DNA of 64,000 nucleotides from Cycas panzhihuaensis (GCA_023213395.1 CM041465.1:156123741-156187740); one strand, 5' to 3'; shown: positions 1-64,000, numbered from the stretch's first letter. The notes: generated by a model from the letters alone, not told the origin. Numbers and translations are program-made.

Positions 1-798
1 TAAGCGAGTCACTGACTGTTCTCCCCTCACAAATGGCCACAAATGCCCTTAAATGAACTCAAAAGTCTAAAAAACAACCCTTAAGGTCACTTAGAAATGT
101 GCTCCAAGAACTGAGGATGGCTCCATAGGGTAGTAATGGACGATCTCCAAGTCAAAATCACAAAAAAGGGTCCTTGATCTGCACTCAAAATGGGCCAAGA
201 ATGCTCCAAATATATACAAAGTACCTCACACTATGGGAAATATGTCAAGTATCAATGGTCTAAGGACCTTTTATATTATTAAAATTACAAAGGGAATATG
301 CCAAAAGGCATATTTCAAGTTGTGTGACTTTTTATAAAGGTCCTGTGCCCCTTCACTTAACACACATGTCAAATACTAATAAAAACATGTGCCAAGTATA
401 TTTGAGGATAACCTAAGGTCTCAACCATAGAGAATTTATGCCTTTTGATATCCCAAAAACTCCCGCAATTCACTTTACAATGTACAGCAGCCGCATGAAG
501 TGCGCAGGTCTATTCGTAGTGCGTAGGTCCGTCCGACTTCGATCGGACTTATACACTACTCCCGACTGGTAAGAACCTTCCAAATACAGTCCAACCATGT
601 AGCAAATAGCCTAGACACCAAAGGAAGAGGCCCAACCACTTTAAAATGCATCCAACCAACACTACTAAGTGCTCAGCCACCACAAAAAAAGCCTAGCCAA
701 TACAAATAGCGCCCAACCACCACAAAAAAGCACCCAGCCAACTCTTAACACACAGATGCGGCTCGAATCATGCATATGACTGAGATATGGGGGTCACA
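1..798 (-). mobile_element. Probable gypsy-type LTR fragment running off the window start
   Basis: Ends at GGGGGTCACA (minus strand TGTGACCCCC, an LTR-like TG terminus); non-coding; abuts the 5' region of copia A. Confidence 0.4.
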
Positions 799-1709
799 CT
801 CTCAAATAAAGGCACTACGATTCAAAATTCAACAATTCACACTTTGTTTTGCTATATACTCAGTCTAGTCTTAGTATAGAGGGCAGAAAATATTCCAAAT
901 AGGCTCCCATCTCTCCCTTATATAGACAAGATGTATGTAACACCAGAAAAAGCTTGCCCTTCTTGAATTTTATAGTGCTTTAGATGAGTAAATAACTTAC
1001 TTGTATACATGGATGGATATCCTTACTGTCACCGAATCACCATTAGTACGTGCTTGCTGGCTTGAATCACCCCTACAAATCATTAACTCACTTCGGATGG
1101 CCCCCAACTCAAACCACAAACGTGGCCTTCACACCTGATTATTGACTCCAATAGACCCTTATGCTTTGTTGAATAGCAATTTTCACTGCTTTAACCACCA
1201 CTGATCTGCTATGCCTACTTCTGCACATTGCTAGAGATGATGGACCCTCAGGACAAGTCCTGGGTTTGACGGCTTCACCCGGCAACCGACGATCTCACTG
1301 CTCCACTCAACATCAGGCTCCAACTATGTAGGACCCTATAGCCCTGATACCATGTTCGAGAACATGAAATCATACAGGTATGTTTCCATCCGCAAAATCT
1401 TTAACCATACACAAGACGCAAACAAAAATACACATAGAATATAGATGCACAATACATAGGATTTACGTGGGGAAACCCTTTCAGAAAAAAAAACCCACCA
1501 CAAAAGATCCTTTTGGATCATATTTATTATTCCATAATGATTTTAATACATTGAATACACAAGGGCTCAAGGCTTTTATACTCTTCCAAGAGGTGTTACC
1601 CAATTAGGATTGTAACCCTCCAAATATCTCGCACCTTTTCACTAAATCACCTTAGTTAAACCAAATTAATATTAACTTAGTGGCTTAACAAATAACTGCC
1701 ATGTTAACA
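799..1709 (-). mobile_element. Copia A: 5' LTR (1353-1709), tRNA-iMet PBS (1341-1352) and decayed 5' internal region
   Basis: LTR has TGTT...AACA termini, is 357 bp and is clearly homologous to the LTR at 60963-61318; adjacent GCCCTGATACCA is the reverse complement of TGGTATCAGGGC; interrupts copia B in its pre-integrase region. Confidence 0.8.
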
Positions 1710-3180
1710 GGGAGACCATTGACTAACCCTTCCTTCTTCATTGACTTTAATTTTTCTATGGGGAGGTGTCCATACTTGAAGTGCCACAGTTTATCATTCT
1801 CATTAAGATTTACAGTTGTACAAGCTTTTATAGCAGAGAGTACGGGATAGGAAAGAAACCTATATAGGTCATTGCTTTTTACTCCCTTTGTGATTACATT
1901 GCCATTATCCTTCATGTCTAGGATGTAACTGAATCCTTTTTCATTAAAAACTATCCTTAGCTTTTTCTTGCTAAGTTGAGAGATAGAAAGGAATTTCATT
2001 TTGAGGCCAGGGATTAAAAGTACATTTCTAATCTTTTTGATGTTGCCTTGCACCTTGATAGCTCTTGTTCCTACTCCCTTTATATTAAGGGGGTATTTGT
2101 CTCCTAATTTCACCCATCTATCTGATGTGTATGGTCATAGTGTCTCGAACCAACCTTCTCTGATAGTCATGTGTCGGGATGCTCCCGAATCAATGTACCC
2201 ATGTCTTCGTCCTAGAGTCTTGCAGTGAGTGCAACAATGAAAGCAGTCTCTTCTTCTTCATCCATGTTTGTTTGCTCCTTGCTATAACTTTTGACCAGAT
2301 GCTTCTCTTTCTAGATGTTTGCCCTCCTTTGTGGACACTAGTATGGATAGTGTCCTAGCTTTCCACAATGATACCAAAGATCAAAAACTTTACAAGGACT
2401 TGCAAAATGACCAGTCTTACCACAATTATAGCATATTCTTGGAGCTGGTGTACATCCTCGACCTCTACTATCTTGCCACCTACCTTGTGAAGGGGTACTT
2501 GCTCCTAGAGTCCATCCTCTTCCTCTACTTTGCCCTCTTGGTCCCAAGTTCAATCTGGATACGAATGCATCTTCTATTTTTGCTATATCTTCATAACATT
2601 TATTTCTTTGTTCTTGTCTCAGTAGTAAACCTGTCAAAATATCAAGTGTCATACTATTGATCTGATCATTGTTTGTTATTGTGTTGACTATCACATCAAA
2701 GGATTTTGGAAGTTTGCTGACTATTGTTTCCACAATCTCCTACTCTAAGATGTTTTCTCCAGCACTTAGCAAGTCATTTCTAACTGAGATGACCTTATGG
2801 ATGAATTCAAAAACTGTTTTAGTATCTTTCATGTATAGCGTAAATAGCTCTTCTTTTAGGGCAATGATTCTTGCCCGATTCTTTTGGCTATACATATTTT
2901 CGAACATCTTCCAAATTTCTTTTGAAGAATTTAGTTTCTCAACGTCAATGAGAAGGGGGTTGGAGACTGATAATTTTAACACTATCACTCTAGCATTGTC
3001 TCTTTCTTCCCAGTTGGTTTGTGTAGTATTGTCAACAACAGGTTTGGCCTCAGATCCAGTGGCTATACCCCAGGCATTTTTGGCCCTTAATAGGGTTTTC
3101 ACTTTAATTTTTTAGATATGATAATTGTTTTCAGTCAATTTATCTTGCTCATTTAGAGCTAGAATAGAAGAAGCCGCCAT
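1710..3180 (-). pseudogene. Copia B gag-pol N-terminal pseudogene
   Basis: In-frame stops between UBN2-type gag, zinc knuckles, protease and pre-integrase motifs. Confidence 0.85.
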
Positions 3181-4126
3181 GCAACTTTTAATGAGACAAA
3201 GAACAGACTTAAATCTAAACTGAGACTGATTGTTCATACAACTGTATGGATTTTCGTACAAAATTTAAGTATACAGATTTTGAACAATAGCTACCTCAAA
3301 CTGTAGCTCTCTTCGAGTACAATCCAAATATGCAATTGGTTTTAGCAGATTCTTTCTAAACAAAGAGAAAATCAATTTGAAATCCCTAAATGGGCAACTA
3401 GGGTTTTGCTAAAAACAGCTTGAATCTTCAAAAATTACCAATAAATCTCTCCACAAAAGCACTTAACAGATTTATGTCAAGAATACAAAGATTTTCCAAT
3501 AATTTTTACCCAAAGATAGAGTCAAAAATTTGAAAAATTCGAGTCTCTCTTCTAAAACCCACGTGCTTGAAAATGTGTCGAAATCTCCTTCGAAATGGGC
3601 TCTGATGGATTCGATGTAGAAGAGAGAAATAACAAAGATGATTAGATCTACAATCTAGGGAAGTTTGAACAAATTCTGAGCACTTTGAATTTTTTTGGTC
3701 TGTACGATCATACGGTTTCATACTATTGTTTTCGTACAGCTCCTGAAGGTGATCTCTATCTCTTTTTTTTATCTTTTTCTTTAATTGTTGCTCCTCTTGT
3801 TGATTTGATCTGAGAGTTAATGTCTTCTCCTGACTTGGCTTTCCTCAACTGGGACTTTCTCTATCAGACAAGCTCAATAACTTGCTTTGATACCATGTTA
3901 GGAAATTACACAGAGATGGAAGGAAAATGCTAGATTGATTATGGAGGAGTGAACTCCTGAATATATACAATTAGGGTTTGTAACCCCCAAGAAACTAACT
4001 ATAAATGTAACATGAAATGGTGACACTTGTATGACATGTGTCCTACATACATTTATAAGTTACATCCTTAAGGGGTCTATTACACTAATCCTTTAGACTC
4101 CTAAGATAAAACATTACATTCTAACA
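1710..4126 (-). mobile_element. Copia B, 5' half: 5' LTR 3896-4126, PBS 3884-3895, gag, protease and GAG-pre-integrase, interrupted by copia A
   Basis: TGTTAG...CTAACA LTR; GCTTTGATACCA PBS; ORFs 2740-3102, 2338-2733 (CYNCGKTGHFASPC knuckle) and 1685-2113 (LWHFKYGH); protease YIDSGASRHMT near 2165-2200. Confidence 0.9.
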
Positions 4127-4706
4127 TTAAAAACCCAAAAATTCTGTCCAAATCAATCTAAAGATGACTCTACGCTGTAGAGATTTGAGTCAAGATTCAG
4201 ACAAATCTCACGGTTTGAAAAACGAACCTCCTGTTGCAAAGATATTGCAAAAACTGTGAATGCTCCTCCTTAGGCACCAAAACAAAAATGAATCGGGCTT
4301 AATTAAGCTCCATTGATTGTTGAACCCTTGGTCACCAGTTTGCTCCATGTGACATCCTGTTGGACTTAGGAGGGGCCAGTAGACTTATATCAAAAATCCA
4401 ATATAGTTAAATTTAGTCAGAACTTTAGAAAATAATATATGAAAAATTAAACGAACATCCTGCGCAAAAATTCACGAACAGGGCGCATGGCAGCGTGTAA
4501 ACTCGATTAAATCGAGTAATAGAGTATGAGATTCGCACTCGGATCATTGTAGAAAGCTCTGCAAGGTGTGGTAAAGAAGTTATGGGCCATGCAGAGGTCA
4601 CCAAGGTCGCCCAAGCATCACATAGACGATGGAGAGAGCGATAGTCGAGTGATGGCCATGAGGAGATAGGTAGGTCCAAGAGCCAATAGAGCCACAATGA
4701 ATGCTA

Positions 4707-6230
4707 GTTGACAACAAAGAGAGGACACCCCTTTATCTATGAGTCACTATGCAGAGATTGTTCGAAGCCATGAGCAATGAGAACGTAGCACAGTGCAATG
4801 AACTAAATGGAACCATCAGCCAGACGAAACTAGAACATATAGAAACAATGGGTCGTGTTGCCCAACTCACCCAACGACAATGATGACAGGACTCCTAAGC
4901 AATATCATGAGTGGTGTGATGTAGCTATAGTCCACCAGACTAACACAAGGATCCAACAAGAGCGATACGGCTTGAACCACACACGAACAGAGGGAAGACA
5001 GTGTGTAAACGGACTATCCGTTTGGCAAACGGTCTCGAATAGGGCAAATAGGCTATCACTTTCTCCAAATGGGGTGAATGTTTTCAAACAATCACCAGCA
5101 TGAACCTCCTTTAGTGCGAATAACCTATAGCAAACATATTGCATACACATGAACAAGCTCTAATACTATGAAAAAATAAATGCAGGATCTAAAATACTCA
5201 TGTGCATGCAGGAATGAAATGATACAACAAAGCAAATACCTGTTCAACACAAATTGATTGCAAAGAACAAGAGGGCCAAATTGGTTGGCTCCTTCGATCT
5301 TCAATTCGGCAAATTTTTGTTGTTCCAAAATATCCAATTGTGCATCAAAGAGGGTTCAGGCATAATTTATAGGCTTCGATACGCCTCGGATATTAACATG
5401 ATTGGCCGACATAATGGACCAATATAATTGGTCCATTATTCAACAAGGGGTGGACCCAACAACATTATACAAAGTATTTTGATTACAATATGATACACAT
5501 TATGATACAAAAGTACATTTACAAATAAAGGGGTCATTAACGTAGGTCATGTGTCAAGACATAATCAAAGAGGGGTTGGCCATATAACCATCAACTTAAC
5601 TTTAGAAAAGACAAAGATAAAACATTACTACCCTAACACTCGTACAATCGTACGAATGAAATAAAGTGTAATTAAAGATGTGCAATGTAATCATGGTGAA
5701 ATAGCACTTTGTTATGAAAAAGAATGGTTGTGACCATAAGTCACAACCATTCTCCCAAAGTATATGTAAATGGGTATTTATTGGCATTTTTTCCACCATT
5801 TTGGTGTAAGAGCCGAGTTTTTTAGTCTTGTGATACATAATTAAGTGTGAGAGCCAAGTTATTCATTCCTATGGCATGTTCTCCAAGGTGAAAGCCAAGT
5901 TATTGTATTATATGGTTTTGTATGGAACACATACCAAATGTTCCTTTCTAGTGATGTATAGACAATGACAGCAATATTGCTTAATGAAGTAACAAGTTAC
6001 ATGGAAATATTGTGTATTTTGCACATGATGATTGTTGAGTTATATTGATATATTGATTGATGTGATGGCATGGTGATGATATATGAAGATGAGTTAATGT
6101 TATGATGTCTATATGAAGAGTGATAACATGATTGTGTTGACCAAACCCTAATTAGACTACCAGACAATGATCCCTTTGACAGGTGTACTTTTTGAAGGCG
6201 AAAGTAGAAGTCAACATTGGATCCATTGCC
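4707..6230 (+). mobile_element. Degenerate 5' LTR (ends GTCAACA at 6216) and PBS (6218-6230) of the gypsy C/F family; left boundary uncertain
   Basis: Shares the TAATG-AATA..AGTTACATGGAAA block and the GTCAACA terminus with the LTRs at 14486-15115 and 45713-46428; followed by TGGATCCATTGCC. Confidence 0.55.
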
Positions 6231-6297
6231 TACATCCATTGAGGAGGGACTGCACTAGAGTTTTGATTTATATATATGCCCAAAGACCAAGGAACCC

Positions 6298-6405
6298 TGG
6301 CTGTCATTATGATGGTAGGCCATAACTAAGCCTCCAATAGCTAGGGGACCATTGGCTGTCATTATGATGGTAGGCCATAACTAAGCCTCCAATAACTAGG
6401 GGACC
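6298..6405 (+). repeat. 55-bp tandem duplication
   Basis: TGGCTGTCATTATGATGGTAGGCCATAACTAAGCCTCCAATA(G/A)CTAGGGGACC occurs twice, period 55. Confidence 0.95.
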
Positions 6406-7059
6406 TTCCAATGCCAGAAAAATAGCCTTCGAAAGTGAGTGAGCCACCAAAAAGAACTTCATCTAAGGGAATAGCAGAATCAAATAGGAAACAAAAAATG
6501 AAAGCGAAAGAGGGTTTCAAGAAACAAAAAATGAAAGTGGGAGAGGGTTTCCAGAATTTCACCAAGGATTTTTTTTTTTTACTTTTTCTTTACTCCTTCC
6601 ATTGTTCTTGATTTCTCTTGATCTTGTTTTTGATGTCATGGATGATCTACAACTCGGCTTTGATACCACTTGGCATGTGTCTTTCCCAACCATTTACTCA
6701 CATGCAGAAATAATAATGAAAAATAGAGAGAAAATAGAGTGCCTTTATTGATATTGGAAACCAATTACACAAATAAAGTATACCAAAGAGAACCAAATGA
6801 TCACAAAAGAAAACTTAAAAGTACCCAAGTACAATTCTCTCAAAAGAAGATAATTACACAACCACCTTCTTCTACAATTTGTGACCCTTAAATAGACAAA
6901 AGAAGACATTTTGCATGTAATTGTATTAAACGACCTTTCATTTCATTGGTAGATTTAATGGCTCGCGCACAAAAGTTAATAACTAGCACTTAATTGCCTA
7001 GTGCCTTGGTCATATGTGCTAGTACCATAATTCCACTAACGACATGTTGTCATGTAACA
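6406..7059 (-). mobile_element. 5' end of an LTR element: PBS 6657-6668 and LTR about 6671-7059, truncated
   Basis: GCTTTGATACCA (reverse-complement tRNA-iMet PBS), then CT, then a TG...CA bounded AT-rich segment. Confidence 0.55.
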
Positions 7060-7936
7060 TTTATGAAGAGAGTCAAGGAGTAAAGGTTATGGAGAGTGAG
7101 CTAAAAAAGTGTAAGGGACGTACCATAGGGAGTACAATGGGTATTCCATACAGATAGGATAGAGAGACATGGAGCAAATCTAAAGCACAAGTGATAGGTG
7201 TTAAGGGTGGTGTAGGCTACTAGCAAAATTGGGGGATAATGTATGTGTGAGGCTAACGGGGAAAAGATATGAAGGATAGGGAGTATGTTGGATGACCTAT
7301 ATGGATGAGCAATTTATATAAATTCATTAAGAAGAGATATATGGGAGGTAAGAGAGATGGGAGGTAAGGATGATGTGAATCAAAATAGAGGGTAGGGAAT
7401 GACATATGTGAAGAGTTAATAGAAGGATAAGGCATGCGAGATGAGGTAAATGATAAGCACTCTACTTGGATATGTGGCCCAGATAGAGGTACATTAGGAG
7501 GCATGTGGGAGGGTGAGGTATTGTATGTATAGGGTTGAGGACATGGAGTGATGGATGATAAGGGTAATAATAATGTGGCCTATAAGACAAATTGGAAGAT
7601 AAAGATAATGGAAAGGAAGAAAATGAGGCATTAAAAGGCTATATGTTGGCTAAGCTAGAAGATAAAGGGAACAAGGGATTAATGAGAAGAAAGAAAGTGA
7701 CATGATGACAAGAAATATGTGTATCAACTATTATCTCTTGTTAAGTAGGGGATGTAGGATTCTTTAGAGCCATGTGGAGCAAAAATTCAAGAGAGACTAT
7801 AAAACTATCAAAATGAAGAGAAAAACATATAATAAGATCCAAATTCATAATAGTTACCTCATTCAAGTTCGCATGTTGACTTGATCTAAAGTTGATTCAT
7901 CTTTATATTGCTTTGAATAGATTATACCTCACTTGT

Positions 7937-8085
7937 TTCATGCATATCAACTAGTTATTCTTTAAATTACTTACAAGTGAAGTCTCCTTTGCTTGGTTCA
8001 CGCATCTCAACTAGTTCTTCTTCAAATTGCTTACGAGTGGGCTTTTTCTCGCTTGATTCATGCATGTCAACTAATTCTTCTTCAT
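7937..8085 (-). repeat. 60-bp (20-codon) degenerate tandem repeat in a decayed charged ORF (about 7850-8342)
   Basis: TTCA(T/C)GCAT.TCAACTA at 7937, 7997 and 8057; minus strand reads EEELV(D/E)M(H/R)E. Confidence 0.7.
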
Positions 8086-9048
8086 TTTTGTTTTCATTTT
8101 CATTACTCTTTTATTTGTCTTGTTTCACTTGTTTATCCTATTTTTTTCATCTTTGTGAAATATTTTCCCCATATGTGATTTTCTATATCCCCATGCTCCT
8201 CTAATTCCACCTTCTCTATGACAACACATACTGCTTCGTGTTGTTCTTTTTCTTTCCTCAAATGGTGCTTTTTGAATTTCATTAGTGAAAATTTGAGTTC
8301 TCTTCTCATTTGATCAATTTTTCCAATCATATTTTTAGTCATGTCTAATTATAGTTCCATTTTAAACCAAAATAATTGTTCCTCAAAATAGAATTTGATG
8401 AAATATTAAAAATTTGCCAGAAATTTATAGAAAATTTAAGGAAAAATAGACATTCGTCACTGAAATTACAAAAGCTCGAGGGAGAGAAGACGATGTTTAA
8501 ACACCCCTTGTATTGTTAGGGTTATTATTCACACAAATTCCTATAAGAAAACTACCCTAAGAGTGAAACGAGGAAAATTGGGAGTTGATGCAATAGTGGG
8601 TCAATGCATTTCCCTATGACACCAAATCAAATGAGACTAAATAGAGGGTGAATGTAGCATTGAGGAGGATAGTAGAATGGTTTTGTGAGAGCGTGTCAGA
8701 ACCCTACCACCATAAACCAAAGAAGAATGCAATGTAACAAATGCTTTGAATGATTAAATCAAAATCAGAGGAAGAATTAGAGGAACAAGAGATGACTCCA
8801 TCCCCACCACCACCATTAGTTTGGGGAGGGATCAGAAAGGGATCATCCTAGGCAGGGGAGGCCTCAAGAAACAAAATCCAATGCATTAGGGAGTGGTTGG
8901 ATGAACTTCAAATAGAACATGACAGTCAAGAACAAATAACTAGGACATTGGAGCAAGTCTTAGCATGAGAAACACAAAAATTAAAAATTTTACAAAGTTA
9001 AATGAAGAAATGACAAACCAATTTGAACAAACAGTGCATTGGTTATAC

Positions 9049-9689
9049 TGTTGAGAATAGAAGGTCCAACCCTCTAACAGCCACCAAGATCTATTACTTT
9101 CTTACAACTAGTTACAGAAATGAAATATACAAATTACATGCAAGTTCTTAAAACCAGAGATTATCAAGAATAAGACAATGAAAGCCAAACATCACATGTG
9201 CACCGATATAACGTGGTAAAACCCTAGCAAAGGTGCTAGGAAACATCCACAGGAAAGGTAGCGATCTTTATTGCTGCAGAATGGAGAAAATAGCACATCA
9301 CAGATACAGAGTGCTCTCTGGAACAACAATCAGCCACCGCCCTCTTCACAGTACATTGCATAACATTACAACATAATAAGAAAAGCCTTAAAACGGGCTA
9401 CATGAGAGGACATCCAAGACCTAAAATCTCAACCGTAGAATCTAGGGTATTTTCAATGTACGACCCTGATTCTCTTTTCACTTTAATAAGGTTTACATGG
9501 TCAATTTTTCGGGTCGGGGGCTATTGCCCCCGAACCCCCTCCTAGCGGGGGGCATTCCACCCCCCCGCAGCCCCTGGCCAAGGGGGGCTCCCACCCCCCT
9601 TGGAACCCCCTGAGAAAGATTAGGGGGGGAAACCACGCCGAAAACAGGCCATAATTTTAGGCCTATAATTGTTGTCACAATACCCAACA
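9049..9689 (-). repeat. 3' LTR of the Tork-like copia
   Basis: Direct repeat of 13696-14323. Confidence 0.97.
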
Positions 9690-9734
9690 ATCTCCACCTT
9701 GACAACAATTACCCGCTACCTTTCCTGGATCCTT

Positions 9735-12700
9735 CATCATCTTTTTTGCAAGCCAAGAGAAGTCAAACACCATTTGAACTTCTCTAATGGTACTGGTTTA
9801 GTGAATATATCAGCACAATTCTGATTGGTGTGAATCTTCTCAAGTGCCACTCCACCGCCCACAACTGCCTAACAAAATGGTACTTTAGAGCAATATGCTT
9901 TGTTCTACTGTGATAAGCTGGATTCTTGGCTAGGTAAATAGCACTTTGACTGTCACAAAATACCTTTACATTTTCTTGTCTCCTTCCAAGCTCAACTAAT
10001 AGACCTCAGAACTGATTGCTTCTTTACAAGCATGTGTCAGCAAAGAATATATTCACACGTGGTTGTGATTGCAATTGTGCTCGCAATTTGGACATCCAAC
10101 TAATCGACCATTTGCAAGAGTGAAAACATAACTCAAGTAGACCTTCTTTTGTCTAAATCTCCTACAAAATCAATCGACATATCCACAAACCCGATTTCAG
10201 ACTCCAAAGGTGATGCAAGAATCACTAGTGCCTCTCAAATACTGAAGCACCCATTTCACTGCAGCCCAATGCTCCTTTCCTAGTTTTGCCATAAACCTGC
10301 TAACTACACCGACTGCATGTGAAATATCAGGTCTTGTACATACCATGGCATACATTAAACTTCCCTCTTGACCGGCATAAGGCACATGGGACATATAAGC
10401 CTTTTCTTCTTCACTACTAGGACTCATATTAGATGAAAGCTTGAAGTGGGAAGCCAAAGGGATACTCATTGGTTTCACATTTGCCATCCCAAACTTGGTT
10501 AGCACCTTCTCAACATATTTCTGCTGTGATAACCATAGCTTACCACTTTTCCTGTCTTTGTGTATCTCCATGCCTAAGATTTGTTTTGCAGCTCCTAGAT
10601 CCTTCATATCAAAAGTCCTAGCCAATTGAGCCTTTAGCTTATTGATTTCTACCATGCTCTTGCTTGCAACCAGCATGTCATCAACATATAACACCAAGAT
10701 AATGAATAAGCCATTGTCCATAAATTTGAAGTAAACACAATGATCATACTCACTTCTTTTGAAATTTTGGCTCTCCATGAAGGCATCAAACTTCTTGTAC
10801 CATTGCCTGGGTGATTGCTTCAGGCCATACAATGATTTCCTGAGCTTGCAAACAAGTTTTTTCCTGCCATCTTGTACAAACCCCTTTGGTTGATCCATAT
10901 AGATCTCCTCATCTAAATCTCCATGTAGAAAAGTTGTTTTTACATCTAACTGCTCCAACTCCAAATTGAGAGAAGCTACCAATGCTAACAGCACTCAAAT
11001 TGAAACAAGTTTAACAACTGGTGAAAAGATCTCATGTAAGTCAATACACGCTACATGCAAAGCCTTTTGCCACCAGTCGTGCCCTGTATTTATCAATCTT
11101 TCCATCAACATCCATTTTCTTTTTGAAAACCCACCTGCAACCAACAGTCTTCCTGCCATGTGGAAGTTCTACCAAGTCCCATGAATGATTTTTCTTCAAG
11201 GCATCTATCTCTTCCTGCATAGCCCTTATCCACTTCTCTCCATGGATATCATCTCATCGCCTGATAACATGTGGGCTCACCATCATTAGAAACTAAAGCA
11301 ATAGAAATAGAAGGGCTGTACCTGTCAGGTGGATGACTGACTTGTGTAGATCTTCTAACTGTTGGCAGAGGAGTATCCACATACTCCTGTGAATCTGCTA
11401 CTGATTCATCTTCAGAAAGATCTTCATGCTCTTCTGATTCACGATGGTCGATTTCAAACTTAACTTGTTGATGTTCATCTTGTTGCTCTGTTTCATTTCA
11501 GGCTTCTACACTATCTCGATTTTACAAAGGGAGATTCATCAAATATGACATCTCATTAATGATGATTTTGTGGCGTGAGGGATCCCATAACTGTATCCCT
11601 TCACACCATCCTTATCACCATAACCAACAAAGATATATCTCTTGGATTTTGGGTCTAACTTTGAACGTTTACTTTTGTCAGTCCAGGCATAAGCATCACA
11701 ACCAAAAACTTTTAAATTTGAATAATCACACGGATGTCCAGTCCATACCTCTTCAGGAATCTTACAATCTATTGCAACTAATGGTGACCTGTTTACCAGA
11801 TAGCAAGCTGTTTGATCGCCCACAAGCCCCGCCTCCACTCCTGCATTACTTAGCATGCTTCTTGCTCTTTCCAGGAGTGTCCTATTCATGCGCTCAACAA
11901 TGCCATTTTGTTGTGGAGTATAGCTAGTGGTCTTGTGTCTTTCGATCCCAGCTTCTCGAATAGTTCTCAAATTCCAAGGAGTTGAGCTCACCTCCATTGT
12001 CGGTTCTTAAACATTTGATTGTCTTACCAAGATCGTTTCTCAACTAAAGCCTTGAACTGCTTAAACACACCGAAAACTTGATTTCCTTTTCAAAAATAGA
12101 CCCATACCTTCCGGAGTAATCATCTATAAATGTGACAAAATACAATGATCCTCCACAAGATATTTTAGGGATGGTCCCCATACATCCGAATGTATGTAAT
12201 CCGAACGCCTTTACTAGTGTGACTCCTACTTTAAACTGAGTCTACACTGCTTTCCAAAACACAATGTTTATAGAAAGCCAAATCCGAAAGTCGCAAGTTA
12301 GGAAGTAACTTACGGTTTATCAACACCTTAAGTCCTTTCTCACTCATGTGCCCAAGTCTTTGATGCCATAGCCGAAAGGTGATCTTCTGCAGCCTTTGTG
12401 TTGTAGCTACTTGGCTGACATCTGTGCTTCCCACTAAAATATAAAGATTTCCTCTCTTTAAGGCTTTCATAACAACCAAGGCGCCCTTTGACACCTTTAG
12501 GACTCCTTCATGACCTGTATGCTTAAAACCACTCGAATCTAATTCACCCAAGGAAATCAGGTTCCTTTTCAAATCAGGTACATGTCTAACCTCAGTTAAT
12601 GTTCTGACTACCCCATCGAACATCTTAATTCTGACGCTACCAATGCCCACTGTCTTACAAGAAACTTCGTTTCCCATAAGCACATCACCACCATCAAGAG

Positions 12701-13623
12701 GTTGGTATGATGAGAACCAACTCCTGTGTGGACACGTGGTGCGAAGCACCTGAATCTAATAACCAGTCATGGTGATAAGGAGAAACATTACAAGCAACCA
12801 AGACATCATCATCCATACCTTCATTCGACTCCACCTGATTTGCTTCCTTGGCAGGATCTTCCTTTTTCTAGAACTCCTTCCTTTTGTAACAATCCTTCTT
12901 GAGGTGACCGGTCTTATTACAATGCCAACACCTGAGCTTACTCTTTTTGCTCTTTGACTTGGATCTTGATGTATCCCTAGAGTTTTGTACTCTCTCAAAC
13001 GTTCTACCCCTTACTGTCATGGCTTCTGGTGTGGAGCTTTCAAGACTAGACTTCCTCCGCACTTCTTCCATTAACAAAGCACTCACAATAGAGTCATATT
13101 CCAATTCATCTGCAGTGCTAAAACTGATTGAGGTGACAATATTATCCCAGGATTCAGGTAATGAGCATAACAGGGTAACTGCCTTATCTTCATCCTCAAT
13201 TTTAACATCAATACTAGTCAATTGACAAATAAGAGTATTGAAAACATTTAAATGGTCAGCAATTTTTGTACCTTCCTTCATCCATAATGAGTACAGTTGC
13301 CTCTTTAGGTAGATTCGGTTCGTTATTAATTTGGTCATATACAGGCCTTCCAACTGGGTCCATAATCCTGCTGCTGTCTGCTCCCCTGCGATGTTAAACA
13401 AAACTTCATCCGCCAAGCACAATCGTATTCTGCTAAGTGCCTTTTTGTCTAAATCATCCCATTCATCATCGTCCATTCCCACGGGTTTCTTCGATTTTCC
13501 TGCAAGGGCTTTGTACAAACCCTGTTGTACAAGAATATTGTACGCTTTTAGCTTCCACAACTCGAAGTTGTTCTTGCCATTGAATTTCTCCACCTCGAAC
13601 TTTGCACTCGCCAGTTTCGCCAT
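9735..13623 (-). pseudogene. Copia gag-pol polyprotein with several frameshifts
   Basis: KFEVEKFNGKNNFELW gag start; CWHCNKTGHLKKDC; LWHQRLGHMSEKG; PQQNGIVERMNRTL; QLDVKTTFLHG, LYGLKQSPRQW and LYVDDML RT motifs. Confidence 0.95.
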
Positions 13624-13695
13624 TTGGTGTAGAAAAGCCAACACCAAAAACCTTCACAAACTCGCTGTAAGAAAAAGAGTGGCTTTGATACCACT

Positions 13696-14323
13696 TGTTG
13701 AGAATAGAAGGTCCAACCCTCTAACAGCCACCAGGATCTATTACTTTCTTACAACTAGTTACAGAAATGAAACATACAAATTATGTGCAAGTTCTTAAAA
13801 CCAGAGATTATACAGTAACAAGACAATGAAAGCCAAACATCACATGTGCACCCGATATAACATGGTAAAACCCTAGTAGTGTGCTAGGGAAACATCCACA
13901 CAGGAAAGGTAGCGATCTTTATTGGTGCAGAATGGAGAAAATAGTACATCACGTATCTGAGTGCTCTCTGGAACAACAATCAGCCGCCGCCCTCTTCACA
14001 GTACATTGCATAACATTACAACATAATAAGAAAGGCCCTAAAACGGGCTACATGAGAGGACATCCAAGACCTAAAATCTCAACCGTAGAATCTAGGGTAT
14101 TTTCAATGTGCGACCCTGATTCTCTTTTCACTTTAATAAGGTTTACATGGTCAATTTTTTGGGTTGGGGGCTATTGCCCCAACCCCTCTAGTGGGGCCCA
14201 CGGCCCCCAAGACTCGGCCAAGGGGCTCTCGCCTTGGAACCCCCCGAGAAAGATTAGGGGGGGAAACTGCGCCGAAAACAGGCCATAATTTTAGGCCTAT
14301 AATTGTTGTCACAATACCCAACA
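13696..14323 (-). repeat. 5' LTR of the Tork-like copia
   Basis: Direct repeat of 9049-9689; adjacent to PBS. Confidence 0.97.
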
Positions 14324-14328
14324 TATAC

Positions 14329-15115
14329 AAGGACGTACACATAAGGGATGCATAGATAGTTGGGTTGTAGTGACAACTCAAAAAAAGAGGTGGGGGATGG
14401 TGACCTACCACCAAACTAAAAATTTTTGACAATGGGATGGGGTTGACATCATTTTTTATTGTTGAGCAAGGATGCTCAACCTTTTTTGAACCCTAGGAGA
14501 GATGCACACATAATAATTGGCATATAGGCACTTGGAACTATTGGGAACAGTCTCAAGGATGGCTACAACAGTAGAAGGAAAAAGTGAGTAGGAATGGCAA
14601 ACACCCTTTGGAATAGTTGGAATGGTAACCTAATCGAATAGAATGATTATAGTTCTCAGTTACAACTCTTGGGGAATAGTTACTAGTGTAACGCAGAATG
14701 GGAATGGCTAGAAGGAAACAGGAATGACTAGACAAGAATGGGATCAGTTCTCTACCACTTTAATGACTATAATGGAAATTAATTGTACTGTCGTATAGAC
14801 GTATGGAAATGATGCAATTAATAAGTTGTAATGAGGGCTTTTGTTATGAAAGGCCAAAATTCACTTGTAATGGTCAAAATGGTTGTAAAATGGGTATAAA
14901 TAGGGCGTTCCCACCCCAATTTTGGTGTGAGAACCATGCATTCAGGCATACCCAAAGGTGAAACATTTCCAAGCATTGTACTTAACAATTGATTAATGGA
15001 ATATTGAGTTACATGGAAAAATGTGCATTGTATTCATAGATATGCTTGTATGAAATGTTTCCTATATGTTGCAACTATATGTGTATGAGTACTAACATAG
15101 AGCTGCAAGTCAACA
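14329..15115 (+). mobile_element. 3' UTR/PPT region and 3' LTR (about 14486-15115) of a gypsy C/F-family element
   Basis: AAAAAAAGAGGTGGGGG...AAAAATTTTTGA...GATGCTCAACC matches the pre-LTR region of element C (45633-45712); TATAAATA; ends GTCAACA. Confidence 0.6.
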
Positions 15116-15787
15116 AGGCATGCAATGTGTCACATGCCAAAATCCCTTTGAAGATAACAAATACAATTAAAGAAATAAAGTTAACCTTATTTATAAAAGG
15201 TTACCCATGAAAAGGTGCAACCAACCAAGAGTGATTATATCTTTTGGTAAAATTGACTATATTATGGAAGAGAGAGCAAGAATGAGATAGCTTTTGGACT
15301 CCTAGAACTAGGTTGAATCCAATGTGGCAGGATTCTGGTCCCTAGTTGGATTCTTAAGAAGTAGAAGGTCATGAGGAGGTGCAAGATTTACTTGCCACAG
15401 GAGCTTTAAACCTAGATCTAGTACGTTGAGGATTGGTGAAAACCAGTTTAGGCATTTGTTGTGATAAGGGTAGAGGTTGTTCTAGCTAGTTTAGGCATTG
15501 TGATGAGGGGGTTAGAACTCAGTTCATACATTGTATTGTTGCACACTCTTCCTCATGGCTTATCTTTAGATTTTCTTCTCTCATTTATTATAGATATGTA
15601 ACCTATAACTCCTATGGATTGAGTGATTCTATTGACAAATATATTTATACAACTGTAGAACATATTTCTTAGTTTGATTGCAACCTTCAATCTATGAATA
15701 TAATATGATATATCATTATTTTCTTTAAAATTATACTGATATGGAAGGTATGCCTAATTAATGAAAGAATATCACCAATAAAACATG

Positions 15788-16493
15788 TAATACATAGTGA
15801 AATTTCTTTTCTATTTCACAAAAAGGATTCTAGATTACATTATACAATAAAAAAGAAATATTACATCTTGATACTTGAATACAAAATATACATTGTATTA
15901 CAATTGTAACAAAGGGACATTACACAGGGCTTAAAGGCATGTGATGACTCACATCAAGGCAAAGAGGACACACGAATCCAGTGTAAACAGGTAGTTTTGG
16001 GACAACTAGCATGTCGTCATTTAAGTTAACAATAGATTCAACTGAGCACACTAGAAGAACTTCTGTCAGGGGAGATGTGTGTTGGAAATTAGATCGTGAA
16101 TTATTGTATAAAGAACTATGATCATAATCAACCAACCAAACTATAATACATAGCGCAATTTCTTTTCTATTTCACAAAAATGATTCCAGATTACATTATA
16201 CAATAAAGAAGGAATATTACATCTTAATACTTGAATACATAATATACATTGTGTTACAATTATAATGAAGGGACATTACACAGGGTTTGAAGGCATGTGA
16301 TAACCTACATCAAGGTAAAGAGGACACACGATTTGACTGTAAACATGTAGTTTTGGGACAACTAGTGTGTCCTAATTTAAGTTAACAATAGACTCAAGTG
16401 AGCAAACTAGAAGGACTTCTGTCAGGGGAGATGTATGTTGGAAATTAGATCGTGAATTATTGTAGAAAGAAGAGTCATCGTGATCAACCAACC
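15788..16493. repeat. Diverged 356-bp tandem duplication
   Basis: TAATACATAG at 15788 and 16144; colinear through TCAACCAACC. Confidence 0.9.
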
Positions 16494-17199
16494 TATGGAA
16501 AAGCAGATCAGGATCTCAGTCCAATTGTGATCCAATTGGTTATTCAAAAATGCATCGCAATTGCTCAAAATAGATTGAAGTCCACGGCAATTGTCTTTAA
16601 GTAGATTGTGATGATCGTGATCCTAACGCACAGTTTTGGTTGTTTTTTCACATATCTATTTTGTAACTACTTTGACAGTTATAGACAATGGTTCTTGCAA
16701 CATATAATAGTTGCGACTTGTGTTTTGTAAGCATAGCCTAGATTCAGATAGGATTTTGGGTATTTCTAGCTAGTTGGTTCCTTGGACTACCATGATGTAA
16801 TTCCAACTTGTGTTTGTATAAGCCCTTCTTATGTTGTACTCTTTAAGGTTGTTATCTAGTTGTGAGAGGACCATATACAATTCCCTTCTTTTGTAATAAA
16901 GGAAGTTGCCTCATTGTTGAATTTTATGGAATCGAGATGAGCTGGTTCTATGCATTTTGCTTATATTTTAGTATTTCTACAAGATAAAGATATTGTTGTA
17001 AGTTAGAGATGATTACTGTAGGTATAGGCACAAAAGCACACAAGGATAAGAAGAGTAGGAGACAGGCAAGAAAGACTAAGAGAGGAGTAAGAAAGACAAA
17101 AAGAGGAACAATCATTCCAAATGAATTTGATGGCTACAATGACAAACATGTTGCAAAAAATAGAAGTATAAATTTTGATCTTCTTCAATAGTTCTAGTT

Positions 17200-18051
17200 G
17201 CTACTACACCATAGGTCCCAAGATTTTTAGCCCCTATAGTGTTGCTCCCTCTTCTTATCAACAATGCATTGCTTTTGTAGGCTATCACCCACCATATTTT
17301 AGTGAGCATTCTTGATGATCATGAAATTCTCTTTTCAGTAGATACCATTATGAAAATCAAGACCAAGGGTGCAAACCAACGGAAGTTGTCCCACTTGATC
17401 ATCAACAAAGACAAATTATTCTGGCAGACAAATTGGTTCTCCAAACCTAGCAGTGGATCGATGCTTCCCACATCTCAATGAATCCATGAAATTAGGAGTA
17501 ACTTCCTCTTAAAGAGGGGAGAAAATGATAAAAACTCACACAACTTATGTTATGTTCTCATCCATCAATGTAATTAATGTAAATTATGTAATTAGTATAA
17601 ACTAAAATACACTTTATCTAAATAACATACTTAATCAAGCAAATGACTATGGTTATGTTTTATAGTACAGTTAGTCAATTAGGTAGGTTAGACAAACTCA
17701 ATTATTTACAGGTAAATTAGTAAAGGATTAGTTAGGGTTAGTAACTAAGCAAAACTACTTTCATCCATTATAAAAGTATACTTTCATTTAACAATGATAA
17801 TAGGGTAAGGAAGAAGATTCTCAGGAAGCACTCTATCTCTTCCCTTTCCAAAATTTGATAACTCACACATAAAAACTTGTGTTTTTGCTTTCACTCCACA
17901 ACCCAATTCTTCTTTGGGTTGTGCTAGTATCATAAGTAGGTCCTAAGACCTTCACAACGATTCTAAATGGAAACTTGTGCTTAAAATCAATATTCTCATG
18001 AAAAATGTCTAATCCTTGGAGTGGTAACTTGCTTGTGTTAATATTTTTACA
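17200..18051 (+). mobile_element. Decayed gypsy 3' end: PPT and probable 3' LTR from 17526
   Basis: AAAGAGGGGAGAAAA followed by TGATA; upstream sequence resembles a decayed integrase C-terminus; right boundary uncertain. Confidence 0.4.
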
Positions 18052-20728
18052 TGATTTGGCAAGCTTGGTCCCTATTTGGGAGGAGGTTAATAAGAGGAAT
18101 TAACCAATCAACATATATAATAGCTACTAGAAACCGCATCATGTGCTCTGGATGCTCCTTTTTTATGAACTCGTGATAGTTCATAGGAAGTAGTGTACCT
18201 TCGAGTAAATTTTAGGACAATTAATCTTTAACTTGTTGACTCCTTGATGTACATGAAGAGGGGTTTATTTATGAGTCTCTAGATATTGTGCTGTTTGGTG
18301 AAGGGTGTAGAATATTATCCATAATCCCATGTATTGATTAATAAAGATTAATGAAGAGGCATGTAAATGTGATGAAGTCATATGGTTTTATGTAAGGTTG
18401 ACTATTGGCATATGTTAACATGATATGCTCACATCAAGTTCAATACGAGAGCCCAACAAGCTAAAGTCATATTGTATATGTACATTCTAATTATCAATGA
18501 AATGCTAATAGTTATGGAACTAGCTATGTATCCTTTTGTATTTATGTGATGATGTCATACTCATTATAAGTTGTGTTATCATTGTGTGCATGCTATGGTA
18601 TTTTATGTTCTATGTTGTTCTTTCTATGAGCATCCCAAGTTGTACATAGTAGTAAACTGTAGGCAGGGCATTCCATAAGCGTGTGCATATTATGTTGATG
18701 GCATGAATCTTGGGTAAACAGGGAGTGTCCCTAAACATTTGAGAACCTCCTCTAACTATGTTGCAAGAGTGATAGGCACCCCCATAGTTAAACAAAATTA
18801 ATGATATTTTATTAATAAAGAAATGAACATAGATAAGCAACTTAAAAACCCTAACTTATCCAAAATCAACCTCTATTTGTAGCGACTATTGTTTGCCTAC
18901 TTAAAGAGTTGCTTCATTCAAAACCCAAATTCTCTTGTATCCTCATCTTAAAAATTTAAAATTGTTATACCTTCCTTAGCATTTGTTCTAGTTTATGCTC
19001 TGGCGTTGTTGGTAACATGCGAAATTCCTAAAAATTTCTAGAAAGGAAATTGCAATTCTTACCCCAAACACATTTTATTGGCCTTTGGGTTGACCAAAAC
19101 AATCATATGGTAGATGTTCTAGCTGCTCCACATTGTCATGTGGCAATAGTTATGCCAACCTACGATTGCTCACTTATTGCAACATATCAACTCAGACTAC
19201 ATTTAGTGTTTTCATGCTTTTCCTCTAAGTCCTCTTGTAAAGGTTTTTCTTTATCCTAACATTTATAAATGTCATGTTTGAAGATGTAAAAAATAATGTG
19301 AGAAGCAATGGAAGACTAAAAAAGGGTGCTTTATTTTTTTAATGAGATCAATAGATTGCAGGTACCTACAAGAAGATGATTGCAGACATGGGCATTAAAA
19401 AACTATGAAGGCACTAGCAAATAAGTCCTAACCTCAACTACAAATCATTGGCCTTTATGAATGTATCTATGTGCATTATATTGGGGAAAACATCATATTT
19501 TATGATTTTATCACATACTAGACAATTTACTACCATTTTAGTGAAATTTGGGTAATACTTGTAAGTCATTCTAGAACATCACATATCCAACCTTACCTAA
19601 AAGAGAAAATTTTACATGGTATGATTTGACCTATATACCCTTTTAGTTTCTTATTAGAATCAATCTTGTCTAAATGAAGATATAGCCCAAAGATTGTTTT
19701 CAAGGGCTTCCGTCAAGATGTACTAAAACTTATCAAATGATCTATATTTTCTTTATCATGTGCTATACTTACATTTTTCTTAAACAAAACAGAAAAACAT
19801 ATACAATGAAATCAAAATCATCATAAAGGACAACAAAGTGAAATACAAAGCACACAAACTTAAAGAATAAGTAAGGGAATGTATACCATCACTCATGAAC
19901 CCATAGTAAAAAGTTGTATGACCCAAGTATATTGCATCGTTTTTCTTACATGTCACTGCAAGTACGTCTATACTCACCAAGTGTCCCTGTAGACCGAAAA
20001 AAGGGTTTGAAACATATATCACAAAGATGAAAGCCTCAAAGAATTTATCTACTACAAATAATCTAGAAAACATCATATTGGGAAACTAGAGCAACAAAAG
20101 AAGATTACTAGATTTAGAGTGCTAGTTGAAGTATGCCAACTTTACCTCCAAATTCTCTAATAGACCAAGACCAGGAACAACTACAAGTGTACTCACATAC
20201 AAAGGAATAAATATATTCATAGTTATAGCAAGGCCATACATGAAGTGAGCAAATGGTTTTTTCCCCATGGCATCTTTTGAAGAATGAATGAACTATTAAG
20301 GAGTAGTTTTTCTATATTTGGTGATGGATTCAATCTTGAATTCAAATATGAACAATGTGTCAGAATTAATGTACTCTCCCATTTGATGTTCACTTAAGTT
20401 CATTTTATGTTGGTTGAATATTCTTCATATGGAATATTCTAGCTCTCAACATTTATTGTGAGAGGTGAGTAAGGATGAGAAGTGAGTCAAGACAAAATGG
20501 GTTGTCATCTTGTGCCTATTGGCATACAGTGCTTGCCATAATTTTAGGCACTTATTTAGCTTTTGCTTATCTCAAAATTAGGCACTTTCAAGCTATTGTT
20601 AGCACTCATATTCAATGAGAATTCCGTGAGAATTTGGAGAGTTGTGACTCACTTGTATTTTCTCATTTCTTGTTGTGCATGTATGTGGCTAATGTTGTGA
20701 GTTCTACTCTAGCTCCAACTCTCTTACA

Positions 20729-20740
20729 TGGTATCAAAGC
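20729..20740 (+). promoter_or_regulatory. tRNA-iMet PBS of a truncated copia-like element (LTR upstream ends TTACA at 20728)
   Basis: TTACA|TGGTATCAAAGC. Confidence 0.7.
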
Positions 20741-21997
20741 CCAATTGAGTTTTGTCATCATAGGACTATCTCAAATACTATTAGACACTTCTACTGATGA
20801 GATTTCTTAGCTTAGATCCTTCCATGGGCTTGTACGGCTCTTGTGAGTGTGTACAATTAGTTTGGGCATGATACATTTATCATGGATAGATTTTTTTGAA
20901 AGAATGCTCGACTTTGGGTGTAAAATCTCTCTATTGGCATTCTCTCAGTGTAGGGCAGCCCGAATTGAATCTACATTTGCTTGTTAGCATTAATTTTCGT
21001 TGTGTGAAGAGCACTCTATTAATCGGTCGATCATTTGCCCATTTGGAGTTTGTATGGCAAGTTGCAAGCAAAACACTACATGAAACCCTAGCAGTAGGGT
21101 ACTCGAAAGAATCCTCATGTCGTGACGAGTCTGCATTTGAAATTTCATCTCGATTTGATGCTTGCACAGTAAGATATCTTTGATTGAAGCTCCAAAAAGC
21201 TGTTGCTCAACATGCACTTTTTTTTTTTTTTTGAAAACAAAAAATTGTAATGCTTTATAACTTCATGTTATACAAATAGGAGCATTCCATGAATATTCTT
21301 ATTTTAATTTGGCTTTTAAACTAAAGTTAAGTGATTTTAAGGTGGAGTTAGATGCATCACACTTAGAGCTGGAGCATCTACGAACTAGGGTTACCAAGCT
21401 TCGACGACGTCTGCGAACCAGAGGAGACCAGTGGAGACGACAGAGGAAGGCAGCATCCGCGACCTGAAGGAGGATCCACCAGTGGAGGATGTGAGGGGCA
21501 ATCTTGCCCTATGGACACATGGATGTGCAGGCTCGTCTCTTATATGGGATGGAGTGAATGTTGCAGAGTGGGACAAAAGAATGCGGGTTGGAGGATTGAG
21601 GTGGACCACAGAGGAGGTGGCAGGGCCCTGATGAGAAGGAGGATGCAATATCAAGTCAAGAGGACAAAATCGAACAAGTTGCAAACAAGTAGCGGCCAGC
21701 CACAAGAGGGTACTTTTTCTATATGACCACATAGTCTTAGATAGTCTAGCGTGGGTGAGATTATAGATGCATGTGAAGGGTTTGAACCTGGAGCATGCAG
21801 ATTTGAAGGTCTGGAGGACGGATCTAGAGCGGGGTGGAGACAGTGTGCTTGGGCTTCACTGGAATTGGACAAACTGGATAGAATGAACTTGTAGCTGGCT
21901 CGAAAGGAGACAAGTGCAGAGAACAAATTTCTGTTTACAAGCAGGTGAGGCTTGTGATTTGCTTTAGATGGAAATCTTATAAGGAATTTTTTAGATT

Positions 21998-23360
21998 ATG
22001 GAAGAAGTTGTTAATGGGAATATGGATCCTTTATTGAATCAATCAAAAATGTCACAAAACTTAACCGAGACCCATATCCCTCCTAATGGAAAAACATACC
22101 TAGAAGCACTAAGAAATGAAGATGTGGAGACATTTGACATAAACCCTGTTATAGATGAGGATAAGATTAGAATACCAGTACCCAAAAGACTATCTGAACG
22201 AATGGAAAAACATTGGGGGAACAACTTAGTGGGGCGTTTTTCTAGCCCTAGACTGGGGGTGGATCCCATAAGGAAATAGGTGAGTCAGAGATGGAAGTTG
22301 AAAGGTCTGGTGGAGGTTATAGCACTCCCAAAAGGGTGTGTGCTTTTCAAGTTCGGGCTCCAAGAAGATATGGTAAATGTTTTGCTAAAATCACCTTGGA
22401 TAATGGGGAGGAAGGCAGTGCTCATGGAGAAATGGCACCCAGATTTTGATCCAGCAGAGCGATCTATAAAGCAAATCCCCCTTTAGGTTCATTTACCAGG
22501 TCTCCCTCTTCAAGCTTGGGATTTGGATGTTATCAAAGGGGTAGCAAAGGCCATAGGACCTCTCTTGGCGATGGACTTAGCCACAAAGAATAGTAGATTA
22601 ATGAATGCTAGGTTCTATGTTCTGGCCAGAACTGACAAACCCCTCCTTGATCGGGTGATAATTGATGGGTTCAGGTGGAATAAGGTATAAAAACTAATGT
22701 ATGAGCTTGAGAATGTGAGATGTATAAAGTGCAAATGTTTAGGTCATCTGCTCCATAGCTGTCCAGGTGACCCAAGGTTAAATCCTACAGTGACCTGTGA
22801 AGATGAGAGAAAGGAAACTGAGGAGCAGAGCAACCCCAAAGAAGGCGCTGAAGAAGCTAAGGGAGATGAAGAAACCTAACTAGAGGTTGGTTAGGAGTCA
22901 TAACAAATGAAGGTTGTGCAAGAACCAAACCTAGAAGAGGCAGGACAGGATCTAAACTTGGATGAAGAAGATACTCTGTCCGAAGAGGGGGAGGGCGAAC
23001 AGAGGGCCACCCCAGATCTTACACAGACCCAACCCATAGAAATCCAGCCCAAAAATGTAAGCAAGGAGATTACCAAAGACACTGTAGAGATGATGGACCC
23101 TCCTCAAGGGGCAGAAGGACCATCCCCAGATAGACAAGAGGAGCATAGGAAACCTGAGAAGGTCTAGAAGGTTAGAGATACAGGGCTCCAGGAAGAAGCT
23201 AAGGAACTAGGCCATATAAAAGGTCCTAATTTTGGAAGTGAGAAGAGGCCTCGGAGGCCTTCATCAAAGGTGGTTCGAGAGAGGGAGGTAGCGCTTTAGA
23301 TAGACCAAGGGGCACAATGTACCCTAAGGGACGGAGGAGGAGGGCAAGGTCCCAAATTAA
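21998..23360 (+). pseudogene. LINE ORF1 (DUF4283-type RRM and CCHC zinc knuckle), with stops
   Basis: LVGRF...LFKF...VLLKSPWIMGRKAVLMEKWHPDF; CIKCKCLGHLLHSC. Confidence 0.9.
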
Positions 23361-23405
23361 TAAGCAAGAGGTGCTGAGATCCAGAAGGGAGGGGGAGGAG
23401 TTAAT

Positions 23406-26400
23406 ATGAAACTTGTCTCCTCGAATATACGGGGTATAAACGCCCTGTCAAAATACAGAATGGTAAAAGAGCTGCGTGTTCATAAGGAGTTGGATATCCT
23501 CCTTCTCCAAGAGACTAAGCCGGTAGCTAAGAATAGAGAAAAAATCAAGAATAAAGTATGGATTGCCTCAGATGGGACCAGGGGCTCTAGCATCCTGGCC
23601 ACCATGTGGAACCCCAGAGACTGGGAGGGCGAGGCCTGTTATTCTGAAGATCACTCAATATCCAATTGGCTGATGTGTAAAAGATCAAATATTAAGTGGT
23701 TAGTATCAAATGTATATGCCGCCCTAACATAGGAGGGGAGAAACCGTTTGTGGGCTACGTTGTTGGAGATCCATAAGGAGTGGACGGGGCCTTGGCTGAT
23801 TGCAGGGGATTTTAATACGGCCCTATCTCTTGAGGAAAAGAAGGGGGGCCAAAACGGGTGGACAAAAAGCATGGATGATTTGGGGGACTTCATGCAGAAG
23901 GGAGGCTTGATGGATGTCTCCCTAAGAGGTCCCAAGTTTACCTAGTCAAATAGAAGACTGGGTGCAAATCATATATGGGTTAGACTAGACAGAGTGTTAG
24001 TAAACTATGCTTGGGCAAGTCAGCATAGTAACATCATCCTGGAAGCCCTACCAAAATCGGTCTCGGACCACTCTCCTTTGGTTTTGGGATGTGACGTAAC
24101 TAAAGGTCATATGGGAGCCCCTTTCTGCTTCGAGATAATGTGGACAAATGAGTCGGGCCTTCGAAATCTCATAATAGAGTGGTGGAAGATCCCTGTTCAA
24201 GGTTGTGCGATGTTCAAATTTTCAAAAACATTGAATTGGGTGAAGCGCCAGGTTAAAGATTGGAACAAGAGATTCCATGGGGATATCTTCATCCAAAAAA
24301 ACCAAATATTAGAGGAGTTAAAGATTCAAGAGGAGAAAATTCAAGAGGAAGGGAGGTCCTTGTCCCTTGACCAGAATGAAAGAAACCTCCTTACTAAATT
24401 GGAGGGGGTCTTGGTTAAGGAGGAAATTTTTTGGAGACAAAAGTCAAGGACTTTGTGGCTGGCTAAGGGAGATAGAAACACAAGATTCTTCCATATGATA
24501 ACTTTGAATCATAGAACCTATAATCAAATTAAAACTTTGATTAACAAGGATGGGGAGGAAGTTTTAGAGCAGAAAGCCATCAAGGACACAGTGGTGGATT
24601 ATTTTAAAGATTTATTTAAGGAACCAGGCTGCATAGATGAGGAAGCCAGGAGAGAGATGCTAGCTATGATCCCCAAGAAGGTTGGAAATGCTATGTAGAG
24701 TTCCAGAAGCCCCCTTCTCAATGAAGAGATGAAGAAAGCAGTATTTGGCATGAAGAGAGAGAAGGCTCCCGGTCCAGATGGATTCCCCCCTTGATTTTAC
24801 CAGGAATATTGGGATATCATTAAAGAGGATCTCTTTGAAGCTGTAATGGACTTCTTGAAGAACGGGAAGACTCACAGAGAATGGCAAGCCACCTTTCTAG
24901 TCCTTATTCCAAAGAAAGGTGATGCAAAAAGAATGGAGGATTTCAGGCCTATCAGTCTATGTAATGTGAAGTACAAAATCTTAGTTAAACTTTTAGCTAA
25001 TAGGTTAAAGGAAATCCTCCCCCTAATAATTGGCCCAAGTCAAGATGGGTTTGTTAAAGGTAGACAAATTCTGGATGGAATCATCGTAGTCCACAAAATG
25101 GTCCATTCGACCTTGCAGAGGAAGGAGCCTGGTATGATTGTCAAGATAGACCTCTCAAAGGCTTACGATAGGATATCATGGGAGTGCTTAACAGAATGCA
25201 TCAAATCTTTTGGCTTTGGGGATCGGTGGAGGAAATGGATAGAGAGTTGTATCTCTAAGTCGAGCTTCTCAGCGATTGTTAATGGTTCCTCTTCAGCCTT
25301 TTTCTCGAGCTTCAGGGGTTTGAGACAAGGGGACCCCTTAGCCCCACACTTGTTCATCATCATGGCTGAGTTGATGGGCAAGATTATGGAGGAGGCCAGG
25401 AGAACTCATAAGATCGTGGATTTAAAGCCCACTTCGAGCGTCGACAATGTTGTTCACCGACACTTTGTGGATGACAATATTTTGCTGAGTAGAGCATCCA
25501 TAAAGGAAGCTAGAACTATAAAAGTGAAACTTGAAAGGTTTGAGGCAACAACGAATAAGAAGGTTAACCTTAATAAGAGCAATATCTATTTTTTGAATAC
25601 TATAGAGAGAACACAAAGAGTCATCAGTAGGATCCTCGAAATGCCCACCAGGAATCTTTGTACTATGTATCTAGGCATGCCCCTATTTGTTGGTAGAATG
25701 GCAAAAGACCTTTGGAACCCAATCATAAGTCGGGTCCAAAGGAAATTAACGGGTTGGAAGGGGGCTTTACTGAGCCAGGCAAGGAAATTGCAATTACTGG
25801 TGGCCTCTCTCCAGAGCATTCTGACTTATATGATGTCCCCGCTCAGGTTCCCTAGGAAGGTTATAAACACCCTTGAGTCTATCAAGAAGAGGTTTCTATG
25901 GTCTAGGGCTGAGGATAGGGAAAGAATCCACCTTGTGTCCTAGGAGAAAGTATGCCTCCATAATGGGTAGGGGGGCTGAACATTAAGGATAGTGCTTGCT
26001 TTAACAGAGCCCTAGTTGCTAAATTGGGTTGGAGCCTTGTAAAAAGGGAGAAGAAGTCCTAGTGCAAGATTGTTGCATAAAAATATCTCAGAGACAATCA
26101 ATATCTGAAGCACAACATCCTAGGAAAACAGGGATCTGCAATTTGGGGGAGCTTGGTATATGCGAGGAAGATGTTGGCATCGGGGCTTTAGTGGTGCATG
26201 GGGGATGGAAAGTCAATTGACTTCTGGTAGGATATTTGGTGTGGCCAAACCCAACTGAATAAGAAACCTATTCTCACCCCTATCCAGGATATGTGTGAAA
26301 GTTTATATGGTAGAAAGGTGAATAGTTATTGGGAAGTTCGTGGGGAAGAGAAGAATTGGAAAGGTTTTGAAGAAATCCATCCTGACCATGCTGGAGAGAA

Positions 26401-26758
26401 ACAAATTGGAGTCCTCAAGAATGAGATAAACAAAGTGTACATTCCTAGACTCCCCAAGGAAGACTCCCTGGTTTGGCCTGTATCCCTGTCAGGAGATTAC
26501 TCGGTGAAATCTGGTTATTAGTTCTTGATTTTTGAGAATGGTTTAAATGAAAATAAGATGGTCGGGACAGTTTGGAAGCTGGGATTAATCCCCAAGGTCA
26601 CTATCTTTTGGTGGCTTTGCCTTAAGAATAAGATTCTGACCTTAGACAATCTAAGGAAGAGAGGCATCTCACTAGTTATCAGATGCGCTCTCTGTCTCCA
26701 GGAGGAGGAGTCCTCGGATCACATTGTGTTGCACTGCCCCTTTACCAGGGAGGTGTGA
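23406..26758 (+). pseudogene. LINE ORF2 (APE endonuclease, RT, zf-RVT), with stops
   Basis: SSNIRG, LLLQETK, GDFN, SDHSP; KAPGPDG, FRPISLCN, KIDLSKAYDR, GLRQGDPL, FVDD; CALCLQEEESSDHIVLHC. Confidence 0.95.
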
Positions 26759-26801
26759 GCGAAGTTGTGAAAACATAATCAAACACGCAAAGAGCTTTCA
26801 G

Positions 26802-29800
26802 ATGGTCCCAAGAGAAAAAGCTAAGGAGAGCAAGGAGATTAAGTGCGGACAAAAAAGAGGACCAAAGTGAATCAGTGGAGGGATCTAAGGCAAGTGGAGC
26901 CCAAACCCCATGCGATATAGAAAACAGAGGCCAAGGGAAGCCTATGACAATCACACCTACTCCAGAGAAATATCACAACAAAGGGAAGGATATCGAGAAG
27001 GAGGAGAAAGAAACAAACAACCTTGAGACGGAGTTAAGTTTGGACTCTACTCCGAAGGACCTAACTGGCAATGAGGAAAGGGCAGAGGAAGGTCCCCAAT
27101 CACGTTGGGAGAATTAGTTGATCAGACAACTTTTAGAAGATCCACCAAAGGGAACTGAGGATCAATCATACCTAATAAGAACTCCAATGTGGTGGAGATA
27201 CCAGGAGTACCAGGGGTGATTCAACTAAAGTCACCTATACACAATCCCTTATTCCGGAAAGGGAATACTAGGGAAGAAACACAACTAAGGAGATCCTACA
27301 AAAAGTTTTCAAAAGGAAAGGCAACAACTCCACCTCAAAGGGAGGAGGGGAGAATAATTCTACAATGGCACACCATAGGGAGTTTAGTAAACTCATTTTT
27401 AATGACTCTACTGATGCTACAGAACATATTTACCTATTCCAAAGGTTAATCAATCTAGAAAAAATCACGGATGAGGTTGAAATCAAGGAGAGATTCACAT
27501 ACTCATTGAGAGGTGCACCATTAGCATGGTATAAACAGTTAGACCCACGCAAAACCTAGGATGAAATTTAAAAAGAGTTTGAAGCAAGGTTTCTGAAGTA
27601 CCGAAACAATGACATCATAGAACTAACCCTAAGGGATATACAACAGAAGCCAGGGGAGTCCGTAATGACGTACATTAGCAAAATAGATATCATTGTTCCT
27701 GCCATGACAAATAATACGAAGATCACGGACTTAAGTATGCATACCTTCTTTGTGAATGGGTGGAATACCAAGTTAAGGAATGCAATGACATCACATCCCT
27801 TAAAATTATACAAGCATGCACAAGAATTGGCCCTAGACTTTGAGAAAGAGATAGACACCAAAAGGATAGCCTATGACCCCTTGGTCATGAAGTTGCAAGA
27901 AGAAATAAACAAGTTGAAAAGGCAAAACCTTAATAGACCCTTGTTCCAAATGGCCAAGGTAGAGGAGAATACAGAGATAAAAGCCCTTAGGAAGGAAGTG
28001 GCTAGGTTGAAACTACAACATCGAGATAACTCCGAAGAAGATTCTAGCAAACATCAAGGTAAAGAACCCTTGATGGAGAAATGGTGCCGCATTTGTGAGG
28101 AAGATGCTCACACCACAAAGGAATGCGAGTGTAATGCGTGGAACCATAAACATAACACTTGGTGCCATATTTGCAACCAAGGAAGACACAATACTTAGGA
28201 ATGTTACTTCAACACCAGAGGCACAAATGCCCGAGGAAAAGGCCGTGGAAAAAACAACCTGAATACTTGAACCGTATATACGACAAGGACACAACCAGAA
28301 AACCCAAGGAAGAAACCTCCGTTGGGAAGATGTTTGTCTAGAGTACGAGCACTGGAAGTCTGATTGCCCAGTAGTGAAAATCCAAAAGGAATGTCCATGC
28401 CTATGCAAAAATTATGGTCCAAGCACTCATACCACCAAGGAGTGCAAAGGCAAGGGCAAGGCCCTAAATGGAGTAACAATCATACTGGGATCCCTTAAAA
28501 ATGTCAACCTACAAAACCAGAAGAATGAGGTAGAGAAGGACTACCCTAACCCAAAGGTGGAAATTGACCGTTTTGCTACCGCCAAGAAAGCACTGGAAGA
28601 AGCCACATAGGAAGTAGTAATCAAATCACTACCTATAGGAAAACCAGAAATAAAACAAGTGTATTGGAGGAAGAATAAGAAAGTGGAAGAGCAAGCATTA
28701 CCCAAGAACTTAGGAGAGACCCCCAAGACAAAGGAATTCTTACAAAAGCTGATATTCATGGAAGACCTAGTTAACCAATTGAACTTAACCATTCCGTTGG
28801 GGAGAGTTATTGAATGGATAAAAGGAGGAAAGATTCATCCAAAAGAAGCCTCTCAAAGCCTACACAAGATCAAACCATCTTGTGACCTAGACCCATCAGT
28901 GGATCTAAGCATTCTAGGGGTAAACCTAAAGAATGTTATTGTAGACAGAGGAGCAACCGTGAATGTATTACCAACTCAAACATGGAAAAAGTTGGGAAAC
29001 CTGCGATTAGCGCCTACAAATTACTCATTGAAGTTGGCTAATGAATTGCTAGTCAAACTAGTGATGCGATTGGAGAATATCCAAGTCAATGTAGCCAGTA
29101 TTATCATCCCCATAGACTTCACAATCGTGGATACCGTTAAAGATATGGTCACCTACCCGGCATTGCTGGGGAGACCATGGTTATACCAAATGGAATGCTT
29201 GCAAAGCTAGAGAGATGTAACCTTCACACTTACTGATGGAGGAAATGAGGTCGTCCTCCCCATGCTGGCAAAGAGCAGGTGCACAATGGAGGTGATTTTG
29301 GACAATGCATCCAACACAATAGTCACCACACAAGAAACTTCCTCAACCTTCGACGAAGCTAATTTATACCATGCGACGGAAGAAATCGCACACATGAATG
29401 ATGCTCAGGAGTTCGAGCCTAACGTTTATAGGGAATTACCATCAGAAGCATCATCCGACAGGGAATGAACCAACAATATGATCAGATATTGGATGGATAA
29501 TTCATATGAGAGACAATCCTCTTCATTCTGTTGTAATTTGTTATCTAAATATTTTTCAATTGATAATAAATTAAATAACAATTTGAATTATACGTGTGTC
29601 AAGGATCCTAATGAATGATTAGATAGTCACTTAATAAAAGTTGATTTCCAATTAAGAAATAAGGTGCATGTAAATTTATTAACTCCCAAGACCCCTTTCC
29701 CATCTTATCCCCATCCCTAACCCCTCATCCCCACTTCCCTTCTCCAGAGCCGATTCAGGAGATCTAGCCAATCTCCTCCTCGACTCTGAAGAAACCCTTC

Positions 29801-32800
29801 CAAGCCCCTCTACCAAAAACCAAGAAGTTGAGGTAGAAAACCCCATTCCTACCCAAAATTCCCCCCTAAACTCCCCAAAATCCCTTTCTGTGAACCCTCC
29901 TACTGAAATCGAAATGGAGGATAATATCTGGAGGTTAACAGAAAACACCCACCTCACTAGACTCATACCAAAAGACATAACCAAAAACCAAGAACAACTG
30001 CCTTTATTTTTAGAGAAGAAAATGGAAGGAACAAAATATTTAATCCAATGCATGACTTCATAACCACCCTCCATGATCATGCACAGTGGTGGTACATAGC
30101 CCACCATGATATCCTCCAAACCTAGGGAAGTTTGCAATCAACTTTCATACTTAGGTTCGACCCACCCCAAAACTTATTAATTGTAGGATTTTTGGTAGAA
30201 GAATGCCCTAGCAAGCATCTCCTTAGGTGCAGACAGTTGTGGATGCATTGGAGCATTCCTAAGCTACATTGGAGCCACCTTTTTATCCATACATTGGGAA
30301 CTTTAGCAAAAACATGGTTCTTAAAGCAAGAACAAGTCCAACTAGTAGCATGGGAAGAGATAGAGCATTCGTTCACCAAAGCCTTTTTATACTCTTCCAA
30401 TAACCAGGTAATCCACAAAGTACTAAAAAATATAAGGGATATAAGTAGGGAAGTAGAAAAAAATTTAGTGTCATTGAAAGCATTAAAGATACAGAATACG
30501 ACAATGAAGAGAGGGGGGAGAGAGAAGAGGCCTAGAACCTACCTCCAGAATACACGGAATTAAAATATGGGCAACGAAATATAGAGGACACACCTGCCCA
30601 CCAAATGGGAAAACAAATACAACACGCAAAACCCAAAACAACCCAAATAAACCTTGGGACAAAGACAAACCCCACAAACATTACTATCGGTAATTACTAG
30701 GACAAGAAAATAGTGGTAGAAGCTCAAGCACTATTCGAGGAGTATCGAGATGTTTTCGCCTGGTCTTACAAGGACCTCAAGGGAATTCCACCCGAAATTG
30801 GTATGCACCATATCAATCTGATTGAGGGGGCAAAACCAGTGAAAGAGAGGCCTTACAGAATGAATCCATAGTACAAGGAGAAAGTGAAAGCAGAGATAGA
30901 CAAGATGTTAAAAGTAGAATATATATATGAGATTGAATATAGTGACCGGGTAAGCCCCGTCGTGGTCATACCCAAGAAAAATGGGAAAACCTGAGTGTAC
31001 GTAGATTACCGATAACTCAACAAAGTCACCAAGAAGGACCCCTTCCCAATTCCCTTCACAGAAAATATTCTAGAGATTGTAGGGGGGAAGGGAGTTTATT
31101 CCTTCACAGGCAGATTCAATGGGTATAATCAGGTAAGCATGCACCTGAGGACCAACACAAGACTACCTTCATAATAGAATGGGGGACCTACGCATATCAA
31201 GTTATGCTGTTTGTACTTACGAATGCCTCGGCAACTTTCCAAAGGATCGTACTCAATATGTTCAGGAAACTGATCGGGGAAACAGTTGTTGTATTTCTAG
31301 ACGATTGGACTCTATATGATATAATGAAGAACCACACAGAAATTTGAAGGCAATGTTGCGGACTTGTAGGGAAAATAGGTTATGCCTAAATTCGGAGAAA
31401 TGCACCTTCTTGGTACCATTTGGCAACCTTCTGGGTCATGTCATGAATAAAGATGGATTAATGATAGATCCGACAAAGGTAGAAACCATCCTACATTTCC
31501 CCCAACCTCAAAACCAGAGGCAAGTGAAAGGATTCTAAGGATTAACCAGATATTGTTGTAAGTTCATAAAAGGATATGCCCAGGTAGTAGGACCATTAGA
31601 AGATCTCCTGAAAAAGGAAATAGACTAGCAATGGGGGCCATACCAATAGAGAGCATTCGATACCTTAAAACGTGCAATAGCATAAGCTCCCGTGTTACGT
31701 TTTCCTAATTGAAATAAAATATTCCATGCACATGTCGACGCCTCCCAATATGTGATTGGATGTGTCTTGGCGCAACTCGATGACAATAACATGGACCGAC
31801 CTATATACTTTGCCAATCGAAAATTGACCAAAGCAGAACAAAATTACATGACAATACAGAGGGAAGGGCTCAGAATGGTGTATGCCCTACAAAAGTTTAG
31901 CCATTATTTATTAGTAAATCCCTTTATATTCTACATAAATCATCAGGCACTCATGTCTGGTTAATAAACCATTGTTAAGAGGACGTTCCAAGAGTTCACT
32001 TTCCGAATCATAGTAAAACCAGGAAAAGCACATATTATTACTGATCAACTCTTGAGAATCCATAATGGAGAAAAGGCTGTAGGAGTTTCAAACAACTTCC
32101 CAGATGCAGCACTCTTCAGTGTTGAATCAATCCCTATAGAATGGTACCAAGCCATAATCAAATTCTTAGTCAGAGGGCAATGCTCGCCAGCCATGGATAA
32201 GACCCAAAAACAGAACTTAGGAAGAAAAGAAGAGCCCTACCAACTAATCAGAGGAGAATTATACCAATTGGGGCCAAATGATGTGTTGCGCCGATGCATT
32301 CGTCCCCACGAAGTGAACCAAGTGATATCCCAGGCTCATGAAAGGGTTGTAAGGGGACATGTAGGGTCAAAAAACATGCAGAGGAAAATCTTAACAGCCA
32401 GATTCTGGTGGCCAACCTTGTTCAAAGATGTAAAGGATTGGGCGAAAAAATGCAACCATTACCAAAGGGTAGGGAAACCTAATCGACAAGATTTCAATCC
32501 CTTAACCCGAATCCTTCCCTTTGTACCCTTTGAGAAATGGGGTCTAGATTTTATCAGTCCTATCAAACCAACAGCGAGAAGAATGCAAGGCTACTATATT
32601 TTGGTAGCCATGGATTATACCATAAAATGAGTGGAAGCCAAGCCATTACGAAAGGCAGATGCAATCAGTACTGCTAGATTTCTCTACGAGCTCATCATCA
32701 CTAGATTCAGATGTCCTATTGAGTTGATCAGTGATCAAGGAGCCCACTTTATCAATGGGGTGATCAAAGAATTAATGGAAACATTCCTAATCACTCATCA

Positions 32801-33011
32801 TAAATCCACACCGTACTACCCTCATGTGAATGGGAAAGCAGAAAGCTCTAATAAGATCCTGGAGAATTGTTTACGGGAGGTGTGCAATATTGGTAGATCC
32901 GATTGGGCAGAGAAACTACCTTTTGTCCTATGGCCATCTGCACCACATACAAACAAGTCACGAGACACACTCTATTTAAGTTAGTGTATGGGATGGAAGC
33001 CATACTCCCCA
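26802..33011 (+). pseudogene. Gypsy C gag-pol (gag, zinc knuckles, protease, RT, RNase H, integrase core)
   Basis: FTYSLRGAPLAWY capsid; IVDRGATVNVL protease; VFLDD RT; HVDASQY RNase H; FEKWGLDF and ISDQGAHF integrase. Confidence 0.92.
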
Positions 33012-33332
33012 TGTAATGAACCGTTACACCAAAACCCCGAGGTGTTAGTGAAGAGGGCCCCCCACCAAGTAGACCATTACCTCCCCCCCGGTTCAAATGG
33101 GCTAGCCCCGCCTAGCCCCGCTTTCACCGGCGTTCATGCGCCCCACAGGCCCCGGCTACGACGGCATTTTGCGCATCGGCGACGATTGGCGCGTCACCCC
33201 ACCGCCCCCATAAGCGGTGTTGCCCCCACGGGATTTGAACCCGGGTCTTGGCTCTGATAGCACTTGTAATGAACCGTTACACCAAAACCCCGAGGTGTTA
33301 GTGAAGAGGGCCCCCCACCAAGTAGACCATTA
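33012..33332 (-). mobile_element. TRIM (terminal-repeat retrotransposon in miniature), about 321 bp
   Basis: Identical 68-bp repeats at 33012-33079 and 33265-33332; PBS-like GCTCTGATAGCA at 33251-33262; PPT-like CCTCCCCCCC at 33080-33089; GC-rich non-coding interior. Confidence 0.85.
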
Positions 33333-35771
33333 TCCTTACCGGATTTTACTCAACCATTCACATTGGAATGTGATGCTTCGGGTTTTGGAATAGGAGCAAT
33401 TACATTACGTGAGGAAGGCCAATAGCTTAAGAAAGCCGGAAGCTGAATAATAGGGAAAAAACAAAACCAATATATGACAAGGAGATGCTGGCCATTATGC
33501 ATGCAATACACCAATGGAGGCAGTATTTACTAAGGAGTAAATTTGTGGTTAGAACTGATCATGACAGCCTGAAGTACTTTCTGAATCAAAAGGTATTATC
33601 TGATGAGCAACAAAAATGGGTCAGTAAGTTGCAGACTTTTGACTTCACCATAGAATACAAAAAAGGGAAAGAAAATGTAATAGCCGATGCTCTATCTAGA
33701 CTACCGGAGGAAGGAAAGATTGAAGCCTCAGCCAATTCAATGACAATAGCAACTCCAAAATGGGCAATAGAGCTGGCAAAGGAATATGAAGACGACAAGA
33801 TATCACAAGGAATAAGGCAAAAGATCAGAGAAGGAAAAGCAGGGCAATTTACGGAACAAGGAGAATTAATTCTAAGGAAAGGAAAAGTATTTGTTCCAAA
33901 GACAAGTAAACTAAAAGAAGCACTGATTCCAGAAGCTCACTCAACTTCGGTTTCGTGGACATTCGTGGATGGATAAGACTTATAGAAGGCTTCAAGCTCA
34001 TTTCTTGGAAAGGGTTGAAATCGACGTCCTCCAATTTGTATCGAATGTGATACATGTCAAAGGAATAAAACCGAACTGTGAAGACCCCCGGGTTGCTACA
34101 ATCCTTCCCATTCCCCATCAAAATGGGAAGGAATCTCTATGGATTTTATTACGTGTCTTCTGCGTTCGTAAGGAAGAGACGCAATTTTGTAGTGGTAGAC
34201 AGTTAACTAAATACGCCCATTTCGGGGAACTCACACAGAGCAAAAGCAAGCCAAATAGCGTAATTATATATGAAAGAAATTCACAGACTACATGGCTTTC
34301 CAAAGGTTATAATCGTGACGGGGATCCCAAATTCACAAGTCACTTTTGGAAGGAGCTGCTCAAATCGATCGGCACTAGCTTACATATGAGCACAAGATAC
34401 CACCCGCATGATGGCCGACGGAAATAGTTAACAAATGTGTGGAGGGATACTTAAGAAACTTCGCATCAGATAAACAGACACAATGGCATCGATGGCTCCA
34501 TTTGGCAGAATGGTGGTATAACACCACATACCATGCAACAGCTAAAATGTCACCATTTCAAGCACTATATGGGTATGAACCTCCATCACTCTTGAATTGG
34601 CTAAATACATCTAAAGTGTAGACAGTCCAAGAAAACTTGCAACAGATGCAAGAAACAATTCGAATATTAAAGAATAATTTGGAGATGGCAAAAAATAGGA
34701 TGAAGCAACAAGCAAATAGAAAGAGATCTGAACGGAGTTTTGAGATAGGAGAATGCGTATTCTTAAGACTCCAACCCTATAAACAGATGTCGATGAAACA
34801 AAATAATCGACATAAATTATCACCAAGATTCTTTGGACCATATCAGATTGAGGAACGCATAGGGAAAGTGGCATATCAGTTAAAACTGCCACCAGAAAGC
34901 AAAATCCATAATATCTTCCATGTATCTTGCTTGAAGAAAAAGTTGGGTGAAAAGGAAGCTCCACAAACAAATTTACCAACACTTGATGAAGAAGGAATGA
35001 TCGTAGTGGAACCTGAGGGGATATTGAAGACCAGGGACAAGAATTTACGATCTAGGATAATAAAAGAGTATCTCATCAAATGAAAGACATTGGAGCTTGA
35101 AGATGCAACGTGGGAATCTAAAGAATGGATGCAGAAAAATGGGCCCTTACCAATGCTTTGAGGGCAAAGCATGTTTTGAAGGGGAGGGATTTGTAACATT
35201 CCAAAATCTAGTTAAAACTATGCCATGTAACCATTCAAATTGAAGGCCTCTGAACAAGGATTCCAACGGTTCAGACGAAAGTCAAATCCGACATCTCAAT
35301 CAAAAGTTATGGCCATTTCAAGTTAGCCTGCCAGTTTTTGGAGAAGTTCTGGCCGACTTCTATTTGAGCAGTTTTAAGAAGAATATTACCCACCGCCGAC
35401 TTCTATTACTTTCGTTTGGCTGCCTATTTAAGGAGGATTTGCGGCCTCATTTCAACATCGTCGGAGGTTCTTTTGTCGCACATTTTCGGTTCTAGGGCTG
35501 CAATTAGCTCGCCCATTTGGGGGCTGCAGTTTGGAGGGTTCCTCGCCTCGAAGAGGGAAGCTCACGTCTTCAGGAAAGACAGGTACTTTGTTGAACTTTT
35601 GCTTTATTTTGGTATCATTTGACAATAAAGACTATTATTTATCTCCGTGGATTCTGTAATTCCTGTTCATTGTTCATTTTTCTTATTGAATAGCATCTAG
35701 TTATTGTTTTTGTGGATTATTACTTGTATTTTTGAGGAAACTTGCTATAAAAGTAAAACTAGATCGCTACA
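33333..35771 (+). mobile_element. Gypsy D: 5'-truncated chromovirus (RNase H, integrase, chromodomain, PPT, 3' LTR 35192-35771)
   Basis: LPDFTQPFTLECDASG; VRTDHDSLKY; AEWWYNT; LSPRFFGPY; EYLIK*..EDATWE chromodomain; PPT GAAGGGGAGGGA; LTR TGTAAC...GCTACA. Confidence 0.92.
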
Positions 35772-35906
35772 CCCCATCGAGTTCCAAATACCCAGTTTGA
35801 GGATTGCCTTAGCTTGTCATTGGACGACACTCAATCTACACCCCATCGAGTTCCAAATACCCAGTTTGAGGATTGCCTTAGCTTGTCATTGGACGACACT
35901 CAATCT
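35767..35906 (+). repeat. Perfect 69-bp tandem duplication spanning the D LTR end and C integrase
   Basis: CTACACCCCATCGAG...CACTCAAT repeated at 35767 and 35836. Confidence 0.95.
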
Positions 35907-36091
35907 TTACGAGAACACCTATGGCAATTGATTCAACTTAACGAGGATAGACAAAAATCAGAATGGGTATAGGAGATCAAGAAAACAAGATAGAAGGCAT
36001 GGCACAACCGCCACCTCAAATGCCCTCAACTCGAGCAAGGAGAACAAGTCCTACTGTACGATAGCAAATTCTGCACTCGTCTCAAAAAATT

Positions 36092-36522
36092 TGTTAGATT
36101 ATATAATATAAGCTTATGTTTCTTAATGTTATTATTTAAGTCACATGTCTTAAAAATTATTTAAATGATTGTAAAGTTGTAAACTTATATTAAATATTAA
36201 TTGATTTGTGGATGGTCATTGAAATGTGGAACCGCATTCCAACGAACCTCCGTCCTATTTATTAATCTCCTAGATTCATGGAATTGGTTCCAGGAATCTA
36301 GGAGGTCTGTCCATATGCCTGAAACAAGGCTATTTTAAGGGGTTATTTTTTGTATAGTGGTTTTCATTTATTTATTAATAACAACTTAGATTAGGAGGTG
36401 GTTTTTCTTCCCCAGAAGGGGTTTTCCACCTGTCAACCCTGTGTACATGTGCATTGTCTCTCTCTTGTGTTTCTCTTTTGTTCCTGTAATATTTTGACTG
36501 TGTACATGTGCCTATTCTATCA
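36092..36522 (+). repeat. 5' LTR of copia E
   Basis: Direct repeat of 43387-43817. Confidence 0.97.
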
Positions 36523-36527
36523 TGGTA

Positions 36528-37046
36528 TCAGAGCAAGGTTTTTAAAACTGTTTTCTTATCATCCTCCTCCATAAGGAAGCAGCCTGGAGGAATACTTTTG
36601 GCTTCCTCGTCCCTAATTCTTTGATCAGCTGCTTGTGCAAACTCAATTTTTCTTCTTATCAAGTATGCGGGAACTTTTCCAAAATTTTCTTTCTGCTTTT
36701 GAGGATCCGGTGATTTGAGCTTAGAATTGGAAATACATCGTGGTGCCATTGATGCATCCAAAGAATTCTTTGCGATGAAGTCAGTACTGTTGCCTTTAAA
36801 CCTGTCCCCAGATGGGTACTGATATTTTTTGCTCATGGAACGCCTAATAGGTGGTGGCAAAGAAGATTCTCTACGGCTTGAATCCTGTTTTCTAGCGTGG
36901 TTCTTTGCGCTTGTTTCTGCAATGGCCAATTTATTATGCTTGGCATGATTCCGAGGCATTATTCCTCTCCCTTGTATCACTTCCCTTATCACCTTTGGTG
37001 GATTGAGCACTTCATTAATTTGGGAACTGTCAATATGCATTGGCAA
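36528..37046 (-). CDS. ENKD1: Captured, C-terminally truncated Enkurin-domain protein (ENKD1-like ciliary/flagellar protein), antisense within copia E; frame stays open upstream to 37103
   Basis: NFGKVPAYLIRRK...EEAKSIPPGCFLMEEDDKKTVLKTLL matches the Enkurin-domain entry motif (G.VP.YL..R...PPG...M.E..R...L..L); upstream PRNHAKHN..AI and DFIAKN motifs resemble ENKD1; recognised from memory, not by search. Confidence 0.8.
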   Translation of the reverse strand: MPMHIDSSQINEVLNPPKVIREVIQGRGIMPRNHAKHNKLAIAETSAKNHARKQDSSRRESSLPPPIRRSMSKKYQYPSGDRFKGNSTDFIAKNSLDASMAPRCISNSKLKSPDPQKQKENFGKVPAYLIRRKIEFAQAADQRIRDEEAKSIPPGCFLMEEDDKKTVLKTLL

Positions 37047-37889
37047 CTTGATAATGCCCCCGGTTTTTAGTTTAGGAATTCCACAATATTCTTCTTCACC
37101 AACTTATACACGCTCTCATCTGGGCTTTTCAAGGACAACCTCTTCATTCCAGAGACGGGTACATACTTCCGATACTGCAAAGCCATATTTATTAAAGAGT
37201 TTGCAGTTCCATAGTCGTCAAGTTAATTATTTTTCAGAGAAACCTGTCTGTCTCAGCAAGCTCATCTTGTGTTGGAGCCTTAGTTTAATCTCATCTATAA
37301 GAACCTCTTCAAGAGTCCAACAGGCCTTCAAAGGAAAACTCCATAGGTGTTTGAACCTCACATTGATGACGGTCTAGCGGCCCGTTACCCTCTGGTCAAC
37401 ATGCTGTGCAAAATCAGATGGATACTCTTCACCCTTAACAGGTATAAGAGATATTCCACTGACACAACAAATAGATCCAACCCTAATTCGCTTCTACAAG
37501 GTGAAATCTGAGTCGGCTGGAGGTTGGTTGCAATCCAGTGGTGATTTTGTGGAATTGCCAGCGGGCATGTAAGACCTGAGGTTGCTTCTCCAACTTCATC
37601 TTGTCCGAACAAGAGACCTGCCTGGGAGAGTTTGCTCTAACGGCCAAGATCGACTTGGTATATGCTCGCTACTTCTTCAAGGCCATTGCCGCCAAGAATT
37701 GACCTGCAGAAATAGTGGACGCCACGCCTTTGCTCTTCGGATCTTAGATGCCATTGTAGAACCTACGTCGCTCCAACGCCATTGACGAACTTGCGTTCAT
37801 CCACGAAGCTCCGTCGACCTGCATCACGCCATCGCCGTCGCCATCGCCAATGCGATAAATAGGTAGGGTTTCTACCCTTTACCCCCCTG

Positions 37890-38950
37890 GATCCCACTTT
37901 CAATTAAAACTTAATTTTGTGTTTCAAAATAAATCAAACCCGTCAGTCCACGCCCTTGTTTTTTTGTTTTATTTGTTTTGTTTTTTTTTTTTTTTTATTT
38001 AAATCAAAGCCCCCCCTATTATACTTTGATTTAAATCAACCCCCTTTTTTATAATACCTTTATTAAAACAAATTTATATACCACCCCCCCCCCCCCCCAA
38101 TAACACCCCCTCTTTTATTATTTTGATTATTTAATCAAATCGAATAACCTCCCTTACATTTTACTCTTAACCTTTTTTCAATGTTAAAATTAATCCTTCT
38201 CCTCTACAATACTTTAATGATAAAACATTAGCCCCCTCCCTTTTTTTTTTTGATGAAACATAAGCTCAACCCCCCTCTCTTTTTCCTTATTATGTTTCTT
38301 TTTTGATTAAATTTTGTATTGTATACTTAATTTAAATCAAATACAATCCCTCTTTTTCTATTATGCCTTGATTCTAAAATAAATCTATACCCTTCTATTA
38401 CTCTTTAATGATTAAAATTAACCCTTTTATCACTACATTTTAATGTTAAAAATTATTTCAAATTAACATAGTTAATTTTAAGAAAATTAAAATTAACCTT
38501 TTACTTATATTTAATCAAATACATTTTTTTTATTATATTCATTATTATTTCTCTCCAACACTTTATTATTAATTTCTGAATTAACTTTTTCTTTCCTTTC
38601 ACACTTAATCTATAGAGTTGAATTATGCCATTTAATCCTTAAAATTATATATCTATTTCTTAAAATAAAAAGAGAAATTAAATACCTTAGTTACAAAGTT
38701 GTTTTACTTTGTTAAGAGGAATTGTTTATTTTTTAAGAGGGATTTTTTATTTTGAAAGAGGACAGTCTATTTTCAAAAAGGGGATTGTTTATTAAACAAG
38801 GACTTTTTTATTCAAAGTAAAGGAGGACTATTTTTTCTAAGGGAGACTATTTCTCTAAAGGGGACTATTTCTCTAAAGGGGACTATTTTTCTAAAGAGAA
38901 CTGTTTTTCAAAAATGATTGCTTAAGGAACTGTTTTTAAGAAGTTGTTTG
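37890..38950 (+). repeat. Low-complexity degenerate tandem repeats in the long 5' UTR of copia E
   Basis: C-run/T-run units (AAATCAA-CCCCC-TTTT) at 37890-38450, then roughly 20-bp GGGACTATTT(T)CTAAAG units at 38710-38940. Confidence 0.75.
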
Positions 38951-39112
38951 TTTATTTTTGTTTAAAAACACATGATCTTAAAATCAATTAATGCATACTA
39001 AGATGTCTTTGTGAATTAGATCTGTTAACAAGATTAGTACTTTCACTAGGTAATTATTTTTTTAGTCACTTTCATAACTTTTCAATCTACAAACAAACCT
39101 CAACACTCCGAT

Positions 39113-42100
39113 ATGGCATTAATGCCAGGGACAGTCACTTGCGTTCCAATTCCAGTATTAACCGGCTCAAACTATGCCGACTGGAGGAATCGCATATCCC
39201 ATCAGCTCAAACAGCAAAAAGTATGGCGATATGTGACAGGTGAATTCCAAAAACCAAAAGCAGATGCTACTGAGAGTCTTATGGTATATCTGATGAACTC
39301 AGATACCACATTAGGCACCATATTAAACTCACTCTCACCAAATCACCGGTTTCGAAAAGATGACTTAGCCACTGTCTGGAAAACCTTGGAAGAAAAATAT
39401 GACAAGGTTGATACACATCAAGTAGCTATCCTAGAAGAACAATTGTATAATCTGACTTTTGACGATTTCTCAAATGTTGGGGATTTTTTAACTAAAATCC
39501 AATCAATTAATAAAGATCTAGATAACTGCATTAAATCCAAAACCAAAGAAGGTGATATAGAAAAAATAACTACGCATGTCAAAGACGACGACACGCTCAT
39601 ATGTCTTGCAGTCAACAAATTACCAAAACACTTTAATCTTTACCAAGCTGCCAGACAACAAGCTGGCAATCCACCTATCACATTCAATCAGCTGACAAAC
39701 CAGCTGATTGAACATCATACAATGTTAATTAGAATAGGTGCAATAAAAGATCATTCACAGGCTTTGTTTTCTAAAACTAAGCCACAATTTAAAAACAAAC
39801 AACAGAATAACAATTTTCAAAAATTCCAGATACCTCATCGAGGTTCACCATCTAATTCTCAAAATAATGCTAAATATTCTGGTCCAACTAAAAACCAGAA
39901 TACTTCTAATCAATTCGTTTCTAATAGAAACAATGCATCTTCTTCTCAGAACACTAGTTGTGCCCATCTTGTCATAAAAGAGGCCATACTATTGATGTCT
40001 CAGAGAAGTAGAATAGCTTCTAAGCATGGAAAGCTTCCAAGGGATTGCAAAATAAACCGCAATCCCATTCTCAATCCCATTTTCAATCACATTCACAATC
40101 ACGATCACAAAACCATCAATTTCATAATCGTTCTTTTGCAGCAACAACTTCTGCATTTGTTGCTCCTACCAACCAACCACCACAATGGATCCTTGACTGT
40201 AGTGCGTCCCATCGTATGACTGGACACCAGAAAAACTTAACCGCTTATCAATCCGAAACGAACTCTGAAGAAGAGATTTCTTTCGGTAGTGGTAATCAAC
40301 TCAAAGTCAAAGGATCTGGTGATGTTATCCTAAAGGATGGTTCAATCAAGGACGTTTTTTACGTACCTAGTTTGTTACCAAACCTCCTCTCAGTTTATCA
40401 AATCTGCCAGAAAGACCTTGTCGTCGAATTCTGGAAAAAAAAATTTGTCATTAAGGATCCATTACACAAATTCAAACGTATTGCTTCAGGACCTATTGAT
40501 CATAACACAGGTTTCTATAGTCTGACCAGTTTTTAAAATAATAAATCAAAATTTTTTAGTGCCTTCATACAACTCGACTCGACAAAGAACTTTGACATGC
40601 AAGATTTGGCCATACTAGTTATGGCAAGCTGCAATATTTAATTAAGCATGAAATGGTCCATGGTTTACCACCCTTAAACACTGTTTATGGTGTTTGTGAA
40701 GCCTGTGTGAGAGGCAAACAACACATGGATCCATTTCCACACAAAACTCAATATCAAGCAACTGCTCCACTCGAACTTGTCCACTCTGATATATGTGGGC
40801 CTTTTCATGTACTATCATACTCAGGATCTCGTTATTTCGTTACATTCATAGATGATTATTCAAGAAAATGTTGGGTTTATATGCTCAAAACACGCAGTCA
40901 AGTGTTTGACATTTTCGTTGAATATAAAATGTTAGCAGAAAGTCAATCTAATTCAAGAATCAAAATATTCCGATATGATAATGCTAAGGAATATTTAAGT
41001 AGAAATTTTACCTCTTTCTGCAAATCACATGGAATTAAATTCCAACATTCAGTTGCATACACGCCTCAACAAAACGGTGTTGCTGAATGCAAAAACCGTA
41101 CTCTTGTTGAAATGACTCATTGCATGTTACATGCAAAGAATCTCGATTTAAAATTATGGGCAGAAGCAATTAACTGCTCTGATTATTTATTAAATCGTTT
41201 ACCCAGTCAATGTCTACAAAACGTCACTCCAGAACAAAAATGGTCTGGAAGAAAACCATCTGTCCAACATTTACGAATCTTTGGCAGTATCGCGTGGGGA
41301 CATATCCCTCACGAAAAACGTAAAAAGTTAGATAAAAAAAGTCAAAAATACATCTTCGTTGGCTACAGTGAAGAGAGCAAGGCCTATAGACTTTTAGATC
41401 TAGTCATGCATAACATTTCTATTTTGCGTGATGTAGTATTTGATGAAGAAGGATCTACTTCAACATCTACTTATGTAGAACTTCCTGTTGAAGATTTGTT
41501 AACCAACACTTGTTTGGTTGACCCTTTTGATAAACAAGTTGATTCAAAAATTATAGATTCTTTATCAACTCAAGTCCAAAATTGGACTCTATCAGAACCC
41601 ACTGAAACAGATCCTTCTCTTCAAGCTAGTACTCAAATCAACCTACAACCTCAGATACAGTTACTGACAAGTAACCTGTTTGGGCAACCAAAATGCCTGC
41701 TGATGTTGGATCTGATGTAGGCATTCCTACTGATACTAGGCGTACACGTGCACAAAAACTACATGCAAATTTTGCCTTAATGGCAAAAATAATGGAAAAC
41801 AATGATCCCAAAACTTTTAAACAAGCCAAAGAACAATCCTCAGATGGCAAGATGCTATGCGATCAATTTGTCGCTTTAATTAAAAATTCCACCGGGATCT
41901 TGTTCCTCTCCCACCGGAAAAATGTAGTCAATCAGAATGGGTTTATAGGACTAAATATAATTCAACAGCGCAGGTAAAAATATAAAGCTCGCCTTTGTTG
42001 CCAAAGGATTTTCCCAAATAGATGGCATTGACTATAATGAAACCTTTGCCCTCGCCGCAAAGATGAATACAATCAAGACAATTATTGCTCTTGCAGCCAA

Positions 42101-43342
42101 GTTTGGTTGGGAAATCCACCAAATGGATGTTAAGAGTGCTTTCTTGAATGGTGATCTCAAAGAAGAGATCTACATGTCACGACCACCGGATTCATTGAAA
42201 ATCCTAATTTAGTCTGCAAACTTAAAAAATCTATTTATGGTTTAAAACAAGCTCCTCGAGCTTGGTATACCAAAGTTGATGATTACTTAATCCACATTGG
42301 ATACACTAGATGTATTAGTGATCTAAATCTTAATTTTAAACGTGAAAATGAAAATCTTACCATTCTAATCCTCTATGTTGATGACATTATTATCACTGGA
42401 TCATCAACCCATAATATTCATCATCTCAAATCAACTTTAATGAACAAATTTGAAATGACCGATTTAGGTCTATTACATTACTTTCTAGGTTTACAAGTTT
42501 ATCAAAATCAATCAAATATAACACTATCTCAACCTAAGTATATTCTTGATTTAATTCAGCGGTTTAACATGGAAAATGCTAAACCTGTATCCAATCCTTT
42601 ACAATCAGGAGTTAAATTGTCTACTGATTGTTCAACTCCATTATATGATCCAACTCTATATAGACAACTCATTGGTAGTCTAATCTATCTTACTCATACC
42701 CGACCTGACATTTCTTATGCTGTTGCCTTATGCTCCCGATATATACAACAACCACACAAATCTCACTGGAAAGCAGCTAAACAAATCTTACGCTATCTAA
42801 AGAATATTGTGTTTTATGGTTTAACTTATAACTTTGGTAATAAACCACTAACATTAACTGGATATACTGATTCCGATTGGGCAGGTGATTCAAATGATTG
42901 TAAATCTACTTCAGGTTATGTATTTTTTATTGATTCCTCACCTATTACTTGGTCTAGCAAAAAAATGCAGGCACTAGCGTTATCAACAACTGAAGCCGAA
43001 TATCGAGCATTAGTCGAAGCTGGTAAAGAAGCACTTTGGCTAAAATCACTACTAAATGAAATTGGTCTGACTCTAAACTCTTCAATTGAAATTAAAGTTG
43101 ATAATCAAGGTGCAATTGCTATTGCTACTAATCCTGTTTCTCATTCTAGAACTAAACATATTGAATTACATCAACATTTTATTCGCAATTTAGTTACTGA
43201 TAATCTTGTTTGTTTGTCTTATTGTCCAACAGATTTACAGATTGCTGACATTCTTACGAAGTCATTACCTGAACCAAAGTTTTTAAATCTCAGAGATTTA
43301 TTGCAGATAAAAGAAGTCTCCATCAAAGGGGGATCACCGTGA
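39113..43342 (+). pseudogene. Copia E gag-pol with a few frameshifts and stops
   Basis: LTGSNYADW gag; WILDCSASHRMT protease; LELVHSDICGP and PQQNGVAE integrase; QMDVKSAFLNG, LYVDD RT; GYTDSDWAG and RTKHIE RNase H. Confidence 0.95.
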
Positions 43343-43386
43343 TGAAGCTCTTTTTTCTCCCAGACAAAGTTTACATTAAAGGGGGA

Positions 43387-43817
43387 TGTTAGATTATATA
43401 ATGTAAACTTATGTTTCTTAATGTTATTATTTAAGTCACATGTCTTAAAAATTATTTAAATGATTGTAAAGTTGTAAACTTATGTTAAATATTAATTGAT
43501 TTGTGGATGGTCGTTGAAATGCGGAACCGCATTCCAACGAACCTCCGTCCTATTTATTAATCTCCTAGGTTCATGGAATTGGTTCCAGGAATCTAGGAGG
43601 TCTGTCCATATGCCTGAAACAAGGCTATTTTAGGGGGTTGTTTTTTGTATAGTGGTTTTCATTTATTTATTAATAAAAACTTAGATTATGAGGTGGTTTT
43701 TCTTCCCCAGAAGGGGTTTTCCACCTATCAACCCTGTGTACATGTGCATTGTCTCTCTCTTGTGTTTCTCTTCAGTTCCTGTAATACTTTGACTATGTAC
43801 ATGTGCCTGTTCTATCA
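43387..43817 (+). repeat. 3' LTR of copia E
   Basis: Direct repeat of 36092-36522. Confidence 0.97.
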
Positions 43818-44542
43818 AAATTGAAACCATGACGGTTGGGACCCTACTAAGTGGAAAAGATTTATCCTAACAGATCAGTTCAACTGCAAGAAGTGAATGG
43901 TTATAAACTGCCTACCCTAGTCAACGACAATAGGTTGAAAAAATATCACCATTAAAGCATACCCCTCCAGTACAAGTCAATTGGAAGTATAATACATGCT
44001 ACGTGAAGTTGCAGACAACTAAAGTTGTCCTAGTACCGATACAAAGACTCAACACCAGTGCATAAACATAAAAACTTCTTACAAAGTAACTAAAAAACAG
44101 AAAAAAAACTCATCATAACTCGCAAAAATTATACACCTAGATAAAGGTCAAAGAGAATTACACCTTGCATCCCAAATTTGGAATGTAAACAAGCAAAAAA
44201 ATCCAGCAGAATATGATACATTCCTCATAGGGGATGGAAGAGACAAAAATTGGCCAGAAATTGGAACCTTTCCAAAAATGGAATGGACTGAACTGCATGC
44301 ATTCCCAGATAGGAATGCGACCCAAACAGATGAAAAAAAAAGTGTATTATAAGTACCAGAACCCTATAATCATTCTGACATTTGAACGCATGAAGGAAAG
44401 GAGAGTAATACAACCCTAAAGAGGAACGACCACTTCAATTGTCCAAACCAGGGAACGCACGTCCAACAAAAAGGTGCAAGTCCCTCAAAAGGATCCATTG
44501 TTGAATCCTGTTTTTTTTCATACATTCCCCTCTGGCCATAGG

Positions 44543-45630
44543 ATGAAAATTGCAGGTATCTAGGAGACCTATTTGCCAAAATTCCAGGGAGAATTCAAGG
44601 AGTTACCGGATAATTATAGGGCAAGAATTAAACAAGTTGGATGGGAGGATTTTGTTATCATGCCTCCTCTGTATTGGGACCCAGAAATCATGGAGGAAAT
44701 CATCATAGCCGTGAAATGGAATAGGGAGAAGGTAAAGATAGATGCAACAGCCATTTATAAGATTACATGGTTATCCAAGGAAGGAGAAACCCCCATGGTT
44801 ACAAAGAAATTAGAGGTAGATTGAGAAACATGGACAAAGGAACTATGTGCCCTAGATATTCAGGTTTACTCTAGGGGCATAAGAATTGTGGATATCTCAG
44901 ATAGGAAATTACAGTGGGCTGCTAAAGTTCTAGTATCCAAATTTTTATCAAAGCAGAAGCATACATACATTCCTGGAGGATTAGTACCCCTACTTCTAGC
45001 ATTCCGAGATGAGGTAGAAATAAACTGGTGTGAGTTCTTTGCCAACGACATGGAGCAACAGTTTGGGGAACTTCAAACCCTCCCCTTTAGAGAGCCATCA
45101 TTGTTATTGGCTTTATTATTCCAGCAGTGCCCGGACATTAATCCCCCTTTCTTACTTATCCAACCTAGGGAACCTATGATAAAGAAATGGATTAATATTC
45201 TGCCAACCGGTACCCAAGATCCAAGAGTGAAGTGATAGGCCAAAGAGAGATGGCCAAAGTATTTAAATGGGTACAACATAAATCAGGGACCTCCTTTCCA
45301 CTTTGCCAAAAGTAGGCAACCAAAAGAGGTACCAAAAGGAGTAGAGGACAGAAAAAAGCAGAGGAGCTACCAAAGGAATGGGAAATGGAGCTCCCTCCCA
45401 CAGTTACAGAACCAAGGGAAGGTTCCTCACAGATGCCTTTAAGTGAAAAGGATACACAAATCATCCAGTTATTGTAAGAATTAGAATAAGGGTACAAGGC
45501 ACACATATTGAAGTTGTAGGAGAAGATTAAGGAGAAAGACACAATAATAGCCACCCTAACACAAATAAATGAAGACATGTTGAGATTCATCAAGCCATCA
45601 AAAGAACCAAGACTGCATGAGCAGTCCTAA
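44543..45630 (+). pseudogene. Extra 3' ORF of gypsy C (plant mobile domain / transposon-protein-like, with coiled-coil tail)
   Basis: Fragments 44573-44824 and 44888-45235 are in one frame; homologous to 47010-47813 on the minus strand (SKQKHTYIP, NWCEF, EP.IKKWINI). Confidence 0.75.
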
Positions 45631-45712
45631 TTGCAAAAAGGGGGGGAGGAGGAAGCCAAGAAGAACAAAATTTTTGAAAATTTTGAATTGAGCACAGATG
45701 CTCAACCATTTT

Positions 45713-46428
45713 TGTTGACATCGGATAGATGTTGTCATTATATTTGACACCTGTGCATCCATTAGAGGGAATGTATGACGAAACAATGGATATTTTGCAG
45801 GGCAACTATTAGGCATGCTTTTGGGACAAAGAACGGATGAATCAGAGTGCAAAACACAGTCCATCCTATAGTAGGAACGGATGTTGAACGCACGAACGAA
45901 TGATGAACGCAGGGACGCATCGAGCAGAAAAAGGAATGGTTGCAGTACAACAAAAGAATGAAGGACAAAACATACATAACACGTAGACAACCATACGTGT
46001 TAAGGAACGAATTAGAGGTTAACAAAGTATGGTTAAGGACTAAAGAGGCATCCATTCGGGAAAATAGACGGTTGTGATTGTTAGTCGTAATTGTTCTGTA
46101 ACAGGGATGCACCGTGTATTTAAACACATCCGCTTGTTGGAATGGATGTGAGAGTCAAGTGAGTGGTACGGTTGACCAGTCAGACCTATACGGATTATAT
46201 GTGATGTAATAATTGACTATTGCCTAATGGAATAATAGAGTTACGTGGAAAAGCATGTGTACTCATTAAGGAATGCATGGTGAATGTATGTGTATAAGCT
46301 TATATGTGGACTTATGTGGCCTAATAAATAAAGATTATGTATGTTGACCATGTGCACACACCCTAGATTACAGTGGAAACACTTGACGAGTGAAGATCTT
46401 GCAGTAGAGAGCAGATTTTAAGTCAACA
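45713..46428 (+). repeat. 3' LTR of gypsy C
   Basis: TGTTGAC...GTCAACA inverted termini; TATTTAAA; preceded by a purine tract at 45635-45660. Confidence 0.8.
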
Positions 46429-47009
46429 TCATGCATTCATCATCACATCAATAGAAACACATAGAAGACATAAGTTTCTTGTAACTTTGGTATTTCATTA
46501 AACAAAATCACTATTTACATGGCATTCTGTCATACAATATTATCCGTACATTGCTTGGTTGGTTGTCCGTACCAAACCAAGCCCCAATAGATCACTAAAC
46601 TCGGCTCTCGCATCAATCTCGTCATATGGACAAGTTTAAATAGGTCATGCATGCTTGTTAGGGAATGGTTGTGACCAGGAGTCACAATTGTCCCTTGTTT
46701 GTAATGCATCTCTCTTCATAACTAACCCTAGGTTAACCATTGTGTTTACTAAACATTCCACGTGTGTGTTCGTACTGTCTCGTCCACATGGATTCCTTCT
46801 GACTTGAACATTTTGCATTTGTTCCTTATGCATTTCTCGACTGTGTTGTATGCATTCTATGCTTGTAGTGCATTCTTGCAATGGAACACACAATCTTCTC
46901 TGCTCATTGTTTGTTGGTTCTTGTCTATTCCTCTTTTCAAACATCTACTAGATGGCTTTCTTGCATTTATTAGTCATATCAAATCTCAACTACCATACAT
47001 TCCTACCTT

Positions 47010-47813
47010 TGGGTTCCTATCTTGGTACTCTTTTTGCTTATTTGTTGGTCATAGAAGAAAAGAGATTCCTGGCTTGTGCTGAATCCATTTTAGGATTTTA
47101 CCCATTTCTACCCAGACTTGCCTCTTTACTGCTGAATCTTGAATGGTATTGGGCATTATGTTTATCCATTTCTTAATTACAGGCTCTCCTGGACAAATGG
47201 GCAAGCATGGAGGTTTAGCATCTAAACGCTGTTGGAATAGTATGGCCAATAAGAGCGGTGGGTGTCTAAAAGGGTGGGTATGTAGCTCTCCAAATTGTTG
47301 CTCTATGCTACTCGCCAAAAATTCACACCAATTCATCTGGACCCCCTCGCTAACCAATGGTAAAATGGCCATCATACCACTTGGGATGTAGGTATGCTTT
47401 TGTTTAGAAACAAATTTTGTCACAATGATTTTGGATACCTACTACAACCTTTTATCCCATATATCAATGATTCTAATTCCTCCATAATAGACTTGGGTAT
47501 CTAGGTTGCAGAGTTCATGAATCCATATTTCTTGCTCTACCTCTGATCGTCTTATGACTGTTGGACTCTCTCCCTCCTTGGAGAGTCCTATAATGGCATG
47601 AATGGACTTTGAACTAACCTCTATTTTTTCCATGTTTGCTTTTATGGCTATTAAAATCTACTCTATGCCTTCAAAATCCCAATGCAATGGAGGAATCAAG
47701 ATGTAATCCACCCATCCTGCCTGTTTTATTTTTCCCTGAAAGGAGACTAGTAATTCCTCAAATTCTGCCTATAACTTAGGTAAATAGGTCTCTTGGATTC
47801 TTGCAATCTTCAT
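47010..47813 (-). pseudogene. Extra 3' ORF of gypsy F, truncated
   Basis: ORFs 47442-47633 and 47049-47423 are homologous to the extra ORF of C. Confidence 0.75.
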
Positions 47814-48439
47814 CTTGTGGATGAAGGAAGGGAATGGAGATAATTAAGAATTAATAATCAGAATAAATGCAAGAAACTTACAAAACCCTAGCTCGTTCAT
47901 TACTTTGGATGTATGTTGTATTTTTTACTGTTGTGCAATCATTGGCTTGGACATAGGATTAGATGCACCCTTGTTGAGCTTTTGTCCTTGATAAAGGACC
48001 TGACATTAGTCGAATATTGAATCTGGGTTGTCATCAACACCTGCTCATGTGCATTCTTCCATCAGAATGGTCTCAAGAACGCAAGATATATTTGGTTGTT
48101 TAAACTCTTTTATTAGGTGCATTCCTATTTGTGTTCCATTTATGGAACATATAGTGTAATTTATGCTTGTTTGGGCCCCTTTCTAATTCGTACGTTCCAT
48201 CCCTATTCCAAATTTACAATGTATAATGTATTTATTTGGAAAAGATGCCTAAATTATATTTCCTTTTGTCCATGATTTTGCTTAAGTGTATGGTTTTGCA
48301 AGTTATGATTGATTTTGTTTCTTTTATTTTTGGTGATTTTGTTTTTTTATGCATCAAATAGAATCCTGAGTCTGGTACTAAGACAACTTTGGTTGTCTGC
48401 AACTGCAAGCAATCCATAATATACATTCATTTGATTCTT

Positions 48440-51400
48440 ACTGGAATAGAACTCTAATCGTGATGGAGTTTAAGTCTACTGCCATTGACTAGTGTGGCCA
48501 GTATGTATCCATTTATCTCCCTTAATTGCACTGATCCATTGTTATAAACGTGCTCGACCTGATATGGACCCAACAATCATAGTTTCAATTTCCTGAGATG
48601 GTGCAAAATTTTCTATCATATAATAAAACTTGATCTCCCTCCTTAAATTGTGGTGCTTTCAGGTGGCAGTCATGCCACGCTTTTTGCCTTGTTTTCTCTA
48701 TTTCTTGCAACCATTCTGCCTTTTGCCAGTCCTCATCGAGTTGTATTAATTACCACAAATGTTCTCTTAAAGGATTATGTGTTTGTCTAATCGACAAGCC
48801 AGTGTTATTCTTAAACTCAAAATTTGGAATTCAATGGGCAATATGACCTTAATTCCATAGACTAATTTAAATGGTGTCTGTCATGTTGCTCGTTTATAAG
48901 TTGTGCGAAATTCCCATAGAACCGAAGGTAGCTTCTCTGCCCAGTCAGATCTCCCGATATAACATATTTTCCTTAAACAATTTTCTAGAATTTTATTGGA
49001 GCTTTCTACCTATCCATTTGCCCAAGGATAGTAGGGAGTAGATTTGTGATGAGAAATCAGAAAGGTTTTCGTGAATTCCTTGACTACCTTGTTTAAGAAG
49101 TGGGCTCCTTGATTGTTGACTAATTTGATAGGACACATGAATCTTGTTATAATGACCTCACATAAAAACTGGGTAGTGTTAACTATGTTTGCTTTGTATA
49201 AAGGTTGTGCTTCCACCCATTTAGTAGCATAATCTGTGGCAACTAAAATATATCTTGCTTGTGTTTGTCAGACTGTTGGTTTTATGGGGCCAATAAAATT
49301 TAGCCCTCACTTCTCAAAGGGTGCAAAGGGAAAGAAAGGATTTAGAGGATTACAATCCTTTGGTTTTGGTTTTCCAACTCTTTAACAACGATCACATTTC
49401 TTCACCCAACCTTTCACATCCTCGAACAAGGTCAGCCACCAAAATCTTGTTGTTAATATTTTCCTTTATGTATTTTTCATGCCTACATGCCCACTTGATA
49501 CTCATTTGTGGGCCTAAGACATCACTTGTTGCACTTCATGTGGTCGAATATAATGTCACAAAATGTCGTTGGGTCTATGTCAGTATAACTCTCTACCAAT
49601 CAATTGGTAGGGTTCTGCTTTTGTACTAAGTTTCTTTTTTGGGTTTTATCCATGTTTTGAGGGCATTGCCTTATTGCTAAAAACTCAATAATATCCTCAT
49701 ACCATTCAATAGGGACAACTTTGATGCTAAATAATGTTGCATCGGGAAAATCATCGTGCACTCCTATAGCTTTTTCTCCATTGTGAATTTTGGAAAGTTG
49801 GTCTGGAACTATGTGAGCTTTTCCAGGTTTACTGCAATTCGAAAGGCAAATTCTTGGAATAACATTAACCATCAACTGATATGGACTCTTAATAATGGCT
49901 TATTCACTAGATACATCAACGCTTGGTGATCCACATAAGATATGAAAGGATTGGACAGGAGATAGTGTCGGAACTTGCATAGGGAAAAAACCATCCCTAA
50001 TCCTTCCTCTTTTGTAGTTGTATAATTTTTCTTTGCTCAAGTTAGCTTTCGACTTGCAAAATATATGGGTTAGTCTATGTTGTTGTCTCTTGGTTGTGTG
50101 AGAATGCATCCGATGGCAAATTGTGAGGTGTTGACATGTATGTGGAACATCTTTCTCCAATCTGGAAATCATAGTATAAGCACTGAGGCTATTACTTGTT
50201 TTAGGGTTTCAAATGCCTTTTGTTGTTCTGGGTCCCATTCCCAATCTACTTCTTTTTTTAGTAGATACTCCAGGGGTCCCAATATCTGCATGTATCCTTT
50301 TACAAATTTGTGATAGCAACCTGTTAAACCCAAAAATCCCTTGACTTGTTTTCGGTTCTGAGGTTGTGGGTAATGTAGAATAGTGGCTACTTTTACAGGA
50401 TCTATTAACAACCCTTCTTTGTTGACCACATGTGCCAAAAGGTTTACAAAGGGTACTAAGAAGGTGCATTTTTCTGAATTCAAACATAACTTATTTTTGC
50501 GATACGTTTGCAACATGATTATGAGATTTTCTATATGGTTCTTCATTATTCCATATTGCATCCAATCATCTAGGAATACTACTACTGTTTCCACAACAAG
50601 TTTTTTAAAAATATTGATCACTATTCTCTGAAATGTTGTTGGCGCATTTGTCAATTTGAATGGCATCACTTGATAGGCATAGGTTCCCCATTCGGTTACA
50701 AAGTTCATATTGGATTGGTCTTCTGGTGCAATGCTCACTTGATTGTATCCATTGAACCTATCTGTGAATGAGTATAATTCTTTTCCTCCTACCATTTCCA
50801 GCATATCTTCTATGAAAGGAATCCGGAATGGATCTTTTTTTGTGGCTTTGTTTAGTTGTTGATAATCTATGCATCCTTAGATTTTTCCATTTTTCTTTAG
50901 GAGTACCACTACTAGGCTTACCCAATCACTGCATTATATCTCATAGATGTATCCTACATCGAGCATTTTATCTAGTTCAGCCTTGACTTTTTCTTTATAT
51001 TGGGCTTTCATTCTGTACAACCTCTATTTTATTGGTTTGGCCTCGTCTATTAAATCGATGTGGTGTACCCCTATTTCTAGAGGAATACCTATAAGGTCTT
51101 TGGATGACCATGCAAATACGTCTTTAAATTCCTCAAAGAGGGCTTGTGCTTTAGCTACTTCTTTCATCCAAATAATCTCCAATTATGATATTTTTTGGTT
51201 ATGTTTCTGTTTCAAGATTAATTTTGGTTGTTTTTGGCTTTCCTTGTTGTGTTCGATTATTGTCTCCTAATTATGGGCAAGGATTTCCTCTATATCCTGT
51301 TGTTCATAATGTAGCTTCGCATATTCTAGAGGAAAATTATAAACTTCTTTTCGCCCCTCCTCCTCATTTCCATTGTCCTTTGTATCTAAAATGTTTTCAA

Positions 51401-54400
51401 CTAACATAAGATTATGTTCTATGTTCATACTTATTTCACTCATGCTTCATAATACTTTATGTTTTACTTTATTATCTGAAGAATAGGGGAATGGCTTAAT
51501 AAATGAATGTTCTAATTTATCCCAACTTACTTCCCTAATCTGCTCATGTTTCAGGAACCACTTTTTAGCCAATGTTCCTAATGTATGAACAAACAATGAC
51601 TCCAATGGGATTTGGGAATGCTCCAATATTTTCAAACCCGTTTACACCTAGTCAAATGTTGGGTGGGACATTCTCCTATAAGAAATCCTAAAATCAATAT
51701 CCCCTGGGGTTGATCAAATCTCAATTGAAATGTTGGTTGAAGATCATTCCAAGTTCGAAGGATGTGATCATGGGTTATGTACTGCCACCAGGCTTGGTTA
51801 CACAATGTAAGGAAAAAATCTAGAACCCATTGTATTTTGTCAAAAATCTAAAATTTTAACCAATATTCCATATAATGAATAAGATGGTTGGTACCATCTA
51901 ACTTGTCCCCTAGAAATGTAGGCATATTCTTTTGCAATTTCATCCTATCTTCCGGTATAAGATTTAGCGAATAGGGTTTTTCTAAGTTTGTTTGGGATAA
52001 TACCGTGTCTATTTCTTTAAGAATTTCTTCTACCTCTTTGTTGCTTGGTGGGTTAACTAGAAGAGAAATTGGTGAATCAATATCTTTAGAAGAAGTTGGG
52101 GTAGGGGCTTCTACCTTGGTTGTTGGTTCCAAGGCAAGAGCAGGGGTGGGGATGTTCTCGTGGTCAGAGGGGAGATTAGCTAGATCTTCCAAATCAACCT
52201 TGAGTGGTGTGGGGTTGGAAAGGGGGTAGGGGTGGGAAATAGTATAGGGAAAGGGATTGGGAAATAGGATGTTTTTCATAATTTTTACATGCACTTTTTC
52301 ATCTACCTCTAATTTTACTTTTACTAAACATTCATTCCCTAGAGTCTCTTTGCTATGAATAGGACCCATATATTGTAAATTATTGTTTATTTTATTATTA
52401 GTTGACTAACATATAGATAACAAATTACAACAGTACGAGGGAGGTTGTACCTCATATCAATTATTCATCTAGTAGTCAATCATGTTCATTGTGCCTCCTT
52501 TATCTGATGAGCTCTCTAATGGTAGTTCTTCATAGTGGTTTGGCTCACATTCCCGTGAGTTATTCATATTCTCATTTTCCTCTATTGTATGATATAGATT
52601 AGCCTTGTCAAATATTGAGGACATTTTGCGATGGCTATTGTCGTGTTGGTCGCATCGTCTAGAACTACTTCTACAATTTATTTCCCTTTTGTCAACATCG
52701 AAAGAACTATCTTGTTACCTCCATCTATTCAGGTAAAAGTTACATCTTGCTAGCTTTGCAAACAGTCGGTGTGATATAACCACGATCTACTAAGTAGGGC
52801 TGGATACATTACCATATTCTTCACTATATCCACAATGGGAAAGTCCATTGGTACTACAATTCTTGCCACATTCACTTGAATATTTTCCAATTGACCCATA
52901 GGTTTTACTAGTAGCTCATTTGCTAGTTTTAACGAATAATTTGTGGGTGTCAATTGAGGACTTCCTAGTTTTTTCCCAATTTGTGTTGCCAATACATTCA
53001 CCGTAGCTCCTCCATCAACAATAATGTTTTGTAATGTTACTCCTAAGATACTCATATTAACCGAAGGATCTAGGTTGCATGAAGGTTTGACCTTGTTCAA
53101 ATTTTGTGTCGCTTCCATTAAATGAATTACTCCTCCTTTGATCCATTCTATCACATTTTCTAATGGAATAATTAGAGTTGTTTCACTAAGTCTTCCATTA
53201 GTACAAGTTTTTGTAGGAATTCTTCTAGGTTAGGAGTTGATTCACATAGATTGTTTTCTAGAGTTTTGTTAGATGATTGCACTTCTGCCACTTTGTTTTT
53301 CCTGCAATATACTTGTTTAATCTTCAGTTTTCCTAATGGCAGAGTTTTGGTTGCTTGTTCCCTGGCAGCATCTTCTAAAGCCTCTTTGGTAGCAACAAAC
53401 CACTCGATTTCCACTTTCAAGTTAAGATGATCATTTTATAGGTTCACATTTTTGAAGGAATTTGGTATAACTGTAACTCCATTAGAGTTTTACCTTTGCC
53501 CTTACATTCCTCTATTGTGTGAGTACTTGGTCTACAGTTTTTGCAGAGGTATGGGCATTCTTTTTGTGTTTTTGCCACTGGGTAGTCAAATTTCCAATGC
53601 GCATATTCTAGACACACCAAGCATCTTCCCAACGGAGGTTTTTTCTTTGAACTTTCAGGCTATGTGCGAGTAGTATAGATCGTTCTTGTGGTAGGCTTAC
53701 TTCTTCCCCATCCTCTTTCCCTTGAGCTTGTGCCTCTAGTGTTGCAATAACATTCTCTGGTATTGTGGGCATTCTGATCACAAATATGGAACCATCTATT
53801 TTGTTTCCTTATACTTACATTACACTCACATTCTTTGGTAGAGTGTGTATTTCCGTCACAAATGTGGGACCATTTTTCAATTAAGGCCTCCTTTATTTGA
53901 TGCTTGATTGATTGTTCCTCAATATGTTCATGAGTTTTCTACTCCTATAGCTTCAACCTTGCAACTTCTTTCCTTAAAGCTTCCACTTCTGAATTTTCCC
54001 TTGATTTTGTTACTTGGAAGAGGGGTCTATTAAAGCTCTAGCTTTTCAATTCATTTATCTCTTCTTGAAGTCTGATGACAAGGGGATCATATGCTATCCT
54101 CTTAGTATTGATTTCTTTTTCAAAGTCCAATGCTAGTTCTTGGGCATGTCTGTATGACTTTAATGGATGTAAGGCCATCACATTTCTCAATTTAGTATTT
54201 AACCCACTTACAAGAGAGGTCCTCATGCTTAGATCCATGATCTTTTCCGCTTTTGTCATTACAAATGCTATCATATTAATTTTTCTTATGTATCTTAGTA
54301 CTGATTCTCCCTACTTCTGTTGGATCTCTCTTAGGGTTAACTCTATTATGCCATTATTTCGATACTTTAAGAATCTTTCTTCAAATTCTTTCTTTGTCTC

Positions 54401-55191
54401 ATTCGATGGCTTCAGTGGATCCAATTGTTTGTACCAAGTTAGTAGTACACCCCTCAATGAATAGGCGAATCTTTCTTTGATCTCTGTCTCATCAATAATT
54501 TTCTCGAGGTTTATCAATCTTTGGAAATGATATATATGTTCTGTTGTGTTTGTAGTATCATTGAAAATGAGTTTTCCAAGTTCTTTATGATGTGCCAATT
54601 TGAAACTACTTACTTGCTTCCCCTTTTGTGGTGGGGTTATCTCTTTTTCCTTTCAAATTTTCTTGTATGGTCCCCTCAATGGTGTCTCTTCTCCATTGTT
54701 CTCTCCTCCAAACAGGGGATTCTGAATTGGTGTTTTCAATTGCATAATTCTCAGGATTTCTAGTATCTCTATTGCTACTAGAGTTATTACCAAGAATGAC
54801 TAATCCGAACTTCTCCCTGTTGGATCCTCAAATAAATGTCTTATGAGATGATTCTCCTAATATGCCTGGGGACCTTCCTCTGCCTTCTCTTCATTGTCAC
54901 TTAGATCCTTCAAAGTAGAGTCTATACTTGATTCTTCTTTGGGGGTTTTTATTTCTTTTTCCTTTATTAATATTCTCTTCTCTTCCTTCTTCAATTTCTT
55001 CTTCTGTGTCAAAATTGTAACACTTCTCTAAAATAGGTGTGATTGTCATTGGCTCCCCTTGGCCTTCATTTTTTATATTTCATGGTGTCTGGGCACCACT
55101 TGCCTCAGATACTTGCAATTCTTCTATTTGATCTTCCCTTTTTCTCAAATTCAATCTCCTTGCCCTCTTTTATTTTTTCTCTGTTGACCAT
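48440..55191 (-). pseudogene. Gypsy F gag-pol
   Basis: FAYSLRGVLLTWY gag; IVDGGATVNVL protease; VFLDDW RT; NQGAHF integrase. Confidence 0.92.
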
Positions 55192-56806
55192 CTTAAAGGT
55201 CTTTGTTTACTTGACTTTGTTATCCCCTTAGGTTTTGTTTGTGACTCCTCTGCCTTCGAAGGCCATTTAGGTGGCACTGGAAGGTCCCCTTGGCTATCGA
55301 GGCTTAGTTAGAGCCTACCATCTCTACGATAGCCAGGGTGACTTGCTCTTTATACATAGAAGATTTTGGCTTCTTTTCCCTCCACTAGTGGACTTAGGCA
55401 ACAAAACCAATGTTGACTTCTTGCTGCCCTTATGAGATATTCACTTGTCAAGGGTTTCCATTGTAGTCTAAGTTGGGCTTATGGTCAACATACCAGTTAG
55501 TGTATTATGCTATGCCTTATAAGTCCACAATATAAAAAACAATCACAATATATTATCATGCATTCATAATCACATCGGTAAAAACACATAGAAGACATAA
55601 GTTCCTTGTAACTCTGGTATTTCATTAAATAAAATCACTATTTACATGGCATTTTATCATATAATATTATCCATACATTACTTGGTTGGTTATTCCTACT
55701 AGACCAAATCCCAATAGATCACTGAACCCAGATCTCACATCAATTTGGTCATATGAACAAGTTTAAATAGGTCATGCGTGCTTGTTGGGAAATGGTTATG
55801 ACTAGGAGTCACAATCGTCCATTTTTCGTAATGCATATCTCTTCATAACTAACCCTAGGTTAACCATTGTGTTTACTAAACATTCCACACATGCGTTCAT
55901 ACGATCTCATCCACATGGCTTGCTTCTACCTTGAACATTCCGCATTCATTCCCTATGTGTTCCTTGACTATGTTGTATGCGTTATGTGCTTGCAGTGCAT
56001 TCCTGTGATAGAATGCATAGTGTTTTGTGCTCACAGTTCGTTGGTTCTTGTTTGTTCCTCTTGTTGAACATCTGCTAGATGGTTTTCCTGCATTTATTAA
56101 TCATAGCAAACCTTAGCTATCATACGTTCCTATCTTCATGTGCATAAGTATCAATTTTGATCCTAACACCAGGGGCCTGACACATAAAAGGGGTTGGACC
56201 TCAACCTTAAATTAAAAACATTGTAATGCAATGAACAACAATACAGAGGCCAAAAATAAATTTATCCTAAGTATTTACTAGCAAACTTTGTCTCTATGTG
56301 GCGCCCGCATTGATCAATTTCTCAAATGAATACAAATTGATCTCCTTTGTTACATCACAATCGATTGATCTCCTCTTCATTATTCATCCAAGCAATTTTG
56401 CTTCATTCAACTGCGTTCCAGCATTGCCTACATCGAGCTTGCAAAATCATTTGTACCAAATGAGGGCATCATTTCTTTTGGTCTGAAGCCTCTCAACGAT
56501 CAGTATTGGTGCCTCTTGTTTTGGTCTTTTTGTCCATCGTGTGCTTTCTATTGTATTGAGTTGGTTCTGTTCTTTGCTATTAACAACAAGGGTTAATTGA
56601 TCTGCACCATAAAATTTTCACTTCCTTAAAGCTTTTTAGTGTTAGCATTTACAATTGATTGAGCCATGATATATGTTATACTTGGTCAATTATTTAGCAA
56701 AAGGTGATATGCAAGGATGTACTTTGTTTTTCTTAGAATCCTCAGCTCTAATAACACCCTTTGGAGGACTAAATGTTATGCATTAGTTGTATGGTCGATT
56801 AGTCCC

Positions 56807-59141
56807 TGTGTGCTCTTCCTTTGTCAGAAATAGAACTTGAACAAAAAGGTAACACACAAGAGAATTAACAATTATATTATTAACATGAAAGCACATCTGC
56901 AATCACTATATATTGTATTGTAAATCAATATTGGGTCATTACACTAATTTTGATGTGTGTTTGGATCACACTTCAACCATACTAAACATATGACTCACTC
57001 ATGACTAGATAGAAAAAATATTTGGTGTTTGGCTGACCAGGCCTGGCCTAAAATAATATTATTCAACTTAGCCATATACAATAAAATGCCAAGTCATATC
57101 CCAATAGATGCCTAAAAAAGGAAAAGCATAAGTATGTCCTATTGATCAAATCATACTTAAATCACTTCCTAGGCTACCATCAATCCATTGTCTAGTCCTA
57201 ATTTATGATTCTTTAAGACCAACCTTATTAAAAGAACTGAAATAATTGAGGCATCTAGAAAGTTTCATGTATTTTTGGTAAGCAAATTGAAATTCCAACA
57301 TTGTCTATTGAAATTCTGCTACAGTTCCAAGCACTATCTACTGAATATTATTTGTTGAAATCTGCTATAGTTCCAAGCATTATCTGCTAAAATTCTGCTA
57401 AATATTTTCTGCTAAAATCTGCTACAGTTCCAAGTATTATCTATTGAAATTCTGTTGGATATTTTCTACTAAAATTTGCTACAGTTCCAAGCATTATCTG
57501 ATGTAAATCTATTAATATTTTTTGCTAAAATCTGCTACAGTTCCAAGCATTATCTACTATAAATCTATTAATATTTTCTACTGAAATCTGCTACAATTCC
57601 AAGCATTATCTGTTGTAAATCTGTCAATATTTTCTGTTGAACTCTGCTACAATTCTAAATATTATTTGCTGGAATTCCAAGTCTTGTCTACAACTCTCTT
57701 ATCTCCTGGACTACTTCTAGCTCATCATATTTGGGCTCTTCCTTGACATGTTCCTCTTTGGTGGGTTCCTCAATGGTATCTTTGAAGTCTTTATCTTTAA
57801 TGTCAATAGGTTCTCTTGAGGATTCCTTCTTTCACCCACTTTTGTAGCCTTAGACTGAACTTCCATCTTTTCATCTTTATTCACAATTGCCTCAACGATC
57901 TTTGTCTCAACAACTTTCTTGATGTGGACAATGCAATCTTAGGGGGCTATGCTACAGATTTACCCAAAACATAAGTAGGTGCAATTGGGAGAACCAAATG
58001 TATGGCTATAAAGAAATTAGAAGCTAAACTAGGAGAAGGCAAATTACATCTGTTAATCTTGTCTTAAAGCCTCTTCTCAGATTCAACGTAGATAAAGTAA
58101 ATCTTCTGGACTTTCAAAGGCTAAGTCTGCTCAAGAAGGGCCTTCTTGAAACTAATAGTCTCTTCCAACAGAGATTCTTTGCCGCTCTAGATCATCGGGC
58201 TACCAAATCATATCTTCAATGAAAAAGAAGAGTCACTATGAAATCCTCCTTGATTTGCTTTACTTGTAGCCTCCTAAAAATGGTATACATGCCATCTAAT
58301 TGCTTGAAAAACCTTATTGAGGAGCAAGACAATTCTACTAAAGACATACCTGGTCTCCTGTATAAATGACAGTTTTTATTTTGTTTTTTCTTCCAAGGAT
58401 GCATGCCTTCATGCCTCACCGTTTGCCTAATCCTTACTCGTTGATGTGCTGCTGTTGTCACCCATCCATATCAAAGAGTGGCAGAAATGAAAATATGAAA
58501 ATGATCCCAATGATTCGAACCACTGCAATGGTGCCAAAATGTGTGCTTGAAGACGACAATGCCAAAATGTGTGCTCTTCCTTTGTCACAAACATAACTCG
58601 AACAAGAAGGGAACACACAGGAGAATTAACAATTATATTACAAGGACAACATGCTTATATTACCAACATGGAAGTACAAATACAATGTACACAATAGATT
58701 CAGGCAAATCTGACTTTATTACCAAGAAGGGGACTGCATCAACCTGAGAAGGGTTAGGCACATGCCCAAACTACAATAATTGAAGAACCCTCAATCCAAT
58801 ATGCAGTGAGAGATACAATGGAAGAAGAGAGGGAAAGCCAAATGCACTCTCATGTCATCTCCCCACCATATGTATCCAATGTTCTTTTATAGTCTTTTCC
58901 CCTAACCATTTCCCAACTAACTTCCAGCTAATTCCCAACTAACTCCCAACTAACTTCCAACTAACAATTTATTAACGATAATTACATCAACTATTATAAT
59001 TACGATCTAAGGTCTTGGTCGTACTCTAATTGCGACCCGGTCGCACCTCTGGTTGCATTTGGTCACACCTTGTCGCACTTAGTATGACCAACTTCTACCA
59101 AAATTCCTTTCAAAATTATGTGTTTCTTTACCCCGCACACA
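56807..59141 (-). mobile_element. Internally deleted Athila-like LTR element G
   Basis: LTR ends TGTGTGCTCTTCCTTTGTCA at 56807 and 58568; GCACACA terminus at 59141; near-TSD GTCCC/ATCCC; PBS TGGCACCATTGC at 58525-58536 resembles the tRNA-Asp PBS after CpG decay. Confidence 0.7.
57290..57680. repeat. Tandem array of about 7 units, mostly 56-57 bp
   Basis: CTGCTACAGTTCCAAGCATTATCT-like core at 57316, 57362, 57419, 57476, 57532, 57588 and 57644. Confidence 0.9.
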
Positions 59142-60055
59142 ATCCCCTAGGGAATGCACCAAGCTTAAGACAAGTACATTTTAGGTTTTTTATTTAGAAA
59201 ATATAGAATTAAACATTTTAATGCTATTTAAAGCTTATTAATGCTTTGATCTTTTTAATTCTTCACCAATTATTATTTTTGCTTGTAAGATAAAGCAAAA
59301 AATTACAATGATGCTTACTTATAAGCAATTAGATTACAATGTTGCAACTTGAGTACTGAGATTCAATGAGTGCTTTGTGCTCTTCCTTCCTTAGTGCAAA
59401 ATAGTAACTAGAACCAGTGCTTAAGAGAAGCTATTTTAATGAGACAATCTTCGATGAAAAAGAGGACACATAGGACCAAAAAAAGCACCCCCACACAATA
59501 AAAATTATTTTTATTAATGTGTTGTCAAAACTCCTTCATGCTTAGAAAACATTGTTTTAGTACTAGAGAAAATAAAAATATTAGGTGTGTGTGAGATACA
59601 CTACACCGAATTACAAATTTGATTAACAAAGTGAAGAGAGCATAAAAAATTGCTATATGAAAGTCATCTTTAATTTACAGGAAAAAAAAAACTTTTAGGG
59701 CTTGAAAAATCACTTAGCCCCCCCTTGGTCGATATGACCGTCAACATGAAAAAAGGGCTAAAAAATTAGCTCCTTTTAGATCTCAAAATAAAATGTAGAG
59801 AAAGTTAATGGCTTTATCCTAAGCTAATAGACTTAGGGAAATTTTGAAAAACTTTTTAAAGTTTTACCACCTGCATCAATTTGCAATTTACCAATCAATG
59901 TTCTTTGATTTTCTCATTGATTGATGAGTGAGGGTAGTCAGCAACAAGGCCACAATAGCACATGATGCACCGCGTAAAGTTTGTATGTAGCCACAGCGTA
60001 TTTCATATGAATTTACAATTGAAAAGGAACCAAACATTAACATATAGACGATAGA

Positions 60056-60962
60056 TATTAGGTAGAATTAGTCTACCATTAACCGTTTCCATTCATTAAG
60101 AATAAATCTCCCTCTTATTACAATGCATACAATACAACCTTTAATATACGCACGACATTATTATTGGTCCAAAATAGGACTCATAACTACCTTAAGACAT
60201 GTCATAGGTCTATTGAGGACTTTCATAACTCTCATGACATTTGTCATCAACCTTGACGACTCACCACTAACTTGTCCACATATGAACAGTAATTCTAACA
60301 CTTCCCCTTAATGTTCATATCATTGGCTTTAACACTGATACAAAATCTGAATTTATCAAACTTATCCTTGGATAGAGATTTGGTGAAAATATCAATAATA
60401 TGCTCCTCTGTTGGTTTGTATAGAAGCTTGACCTCTCTATTCTGGATCTGCTCCCTAATGAAGTGATGATGCATCTCGATGTGTTTGGTGCGAGCATGGA
60501 ATATTAGATTCTTAGAAATCTTTAAGGTACTTTGATTCTCACAGCACAGTGTAGTTGCCTTTTCTTGATGTAATCCCAAGTCACCAAGCACTTGCCTCAA
60601 CCAAATGGCTTCACAAGTGGTTGTAACAATAACTTTATATTTAGCTTTAGTAGATGATAAAGCAACATTATAGATTATTTCTTATTGCTCCAAGTGACAA
60701 CAATAGAACCCATACTAAAGCAATAACCTGAAGTGGACCTTATGCTATCCTCACATCCAAACCAATCATAATCTGAATACGCGGTTAGCCTGAAATTATC
60801 ATTCTAGCTAAACTTTAATCTAAATTGCAATGTCCCTTGCAAATATTTCAAGATCCTCTTTGCAGCTTTCCAATGGCTTTGATTTGGTTCAGCCATAAAT
60901 CTCAACACCATACCAACTATAAAGGAAACATCAAGCCTAGTAGTAGTCAAATAGATCAAACT
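60056..60962 (-). mobile_element. Copia H 3' end (RT C-terminus/RNase H, PPT 60301-60310, 3' LTR ending at 60300), interrupted by copia I
   Basis: SLIYLTTTRLD, WKAAKRILKYL, HARTKHIE, DIFTKSL; CTAACA|CTTCCCCTT; left LTR boundary approximate. Confidence 0.85.
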
Positions 60963-63900
60963 TGTTTGGGAACATGAAATCATACACAAATGTTCCCATT
61001 TGCAGAATCTTTAACCATACACAACAAGCAAACAAGAGTACACATAGAAAACAGATGCACAACACACAAGATTTACGTGGGAAAACCCTTTTGGGAAAAA
61101 ACCCACCACAAAAGGATCCTTGATGGATCACATTGATTATTGCACAATGGCTTAATACAATGAATACACAAGGGCTCAAGGCTTTTATACTCTTCCAAGA
61201 GGTGTCACTCGATCAGGGTTGTGACCCTCTGAATAAGTTGCACCTTTTCGCTTAATCACCTTAGTTAAACCACATTAACATTAACTTAGTGGCTTAACAG
61301 ACAATTGCCACGTTAACATCCCCCTTAATGTGAATGTGGGGAGCCTGCCAACTGCAACAGCTGTGTTATCACGAAGGTTGGGACTATCCTGCAACTTCTT
61401 TATCCTTGTTGATACATCCCCCCCTCAAGGATAACATTGGTGAGTCTTAGCTTGGTATGCATCTTTGTGAATTGATCTTCAGTGAGTGGCTTGGTGAACA
61501 CGTCTGCAAGTTGGAATTCACTCGAACAATAGTCAAGCTACAACTTCTCTGACTTGATCTGTTCATGAATGTAATGGTGTTGAATCTCGATATGCTTCGT
61601 ACGTATATGAAACTCTGGATTCTTCAATAGGCGAATGGTACTCTGATTATCAACAAAGATAACCAAATGTCCATTGGAAACTCCAAGAGACCTTGCAACC
61701 ATACGGCTTCCTTTGCACCAGCACTAAGTCCTTGATATTCAACCTCTGTAGAAGATATCGCCACTGTCTGTTGCTTCTTTGACTGCCACGAAACGAAACC
61801 ATTACCAACACCAAATAGGTATCCAACAGTGGATTTCTGATCATCAGAGTCTCCTCCCCAATCAACATCCATATAGTCATGCAACCTTATCTCTTCACCT
61901 CGACGGTATTCGAGACCAAGATTGATTGTCCCCTTCAAATATTTCAGAATCTGCTTCATTGCAACAAAATGAGGCTCCCGAGGATTCTGCATGTAACGAG
62001 AAGCCATTCCAACAGCATATGCGATATCTGGTCTGGTATGAGTCAAGTAGATTAGACTCCCTACCAATTGGCGATATTTTGTGCCATCTACATAGGGTTT
62101 AGCCATATCTTTCTGCAAGTTTGTGCCTTTTACACATGGTGTTACAACTGATTTGCAATTCTACGTTCCAAATTTCTCCCACAAGTTCTTCACATACTAT
62201 GATTGCAACAACACGATTCTATCATCCATCTACCTAATTTGAATGCCCAAGAAGTAGTGAAGTCTCCCGAGGTCTATCATGTCAAATGAAGCCCCCAGAT
62301 TAGATTTGACTTTAGCAATAGCCTTGCCACGATTACCGTCGATGATCAAATCATCCACATACACCATGCAAGAAACTATTGAAGTCCCTCTTATTTTCAC
62401 ATATAGGTTTGGGTCGAGTTCTAAAATCTCGAAACCTTTAACTTCCAACTTAGCATCCATCTTTTCATACCAAGCACGAGGTGCTTGTTTCGGGCCATAG
62501 ATTGACTTCTTCAAACTACAAACAAGATGCTCTTGGCCATCCTTAATGAATCTCAGAGGCTGTGACATATAGATCTCAACTAAGGAGCGTGGACTTGACA
62601 TCCATTTGGTGTAACTCCCAACTGTAAGCAGCTACTAAGGAAATGAGCAATCAGATCGTTGTCATTCTGGAGACTAGTGCAAATGTCTCCTCATAGTCAA
62701 TTCCTTCTTTTTGCTTGAATCCCTGCGCAACAAGTCTGGCTATGTACTTGTCCACCTCTCTATTAGAGCAAAACTTCATCTTATAGACCCACTTGCATCC
62801 AACAAGGTTCTTCGTCAGAGGGAGTGGAACCAAATTCCATGTATCGTTCTTCAGTAGAGAACTATACTCCTCCTTCATCGTAGCTCTCCATCGTGGATCT
62901 CCTTTCACTTCATCGAATGAATCAAGATCACTGGAGTCGTTGATGTCTACTAGCAGAGTTCGATTGGCATGTTGACTTCTTGTTCTTCTATCATCAATCA
63001 AGGTATGCATTGCTACACCGAAATCTTCGAGAGTCTTCCTTGCCCATAAAGGTATTAAAGGACCCGTTGTTGGAGGTACTTCATCTCGCGGTGGCTCCTC
63101 ACTGTTACTCATCCCACTTGGTGTTCTAGTGACTAGCTCACCGTCCTCTTTGCTTGATGAATCTGGGAATGGGAGAAGGGGAGGGGGGGGGGGCTAAAAG
63201 GGCTTCTCTAATGATCTATCAACATGATATGCTGATGACTCATCAAATTTGACATCCTGAGTAACCACAATCTTCTCCCCCTATGGATCCCATAGTCTAT
63301 AGGCTTTATTCTCAGTGCAATACCCCATGAATATGCACTTTAGACTCTTCTGATCCAATTTCTTATGGATATGCAACACACCCAAAAGTTCTTACATGGT
63401 TAATGACAGGCTTCCGACTGGTCCATTTCTCTTCAGGTGTCATGTTGCGAACTGCATGAGTGGCTACTTGGTTCAAAATATAAATAGCAGTCGCCATAGC
63501 TTCTGCCCAAAACTTCGGTGGCAGGTTTTTAGTGTGCACCATACACCTCGCCATCTCCATCATGGTACAGTTTTTCCTTTCGGCAACTCCATTTTGTTGT
63601 GGGGTATACAGGACCATAAATTTCCGCTTTATACCATGATTGTGGCAGAACCGATTGAATGCATGGTTGTTGTATTCCTTGCTATTATCACTTCTCAAAG
63701 ACTTTATCTTCTTATCACATTCATTTTCCACCATCGCTTTTTGGTCACGGAAGCGATCAAACACATCTGACTTGTTCTTGAGAAAGTAGACCCAAGCCTC
63801 CCTAGTGTAATCATCCACAAACACAAGGGTATACTGAGCCCCTGATATTGAAGGGTTAGGGAATTGTCCCATTATATCTGAGTGTACAAGCTCCAACTTC

Positions 63901-64000
63901 TCCTTGGCTCTCTAGGCATTATCCCGAGTAAAAGGGTAGCGGTGATGCTTGCCATACATACACCCTTCGCAAACACCATCTGAGCAAGAAACCAACGGCA
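60963..64000 (-). mobile_element. Copia I (same family as A): 3' LTR 60963-61318, PPT, RNase H, RT and integrase, running off the window end
   Basis: ELVHSDIMG, PQQNGVAERKN, WNLVPLP, MVYVDDLI, RTKHIE; TTAACA|TCCCCCTT. Confidence 0.93.

Follow-up and report, generated by a model that had tools for sequence, protein, structure and literature searches.

Capture of host gene sequence by LTR retrotransposons is common. The available text of a maize survey counts 425 elements derived from at least 189 captures and reports that no element combined fragments from two or more genes (Baucom et al. 2009, PMC2774510). Chimeras with several parents, produced by template switching that is guided by microsimilarity, have been described in animals, yeast and plants (Tan et al. 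2016, PMC5131818). The model put forward for this LTR-mediated retroposition places the switch in minus-strand synthesis and at arbitrary internal sites, and its cargo lies in sense orientation (PMC5131818). In the parts of the sources that cover it, the maize element Bs1 is LTR-bounded and contains exonic pieces of three cellular genes; its copies share switch points and were re-mobilised, its own genes are mostly lost, and its cargo is an expressed hybrid ORF in the sense direction (PMC5131818, PMC13317346). Sequences transduced by retrotransposons are usually found in the element's own sense (reviewed in PMC7264820), and the word antisense is absent from a 2026 review of plant gene capture (PMC13317346). 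Antisense additional ORFs inside LTR retrotransposons are known; they occur throughout their families, mostly in the interval from pol to the 3′ LTR, and lack homologues among cellular genes (Vicient and Casacuberta 2020, PMC7264820). A paper search for literature joining enkurin with a retrotransposon found none.

The locus described here lies in a 64,000-nt stretch of Cycas panzhihuaensis DNA, the whole of which is called the window. It deviates from the usual sense rule, the Enkurin-derived piece of its cargo running on the minus strand, opposite to the plus-strand gag-pol. Our preferred interpretation, which we consider rather probable, is that a copia element acquired a host-transcript mosaic of ~ 1.3 kb behind its PBS through a strand-transfer error of reverse transcriptase. 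The chimera would then have transposed as a unit, because the TSD flanks the whole element.

Architecture of the element and composition of its cargo

The element is 7.7 kb long (36092-43817), TSD-flanked and of the Ty1/copia class (Table 1). Its domain order of gag, integrase and RT/RNase H is that of copia elements, with Pfam matches to PF14223 at 39113-40219, to PF00665 and PF25597 at 40653-41720 and to PF07727 at 42155-43339. The paired TG..CA LTRs with their 5-bp TSD, and the tRNA-iMet PBS together with the polypurine tract, agree with the same class. The preliminary description had reported an intact-bordered copia with a matching TSD and LTRs ~ 96% identical, and this was confirmed: AAATT stands on both sides, and the 431-bp LTRs were found by blastn to be 96.3% identical with zero indels. 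The gag-pol frame, which would be intact in an autonomous element, was interrupted by five frame changes between 39113 and 43339. The closest relatives of the copia RT were at most 58% identical, and many of them were from Pinus taeda, a gymnosperm. No second copy of the LTR or of the cargo was detected by blastn within the 64,000-nt window, and an Rfam scan of 36000-39200 returned no RNA family.

Table 1. Features of the copia element and of its cargo, in positions of the window.
Feature	Position	Strand	Basis
Left TSD, AAATT	36087..36091		Direct reading; same letters at 43818-43822
5′ LTR, 431 bp, TG...CA	36092..36522	+	blastn and pairwise alignment vs 43387-43817
PBS core TGGTATCAGAGC, tRNA-iMet type, 12 nt	36523-36534	+	Direct reading and tRNA consensus
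172-codon ORF, stop codon supplied by the PBS	36528..37046	−	ORF map, Pfam, phmmer
Fragment 1, probable antisense copy of Enkurin-gene transcript	36533..37306	−	X1/X2/X8/X19 contigs, phmmer, alignment
Fragment 2, part of another cellular sequence, unrelated to the first	37304..37556		Separate contigs, 4/4 runs, loose ends on both sides
Fragment 3, ~ 50 nt of a third cellular sequence	37556..37606		Loose ends before 37553-37558 and behind 37606
Fragment 4, short piece, run X2 only	37659..37712		In X2, loose ends before 37659 and after 37712
Last GC-rich part of the cargo	37758..37875		X2 joint 37343 to 37758; X2 depth up to bin 37809-37875
AT-rich repetitive leader	37900..39112	+	Base composition, tandem repeats
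gag-pol (gag, integrase, RT, RNase H), degenerate	39113..43339	+	Pfam, open-frame map, RT relatives
Polypurine tract AAAGGGGGA, just before the 3′ LTR	43378..43386	+	Direct reading
3′ LTR, 431 bp, TG...CA	43387..43817	+	blastn and alignment vs 5′ LTR
Right TSD, AAATT	43818..43822		Direct reading

The leader has a GC content of 16-37% and contains a C15 run (38084-38098), a T-rich run (37959-38000) and two tandem arrays, one with an 18-bp unit repeated five times (38818-38913) and one with a 21-bp unit repeated 2.8 times (38703-38762). A motif of the form TAAATCAA...CCCC recurs in it and resembles the sequence that follows the PBS in a related element assembled from run X1. Two further repeats were noted outside the element. 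A perfect 69-bp tandem duplication is situated at 35767-35904, ~ 190 bp upstream of the copia 5′ LTR, and identical 68-bp direct repeats, 253 bp apart, are found at 33012-33079 and 33265-33332, where they resemble the miniature LTR pair of a TRIM.

The stretch between the PBS and the leader was compared with coded public runs, whose nature as RNA or DNA is a guess. About one-third of the sampled words of 36531-37860 were contained in 20 runs from 10 organisms, and the contigs of four runs (X1, X2, X8 and X19, from four other organisms) were compared with 36000-38000. In all four runs, contigs followed the window colinearly from 36533 with an identity of ~ 98% (11-14 differences per 565-645 nt), and the colinear stretch ended at 37097-37308, according to the run. 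Past 36533, the contigs of 4/4 runs read on as coding sequence without turning into PBS or LTR. They are therefore taken to represent the cellular gene, with the capture breakpoint at 36533/36534. In our own reading, the contig letters past 36533 would encode the next conserved residues of the Enkurin family.

Sequencing depth was 16-59 for the gene contigs in three runs and 5 in X19, the LTR contigs had single-digit depth, and the contigs of each run totalled 37-64 Mb. This depth contrast, together with the small totals, indicates that the runs are most likely transcriptomes. The cargo at 36533-37306 is thus colinear over 774 nt with what are probably mRNA contigs, the kind of run being guessed, and an intron-like continuation that the X2 contig shows just beyond 37306 is missing from the cargo. 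A spliced-mRNA origin of the cargo, unproven as it is, is suggested by these two observations. If the runs were DNA, the colinearity would mean that the parent has no introns here and would hold no information on an mRNA.

The X1 and X2 contigs diverge from each other at 37304-37308, exactly where the Enkurin piece ends, and the X2 contig continues there with a pyrimidine run and CAG/G, which is similar to a 3′ splice site and marks a putative exon boundary. Taken together, the divergence point and the splice-site-like sequence make it probable that the 5′ UTR of the parent gene is interrupted by an intron at precisely the point of the capture break. Several runs also contained paired 118-nt contigs (36617-36734 and 37148-37265) with 2-6 differences between the members of a pair. 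These are assembly bubbles in the transcript of the cellular Enkurin gene and indicate that the parent is present as two alleles or paralogues.

Fragment 1 begins with ~ 160 nt of 5′ UTR, followed by an ATG at 37147 and coding sequence that runs up to the middle of the Enkurin domain. Beyond it the cargo is a mosaic, in which at least three more unrelated cellular pieces follow the Enkurin piece up to ~ 37875; the preliminary description had missed this mosaic, as well as the microhomology between the PBS joint and the tRNA copy that is set out below. Fragment 2 lacks 19-25 nt at 37399-37408 that its cellular copy has. For fragment 3, both loose ends were seen in X1, X2 and X19, and the near end only in X8. 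The GC content drops from 0.57 to 0.23 at 37900. Neighbouring pieces overlap by 3-5 nt at 37304-37308 and by 0-4 nt at 37553-37558. A low-depth contig across the joint of fragments 1 and 2 (37287-37343) was found in both X1 and X2 (depths 2.4 and 23.9), so the chimeric joint is present in other organisms. The X2 bridging contig jumps from 37343 to 37758, from which it follows that a shorter cargo variant, minus 414 nt, exists elsewhere. Pfam searches with ten open stretches of fragments 2-4 gave no match. With the cellular letter at 37344, one plus-strand frame of fragment 2 loses a stop, which is a weak hint that this fragment may be in sense orientation. A pure insertion without loss of leader sequence was also considered, on the basis of the 30 nt that follow the PBS in the X1 element, and was dropped when 9 of 200 shuffles scored equally high.

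The joint at the PBS and the route of capture

On the plus strand, the sequence at 36523-36540 is complementary to the 3′ end of plant tRNA-Met in 17 of its 18 nt, the reference being the plant tRNA-Met consensus quoted in PMC7198128 rather than this genome's own tRNA-iMet. A tRNA scan of the window found no tRNA gene. The last eight of the 18 nt (36533-36540) are common to the cellular Enkurin transcript and constitute the capture joint, where 7/8 letters match the tRNA copy. Within 36533-37306 no site other than the joint agrees with the tRNA-derived 8-mer GCCAGGTT at seven or more of eight positions, 0.29 such sites being expected. The related X1 element has an LTR 89% identical to the present one and the same 12-nt PBS, and its sequence is different from 36535 on.

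The sole mismatch of the 18-mer is at position 13 (36535), where the host letter A is found and the tRNA would have templated a C. The strong-stop end may consequently have been only 12 nt long, and the overlap would then be 2 nt. This A falls opposite tRNA nucleotide 64, which in plant and yeast initiator tRNA reportedly carries a 2′-O-ribosyl-phosphate. Misincorporation during read-through of such a modified nucleotide would give the same A as the host letter, and the A at this one locus may be host-derived or misincorporated. A paper search for literature on strong-stop synthesis with a ribosyl group at position 64 found none.

Among the replication intermediates, a terminal copy of the tRNA is found only at the 3′ end of plus-strand strong-stop DNA. 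One interpretation of the joint is that this DNA, ending in the copy of the tRNA-iMet 3′ end, missed its normal second jump and annealed through the 8-nt microhomology to a co-packaged Enkurin mRNA instead of the minus-strand PBS. Extension by reverse transcriptase toward the 5′ end of the mRNA would have placed an antisense cDNA exactly behind the PBS. Further jumps at microhomologies would have added the other pieces, before synthesis returned to the leader of the element. Short matches were found at three joints of the cargo, as is characteristic of switch points in LTR-mediated retroposition, and the host-derived sequence lies inside an LTR-bounded, TSD-flanked unit. We judge it fairly likely that the joints were made by reverse transcriptase; that the plus-strand strong-stop step in particular was responsible is proposed tentatively, at somewhat less than an even chance. 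The evidence on mechanism comes from one locus. The plus-strand model predicts that all pieces are antisense, and the hint of a sense fragment 2 counts against it. The A at position 13 of the 18-mer also counts against the model, and so does the exact coincidence of the end of fragment 1 with a putative exon boundary, a coincidence that the model would not lead one to expect. A LINE-type retrocopy was rejected, as neither a poly(A) tail nor an inner TSD was visible in the sequence read.

Some of the same data can be read in terms of a capture at the DNA level, which we regard as unlikely. A break just behind the PBS, in an integrated or extrachromosomal copy, would have been followed by end joining or replication-based template switching; several pieces of cDNA or genomic DNA would have been inserted as patches in this repair, and retrotransposition of the chimera would have come later. 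A mosaic of short pieces with overlaps of 0-5 nt is also typical of end-joining filler DNA, the orientations may be mixed if fragment 2 is sense, and a 12-nt strong-stop end would reduce the overlap at the PBS to the 2 nt already mentioned. A random break is, however, unlikely to fall inside an 18-nt tRNA copy with a 7/8 match, the chance figure for a random joint being 3.8e-4. It also speaks against such a break that the related X1 element diverges at the same position, 36534/36535, and that fragment 1 does not continue into the intron-like sequence of X2.

A further alternative is a classical, sense-type capture, in which minus-strand switching or read-through transduction would have acted on RNA transcribed in antisense from the Enkurin locus. 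LTR-mediated retroposition is explained by this model in the literature (PMC5131818), yet we consider it quite improbable here. Such a capture gives a cargo in the element's own orientation, as transduced sequences usually are (PMC7264820), and so an antisense host RNA colinear with the mature mRNA would be required; why the joint sits where the tRNA copy ends would be left unexplained.

Identity and decay of the antisense reading frame

The 172-codon minus-strand ORF that had been reported between the PBS and gag was present, with the terminal residues given for it. Its frame is actually open from 37094, and its TGA stop (36530-36528) sits inside the PBS TGGTATCAGAGC. An Enkurin-domain, ENKD1-like origin had been proposed for it and was borne out by homology searches. 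A phmmer search of the ORF against 1.8 billion representatives gave 155 matches (best 1.6e-33, 45% identity), a full PF13864 domain of 43-83 bits was present in 10/10 of the top phmmer matches tested, and a profile search returned 48 proteins, nearly all with an Enkurin domain. The named relatives are Enkurin domain-containing proteins of the moss Ceratodon and the fern Ceratopteris, both 43% identical, and there are green-algal relatives too, such as one from Chloropicon that is annotated as Enkurin domain-containing. The comparison with Pfam, proposed as a check of this origin, gave a divided answer: PF13864 is indeed the direct match, at 21.5 bits, but this is below the gathering cutoff of 23.6 and concerns half a domain, the ORF covering profile positions 1-44 of 92 and ending mid-domain. 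A word-based protein search with the ORF alone gave no match, which reflects the limits of that method, because phmmer did detect relatives. All 15/15 invariant alignment columns are kept by the ORF. These comparisons argue, beyond chance, that the ORF is a true homologue of the Enkurin-domain (ENKD1-like) proteins of the green lineage.

In common with green-lineage ENKD1/PF13864 proteins, the ORF has the first half of the domain and the ES(I/V)YxL, HxDSSQ and G(I)xPRNH blocks. Its own alignment starts at the HxDSSQ block and ends midway through the Enkurin domain. Unlike those proteins it is frameshifted and stops ~ 55 residues short of the end, so that domain positions 45-92 are missing, and it is thus a fragment and no working member of the family. 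The ATG at 37147 had been suggested as possibly the true N terminus. This is supported, as the segment that it opens contains ESVYKLV, which fits the N-terminal ES(I/V)YxL motif of the homologues. The break between this segment and the long ORF had been ascribed to a single lost C near 37077. Its actual cause is a gap of 28 nt between 37095 and 37096, seen in comparison with the X1, X2 and X8 contigs that span the site. With the PBS cut in mid-domain and this gap, the cargo holds no complete, uninterrupted Enkurin coding sequence.

Nine coding differences between the cargo and the cellular sequence were listed, seven of them nonsynonymous and two synonymous. The cellular letters correspond to the family residues at conserved sites, for example in the G-I-T-P-R-N block, and since they match the family consensus the changes arose on the side of the cargo. 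When 10-14 random substitutions were simulated in a 172-codon ORF, the frame stayed open in 65-73% of trials. The break density of the cargo, at one per 0.62 kb, equals that of gag-pol, where five frame changes occur in 4.2 kb. The open frame beside a broken gag-pol had earlier been taken as a hint of selection; gag-pol is degenerate, as was said, but the simulation and the equal break density remove the hint. Selection holding the ORF open was accordingly rejected in view of the mid-domain cut, the 28-nt frameshift, the 7:2 changes and the high probability of an open frame. The 28-nt gap, the 7:2 count, the consensus states of the cellular letters and a probability of ~ 0.7 that the frame stays open by itself show that the cargo decays neutrally, with no sign of selection. 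The cargo differs from its parent by ~ 2.2% and the LTRs differ by 3.7%, that is ~ 1.9% per LTR; as the two values are similar, the capture took place not long before the insertion of the element.

The cargo is, then, very probably a captured and non-functional host fragment. With the runs read as RNA, fragment 1 would be an antisense copy of the 5′ two-thirds of an ENKD1-like flagellar mRNA, a by-product and no gene. It is very improbable that the cargo has instead a function, either as a truncated Enkurin-like protein or as a selected antisense or siRNA module by which the element, or its host, would tune a sperm-motility gene. Transcripts of the element would carry antisense sequence with ~ 98% identity to the host mRNA, and the contigs that bridge fragments 1 and 2 in two other organisms would amount to expression if the runs are RNA. 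The 7:2 changes fall on conserved residues, however, half of the domain is missing, the frame is shifted by the 28-nt gap and the ORF has no start context of its own. These objections concern the ORF, and an antisense function needs no ORF. That the ORF is a chance frame with a spurious resemblance to Enkurin, as the Pfam score below cutoff and the empty word-based search might suggest, is refuted by the phmmer and profile matches, by the ~ 98% identical cellular counterpart and by the 15 invariant columns.

Relation to known systems

The anatomy of the PBS joint would single out plus-strand transfer as a source of captured sequence, whereas published models involve minus-strand switching and sense cargo. 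We would go further only as a speculation, and a doubtful one: the copia lineage may repeatedly load antisense copies of host mRNAs behind its PBS, through strong-stop priming on mRNAs that mimic the tRNA 3′ end, and this would be a distinct and recurrent route. The family would then be a mobile library of antisense RNAs against host genes, the present one being a sperm-flagellum gene, and RNAi cross-talk between element and host would be possible. Every full-length transcript of the element should carry ~ 770 nt antisense to the host mRNA. If the arrangement is family-wide, it would define an element class with transcripts antisense to host genes, and strand-transfer errors of plant copia elements could be studied on the naturally occurring switch points of the family. 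Elements that carry antisense cargo would also bear on an epigenetic conflict, in which transposons are to be silenced while the genes that they have copied are to be spared.

The locus shares with the grass captures (Baucom et al. 2009, PMC2774510; Jiang and Ramachandran 2013 for sorghum and rice, via PMC7264820) an intact, TSD-flanked LTR element with host fragments; the text available for those captures does not address the position or orientation of the fragments relative to the PBS. With the antisense ORFs collected by Vicient and Casacuberta (PMC7264820) it has in common an antisense ORF inside an LTR retrotransposon, but here the ORF is in the 5′ leader and has a cellular parent ~ 98% identical to it.

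Like Bs1, as far as that element is covered in the sources, the present one is LTR-bounded and holds pieces of several cellular genes. It differs in that it keeps its gag-pol, degenerate as this is, and in that the one cargo piece identified lies directly against the PBS in antisense orientation and is in decay. With LTR-mediated retroposition, including the chimeric cDNAs of yeast Ty1 (PMC5131818), the locus shares host pieces inside an LTR element, joints at short matches and several parents, and there are possible signs of secondary retroposition. In contrast to that model, the first joint here falls within the part of the PBS that was copied from the tRNA, and the piece behind it is in antisense orientation; this points to plus-strand transfer. 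The cargo in itself is ordinary and non-functional, and the interesting part is the mosaic together with the joint at the tRNA copy. The locus belongs to a known kind of capture, and differs from the described cases by the orientation of its cargo, by the position of the cargo at the PBS and by the step of reverse transcription that these imply.
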